Shown here in pieces: positions 1 to 20,000 of a stretch of DNA of 20,000 nucleotides (positions are counted from its first letter, which is position 1; every line of letters starts with the position of its first letter). The position numbers were made by a program, and so were the translations under genes. The DNA is from an uncultured virus (IMG/VR IMGVR_UViG_3300046009_012017) (Duplodnaviria; Heunggongvirae; Uroviricota; Caudoviricetes): IMG/VR virus record IMGVR_UViG_3300046009_012017. The stretch is one strand, 5' to 3'. Below the pieces are notes generated by a model. That model ran no database searches, was not told where the DNA came from, and worked only from the letters and a program-made list of their open reading frames with translations.

Positions 1-465
1 AACAACGAGCATACGTTGGATAATTCATTTCTATCACCTAACGGACACTATATCGGGAATTTCGAAAGAGCGCAATGGTACGTGAAAAATAGAATGATGG
101 TAGACGAGGAATATCCACATGGGGTTGCAGCAGTTATTGTTGAAGAAACTTATGGTACAGATAATCCTATAATTGAGGGTATGTATGGGTATACTCACAG
201 AGGTGGAAATATGTTTAGAATTGGAGATAGATTATTCGACGAAAAATACCAGCCACTTAAAGATGACTACCCTGAAGAGGATTGGAATAAATGGGAAGAC
301 AGATTTAAAGAACTTCGTGAGGAGAGTGACGATCTAGATAAAAAATGGATGGACGAGTCTGGGATATCATATGTTATACCATTTAGGTTAAGAGGTAAAA
401 AAATCATAGAAACCATGGAAGAAGCTTTTGAAGCTGCTAAAAATATGTCCAATTATTTAAGTTAA
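1..465 (+). CDS. Hypothetical phage protein, probably 5'-truncated by the window edge
   Basis: The frame is open from base 1 to TAA at 463-465; the TTG start at 16 is only the first start codon inside the window. Confidence 0.75.
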   Translation, partial: NNEHTLDNSFLSPNGHYIGNFERAQWYVKNRMMVDEEYPHGVAAVIVEETYGTDNPIIEGMYGYTHRGGNMFRIGDRLFDEKYQPLKDDYPEEDWNKWEDRFKELREESDDLDKKWMDESGISYVIPFRLRGKKIIETMEEAFEAAKNMSNYLS

Positions 466-493
466 TCAACGGTTTAATCAAATAAAATAAAAA

Positions 494-793
494 ATGGAAA
501 ATTCAAAAATTTCACTTGTTATTAGATCTGGAATCAAAATCATTCAAAACAGCATTGAAGGTGTTACTATAAAAATATTAGACGATGAAATGTCTAGAAG
601 CGAGCCAACAGAATTACTTCCTCTAGGAGCTCTAGGAGTTAACGTAAGGATAGATTGGGAAGAAATGGGATTTAGAGATGTTTTCCTTACAGCTCAATTG
701 TGTGAGGACATGCACAGTTTATATGGAGATAAAATAGCAGAGGAATTTGTATTTCCTATGTTCAGAGAAGAAATGGAGAAAATCAATGGATAA
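494..793 (+). CDS. Hypothetical protein
   Basis: 99-aa ORF with an A-rich upstream region, in a tightly packed + strand gene run. Confidence 0.7.
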   Translation: MENSKISLVIRSGIKIIQNSIEGVTIKILDDEMSRSEPTELLPLGALGVNVRIDWEEMGFRDVFLTAQLCEDMHSLYGDKIAEEFVFPMFREEMEKING

Positions 794-794
794 C

Positions 795-1211
795 ATGGAG
801 CTTTTAAATACACACCCAATCAAGAAATCTGATCTTGGGTTTCACGGAAATTTATTCGGAGGAAAATTGTTGGCTTGGATAGATGCAGCAGCAGCAGGTT
901 ATTGTATGCAGCTTTGTGATAGCCCAAGGATGGTAACGGTTTCTATAGATAAATGTAATTTTGAGAAACCAGCTAGAGAAAGCCAGTTATTAAAAATATA
1001 TGGCGCACCAACAAAAGTTGGCAACTGTTCAGTAACACTCTATATGGAAGCAAGAGCACATAATGTCTATACAGGAAAACAGGCTCTGGTTTTAAAAACA
1101 CATATAACGTTTGTTCACATTGATGAGGAGGGAAATCCTATTCCGATAGGAGAGAAAGGAAAAATCCGGATAAATAGAATGGTTGGATCTCAACCGGACC
1201 CCAACCAATAA
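795..1211 (+). CDS. Acyl-CoA thioesterase, hotdog fold (YciA-like)
   Basis: Motif DLGFHGNLFGGKLLAWIDAAA...VTVSID...F..P...VG.CS...TFVHIDEEGNP is typical of type I hotdog thioesterases. Start is probably ATG 795 (alternative 786), not 747. Confidence 0.9.
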   Translation: MELLNTHPIKKSDLGFHGNLFGGKLLAWIDAAAAGYCMQLCDSPRMVTVSIDKCNFEKPARESQLLKIYGAPTKVGNCSVTLYMEARAHNVYTGKQALVLKTHITFVHIDEEGNPIPIGEKGKIRINRMVGSQPDPNQ

Positions 1212-1216
1212 TACAC

Positions 1217-1630
1217 ATGGAGAAAGTAAAAATATATCTAGACGATATTAGGACGCCACACGACGATAGTTGGGTAGTTTGCAGAGATTATGATGATTTC
1301 GTTGAAAAAGTTCAGGAGATTGGCCTAGATAACATAGAATTAATATCTCTGGATCATGATCTAGGAAAAACAGCTATACGAGAGTATTTTACTAACGTAA
1401 CTACTAATTATATCCTAGACTATGAGAATATCCATGAAAAAACTGGGTACGATTGTGCTAAGTGGTTGGTAGCAAAGAGCATGGAGGAAGATATAAATCT
1501 TCCACTTATTTTAACCCATAGCGCAAATCCTATAGGATCTGCTAATATTATGGGTTACATCAATAACTACCTTAAAAATAAAAGAATGCCTCAGACTTGT
1601 GTAAGGACTAAGATACCTCACAATGCTTGA
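1217..1630 (+). CDS. Cyclic-phosphate-processing receiver (REC-like) domain protein
   Basis: Motifs IYLDDIRTP, ISLDHDLG, TGYDCAKWL and HSANPIG match my recollection of this family, which is associated with RNA-repair loci. Confidence 0.8.
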   Translation: MEKVKIYLDDIRTPHDDSWVVCRDYDDFVEKVQEIGLDNIELISLDHDLGKTAIREYFTNVTTNYILDYENIHEKTGYDCAKWLVAKSMEEDINLPLILTHSANPIGSANIMGYINNYLKNKRMPQTCVRTKIPHNA

Positions 1631-1643
1631 GATATATAGATGA

Positions 1644-1964
1644 ATGGAATTATTAAAGAAAATATCTTCTGCAGTACTATTATCTTTATTGATAGCTCTT
1701 CCACTTTCTTTTTTAGAATCACTAACGATTTATTGTATCATAAATTTATATGAAATCCCATATTTAATAAATTTTGAATACTATCAAATAATGGGAATCA
1801 GCTTTATATACATGATAACAAGAAACAGAATAAGAATAAAAAACGAATCCGAAAATGAAGATCTACTGCCCCAGATATTATCAATGAGTGCAAATAGATT
1901 TTTTAGAATAGTTTTTGTTTGGTCCGTTTCACTAGCAATACATTACTTATTTTTTAATTATTAA
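1644..1964 (+). CDS. Hypothetical membrane protein (about 3 hydrophobic segments)
   Basis: 106-aa ORF with hydrophobic stretches; GATATATA motif at 1631-1638. Confidence 0.7.
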   Translation: MELLKKISSAVLLSLLIALPLSFLESLTIYCIINLYEIPYLINFEYYQIMGISFIYMITRNRIRIKNESENEDLLPQILSMSANRFFRIVFVWSVSLAIHYLFFNY

Positions 1965-1969
1965 CCAAA

Positions 1970-2524
1970 ATGATTAGCTCTATTATAACTATAGTCATAC
2001 CATGTATGAATAACGTTTTAGGTGTGAAGACGACAATAGAAAATCTGTCTACTAAAAGTAAAATAAATGGAACTAGAATTCTAGTTTTAGATTTTGGATC
2101 TAAGGACGGATCATATCAATATGTTGCACAGGCATCTTCTGAGATGATACGCTCACTTAAGATTGAATCTATTAAAGCTGAAGCTGGTCAATCGGTTAAG
2201 GATTTTAAAAATATAATACACACGGAATATGTTCTGGTTGTTTCTCCAGGAACAATATTTAACGATAAAGATTTCGTCCTGAAATCAATAAATGATATAC
2301 TTGGGTATAGCAAATATCCAATAGTGTATTTAAAGCAATCCACACTAATAAATAATATGCTATCTAGATTCATAAACAAAAACAGAAGGATCGGGGCTAT
2401 ATTATCCAAAACCGAAGTAATGGAAGATATAAAGTTCGATCACGAGATATCAGATCTAGATATAAATCTTAAAAATAAATCTGTATCCGGTGGGATAAAA
2501 ATAGGTGGATTTGCTGATATCTAG
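1970..2524 (+). CDS. Glycosyltransferase family 2-like protein (degenerate)
   Basis: N-terminal ITIVIPCMN and ILVLDFGSKDGS resemble GT2 motifs; the DxD motif appears replaced (VVSPG). Confidence 0.6.
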   Translation: MISSIITIVIPCMNNVLGVKTTIENLSTKSKINGTRILVLDFGSKDGSYQYVAQASSEMIRSLKIESIKAEAGQSVKDFKNIIHTEYVLVVSPGTIFNDKDFVLKSINDILGYSKYPIVYLKQSTLINNMLSRFINKNRRIGAILSKTEVMEDIKFDHEISDLDINLKNKSVSGGIKIGGFADI

Positions 2525-2727
2525 GATTGGTATATTTTACTTCTTCCTTTAGATTTTTTTTCGAGAATATCAAACTCTTCCCTTACGCTTCTCCAAAGAA
2601 CCTCTAGGGGTTTGCTTATATTACCTCCGTCTTTTTGAATAGAAGCTATCAGTTTTACCCATAGCTTAAATTCTCTTTCGTCTCTTACATTAATTCCCTC
2701 ATTTTTAGAGGAATCTTTTGTTGACAT
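2521..2727 (-). CDS. Hypothetical protein
   Basis: 68-aa ORF converging on the GT2-like gene. Confidence 0.6.
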   Translation of the reverse strand: MSTKDSSKNEGINVRDEREFKLWVKLIASIQKDGGNISKPLEVLWRSVREEFDILEKKSKGRSKIYQS

Positions 2728-2830
2728 CTTTTTTAATTTTAGTTAAACTTAATAACCTTTGTTTTGCTAAATTAACACATTATTGTTAATAAAAAAAATT
2801 AAAACCGATTTTTTTTGATATTTATTATGA

Positions 2831-3124
2831 TTACTGAGTAGTTTTATCCATAGAATCCTTCGCATTTTTTGCCATCTGAGCATATTCATAAAGCTCATTG
2901 TTAACAAAGTATTCTATCGCTTTATCCATTGCTTTCGGAATATCCTGTCTTTTCATGTATATCTTAGAGTAAATCTCGTTGTCCCATGAGAATTCAATAA
3001 AAGACTCAGATTCTTTTTTATTTTTTATCATCGATATTGCAGTTTCAACGGATCTTTTGTAAACTTTATCTGGGTTATTTATTAACCACTCCTCTAGATA
3101 ATCCGGATCAACTTCATTTCGCAT
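2831..3124 (-). CDS. Hypothetical protein with a C-terminal UVR-like helix motif
   Basis: C-terminus AIEYFVNNELYEYAQMAKN resembles the E-x-Y-E-x-A UVR motif. Start MRNEVD (3124) or 3142. Confidence 0.6.
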   Translation of the reverse strand: MRNEVDPDYLEEWLINNPDKVYKRSVETAISMIKNKKESESFIEFSWDNEIYSKIYMKRQDIPKAMDKAIEYFVNNELYEYAQMAKNAKDSMDKTTQ

Positions 3125-3223
3125 TTTCTTAGTATAAATCATATTAGATCATACCCTATAAAACAATTTTGTTCCGAAACTAAACGTGGTATATTCAATA
3201 AGAATTAATGAAATAATAATATC

Positions 3224-3385
3224 ATGGAAAATTCAATAAATTTACCCTCTTGTATTTCTCATTTAGGAGAAGAGATTAGAATAGAAACATTAGAAGAAGC
3301 TATGAAGTTTGAGATACTAATGGATCTGTTTAAATCAAAAACATATCTAGAGATATCTAATATGATTGACAGCGAAAGTAAATAG
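3224..3385 (+). CDS. Small hypothetical protein (53 aa, absent from the ORF track)
   Basis: ATG 3224 to TAG 3385, MENSINLPSCISHLGEEIRIETLEEAMKFEILMDLFKSKTYLEISNMIDSESK; ends 3 nt before the next start. Confidence 0.6.
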   Translation: MENSINLPSCISHLGEEIRIETLEEAMKFEILMDLFKSKTYLEISNMIDSESK

Positions 3386-3388
3386 TAT

Positions 3389-4051
3389 ATGAAACTTGTA
3401 TTTATATCTGATACACATACTCTACATAATAGATTTAACATACCAGATGGGGATTTTATAATTCATTGTGGTGATGTGTCTAGCAGGGGATATAGAAGTG
3501 AAGTTGAGTCATTTTTAGATTGGTACGGAGATCTTCCACATAAGAACAAAATAATGATTCCTGGTAATCATGATTTTTTCTTTGAGGACTATTACCAGAC
3601 CGCATTAAATATGACTGAGTCCAGAGGGATAAATTTGTTATTAGATAGTGGAGTTGAAATAGAAGGAATAAAATTCTGGGGATCTCCTATAACTCCATAT
3701 TTTCACAATTGGGCATTTAATAGGTACAGAGGTTCTTCCATCCAACCACACTGGGACAAAATACCAGATGATATTGATGTTCTTATAACTCACGGACCTC
3801 CAGCTCATATAGAGAATGGATTATCTATGGTACTCGAGGGAGAGGATGTAGGATGTGAGGATTTATACAAAGCAATCAAAAGAGTAAATCCAAAAATAAA
3901 CGCATTTGGACACATCCACGAGGGATATGGGACATATCAGGACGATGATACTATTTTTATAAACTGTAGTTTGTTAAACAGAAGATATTCTCCAGTAAAT
4001 AAACCAATAGAAGTATTTTATAATGATGGAAGGTTCTCTATCGATCAATAA
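3389..4051 (+). CDS. Calcineurin-like metallophosphoesterase (MPPED/239FB-like)
   Basis: Motifs SDTH, HCGD, PGNHD, THGPP and FGHIHE. Confidence 0.92.
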   Translation: MKLVFISDTHTLHNRFNIPDGDFIIHCGDVSSRGYRSEVESFLDWYGDLPHKNKIMIPGNHDFFFEDYYQTALNMTESRGINLLLDSGVEIEGIKFWGSPITPYFHNWAFNRYRGSSIQPHWDKIPDDIDVLITHGPPAHIENGLSMVLEGEDVGCEDLYKAIKRVNPKINAFGHIHEGYGTYQDDDTIFINCSLLNRRYSPVNKPIEVFYNDGRFSIDQ

Positions 4052-4424
4052 TATACAAAAAACAACCCCGGTATCCGATTCATTCAGAAAAAAATTAGTG
4101 GAACTTGGATATCGGAAGTTTGACGGAAAACCTATAAAAGGTGAAATATGCTATGACGCATATTATAAGGACTTTAATGTTGAAAAAGAATTAAAGTATA
4201 CGATATATTGCTACTGTTACGATCTTAAAGGAATGTTAGATAATCCAGAATTGTTTGAATTTGCGTTTGAAACCCAAATAAATGCGGGTGCTGGTGTAAT
4301 AGGCTTAGAAGCAATACAATGGGATTTTAGAACTGAGGAAAGCTCTGAATTTAATATAAGATTTTTCGAAAATAGAGTAGATGCTGTTTGGAAATCTTTC
4401 GGATCTATTAAATTCCCGTCCTAG
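4023..4424 (+). CDS. Hypothetical protein
   Basis: 133-aa ORF overlapping the end of the upstream gene; exact start uncertain. Confidence 0.65.
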   Translation: MMEGSLSINNIQKTTPVSDSFRKKLVELGYRKFDGKPIKGEICYDAYYKDFNVEKELKYTIYCYCYDLKGMLDNPELFEFAFETQINAGAGVIGLEAIQWDFRTEESSEFNIRFFENRVDAVWKSFGSIKFPS

Positions 4425-5179
4425 AAATCCATAAGTCTTTTTATAAATCTAAACTTATTACTTAGAGATTCTTTTAGTCTCGTTATTGATATTTCAAATT
4501 CTTTACCGAATTCTTTTGGTGCATCCTTATAAGAAGCCTGAGATTCGTCATTAGAATCCTGTGTATATTGCCAATAGAATGATAAGTCATCAGGAACATT
4601 GAATCCATAAAACTCATAAACTTGTTTTTGTGTTTCTAAAACCTGTTCACCGTTCCAGTTTTGACCAAGTATAACGCAACCAGCATCTATATTAGCTACT
4701 ATATTTTCTTCACCTAGAGTTGTGTGCATATTTTCTATCCAGTTTAATCTTTCTATAAGTTTCTGGTAAAATGCGTTGGCTTGACCCCATCTAACACTTA
4801 TGAAAAATATCACTGCGTCGGATTCAAAAAGCTCTTTTGATACCTTCCATAGCTCATCTTCTTTATTGTTTAATGAAGCCCAGCATCTGTGATATCCTGA
4901 TGGATCCTTCTCCTCATCCTTTAATAAAGCATCTTTTACGCCACAGTTGTTTCCTTCCACCCCAGATACGTTACCCTCACATGGAAATATTTTAAGCTTG
5001 GGTATTTCTAACAAAGAAACCTCAGTTGTTTCTTTTAGAATTTCCATCACTTCCATTGCTAATAGAGTGGATTTGGGAATTTCTTTGCTCCCCTCCCATC
5101 TATTAGAGGTTGTAAGAAGAAGTACTTTCTTTTTACCGGAAAGAGCCTGTATCAATTTTTCAAGTTGTTCATTTGGCAT
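4421..5179 (-). CDS. Flavodoxin-like NAD(P)H-dependent FMN reductase / iron-sulfur flavoprotein-like
   Basis: KVLLLTTSNR...KSTLLA, Cys cluster PCEG...CG...HRCW, and ESDAVIFFISVRWG...QKLIERL. Confidence 0.75.
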   Translation of the reverse strand: MPNEQLEKLIQALSGKKKVLLLTTSNRWEGSKEIPKSTLLAMEVMEILKETTEVSLLEIPKLKIFPCEGNVSGVEGNNCGVKDALLKDEEKDPSGYHRCWASLNNKEDELWKVSKELFESDAVIFFISVRWGQANAFYQKLIERLNWIENMHTTLGEENIVANIDAGCVILGQNWNGEQVLETQKQVYEFYGFNVPDDLSFYWQYTQDSNDESQASYKDAPKEFGKEFEISITRLKESLSNKFRFIKRLMDF

Positions 5180-5247
5180 ATATTATATATCTTAGAAATA
5201 TTTTAGCATTTTAATCTATAATATATAGAGTAAAATAAGAAGACAAG

Positions 5248-8211
5248 TTGATTGGATTAGTAATTACTGGTAGAACATATAATCCAGAAACATACGAGAT
5301 TTCTATAGAATCAGTATTAGCGAAAGTTATAGATACTGGTATTTCGAGTCTAAGATTTTGGACTAGTTATAGCAGAGATCAATTCTCTGCTTCTGTTGAT
5401 TTTTTGTATTGCGCTAAATGGGACGGGACAACATTTTCGTCCTCTGACGTAGTTAGAATACCCGCGTGTTTATTAACATCAATTTCCGGTGCAACTGTTG
5501 ACACTTCTGTTACTGGATTAGTAAACGGATTTCCACAGGTATTTTCTAAAGAAAATCCATTCGGAGATCCATCTTTAGTGGAAAATACAGGTGGAATCAT
5601 ATCGAAAGTAAAATGCCCCGTTATTTATTTTAATGGCGCCAATAGATTGGATTCTTTGCTTGGTGTTTCTGATTTTCTAATTTGCTATCCAACAACTTCT
5701 ATTTCACCTTTAACTTTTGATGAATCATCTCTAATATATTTAGATGTCTCTAAATCCAATTTCATATCCCCAACATTTGTTCCTCCTACCCCTGGAGGTG
5801 GCGGAACATCAGGAAGTAGTGGTACTAGCGGTACTAGCGGTGTGGGTACTAGTGGTACTGGAGGAACTAGTGGTACTTCGGGGACCAGTGGGATAGGAAT
5901 ATCTGGTAGCTCTGGAACATCTGGAACATCTGGAACTTCATTCTTTGGTGTTACTAGTGGATCTAGTGGGACTTCCGGATCTGGATCTAGTGGGACTTCA
6001 GGAACAAGCGGATCTTCAGGAACAAGAGGAACATCAGGATCGTCCGGATCTAGCGGAACAAGTGGATCTTCAGGATCTTCAGGAACTAGTGGTTCTAGCG
6101 GTACTTCAGGATCTGGGTCTAGTGGAACGAGCGGATCTAGTGGAACCAGTGGTTCTTCTGGTATATCTGGGTCTAGCGGTACTAGTGGTTCTAGTGGATC
6201 TTCAGGAACATCAGGAACTAGTGGATCGTCAGGAACTTCTGGATCTAGTGGATCGTCAGGAACTAGCGGATCGTCGGGAACAAATGGAACATCGGGTAGT
6301 TCAGGAAGTAGCGGATCTTCAGGAACTTCAGGTACAGACGGCACCCCGGGCATAGACGGTAATGATTCTTCAAATAGCGGTAGATGGATTTATGCTGCTA
6401 CTACTACTCCTGGAAGTGGAAATTTTGGAACAGATGATTCTGTAATGAGTTTAATTGAATATGTCTACATAAATACGGATGCTGCAAACGGAGCAGATTA
6501 TTCTACATGGCTTTCCGGAGTAGACAGTATACATGATCTCGGTTACCCTGTCTATTTACAAATCACACAAGTAGGTTCTAACAATATTATCGGTATTTGG
6601 AGAGTTATATCCATTACTTCAGGTAGTACTTACGAGTTTCAAGTTGATACGCCACTTGTGGCGAATGGTACCATATCAGATATATGTACAATATCATGGG
6701 TATACAATGGGATAAACGGTACATCCGGATCTAGTGGATCTTCAGGCTCTTCAGGATCTAGTGGAACTTCAGGATCTAGTGGAACAGACGGAACTAGTGG
6801 AACATCAGGATCTTCAGGAACAGACGGAACTAGTGGAACAGACGGAACTAGTGGATCCTCAGGAACAGACGGAACATCAGGATCTAGTGGAACAGACGGA
6901 ACTAGTGGATCTTCAGGAACAGACGGAACATCAGGATCTAGTGGAACAGACGGAACTAGTGGATCTTCAGGAACAGACGGAACATCAGGATCAAGTGGAA
7001 CAGACGGAACTAGTGGATCCTCAGGAACTAGTGGATCTTCCGGTTCCTCGGGAACAAGTGGATCTAGTGGAACATCTGGAACAACCCCAATAGGAGTTCT
7101 GAATTATCAACAGACTCAAGGAACTCAGGTGACAATTAATGCGGGAGCAACTGGTACAGTAGTTACTGCTCCTGTGATTACTACAACAGGTAAGCCAGTA
7201 CAAATTATAGTAACTGGTGATGCTAACCCCAACTCCGGAGCGGGAGCTTGGTGTAGACTTCAATTGTTCAGGGACTCTACAGCAATTGGAAAATCCGTCC
7301 AGGCTGAATCAAGTGCATCTAACGAGAATATCCCTTACGCTTTAAATCTTATAGATACGCCTTCTACCGGAACATATACATATTCATTAAGAGCGACTTC
7401 AGTAAACGGAAGTAATTTCCAATTTGGCGAATCTGATGGTCCGGTAATAAATGTTATAGAGTTAGCAGGTTCAGGATCTTCAGGAACATCAGGAACATCA
7501 ATAACCATAGCAAATGATGCAGATACTAGATTAGTAACTGCCAATGGAAATGGAACATTGAACGGGGAAGGGAATTTGACATTTAATGGATCTGTTCTTT
7601 CTGTTACAGGTACATTATCTACCACTGGAAATACCACAATAAACGGGGAGCTCACAGTAGGTACTAGCACAGCATCAGGAAATGAAGGTGGGCAAATTGC
7701 TTTAGCACAAGCACCTTCCAGTGGTGGTCTTACGGGAGCTAATGTTAATATTGATGTCTACACAAATAGGCTAAGAATATTTGAAGGCGGAGGGAATGCT
7801 AGAGGTGTGTATATAGATCTTAGCAAAGCACCAGACGGTGTAGGCGGTGAGATAACATGGAAAGCTAGTGGAATAGTAAATTCCGGAATAGATGTTACAT
7901 TAGGAAATCTAAAAGCGAGATTGGCAGGTTCTGGAAATAGAAGTTTACAAGTATCAACTGTATCAGGAACTTATAGTGTTATCGGTAGTGGTGTATACTC
8001 GCAATCCGGTGTAGCAGGATCAACTCTATCATCTCTACTGACTATTACAACAACGCCTTCATATATTAATGCTGGATATAATTTCGGAACAGCAGGATCA
8101 ACAGACACATGGATTCTAATGGATGCGGCAAATACTATTGCTTGGCGTATAACACTGATAGTTGGTTTTTCCTACAATAGTAACCTCATTACTATAGAAA
8201 GATTATTGTAA
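5248..8211 (+). CDS. Large Gly-Ser-Thr collagen-like repeat protein, probable tail fibre/virion structural protein
   Basis: 987 aa with long Gly-X-Y tracts (GTS/GSS/GTD) separating beta-rich globular domains; TTG start. Confidence 0.75.
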   Translation: MIGLVITGRTYNPETYEISIESVLAKVIDTGISSLRFWTSYSRDQFSASVDFLYCAKWDGTTFSSSDVVRIPACLLTSISGATVDTSVTGLVNGFPQVFSKENPFGDPSLVENTGGIISKVKCPVIYFNGANRLDSLLGVSDFLICYPTTSISPLTFDESSLIYLDVSKSNFISPTFVPPTPGGGGTSGSSGTSGTSGVGTSGTGGTSGTSGTSGIGISGSSGTSGTSGTSFFGVTSGSSGTSGSGSSGTSGTSGSSGTRGTSGSSGSSGTSGSSGSSGTSGSSGTSGSGSSGTSGSSGTSGSSGISGSSGTSGSSGSSGTSGTSGSSGTSGSSGSSGTSGSSGTNGTSGSSGSSGSSGTSGTDGTPGIDGNDSSNSGRWIYAATTTPGSGNFGTDDSVMSLIEYVYINTDAANGADYSTWLSGVDSIHDLGYPVYLQITQVGSNNIIGIWRVISITSGSTYEFQVDTPLVANGTISDICTISWVYNGINGTSGSSGSSGSSGSSGTSGSSGTDGTSGTSGSSGTDGTSGTDGTSGSSGTDGTSGSSGTDGTSGSSGTDGTSGSSGTDGTSGSSGTDGTSGSSGTDGTSGSSGTSGSSGSSGTSGSSGTSGTTPIGVLNYQQTQGTQVTINAGATGTVVTAPVITTTGKPVQIIVTGDANPNSGAGAWCRLQLFRDSTAIGKSVQAESSASNENIPYALNLIDTPSTGTYTYSLRATSVNGSNFQFGESDGPVINVIELAGSGSSGTSGTSITIANDADTRLVTANGNGTLNGEGNLTFNGSVLSVTGTLSTTGNTTINGELTVGTSTASGNEGGQIALAQAPSSGGLTGANVNIDVYTNRLRIFEGGGNARGVYIDLSKAPDGVGGEITWKASGIVNSGIDVTLGNLKARLAGSGNRSLQVSTVSGTYSVIGSGVYSQSGVAGSTLSSLLTITTTPSYINAGYNFGTAGSTDTWILMDAANTIAWRITLIVGFSYNSNLITIERLL
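5803..6360 (+). repeat. Coding Gly-X-Y (GTS/GSS) tandem repeat, block 1
   Basis: 9-nt periodicity with varied synonymous codons. Confidence 0.9.
6718..7080 (+). repeat. Coding Gly-X-Y repeat, block 2, with a 27-nt GTDGTSGSS unit
   Basis: Near-identical copies of ggaacagacggaac(tagt/atca)ggatc(ttca/tagt). Confidence 0.9.
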
Positions 8212-8242
8212 AAATAATCTAAAATTTGAAGATATATAAGCC

Positions 8243-8497
8243 ATGAATCATATCCAATTGTTCGAGAATTTTAACCAAGGCGGAAGAAAGGAATTTACTG
8301 ATGATGAAATTAATTATTATCAGAAATTATGGGACTGGCTTCCAGAAAAATACAGATATAATAGATTCTTTTCTAGTCTATGGGACCAGGCTAAAATGAA
8401 AAGGTCCCTCTCACAAAAACAATGGACCCAGTTAGAATTTCTTCTTAAGAATGGGAAATCTCAATACGAAGCCGGTATACTCCCTTCTAACTATTGA
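8243..8497 (+). CDS. Hypothetical protein with CTS-like N-terminus (MNHIQLFENF)
   Basis: 84-aa ORF; GATATATA at 8231-8238. Confidence 0.75.
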   Translation: MNHIQLFENFNQGGRKEFTDDEINYYQKLWDWLPEKYRYNRFFSSLWDQAKMKRSLSQKQWTQLEFLLKNGKSQYEAGILPSNY

Positions 8498-8541
8498 AAC
8501 AAAATATATTTTTCTAGATATTATTATTAATTTTACATAAT

Positions 8542-9147
8542 ATGTCTAACAATAAAAGAAGATGGGGAAAATCCAATAGATTTTCAGAGTCACACAGGGA
8601 TTGCTTACCACACAACTTCTGTTTATTTGATGTTGATGCAATATTGTTAGACGAAGAAAGAAATCCCAAATTTATATACGAAGGAAAATACAAGATCTTC
8701 TCCAAGGATAAAGGTGATTTTATAGAGACATTTTACAACCCAAAAAATACACAGGCTTTTTTTCTCAGGAATCTATCTCAAAAAATAGGTGTTTACATAC
8801 ACGAAGAGAGAACAAATAGATGGTGGTTCTTAAATGACAGAACACTAGAACAATCTGAAGATCCAAAATTGGATAAGGTTAAAACAGAGAATAAAATATA
8901 CATAGAAGACATTCTAAATAAATTTGCGCAAAGAATTTCTGGCGTATTTATTAGAACAGAAGGAGAAAAGCCTTCCGAAATGGAACAATATGGTGACTTT
9001 ATAGCACAAATAATTGATGTTCCTAAGGTATTAGTTAATGATGTGTTCGAAAGTGATTATATACACTTTAAAACAGGAGATAAGATGCTTAAGATAGAAG
9101 ATCAATCCGACTGGAAATCTTTGTGGGAAGATATGGATCTATTATAA
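8542..9147 (+). CDS. Possible PD-(D/E)xK nuclease-fold protein
   Basis: FDVDAILL...FIYEGKYK has D-x(n)-E-x-K spacing. The ORF is solid; the function is tentative. Confidence 0.5.
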   Translation: MSNNKRRWGKSNRFSESHRDCLPHNFCLFDVDAILLDEERNPKFIYEGKYKIFSKDKGDFIETFYNPKNTQAFFLRNLSQKIGVYIHEERTNRWWFLNDRTLEQSEDPKLDKVKTENKIYIEDILNKFAQRISGVFIRTEGEKPSEMEQYGDFIAQIIDVPKVLVNDVFESDYIHFKTGDKMLKIEDQSDWKSLWEDMDLL

Positions 9148-9205
9148 GTATAAAATTAGAAACTCTACCTCCTTCTTTGGCTATAAAAGTAAATAATCTA
9201 ACAAA

Positions 9206-9571
9206 ATGGCTACTAAAAGTAGAGTAAGAAAGAAAAACGGAAACCCCGTAAAATATAAACCGAAGCCAAAGGGTTTATCTAAAACAAAAATGAAAAAGCT
9301 TCTTCAGATGATCGAGGATCAGCAAAAAAATTCTGCAGAAAACCAGGCAGGAACCACAGAGATAAGAGAAGGAGGAGGGGAGCTATTAATATCTCCGGAT
9401 TTCATAAAAAAATTAAATGTTAGCTCATCAGTATTAATCGATAATGGCCCTGAACTAGCAGAAGACTCTAAACACAACATAACTGGTGACACTGATGAGA
9501 TACCCGAAGTATCTGAAACACCAGAACAAAATAACGAAGAAGAGGAAGGCCCAATCTCTTCAGAAATTTAA
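9206..9571 (+). CDS. Hypothetical protein, basic N-terminus and acidic C-terminus
   Basis: 121-aa ORF followed by a hairpin. Confidence 0.7.
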   Translation: MATKSRVRKKNGNPVKYKPKPKGLSKTKMKKLLQMIEDQQKNSAENQAGTTEIREGGGELLISPDFIKKLNVSSSVLIDNGPELAEDSKHNITGDTDEIPEVSETPEQNNEEEEGPISSEI

Positions 9572-9577
9572 AAAAAC

Positions 9578-9605
9578 ATAATCCCTCCGAAAGGGAGGAT
9601 TATTT
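9578..9605 (+). terminator. Hairpin, possible intrinsic terminator
   Basis: ATAATCCCTCC-GAAA-GGGAGGATTAT imperfect stem with only a weak T tail. Confidence 0.55.
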
Positions 9606-9646
9606 GTGGGCATATGGTTATATACCATGTAAATAATGTTATTCAC

Positions 9647-9967
9647 ATGAAAATTATTAACGATGATCAATTGAAAGAAACAATTGAAAGCGGGGAAAGA
9701 ACTTTAGTACTTTTTTCTGCAGAATGGTGCGGTCCTTGTAAGATAATAAAGCCAGCACTTGAAAAATTAGAGGGAGAGATTTCTGAAGAATTAAAAATAG
9801 TAAAAGCAGACATCGGAGAGGCAGAGAAATCAACTAAGAATTTTAACATTAGAAATATACCAACTTGTGTTATTATAGAAGGCGAAAATGAGATAGCTAG
9901 ATTCTCCGGCGTAAAAAATTTAGATCAGATCAAGGATTTTTTGAAAGAACATCAGATTTTAAATTGA
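9647..9967 (+). CDS. trxA: Thioredoxin
   Basis: FSAEWCGPCK active site and IRNIPT cis-Pro motif; probable start MKII at 9647. Confidence 0.93.
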   Translation: MKIINDDQLKETIESGERTLVLFSAEWCGPCKIIKPALEKLEGEISEELKIVKADIGEAEKSTKNFNIRNIPTCVIIEGENEIARFSGVKNLDQIKDFLKEHQILN

Positions 9968-9976
9968 AACTTTTTC

Positions 9977-9984
9977 TATATTTG
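9977..9984 (+). promoter_or_regulatory. Bacteroidota-type -7 promoter element (TAnnTTTG)
   Basis: TATATTTG upstream of the RNA array; no clear -33 TTTG at canonical spacing. Confidence 0.5.
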
Positions 9985-10000
9985 CGATATTATTAAAATA

Positions 10001-10012
10001 CGTTCTTTAACA
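10001..10012 (+). promoter_or_regulatory. boxA-like element
   Basis: CGTTCTTTAACA resembles rrn boxA (TGCTCTTTAACA); it lies 6 nt before RNA unit 1. Confidence 0.6.
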
Positions 10013-10018
10013 TACATA

Positions 10019-10238
10019 TTTTCTTGAAGCGGTTTAAAGGGTTACTTCAAATATACAATTAACAGCGATAGGATTGGTTCTATGGTTCCAATCTAATTAA
10101 AGGCTAATTACTGTATTAATCTGAAAGCGCCAGAAATGGAACTAAAGGTAGATGCCCGGTTTAATCCACCTGACTAGAAATTCGGGGGCGATTACCTCAC
10201 GTAATGAGGGACCACTCTTTAAAGATTTCTCAAGAAAA
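10019..10238 (+). ncRNA. Structured RNA unit 1 (candidate Ro/TROVE-binding Y-like RNA) with large insert
   Basis: TTTTCTTGA/TCAAGAAAA closing stem, GAAGCGG, TTTAAAGGGT/ACTCTTTAAA stem, TACTTCA and TTCTC motifs. Confidence 0.65.
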
Positions 10239-10253
10239 CTATTATATATAAAC

Positions 10254-10325
10254 TCCGAAGCGGGAATGAGGGATACTTCAAATTATAGGAAAAACGAAAA
10301 CAAACCCTCGTTTAATATTCTCGGA
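10254..10325 (+). ncRNA. Structured RNA unit 2 (candidate Y-like RNA)
   Basis: TCCGA/TCGGA stem, GAAGCGG, GAATGAGGG/CCCTCGTTT stem, TACTTCA and TTCTC motifs. Confidence 0.65.
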
Positions 10326-10336
10326 TTTTAAATTTT

Positions 10337-10418
10337 TATTCTGAAGCGGGATTGGCGGATACTTCAAAAATGATTGTTAGACACCAAAAAAATCCACGAA
10401 TCAAAAATTCTCAGAATA
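10337..10418 (+). ncRNA. Structured RNA unit 3 (candidate Y-like RNA)
   Basis: TATTCTGA/TCAGAATA stem, GAAGCGG, GATT..GGAT/ATCC..AATC stem, TACTTCA and TTCTC motifs. Confidence 0.65.
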
Positions 10419-10425
10419 TAACTTT

Positions 10426-10462
10426 AAGGGGTTTGGACGCTATGCGACTGGACCCCTTTTTT
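10426..10462 (+). terminator. Intrinsic terminator between the RNA array and the TROVE gene
   Basis: AAGGGGTTTGG...CTGGACCCCTT stem (with G-U pairs) ending in a T6 tract. Confidence 0.7.
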
Positions 10463-10488
10463 ATTGTGTAATTATTAAAAACAAATAT

Positions 10489-12114
10489 ATGTCAAGATTA
10501 AGTGGATTTGCAGAAAAGGAAACAGCTAAAAGAATAGCTGAAAATTCAAAATATGGTGCTTTTGCAGTAGAGAACTTCATGGGCGGAACTTCCTATGAGT
10601 TAAACCCTCTCAATACTTTAAAGATCATAGCTGCTTCTTCTATATTCGGCGAGCCTCAATATTACAGAGATGGATTAGGAACGCCTAAGAATATAGATAC
10701 GCTAACGAAATATTCTATATTCCCAGAGATGTTTAAGGATTCTAGAAGTGCTGTTGAAATATTCGAGAGCGCAATAGACTCTTCTTTAGATTATGATTTT
10801 AAGGGAACTTTAGATCTTGCTCTTGAGTTAAGAAGTGTTTACTTCATGAGATTAAATCCCTCCGTTATATTTGTAAGAGCTTCTCAGCATCCAAATAGGA
10901 TCGAATTCAACGAGATGGTCCCTGGATATATGAAATCCATTGGTAAAAAGATTGCAGAAAGACCGGACGATCTAACTAATCAATTTGAATATTACATGTT
11001 TAAAAACAAAGGTAAGGCAAAACTACCTTCCCTTGTTAAAAGAACATGGGCTGAACGATTAGAGGAGTTTAGCAGATACCAGTTAAACAAATACAAGGGG
11101 AAAAAACTTATCGATCTAGTTCGTATCTCACATGCTTCTAATGATGATATTAGTGAGCTAATGAGAACAGGAAAGCTTGAAATTAAAGAATCAGAAAAAA
11201 CATGGGAGTCTTTAAAGTCAGAGGGAAAAACTTGGAAAGAAATAACTGATACTATCGTTATTCCTCATATGGCTCTTCTAAGAAATCTTAGAGGAATATT
11301 CACAGAGGTCGAAGACAGATCGATAGCTGCTAGAATCTTAGCACAGTTAAAAGGCGGTGTGGAAAAAGGTAAGCAATTTCCTTTCCGCTATTGGTCAGCT
11401 TATAAAGCAATACAGGGTGCGGACGTCCATAACAAGCAAGCCATTCTGGATACACTCGAAGAATGTATAGATATTTCTGTTGGTAATATGCCTAAATTAA
11501 ACGGTAAAGTTGCTTGCTTGTCCGATAATTCAGGATCTTCGTGGGGATCTTGTAATAGCGAATATGGGACAGTAACTGTAGCAGAGATTGCTAATCTTTC
11601 GTCCCTTATTACTGCATTACAATCAGATGAAGGAGTGGTTGGAGTATTTGGTGACGAATTATCATTACAGCCAGTATCCAAAAGAAATGGTCTGCTAACC
11701 CAATTAAAAGAAACATCTGAAAGGGGTAGAAAACAAGGAGGAGGAACAGAAAATGGTATTTGGATTTTCTGGGATGATGCTATAAAAAATAAAGTTCACT
11801 ATGACACTGTATTCATATATTCAGATATGCAGGCAGGTCATGGAGGTCTTTATGGGCACAGACATACTGTAGGTTCATCGCCTTACGGATTCGACGGGCA
11901 AGGAGATGTACACGTTGACGTATTATCTATGGTACAGGAATACAGAAGAACTGTAAATTCTAAAGTTAATGTCTTCTGTGTACAAGTAGCTGGATACAAC
12001 AATTCAGTATTACCTGAGAATCTTTACCGAGGAGCAATCCTTGCCGGATGGACTGGTAAAGAGCCTTCATTCGCAAAATCAATTATTGACATCTGGGATT
12101 CTATAGAGTCATAA
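10489..12114 (+). CDS. TROVE-domain Ro60/Rsr-like RNA-binding protein with C-terminal vWA domain
   Basis: 541 aa. NFMGG.SY...L...AASSIFGEPQYY, YQLNKY, TWE, PHMALLRNLR, QFPFRYWSAY, MIDAS motif DNSGS, and YSDMQ. Confidence 0.93.
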   Translation: MSRLSGFAEKETAKRIAENSKYGAFAVENFMGGTSYELNPLNTLKIIAASSIFGEPQYYRDGLGTPKNIDTLTKYSIFPEMFKDSRSAVEIFESAIDSSLDYDFKGTLDLALELRSVYFMRLNPSVIFVRASQHPNRIEFNEMVPGYMKSIGKKIAERPDDLTNQFEYYMFKNKGKAKLPSLVKRTWAERLEEFSRYQLNKYKGKKLIDLVRISHASNDDISELMRTGKLEIKESEKTWESLKSEGKTWKEITDTIVIPHMALLRNLRGIFTEVEDRSIAARILAQLKGGVEKGKQFPFRYWSAYKAIQGADVHNKQAILDTLEECIDISVGNMPKLNGKVACLSDNSGSSWGSCNSEYGTVTVAEIANLSSLITALQSDEGVVGVFGDELSLQPVSKRNGLLTQLKETSERGRKQGGGTENGIWIFWDDAIKNKVHYDTVFIYSDMQAGHGGLYGHRHTVGSSPYGFDGQGDVHVDVLSMVQEYRRTVNSKVNVFCVQVAGYNNSVLPENLYRGAILAGWTGKEPSFAKSIIDIWDSIES

Positions 12115-12138
12115 TCAGATATTATAGACTAATTATCT

Positions 12139-12167
12139 AATCCTCACCTTAGGGTGAGGATTTTTTT
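12139..12167 (+). terminator. Intrinsic terminator after the TROVE gene
   Basis: AATCCTCACC-TTAG-GGTGAGGATT perfect stem plus T tract. Confidence 0.88.
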
Positions 12168-12201
12168 GTGTTTTTTTGATAGAATCAAGATAAATAGCTA
12201 T

Positions 12202-12477
12202 ATGAAGAATATAAAAACGTTTGAGAGCTACGGCTACGAGGTTAAAGATATAAGTAGTCAATTCCCAATAAAAAAATACGGAGATGAATTTCCTCTATCA
12301 AATTTAAGCCCTGGTGATTCTGTTGTATATCTAGGTGCTAAATTTACAGTGGATAGTGTTGATGATTATGTAATGGTTTTGAGAAGCAATGACGGATCAA
12401 CTATTAAGGTTAACCAAAATATGTTTAATACTAGAGGGTTTATTGGAAAAGATTACGTTCCCTCTAAAATGATGTAA
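12202..12477 (+). CDS. Hypothetical protein with CTS-like N-terminus (MKNIKTFESY)
   Basis: Probable start ATG 12202 after GATAAATA (12189-12196); the GTG at 12154 lies inside the terminator. Confidence 0.75.
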   Translation: MKNIKTFESYGYEVKDISSQFPIKKYGDEFPLSNLSPGDSVVYLGAKFTVDSVDDYVMVLRSNDGSTIKVNQNMFNTRGFIGKDYVPSKMM

Positions 12478-12478
12478 T

Positions 12479-12679
12479 ATGAGAGACAACGTTAAGATAT
12501 TCGAGATGCTTTCTGAAAAAACTAGAAATGATCTAAATAGTTTTTCAGATCTTCTAGAGGAATCAACTGGAAATATTGATATTAGTAAGAGATTCTCTGA
12601 TCTAATACAAAGGGTAGTAGTAGAGTCATACTACGGTTCGAAAGAAAAAATAAATTTTAATCCGGATGGCAAAGGTTAA
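12479..12679 (+). CDS. Hypothetical protein
   Basis: 66-aa ORF starting 1 nt after the upstream stop. Confidence 0.65.
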   Translation: MRDNVKIFEMLSEKTRNDLNSFSDLLEESTGNIDISKRFSDLIQRVVVESYYGSKEKINFNPDGKG

Positions 12680-12812
12680 AAACTCAGATTCACTTAAAAA
12701 TCACAAAAGATCGCACAAAAAGAAAAGACCTGGTATACATTCAAAATGTAAATCTAGCGTAAGTAAGAATGCTAAACACTACAAAAAGCCCTATAAATCT
12801 CAAGGAAGATAG
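12666..12812 (+). CDS. Small highly basic phage protein (48 aa, absent from the ORF track)
   Basis: MAKVKNSDSLKNHKRSHKKKRPGIHSKCKSSVSKNAKHYKKPYKSQGR; resembles small phage proteins ending in KxYxxQG(R/K). Confidence 0.7.
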   Translation: MAKVKNSDSLKNHKRSHKKKRPGIHSKCKSSVSKNAKHYKKPYKSQGR

Positions 12813-12839
12813 GAAGGATATATAATAAAAAAGATTAAA

Positions 12840-13241
12840 ATGAGACATCTTAGAATATACGAGAGTTTTGTCAGAGAAATGGATCCTATGACTATGGACC
12901 AGGACATGGATACTATGGAAATGGATCAGGACATGGAGACTCAATACGATCCCTATGCTACTGGAGAATTCGAAGCAGAATCAACTTCGTTTACACCTAT
13001 TGATGATGAAAAAGACGGCGATTATATAGTTAATTTTATAAATGCTGACGGAGAAGAAACAACTATAACGATAGGACATGCAATAGATCCAGAGTATGTT
13101 GGCAAAACAATGGTAAGTTCAATCGATATGATCCCTGACTCTAGTTCAGACGGTAGAGAATATTCATTGGTTGGATACTATGACGAAATACCAGGATCTG
13201 CTGGAGCTTATGAGCTAAAAAAAGTTCTAATTGAAGGATAA
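12840..13241 (+). CDS. Acidic hypothetical protein with CTS-like N-terminus (MRHLRIYESFVRE)
   Basis: 133 aa; GATATATA at 12817-12824; short MDQDM duplication. Confidence 0.75.
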   Translation: MRHLRIYESFVREMDPMTMDQDMDTMEMDQDMETQYDPYATGEFEAESTSFTPIDDEKDGDYIVNFINADGEETTITIGHAIDPEYVGKTMVSSIDMIPDSSSDGREYSLVGYYDEIPGSAGAYELKKVLIEG

Positions 13242-13531
13242 TGTCTATTAAAATCTATTCCGGATACGACGAATTTAAATACGAAGAGCCCGAACTATGC
13301 GAATATGTAGAGGATGAATCAGGATATCCGGATGAATCGGAATCAGAAGAAGAAACTGATGATATATTTTTCTATTCTAGAGAATCCAATAGTTTTTCTG
13401 ACACTTCCACTTTTTATGTAGTTTCTGATTTAGAGGATGAAGAAAATGCGGAAGACATATCTGGGTATCTAGGTAAGTTTAAAAGAATCTATATAAATGA
13501 TTCTCACAAGGTTTTATTTTGCGTAAGTTAA
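13241..13531 (+). CDS. Acidic hypothetical protein
   Basis: 96 aa; TAATG stop/start overlap with the upstream gene. Confidence 0.7.
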   Translation: MSIKIYSGYDEFKYEEPELCEYVEDESGYPDESESEEETDDIFFYSRESNSFSDTSTFYVVSDLEDEENAEDISGYLGKFKRIYINDSHKVLFCVS

Positions 13532-13535
13532 AAAA

Positions 13536-14462
13536 ATGAATAATATACTATCTTTTAAAGATTTTGTTCTCTTTGAAGACAAAGAGACTAACACAACAAA
13601 AAAACTCTTCGATCTTGATAACAAGATGACTTATAAGACCATTAAGGATTTAAGAACATCTAAAATAGGAGACAAAAGATACACTTTCTTCTGTGTTGGA
13701 AGCGGAATGGAAGCTTATGCAAATTCATTCTTAGAAAAGGATAAAGAGAGAGGCGAGGCGCTTCAAAAAATTGCAAACAACAAAGATAAAACATTAGTCT
13801 TTAGCGAGCAGGGAATATACGTAGTATCTGAGGCGGTATTTAACGGACTAGTTTCTCTTTCAACAACTATCTTTACATACGTTCCAGATGGATCTATAAC
13901 AGCAGGAATTAGTATAACAAGGGTTTTTAAGCTTATTAATGTTTACTACAATAATAAAGGAAAAGCACCATTCGATAGTATGAAGGAAGATCCGGCAGCA
14001 ATAGCAAAAATAATAATATCGGATCTTTATAAATTGGCGGATTCGTCACCTAAGGCATCAGAGGCGGTATCTGTTTTAACAGTAGCACTTTATAAATCTG
14101 CCCCTTCATCATTTAAAACAATACCTAATTTCTTAGAAGATTGCGTCTATAATACAGCAAAGGACCTAAATCTAAAATCTGTAAAAGTTGGACAGAATAT
14201 AGAAGATTTCTATAAAGTAGCACAAAATACTCTGGATAATCTTAATGTACCAATTCTTAAAAATATAGAAATGGGTCTTGATAAAATGTCTGCTATAATA
14301 GAAAAAGGAATAAGAAAGACTAATATATTTTCAACAAAGATAGGTAAAGAAGCTGGTGAGGCTTTAAAAGCAGCTCAAGAAAGAATAGCTCCTACAGGTA
14401 AAGCTATAGCCTCTAAGAGTAAACCTATATGGGATTCTATATTTGGAAAAAAATCGAAATAA
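13536..14462 (+). CDS. Hypothetical protein with CTS-like N-terminus (MNNILSFKDFVLFE)
   Basis: 308-aa ORF. Confidence 0.8.
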   Translation: MNNILSFKDFVLFEDKETNTTKKLFDLDNKMTYKTIKDLRTSKIGDKRYTFFCVGSGMEAYANSFLEKDKERGEALQKIANNKDKTLVFSEQGIYVVSEAVFNGLVSLSTTIFTYVPDGSITAGISITRVFKLINVYYNNKGKAPFDSMKEDPAAIAKIIISDLYKLADSSPKASEAVSVLTVALYKSAPSSFKTIPNFLEDCVYNTAKDLNLKSVKVGQNIEDFYKVAQNTLDNLNVPILKNIEMGLDKMSAIIEKGIRKTNIFSTKIGKEAGEALKAAQERIAPTGKAIASKSKPIWDSIFGKKSK

Positions 14463-14499
14463 TTCCTGAAATCGTTTTTTTTATTTATGTTAAACCCTC

Positions 14500-14535
14500 T
14501 ATATTTGTGAAACAAAACAAAAGGAACGATATATA
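14500..14535 (+). promoter_or_regulatory. Promoter region of tRNA operon 1 (TATATTTG -7 element at 14500-14507; GATATATA at 14528-14535)
   Basis: Both motifs lie upstream of the leader ORF. Confidence 0.5.
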
Positions 14536-14543
14536 ACAGATAT

Positions 14544-14618
14544 ATGAAAAATCTAAACAACATATTACCTATATCATTAAGACCGTCGATAAGACGATCT
14601 CTAAAGGTCCTGTGTTAG
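14544..14618 (+). CDS. Putative attenuator leader peptide 1 (MKNLNNILPISLRPSIRRSLKVLC)
   Basis: 24-codon ORF; central codons match the downstream tRNAs, and the 3' end overlaps the antiterminator strand. Confidence 0.7.
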   Translation: MKNLNNILPISLRPSIRRSLKVLC

Positions 14619-14673
14619 TTTTCAATATATACTAAACTAAAAAACCGGGACCTTTAAAAGTCCCGGTTTTTTT
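14602..14673 (+). terminator. Attenuator 1: antiterminator (14602-14612/14646-14656) versus terminator (14645-14651/14660-14666 plus T7)
   Basis: TAAAGGTCCTG pairs with CGGGACCTTTA; alternatively CCGGGAC pairs with GTCCCGG, followed by TTTTTTT. Confidence 0.8.
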
Positions 14674-14674
14674 A

Positions 14675-14686
14675 TGTTCTTTGAAA
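14675..14686 (+). promoter_or_regulatory. boxA-like element
   Basis: TGTTCTTTGAAA 5 nt before the first tRNA; an identical copy is at 19589-19600. Confidence 0.65.
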
Positions 14687-14691
14687 TAATT

Positions 14692-14780
14692 GGAGAGGTG
14701 GCAGAGTTGGTTTAATGCACCTGTCTTGAAAACAGACGTAGTGAAAGTTACCGGGGGTTCGAATCCCTCCCTCTCCGCCA
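14692..14780 (+). tRNA. tRNA-Ser(TGA)
   Basis: Cloverleaf, loop CTTGAAA, long variable arm, encoded CCA. Confidence 0.95.
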
Positions 14781-14783
14781 ATT

Positions 14784-14857
14784 GGTCCGATAGCTCAGCT
14801 GGATAGAGCAACTGCCTTCTAAGCAGTAGGTCGCAGGTTCGAATCCTGCTCGGATCA
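14784..14857 (+). tRNA. tRNA-Arg(TCT)
   Basis: ACTGC-CTTCTAA-GCAGT anticodon arm; canonical T arm. Confidence 0.95.
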
Positions 14858-14863
14858 CTATAT

Positions 14864-14939
14864 CGGGATGTAGATCAGTTGGTAGATCGCCTGGTTTGGG
14901 ACCAGGAGGCCCCAGGTTCGAGTCCTGGTATCCCGACCA
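14864..14939 (+). tRNA. tRNA-Pro(TGG)
   Basis: CCTGG-TTTGGGA-CCAGG anticodon arm; encoded CCA. Confidence 0.95.
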
Positions 14940-14940
14940 T

Positions 14941-15014
14941 AGAGATGTAGCTCAATTGGTTAGAGCACATGCCTTATACGCATGCGGTCACGAGTTCGAC
15001 TCTCGTCGTCTCTA
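14941..15014 (+). tRNA. tRNA-Ile(TAT)
   Basis: CATGC-CTTATAC-GCATG anticodon arm; AGAGATG/CGTCTCT acceptor stem; A73. Confidence 0.88.
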
Positions 15015-15018
15015 CTTA

Positions 15019-15092
15019 GGTCCCTTAGCTCAGTAGGTTAGAGCAACTGACTCATAATCAGTAGGTCCACGGTTCGAGCCCGTGAGGGACCA
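15019..15092 (+). tRNA. tRNA-Ile2(CAT), lysidine type (elongator Met less likely)
   Basis: GGTCCCTTAGCTCAG...GACTCATAATC...AGGGACCA closely resembles the ileX-type tRNA body. Confidence 0.85.
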
Positions 15093-15107
15093 CAAAATTA
15101 ATAATCT

Positions 15108-15188
15108 GCCTGGGTGGTGAAATTGGTAGACACGTTCGGCTTAAGATCGAATGCGAAATGCGTGAGGGTTCGAGTCCCTCCTCGGGTA
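15108..15188 (+). tRNA. tRNA-Leu(TAA)
   Basis: TTCGG-CTTAAGA-TCGAA anticodon arm; long variable arm. Confidence 0.92.
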
Positions 15189-15193
15189 CATAT

Positions 15194-15296
15194 ATAAGAG
15201 TGGCGGAAGCGAGATCATTTATGATCCGATGGAGAGACGCTAGGGTGTCATGCCCGAGAACGAAAGTTCATGTTGGTTCAAGTCCAACCTCTTGTA
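15194..15296 (+). ncRNA. Aberrant tRNA-like RNA (D-loop hairpin insertion, non-canonical anticodon loop)
   Basis: ATAAGAG/CTCTTGT acceptor stem, GTTGG-TTCAAGT-CCAAC T arm, GAAC-GAAA-GTTC variable arm. Confidence 0.65.
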
Positions 15297-15315
15297 CTTT
15301 TTTAATTATAAATAA

Positions 15316-15603
15316 CTATACAGTTAATTTTTCTACCTTAGCTACTGAATATTTTTTACCCTCTCCGTAATTTCCTCCAGGTGTTTCATTTAAAGTAACT
15401 TTAAAATAGTAACCTGAAACTGAATTACTTTTAATAGAGTAAACAAGATCAGACTTTTGAGTTACTGAATCTATTGATTGCATACCCATTTTAGATGCAA
15501 CAGTATCGCTAGAAATTATTGATTTTATTTTTTCTGCTGTAGAATAAAAAGGCGCAGCAGCCTCATTCATTATTTCGTTTTTAAAATCTTCGAATCTTTT
15601 CAT
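15316..15603 (-). CDS. Hypothetical protein with CTS-like N-terminus (MKRFEDFKNEIMNE)
   Basis: 95-aa ORF. Confidence 0.75.
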   Translation of the reverse strand: MKRFEDFKNEIMNEAAAPFYSTAEKIKSIISSDTVASKMGMQSIDSVTQKSDLVYSIKSNSVSGYYFKVTLNETPGGNYGEGKKYSVAKVEKLTV

Positions 15604-15616
15604 TTCTTATTATATT

Positions 15617-16168
15617 TTACTTAGCCTCTTTAATTCTGAAGTATCCTCGGTGATCGGTTTTACCTGGTTCTACACCATCTTCGAATTTACAATATCCAGT
15701 AGAATTAAAGAAGTTCCATTCTTCTCTTCTGCCTTTACTAAGTTTATCCTGTGGCATTAAAGATCTATTATATTCTTGATTTTCTTGGTTAATTCTCTTA
15801 TACATTCCATTATAAAATGTAGATGTGCTAAGTAAATTCGTAGCTTCTTCCATTAATCTTCTATTGATATTATAGTCAAATATAGCCTCATGAATAGAAA
15901 TCTCTGAAATGCCTCTTCTATAGCTAATCCATTGCGATATAATTCCACCATAATTATATGGTGTATAAGCTAAATCCCCTACGTAAAAAAGATTAAAATA
16001 TGGAGAATTCTCTTTGCTGTGATCGAACAACCTTATGTTAGTATTAAAATATGGTACAGTTCCTCCGAATTCTTTCATTCTATTATGGAATCCAGGAAGT
16101 ATCTCTAATGTTATCGATGTGGGATTATTATTTGTATCAAATCCTTCGAATAGCTTAATATGTTTCAT
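15617..16168 (-). CDS. Hypothetical protein with CTS-like N-terminus (MKHIKLFEGF)
   Basis: 183 aa; GATATATA on the minus strand at 16173-16180. Confidence 0.8.
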   Translation of the reverse strand: MKHIKLFEGFDTNNNPTSITLEILPGFHNRMKEFGGTVPYFNTNIRLFDHSKENSPYFNLFYVGDLAYTPYNYGGIISQWISYRRGISEISIHEAIFDYNINRRLMEEATNLLSTSTFYNGMYKRINQENQEYNRSLMPQDKLSKGRREEWNFFNSTGYCKFEDGVEPGKTDHRGYFRIKEAK

Positions 16169-16252
16169 ATATTATATATCCATAGTATGATCCATAAATA
16201 AGAAACAAAATCTATTATAGGATGTAAAATTGTTAATACAAAACGTAAGATT

Positions 16253-16945
16253 GTGATTGAAGAATTAAAAGATTTTTATTGGGACTGGATGTCAGATGGA
16301 ACGGAACAGGGAAACTATCATAAAGAAACCATGATAGGTGAGATATTTGTCCAAAGAGCCTATGAAAGATTCTTTGAAGTAGATGAGGGAGATATCGTTG
16401 TAGATATTGGAGCTAGTGTAGGTCCTTTTACAAAGTCAATTCTTCATAAAAATCCAAAACACGTATTTTGTTTAGAACCAAGCTATTCCGAATTTAAATG
16501 TCTAGTTAAAAATACCATAGGTTACCCTGTTACACAAGTAAATAAAGGAATATGGGAAACAAACGGAACGGCTAATAGCGATCAACTATTCGGTGGTGAA
16601 TCTGTAATGGAAGCTCTAACATTCCAAACGTTTATAGATCTTTTCTCGATAGAAAAAATAGACTTTCTTAAAACTGATTGTGAAGGGGGTGAGTACGAGA
16701 TATTCAAAACCGAAAATATAGAATACCTAAAAAATAATGTTAGTAAAATAACTGGAGAATGGCACTTAAGAAGCCCTGAGAATAAATTAAGATTTAGAAA
16801 TTTTAGAGATAATATACTTTCACAATTTCAAAAATATGAAGTTTATTCTGTCGATGGTGTCGACATTAAATGGGATTTATGGAATGAGCATTTTATAGAA
16901 TATTATGAGGAGATAATATTGTATATAGATAACAGAACCAATTAA
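16253..16945 (+). CDS. FkbM-family SAM-dependent methyltransferase
   Basis: IVVDIGASVGPF, VFCLEP, IDFLKTDCEGGEYEIF and GEWH motifs. Confidence 0.9.
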   Translation: MIEELKDFYWDWMSDGTEQGNYHKETMIGEIFVQRAYERFFEVDEGDIVVDIGASVGPFTKSILHKNPKHVFCLEPSYSEFKCLVKNTIGYPVTQVNKGIWETNGTANSDQLFGGESVMEALTFQTFIDLFSIEKIDFLKTDCEGGEYEIFKTENIEYLKNNVSKITGEWHLRSPENKLRFRNFRDNILSQFQKYEVYSVDGVDIKWDLWNEHFIEYYEEIILYIDNRTN

Positions 16946-16967
16946 GACTGTGGTTATGAGATATATA

Positions 16968-17408
16968 TTATTTGTTTTCGATAAGAAGCTCTCCAAGAAC
17001 TTCTATCTTGCCGACAAGCTCCTGGAATTCCACTTGAGTGATATTCATAGAGTTTCTAGTTGCTTCATAAAGATCAGTTAATAGATCATCATACTCTCCT
17101 TTAAGATTATCCATATCTAATTCCCCGTCTACACTCTTTTGATAGTATGGAAGTTTAACATGAAAATGGTGATATGTTAATAAAGCATCTCCACCTTTTT
17201 CTTTTGCAGCCTTGGATATTTTTGTTGCGCCAGCTAATCTATTCTCTGAAAATTCTTGTAGTGTCTCTTTTTCTTCGTTTACATCGGAATTTTCTTTTAC
17301 ACAGTTAGGTACAGGTCTACCGTCTTTATCCTTGGTTCCAATTTGCTTGTAACCAGCCCAGCAAGGTCCTTTTTTTTCGAGTATAAATTTGTCGTAATCT
17401 AGTATCAT
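16968..17408 (-). CDS. Hypothetical phage protein with PCWxGYxxxGxKxKxGRxVPNCV motif
   Basis: Motif I recall from T4-like/large phage proteins; N-terminus MILDYDKFILE; GATATATA on the minus strand at 17413-17420. Confidence 0.75.
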   Translation of the reverse strand: MILDYDKFILEKKGPCWAGYKQIGTKDKDGRPVPNCVKENSDVNEEKETLQEFSENRLAGATKISKAAKEKGGDALLTYHHFHVKLPYYQKSVDGELDMDNLKGEYDDLLTDLYEATRNSMNITQVEFQELVGKIEVLGELLIENK

Positions 17409-17445
17409 ATCCTATATATCACGAAAGATATATACATTACCTAAT

Positions 17446-17811
17446 ATGAAAAATATTTATACCTATAACGACTTCATTAATGAAGGCAAAGATCCAAAGA
17501 AAGGTTCAGGTAAAAAACCTAAAGGATCCGGTAGAAGACTTTACACGGATGAAAATCCGGACGATACTGTACCGATAAAATTCAGAACTAAGGAAGATGT
17601 ACAGGAAACTGTTAACAGCAGTGCTTTTAAATCTAAAACACACCAAAGACAATCTCAGATTTTAAATCTAATAGAACAAAGGCTTCGTGTTGCAGTAAGA
17701 GAAGCAAAAGATCCATCCACTAAGAGAAGACTAAAGAGAGCACACGAATATGCTTTACTAAAATGTGAATCTTCTAAAAGAAAAACCCAGAGGGTTAAAG
17801 ATAACAGGTGA
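17446..17811 (+). CDS. Basic hypothetical phage protein (KDPKKGSGKKPKGSGRRLYTDENP motif)
   Basis: N-terminus MKNIYTYNDFINE; GATATATA at 17427-17434. Confidence 0.78.
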   Translation: MKNIYTYNDFINEGKDPKKGSGKKPKGSGRRLYTDENPDDTVPIKFRTKEDVQETVNSSAFKSKTHQRQSQILNLIEQRLRVAVREAKDPSTKRRLKRAHEYALLKCESSKRKTQRVKDNR

Positions 17812-17833
17812 CTCTATTAATAATAAGAATTCG

Positions 17834-18202
17834 ATGAATAATCATATAAAGATAACCGGACTAGGAATAGAAATATACAATAAAGATTTTGTATCTATGA
17901 AATGGGGCAAGGCATTCGATATGGCTTTAAGATTAGGAGATGGATGGAGACTTCCTACCATAGAAGAAATGAGAATAGTAAGATCCATAAGAGATGTAGG
18001 AGGAATTGGAAATTTTCCTCGATATAAAGAATTTGACGATTATTATTACTGGACATCTAGAGAGGGGGAAACATTAAACTCAAGAACAACTTTAGCAGAC
18101 GGATCTGTTGCTTACGCATATTTTTTTGATATAGGTGATGGGGAATTTTCACACAATAAAAAATCATACGAACTTAGGGTTAGGTTTGTCAGAGATATAT
18201 AG
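17834..18202 (+). CDS. DUF1566/Lcl C-terminal-like (C-type lectin fold) protein
   Basis: W..A...A..LGDGWRLPTIEE...YYWTS...AY..F..G...VRFVR; probable start ATG 17834. Confidence 0.75.
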   Translation: MNNHIKITGLGIEIYNKDFVSMKWGKAFDMALRLGDGWRLPTIEEMRIVRSIRDVGGIGNFPRYKEFDDYYYWTSREGETLNSRTTLADGSVAYAYFFDIGDGEFSHNKKSYELRVRFVRDI

Positions 18203-18205
18203 AAT

Positions 18206-19057
18206 ATGCCAACATCAAGACCTTTCGCATATAATCCAACACAAGCAACAATTTCTGGAACTACAAATGTAGGTACATTATGCGTAGGTGTATCTGCTTT
18301 AAACTATGGTGCAAATCCAGGAGGACTAACTTGGTGGATGGGTCCGGACGAGGATAATTCTTATATAATAGCTAAAGATGTACCATCCGGCGATTTTCCA
18401 ACACCAGTAGGTAGTATAGGTACTGTACAATTCTGGGGATGCTCTAATACAGATGAAGCTTTTAGAAGTACAGTACAAATAATAAGCGGTATTACACAAG
18501 CATCTGCTTCAGCTGCTAATGCTTGGTTAACAGCAAATAACTATTGGACTAATCGGGATCCGTATCTTGCAGGCTTATACAAAACAACTTACAGTGGTTA
18601 TTTTAATGATAATGTTAGTTTCTTTGCAACAGCAACTCCTGCATCTGTAGGCGGAAATCCTGCTACATCAGTACAAACTACTTCTATATTTGAACCTTCT
18701 CAGAATGATGGAGAAAATTTCAGTTGTCAGTGGTTAGGATATTTCAAACCAACCACTACAGAAACATATACTTTTTTCACATCATCTGATGATGCGTCAT
18801 ATGTGTGGATAGGTTCAAATGCACAGACAGGTTTTACCACAGGAAACTCTACAGTTAATAATGGAGGACTTCACGGAACTTTAGAGAAATCAGGCTCAAT
18901 TGCATTAACTGCTGGTACATATTATCAAATAAGAATACAATTTGGAGAACTAAGTGGAGGCGATGTTATGACATTTAATTTCTCAACCCCTACTATCTCG
19001 AAAACAACCAATGTAACAGGACTAGTATTTTATAATCCGTCCACTAATGGATTCTAA
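18206..19057 (+). CDS. PA14/GLEYA-domain protein, probable virion carbohydrate-binding protein
   Basis: NFSCQWLGYFKPTTTETYTFFTSSDDASYVWIG...NNGGLHG...L.AG.YYQIRIQFGE..GG. Confidence 0.88.
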   Translation: MPTSRPFAYNPTQATISGTTNVGTLCVGVSALNYGANPGGLTWWMGPDEDNSYIIAKDVPSGDFPTPVGSIGTVQFWGCSNTDEAFRSTVQIISGITQASASAANAWLTANNYWTNRDPYLAGLYKTTYSGYFNDNVSFFATATPASVGGNPATSVQTTSIFEPSQNDGENFSCQWLGYFKPTTTETYTFFTSSDDASYVWIGSNAQTGFTTGNSTVNNGGLHGTLEKSGSIALTAGTYYQIRIQFGELSGGDVMTFNFSTPTISKTTNVTGLVFYNPSTNGF

Positions 19058-19093
19058 TTCAATAATTAGATATATAGACTATAAAAAAAAGAA

Positions 19094-19372
19094 ATGAAAT
19101 ACCTAAAAAAATATCAAGACAATAATCGCAATATTAACGAAGGGTTTTGGGATTCCATTTTTGGAAAACCCACTGTTGATGACGCTGCTCACGATTCTCT
19201 TAGAGGCCAAGGATTTAGTCACAGAGGTAAAGACGAAGAAAACTACATCATGTTCCAGGGACAAAAATTTTATCCTGAGCAGATTCAGTATGATGACGTT
19301 TACTCGACTAAGCCTATCCCAAGAGTAGAGAATGGGATGCTTATAGTTGCTAATCCTGCTTGGAATCTATAA
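19094..19372 (+). CDS. Hypothetical protein with CTS-like N-terminus (MKYLKKYQD...INE)
   Basis: 92 aa; GATATATA at 19069-19076. Confidence 0.75.
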   Translation: MKYLKKYQDNNRNINEGFWDSIFGKPTVDDAAHDSLRGQGFSHRGKDEENYIMFQGQKFYPEQIQYDDVYSTKPIPRVENGMLIVANPAWNL

Positions 19373-19412
19373 AAAAAATAAAAAATCATTTTTTTATACT
19401 GAAACTTTTATC

Positions 19413-19420
19413 TACTTTTG
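19413..19420 (+). promoter_or_regulatory. Bacteroidota-type -7 element upstream of tRNA operon 2
   Basis: TACTTTTG preceded by TGAAACTTTT, the same context as at 9965-9984. Confidence 0.5.
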
Positions 19421-19451
19421 TAGTATATAAACAAAACAACAAAAAAATTCA

Positions 19452-19529
19452 ATGCAACAATTTCTAAATATCGGAATAGATGCTCAGCTCGATCTTCTTG
19501 AGGATATTGGAAAGTGTCAGAGGAAATAA
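19452..19529 (+). CDS. Putative attenuator leader peptide 2 (MQQFLNIGIDAQLDLLEDIGKCQRK)
   Basis: 25-codon ORF enriched in GAT/CTN/GAG codons; the 3' end overlaps the antiterminator strand. Confidence 0.68.
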   Translation: MQQFLNIGIDAQLDLLEDIGKCQRK

Positions 19530-19579
19530 ATTTATATAAAGATACAATTTAAACCTCTGATAACCTCAGAGGTTTTTTT
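19515..19579 (+). terminator. Attenuator 2: antiterminator (19515-19523/19554-19562) versus terminator (19551-19560/19566-19575 plus T tract)
   Basis: TGTCAGAGG pairs with CCTCTGATA; alternatively AAACCTCTGA pairs with TCAGAGGTTT, followed by TTTT. Confidence 0.8.
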
Positions 19580-19588
19580 GTTTTTATA

Positions 19589-19600
19589 TGTTCTTTGAAA
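19589..19600 (+). promoter_or_regulatory. boxA-like element
   Basis: TGTTCTTTGAAA 4 nt before tRNA-Glu. Confidence 0.65.
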
Positions 19601-19604
19601 TTAT

Positions 19605-19676
19605 GGTCGGTTCATCTAGGGGTCAGGATACAAGGTTTTCATCCTTGTCACACGGGTTCGAATCCCGTACCGACTA
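19605..19676 (+). tRNA. tRNA-Glu(TTC)
   Basis: CAAGG-TTTTCAT-CCTTG anticodon arm; canonical T arm. Confidence 0.93.
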
Positions 19677-19751
19677 CAAAGGGGGAAAATAGTTAGAAGG
19701 GCCTTTCCTGAAAGATGGCACGCTAGGCCCGTATTTGAACCCTTTAATTTA

Positions 19752-19825
19752 GGTCCGTTAGTAGAGTTGGTCACAACGCCGCCCTGTCACGGCGGAGGTC
19801 ATGGGTTCGAATCCCATACGGACCG
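19752..19825 (+). tRNA. tRNA-Asp(GTC)
   Basis: CCGCC-CTGTCAC-GGCGG anticodon arm; G73. Confidence 0.93.
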
Positions 19826-19832
19826 CAAACAT

Positions 19833-19905
<73 letters not shown>

Positions 19906-19909
19906 CTAA

Positions 19910-19990
19910 GCCCAGGTGGTGAAATGGTATACACGCTAGTCTTAGGAACTAGTGACGTAAGTCGTGAGGGTTCGAGTCCCTCCCTGGGTA
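19910..19990 (+). tRNA. tRNA-Leu(TAG)
   Basis: CTAGT-CTTAGGA-ACTAG anticodon arm; long variable arm. Confidence 0.94.
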
Positions 19991-20000
19991 CTATGAAGAT

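What the first reader, a model, noticed from the sequence alone, without database searches (positions are those of the whole stretch)
14544..15188. Phage tRNA operon 1 appears controlled by a multi-codon-sensing leader-peptide attenuator matched to its own tRNAs
Seen: a 24-codon ORF (14544-14618) whose codons 7-19 read ATA TTA CCT ATA TCA TTA AGA CCG TCG ATA AGA CGA TCT. Twelve of these 13 fall in codon boxes read by the downstream tRNAs: Ser-UGA, Arg-UCU, Pro-UGG, Ile-UAU/Ile2-CAU and Leu-UAA (CCT and TCT assume extended U34 wobble); CGA is the exception. The ORF's last codons (TAAAGGTCCTG, 14602-14612) can form an 11-bp antiterminator with 14646-14656, extended by TTAGTTT/AAACTAA. This pairing is mutually exclusive with the terminator CCGGGAC/GTCCCGG-T7. 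Established: this is the trp/his/pheST attenuation geometry, in which a ribosome at the stop codon masks the antiterminator and a ribosome stalled upstream frees it. Inference: the phage transcribes these tRNAs only when decoding of those codons is slow, for example after host tRNA depletion or anticodon-nuclease defence. I know of no described translational attenuator controlling a phage tRNA operon.
Basis: partly seen in the sequence, partly recalled or inferred. Interest (0 to 1): 0.93.

Follow-up and report, generated by a model that had tools for sequence, protein, structure and literature searches.

The report
Leader-peptide attenuator gating phage tRNA genes
An uncultured phage puts a tiny test gene written in the codons its own tRNAs read, a switchable transcription stop and a ribosomal-RNA-type anti-stop signal in front of its tRNA genes, so it probably makes more tRNA when ribosomes read those codons slowly.

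Summary
The 24-codon ORF (14544-14618), the terminator (14645-14673) and the competing 11-bp pairing between the ORF end and the terminator's 5' arm are all present and exceed chance (0 of 1000 shuffles).

- 17 of 18 distinct homologous leaders keep the ATG.
- The variable codons 8-12 take only TTA, ATA, TCN or CCN.
- Folding adds a 1:2 anti-antiterminator, giving the classic four-region attenuator.
- Two sister modules precede the phage group's other tRNA operons, with different leaders and terminators but the same geometry. One lies in the window (19413-19605).
- Across 12 distinct modules from many viral contigs, leader codons match their own tRNA set better than any of 200,000 permutations.

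The conserved box after the T-run (14674-14687) is a boxA-like rRNA antitermination site, not a promoter. tRNA transcription therefore has to pass through the terminator.

Translation and regulated read-through were not shown; the RNA data were uninformative. Ten literature searches found no published case. This scan has noted the same kind of system on other DNA. It is a new variant of ribosome-mediated attenuation.

The parts
14500..14507 (+). Promoter-like -7 box TATATTTG, followed by the A-rich 5' UTR GTGAAACAAAACAA
   Evidence: Invariant in 17 of the 18 aligned leaders. The same 19-nt motif precedes ordinary protein genes in other viral contigs (L026, L029, L034, L035). The match to the Bacteroidota TAnnTTTG consensus is recalled, not tested. 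The window-wide count of TANNTTTG is not enriched (26 against 22.7 expected).
14528..14535 (+). GATATATA gene-start motif, 8 nt before the leader ATG
   Evidence: 11 copies in the window against 2.5 expected (0 of 200 shuffles reach 11). By my reading of the ORF list, 10 of the 11 lie 5-25 nt upstream of an ORF start.
14544..14618 (+). Leader ORF of 24 codons plus TAG (MKNLNNILPISLRPSIRRSLKVLC). The sensing codons are about 7-16.
   Evidence: 10 of 23 codons are strictly cognate to the operon's tRNAs against 4.0 expected (p 0.0035).
14559..14570 (+). Region 1 (AACATATTACCT), which pairs with region 2 in the untranslated fold (anti-antiterminator)
   Evidence: Present in the full-length minimum-energy structures of the window, L003, L005 and L008 (4 of 4 printed). 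The sequence is nearly invariant.
14580..14600 (+). Small hairpin inside the ORF (AGACCGTCGATAAGACGATCT), a possible RNA polymerase pause hairpin
   Evidence: Folds. Its core was the search key, so its invariance is partly by construction.
14601..14621 (+). Region 2, the antiterminator 5' strand. It overlaps the last five codons and the stop codon (14616-14618).
14634..14659 (+). Region 3: the AAACTAA extension, the terminator 5' arm CCGGGAC (14645-14651) and the loop
14660..14673 (+). Region 4: the terminator 3' arm GTCCCGG and the T7 run
   Evidence: The hairpin is -12.4 kcal/mol.
14674..14687 (+). boxA-like element ATGTTCTTTGAAAT (rRNA-type antitermination site)
   Evidence: 12 of 13 positions match the B. 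subtilis rrn boxA-like consensus quoted in PMC13753749 (passages). The extended motif occurs upstream of 23S and 16S rRNA in three Bacteroidota MAG contigs. It is also present after the terminators of op2 and op3.
14692..15189 (+). tRNA operon 1: Ser-TGA, Arg-TCT, Pro-TGG, Ile-TAT, CAT (Met or Ile2), Leu-TAA
19413..19604 (+). Sister module before tRNA operon 2. It comprises the TACTTTTG box, a 25-codon ORF (19452-19529, MQQFLNIGIDAQLDLLEDIGKCQRK), an antiterminator strand (19514-19524), a terminator (19554-19579) and a boxA-like element (19588-19601).

Best explanation
This is a ribosome-mediated (leader-peptide) transcription attenuator that gates a phage tRNA operon.

Proposed mechanism:
- Transcription starts at the conserved promoter-like box near 14500.
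- A ribosome translates the 24-codon leader. Codons 7-16 (ATA TTA CCT ATA TCA TTA AGA CCG TCG ATA) are those read by the six tRNAs downstream.
- If these codons are decoded quickly, the ribosome reaches the TAG at 14616 and covers region 2 (14601-14621). Region 3 then pairs with region 4, and RNA polymerase terminates at the T7 run.
- If the ribosome lags on those codons, it covers region 1 and leaves region 2 free. Region 2 pairs with region 3, the terminator cannot form, and polymerase reads on.
- Polymerase then transcribes the boxA-like site and, by analogy with rRNA operons, becomes termination-resistant for the untranslated tRNA array.
- Without any ribosome, region 1 pairs with region 2 and the terminator forms.

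The circuit is a negative feedback loop on decoding capacity for the operon's own codons.

Shown by computation here: the anatomy, the alternative folds, conservation, and the statistical match of leader codons to tRNAs. Inferred: translation of the ORF, ribosome footprint geometry, direction of control, boxA function, and the physiological trigger.
For: 1. Anatomy and alternative folds in the window. The terminator-arm duplex falls at the ORF end, with 0 of 1000 shuffles reaching it.

2. Conservation of the op1 module:
- It sits directly before tRNA-Ser in all four loci found through the upstream gene. It travels with the tRNAs where extra genes are inserted, in L001 and L004.
- 18 distinct leaders were aligned (A1), and 17 keep ATG.
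- The only indel inside the ORF is a 1-nt deletion that creates TAA at the first bases of region 2. Several indels lie between the stop codon and the T-run.
- The terminator-containing fold is the minimum-energy fold in 17 of 18.

3. Codon-level selection:
- The variable codons 8-12 take 14 states, all in the Leu-TTA, Ile-ATA, Ser-TCN or Pro-CCN boxes (10 of 14 by strict wobble). Codons 2-5 take 16 states, of which 3 are in those boxes.
- In the op3 leader, 7 codons vary only synonymously among 13 loci. A C-G to U-A compensatory change in the terminator keeps a G.U pair in the antiterminator.

4. Sister modules with different sequences and the same geometry: the duplex test gives op2 1 of 1000 and op3 0 of 1000 (folds).

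5. Specificity within one phage group:
- op1 leader: 10/23 on its own set (4.0 expected) but 7/23 on the op3 set (10.9 expected).
- op3 leader: 26/34 on its own set (16.1 expected, p 0.00055) but 1/34 on the op1 set.
- Leader 1 uses only ATA for Ile and mostly AGA for Arg. Leader 3 uses ATC/ATT and CGC/CGA, although the phage's genes use ATA for 60% of Ile and AGA for 80% of Arg.
- The op3 leader contains all 15 amino acids of its 15 tRNAs. This occurs in 13 of 4384 real 35-residue windows and 422 of 200,000 simulated peptides.

6. Co-variation across 12 distinct modules:
- The own-set Z sum is 16.57 against -0.1 +/- 3.9 for permutations (0 of 200,000 reach it).
- Own tRNA species covered by at least one cognate codon: 11.27 of 12 against 8.31 +/- 0.62 (0 of 200,000).
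- Without the window group's three modules the counts are 19 and 34 of 200,000.

7. Gene-like start context: the GATATATA motif, the promoter and UTR shared with protein genes, and phage genes that lack Shine-Dalgarno motifs (2 of 26).

8. The boxA-like site begins directly after the T-run. This leaves no room for a separate promoter, so tRNA transcripts must come through the terminator.
Against: - No direct evidence exists for translation or for regulated read-through. The RNA runs held only tRNA-like fragments.
- One homolog (L008) has ATA in place of ATG yet keeps the rest. Its tRNA array is also degraded to Arg-TCT, Ile-TAT and Glu-TTC.
- Some leader codons are not cognate to the operon: CGA in leader 1 and AGT/AGC Ser codons in leader 3.
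- The op2 match is not significant by strict wobble (5/24 against 3.9 expected; 8/24, p 0.057, if Leu-TAG reads all CTN).
- Two of the 12 modules show no enrichment (L131 Z -0.14, L150 Z -0.09).
- Codons 13-19 coincide with an invariant hairpin, so codon and RNA constraints cannot be separated there.
- The terminator and antiterminator stems of op1 hardly vary, so they give no covariation support.
- A hairpin plus U-run also precedes the boxA-like motif in one bacterial rRNA leader (L287). The hairpin could therefore be part of the antitermination site.
- The host is unknown. Whether transcription and translation are coupled in it is also unknown.
Confidence: 0.78

Rival explanations
1. It is an attenuator, but it senses translation in general (ribosome availability, or coupling of ribosome and polymerase) rather than the specific codons of its tRNAs. 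The codon match would then be a weak by-product.
For: - The op2 leader is not significantly matched by strict wobble.
- L131 and L150 have own-set Z scores near 0.
- The op3-type leaders sample 19 of 20 amino acids, which would also suit a generic translation test.
Against: - In the permutation tests, 0 of 200,000 permutations reach the observed value, and 19 of 200,000 without the window group.
- Within one phage, each leader is depleted in the other operons' codons.
- The Ile and Arg codon choices run against the phage's own usage.
- Variable codons stay inside the cognate boxes.
Confidence: 0.1
2. The hairpin plus U-run is the structural (boxB-like) part of an rRNA-type antitermination site with boxA. 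It is not a regulated terminator, and the small ORF is incidental.
For: - The boxA-like motif follows directly.
- In the Cyclobacteriaceae rRNA leader L287, a hairpin and T6 precede the same motif.
- PMC13753749 (passages) describes a small hairpin immediately before the boxA-like sequence in B. subtilis rrn operons.
Against: - The phage hairpins are canonical intrinsic terminators: 7-8 G+C-rich pairs followed by T6-T9.
- This reading does not explain the significant pairing of each terminator arm with the end of an ORF in three different sequences.
- It also does not explain the leader-tRNA co-variation.
Confidence: 0.05
3. The promoter, ORF and terminator form an independent small-protein or small-RNA gene, and the tRNAs are transcribed from their own promoter downstream.
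For: - The unit has its own promoter-like box and a strong terminator.
- The C-terminal halves of the peptides are conserved.
Against: - Only 0-9 nt separate the T-run from the boxA-like motif. In the window, the tRNA starts 4 nt after that motif (5 nt counting from the 11-nt search key), so no separate promoter fits.
- The N-terminal half of the peptide varies freely.
- A 1-nt deletion removes the last five residues in one subgroup without loss of the module.
- This reading leaves the codon-tRNA match unexplained.
Confidence: 0.04
4. Stalling is caused by the nascent peptide (an arrest peptide such as RPSIRRS), as in SecM, TnaC or ErmCL, and not by tRNA supply.
For: Codons 13-19 (R P S I R R S) are invariant in all homologs found and are rich in Pro and Arg.
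Against: - Those codons show no synonymous variation and form a hairpin. Their core was also my search key, so RNA constraint and ascertainment explain the invariance.
- Leaders of other modules share no such motif.
- This reading does not explain the match to tRNA sets.
Confidence: 0.03

Closest known systems
Multivalent leader-peptide attenuators of amino-acid operons (thr and ilvGMEDA leaders; trp, his, leu, pheA of enterobacteria)
   Same: Both have a promoter and a short ORF rich in regulatory codons of several kinds. Both have four RNA regions with 1:2, 2:3 and 3:4 pairings, a stop codon placed so that a terminating ribosome masks region 2, and an intrinsic terminator before the structural genes. 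Rfam's Thr_leader model gives a sub-threshold match at 14556-14676 (32.3 bits against a gathering score of 55).
   Different: - The controlled genes are tRNAs, not biosynthetic enzymes.
- The regulatory codons are defined by the anticodons of the operon itself, down to codon choice (ATA against ATY, AGA against CGN).
- A boxA-like site follows the terminator.
- The element is phage-borne and lacks a Shine-Dalgarno sequence.
- There is no sequence homology to these leaders (the Rfam match is below threshold).
pheM-pheST attenuator of E. coli (leader peptide controlling an aminoacyl-tRNA synthetase operon; recalled)
   Same: Both are leader-peptide attenuation applied to a component of the translation apparatus that serves the sensed codons.
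   Different: pheM has a single codon type (Phe) and its output is a synthetase. Here the output is the tRNAs, several codon types are sensed, and three parallel modules occur per phage.
T-box riboswitches (recalled)
   Same: Both use a terminator/antiterminator decision that reports on the state of a specific tRNA.
   Different: A T-box binds uncharged tRNA directly and needs no translation. No T-box match was found here, and here an ORF is the sensor.
rrn boxA / Nus-factor antitermination (E. coli consensus UGCUCUUUAACA and B. subtilis AUGAUCUUUGAAA, as quoted in PMC13753749, passages read; PMC2724277)
   Same: The motif ATGTTCTTTGAAAT lies at 14674-14687 and 19588-19601. The extended form also lies upstream of 16S and 23S rRNA in Bacteroidota contigs.
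   Different: Here it heads phage tRNA arrays and sits directly behind a conditional terminator. Binding of NusB/S10 was not tested.
Translation-sensing leaders of resistance genes (ermC, cat; recalled)
   Same: Both use a short leader ORF whose ribosome occupancy switches a downstream RNA structure.
   Different: Those respond to drug-stalled ribosomes and mostly control translation. Here the signal is codon-specific and transcription is controlled.

Membership tests
Ribosome-mediated leader-peptide transcription attenuator | Short ORF in the 5' leader, downstream of a promoter and in a translatable context | tested here: met
   - The ORF spans 14544-14618.
- A conserved promoter-like box and UTR are shared with protein genes.
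- The GATATATA gene-start motif is present.
- ATG is kept in 17 of 18 aligned leaders.
- Translation itself was not shown.
Ribosome-mediated leader-peptide transcription attenuator | Regulatory codons related to the product of the controlled genes | tested here: met
   - 10 of 23 codons are strictly cognate against 4.0 expected, p 0.0035.
- 0 of 4956 gene windows are as rich.
- In permutations over 12 modules, 0 of 200,000 reach the observed value.
Ribosome-mediated leader-peptide transcription attenuator | Intrinsic terminator between the leader ORF and the structural genes | tested here: met
   The scan finds it at 14639-14672. The hairpin is -12.4 kcal/mol with T7. It is kept in all 18 homologs, weakened in L001 to -7.3.
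Ribosome-mediated leader-peptide transcription attenuator | Antiterminator (2:3) mutually exclusive with the terminator (3:4) | tested here: met
   The local antiterminator is -13.7 to -19.9 kcal/mol in all 18 homologs. There is no covariation because the stems barely vary.
Ribosome-mediated leader-peptide transcription attenuator | Region 1 overlapping the regulatory codons pairs with region 2 (anti-antiterminator) | tested here: met
   Seen in the predicted minimum-energy folds of 4 of 4 printed homologs and. An op2 analogue, UCUUCU:AGAGGA, appears. This is prediction only.
Ribosome-mediated leader-peptide transcription attenuator | Stop codon placed so that a terminating ribosome covers region 2 | tested here: met
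   The stop codon lies at the 3' end of region 2 in op1 and op3 and 3 nt beyond it in op2. In the 19-codon variants it lies at the first bases of region 2. The ribosome footprint size is established knowledge, not measured here.
Ribosome-mediated leader-peptide transcription attenuator | Read-through rises when the cognate charged tRNA is scarce | not testable with these tools
   The RNA runs laid are contigs of tRNA-like fragments and cannot show ends or levels.
rrn-type boxA antitermination site | Match to the boxA consensus, located in the leader of a stable-RNA operon | tested here: met
   14674-14687 matches 12 of 13 positions of the B. subtilis consensus quoted in PMC13753749. The same extended motif lies before 23S (L254, L241) and 16S (L287).
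rrn-type boxA antitermination site | Binds NusB-S10 and makes polymerase termination-resistant | not testable with these tools
   No host is known, and no binding test was run.
T-box riboswitch | Conserved T-box sequence with Stem I and specifier loop | tested here: not met
   There is no T-box match in the Rfam scan of 14000-20000 at E up to 1.

The most novel reading that the evidence does not exclude
Phages with large tRNA sets, here probably phages of Bacteroidota, run each tRNA array as a decoding-capacity homeostat.
- Each array is headed by a 'codon census' mini-gene that contains at least one codon for nearly every tRNA it controls (mean coverage 94% over 12 modules).
- The array is transcribed only when ribosomes lag on those codons, for example after host tRNA loss through shut-off or anticodon-nuclease defence.
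- Transcription is then made processive by a boxA borrowed from the host's rRNA operons.

This would be the first case of ribosome-mediated attenuation controlling tRNA genes. It would also be a widespread, previously unnoticed layer of phage control over the translation apparatus.
Probability: 0.6. Interest if true: 0.92.

Novelty: new variant of a known kind. Interest (0 to 1): 0.86.

Why it matters
How phages regulate their own tRNA genes is largely unknown, and so is why they carry particular sets.

A leader written in the operon's own codons would make tRNA supply self-adjusting. It would also give the phage a direct read-out of the host's decoding capacity. That bears on codon-usage mismatch, host shut-off and tRNA-targeting defence systems.

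The finding extends a textbook mechanism (trp/his attenuation) to stable-RNA genes and to phages whose genes lack Shine-Dalgarno sequences. It links that mechanism to rRNA-type boxA antitermination.

The leader sequence predicts which tRNAs belong to one transcription unit. The modules are compact, portable sensors of codon-specific translation speed that could be tested and reused.

Tried and rejected
- **Own genome:** none is held.
- **Cultured phage relative:** none found. Megablast of 14300-15400 hit only tRNA pieces of cyanophages and others. Sensitive blastn of the leader gave two chance hits with E above 0.1.
- **Rfam:** only sub-threshold Thr_leader (32.3 of 55 bits) and other weak terminator-driven matches. 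These are not used as evidence of membership.
- **RNA evidence:** six RNA runs held about 10% of the sampled words. The four that were laid showed contigs over tRNA parts, many from other organisms, and nothing usable over the leader. No conclusion is drawn from this.
- **The box as a promoter:** I first considered the box after the T-run as a second promoter (-7 or -33 element) or a processing site. I rejected this once it matched boxA and turned up in rRNA operons.
- **TANNTTTG count:** not enriched window-wide (26 against 22.7 expected), so the host-promoter reading rests on position and conservation only.
- **Cellular genomes:** I found no bacterial tRNA operon of this design, but the scan was not exhaustive.
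- **Chance matches dropped:** 7 of the 16 loci were G+C-rich chance matches. L022 and L027 were unrelated to any op1 module, and L026, L028, L029, L034 and L035 carry the promoter/UTR motif before ordinary protein genes. L078, L079 and L087 were also chance matches.
- **Identity of the CAT tRNA** (Met or Ile2) was not tested.
- **Literature:** ten searches (and passages of PMC2965389) found no description of an attenuator before tRNA genes. Subscription journals are not covered.
Full report
**What is in the sequence.** One search shows an ATG at 14544 and a TAG at 14616-14618, with 24 sense codons between them.

ARAGORN and Rfam place six tRNAs at 14692-15189: Ser-TGA, Arg-TCT, Pro-TGG, Ile-TAT, CAT and Leu-TAA. 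A consensus scan finds an intrinsic terminator at 14639-14672.

Folding 14540-14690 gives the terminator. Folding 14540-14660, which withholds the terminator's 3' arm, gives the proposed antiterminator as the minimum-energy structure (-26.2 kcal/mol, z -4.4).

I then asked which part of the 101 nt upstream pairs best with the terminator's 5' arm. The answer is 14601-14616, the last codons and the stop codon, at -17.6 kcal/mol. None of 1000 dinucleotide shuffles reaches this.

**The window and its host.** The window is 35% G+C phage DNA. It carries a collagen-repeat tail fibre, a TROVE/Ro60-like protein and other phage genes. No genome is held for it and it has no close cultured relative.

Only 2 of 26 ORFs have a Shine-Dalgarno-like 4-mer upstream. 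A motif GATATATA is over-represented (11 copies against 2.5 expected, 0 of 200 shuffles reach 11). By my reading of the ORF list, 10 of the 11 copies lie 5-25 nt before an ORF start. One of them lies 8 nt before the leader ATG.

The promoter-like box TATATTTG and the UTR GTGAAACAAAACAA also precede ordinary protein genes in other viral contigs. So the leader ORF has the start context of a real gene in this system.

The TAnnTTTG box (recalled consensus), the missing Shine-Dalgarno motifs and the boxA data below point to a Bacteroidota host. This is an inference.

**Conservation of the op1 module.** Relatives were found in three ways: through the upstream 308-aa gene, through viral scans and through one metagenome scan. 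Together they gave 23 distinct 260-nt segments, of which 22 keep the ATG.
- The exception, L008, has ATA. Its tRNA array is reduced to Arg-TCT, Ile-TAT and Glu-TTC.
- The module always sits at the head of the tRNA array. It stays with the array where other genes are inserted upstream, as in L001 and L004.
- In the 18-sequence alignment A1, the only indel inside the ORF is a 1-nt deletion. It creates TAA at the first bases of the antiterminator strand and gives a 19-codon ORF. Several indels lie between the stop codon and the T-run.
- Codons 8-12 vary among homologs but take only 14 states: TTA/TCA/ATA, CCT/CCC, TTA/ATA/TCA/TCC/TCT, ATA/TCA and TCA/TTA. All lie in boxes read by the operon's tRNAs.
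- Codons 2-5 take 16 states, of which 3 are in those boxes.

**The full RNA design.** The terminator-containing fold is the minimum-energy fold of the whole leader in 17 of 18 homologs. In L050 the antiterminator fold is lower by 0.3 kcal/mol.

In the four structures I printed (window, L003, L005, L008), the ORF segment AACAUAUUACCU (codons 6-9) pairs with the ORF end AGGUCCUGUGUU, enclosing a small hairpin.

The model then reads as follows:
- A ribosome held on codons 7-16 covers region 1 and leaves region 2 free to block the terminator.
- A ribosome at the stop codon covers region 2, so the terminator forms.
- With no ribosome at all, regions 1 and 2 pair and the terminator forms.

Ribosome footprint sizes are established knowledge and were not measured here.

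**Sister modules.** The same layout is promoter box, A-rich UTR, short ORF, terminator and a conserved box. It recurs before tRNA operon 2 in this window (19413-19604; ORF 19452-19529; tRNAs Glu-TTC, Asp-GTC, CAT, Leu-TAG). It also recurs before a third operon of up to 15 tRNAs in the relatives.

The ORFs and terminators are unrelated in sequence. Yet in each case the best partner of the terminator's 5' arm is the ORF end next to the stop codon. The shuffle test gives op2 1 of 1000 and op3 0 of 1000 (folds).

The op3 leader has 35 codons in 13 of 13 loci.
- It contains all 15 amino acids of its 15 tRNAs, and 19 of the 20 amino acids overall.
- Such coverage occurs in 13 of 4384 real 35-residue windows and in 422 of 200,000 simulated peptides.
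- Seven of its codons vary only synonymously.
- A C-G to U-A compensatory change in the terminator leaves a G.U pair in the antiterminator.

The op2 leaders have 24, 25 or 29 codons in 11 loci and the window. They keep a core rich in Asp, Glu and Leu-CTN although the residues change.

**Codon statistics.** The background is 5268 codons from 26 ORFs of the window.

| Leader | Own tRNA set (strict wobble) | Expected | p |
|---|---|---|---|
| op1 | 10/23 | 4.0 | 0.0035 |
| op3 | 26/34 | 16.1 | 0.00055 |
| op2 | 5/24 | 3.9 | not significant |
| op2, if Leu-TAG reads all CTN | 8/24 | – | 0.057 |

Every off-diagonal comparison is at or below expectation. For example, the op3 leader scores 1/34 on the op1 set.

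The phage's genes use ATA for 60% of Ile codons and AGA for 80% of Arg codons. Leader 1 follows this (ATA three times, AGA twice). Leader 3 uses ATC/ATT and CGC/CGA, matching its Ile-GAT and Arg-ACG tRNAs.

No 13-codon window in the phage's genes reaches the density seen in leader 1 (0 of 4956).

**Co-variation beyond this phage group.** I scanned viral contigs for a T-run followed by the conserved box. These carry different leaders and different tRNA sets.

One example is L157. Its leader contains 13 consecutive codons (LPETYHNDQPEDN), all cognate to its nine tRNAs.

ORFs were picked only by their position relative to the antiterminator, without reference to tRNA content. Of 57 distinct module sequences, 55 had such an ORF. 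The two exceptions were L008 and a module cut by a locus end.

Clustering gave 15 leader types. I kept the 11 types with at least 4 tRNAs in the held DNA and split the window's op1 from L134. I dropped the L127, L176, L177 and L182 types, which had 1-2 tRNAs in truncated loci.

| Modules tested | Own-set Z sum | Permuted Z sum | Permutations reaching it | Coverage of own tRNA species | Permuted coverage | Permutations reaching it |
|---|---|---|---|---|---|---|
| All 12 | 16.57 | -0.1 +/- 3.9 | 0 of 200,000 | 11.27 of 12 | 8.31 +/- 0.62 | 0 of 200,000 |
| Without the window group's three | 9.84 | -0.03 +/- 2.61 | 19 of 200,000 | 8.27 of 9 | 6.63 +/- 0.43 | 34 of 200,000 |
| Also without L134 | 6.93 | -0.08 +/- 2.24 | 135 of 200,000 | 7.27 of 8 | 6.15 +/- 0.38 | 271 of 200,000 |

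Two modules (L131, L150) show no enrichment.

**The box after the terminator.** ATGTTCTTTGAAAT lies at 14674-14687 and again at 19588-19601. It matches 12 of 13 positions of the B. subtilis rrn boxA-like consensus and resembles the E. coli consensus. Both are quoted in PMC13753749 (passages read; also PMC2724277).

The extended form GTTCTTTGACATATTGG occurs between the spacer tRNAs and 23S rRNA in two Chitinophagaceae contigs. A slightly different form, GTTCTTTGACATTTTG, occurs about 110 nt before 16S rRNA in a Cyclobacteriaceae contig. According to that paper, this is where boxA sits in E. coli.

I therefore read the box as a boxA borrowed from host rRNA operons. boxA acts as RNA, and it begins 0-9 nt after the T-run. 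Productive tRNA transcripts must therefore start upstream and pass through the terminator. This argues against a separate tRNA promoter.

There is one caveat. In the Cyclobacteriaceae rRNA leader, a hairpin and a T-run also precede the motif. The hairpin might therefore belong to the antitermination site. That reading explains neither the ORF-end pairing nor the codon match.

**What is not shown.** Nothing here demonstrates translation of the ORF, termination at the T-run or a response to tRNA supply.

The RNA runs held only short parts of the stretch. When laid, they covered tRNA segments, many of them from other organisms.

The op1 stems hardly vary, so they give no covariation. Codons 13-19 coincide with an invariant hairpin whose core was my search key.

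**Comparison with known systems and novelty.** The mechanism is that of the multivalent leader-peptide attenuators, and all sequence-level defining features are met. It is not a homolog of any Rfam leader family and it is not a T-box.

What differs is the output (tRNA genes), the definition of the regulatory codons by the operon's own anticodons, the boxA that follows, and the phage setting.

Ten searches of the paper library found no description of such control: and passages of PMC2965389. Subscription journals are not covered.

Earlier notes of this scan describe the same kind of module on other genomes. One note judged its leader ORF to be a chance frame. I did not test those loci. My scans of independent viral contigs support the general claim.

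I rate this a new variant of a known kind, with high interest.

Noticed in passing
window 19413-19991: A second attenuator-like module precedes tRNA operon 2 (Glu-TTC, Asp-GTC, CAT, Leu-TAG). It has a 25-codon ORF at 19452-19529, a terminator at 19554-19579 and a boxA-like element at 19588-19601. A third module, with a 35-codon leader using 19 of 20 amino acids before up to 15 tRNAs, lies beyond the window in relatives (L041, L042, L043, L044).
   Followed up: yes
window 10489-12114: A 541-aa TROVE/Ro60-like RNA-binding protein (Pfam TROVE, phrog_850). It is 49.7% identical over 98% of its length to gp540 of Bacillus phage G. No Y-RNA match reached Rfam's threshold nearby. A weak YrlA match at 14884-14993 overlaps two tRNAs.
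   Followed up: partly
window 15193-15297: A roughly 105-nt element right after tRNA-Leu is closed by the stem UAUAAGAG/CUCUUGUA, has a T-arm-like hairpin (GGTTCAAGTCCAACC) and is followed by T6. ARAGORN does not call it and Rfam finds no match. The fold z-score is only -1.7. It could be a decayed tRNA, a tRNA-like RNA or the operon's terminator.
   Followed up: partly
window, 11 sites (e.g. 1631, 8231, 12817, 14528, 17427, 18194, 19069 on +; 5191, 16180, 17420 on -): The GATATATA motif is four-fold over-represented and sits 5-25 nt before ORF starts, in a phage whose genes lack Shine-Dalgarno motifs. It could be a phage promoter giving near-leaderless mRNAs, or a translation start signal.
   Followed up: partly
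L001 7044-7209; also L002, L004, L005, L013, L014: Several relatives carry a conserved insert of about 165 nt between tRNA-Arg and tRNA-Pro. The window lacks it. No Rfam match was found in L001. In L008 a related start is followed by a small ORF.
   Followed up: partly
L003 about 8490-8600; L041 (reverse complement) about 5880-5970: An element of about 100 nt lies between the op2 boxA-like box and tRNA-Glu. It is closed by GGAATAAGG/CCTTATTCC and followed by T6. It is absent from the window.
   Followed up: no
L287 541-625 (Cyclobacteriaceae MAG contig): In a bacterial rRNA leader, a hairpin (TCAGCA...TGCTGA) and T6 directly precede the same boxA-like motif about 110 nt before 16S rRNA. The layout resembles the phage terminator-boxA junction.
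   Followed up: no
L246 4-577 (Flavobacteriaceae MAG contig): Rfam places a tmRNA (4-379) overlapped at its 3' end by a group I intron match (365-577), next to a chance match of the box pattern.
   Followed up: no
window 5248-8211 and 18206-19057: A 987-aa tail-fibre-like protein with collagen triple-helix repeats, and a 283-aa protein with PA14/GLEYA carbohydrate-binding domains. These are likely host-recognition proteins.
   Followed up: no
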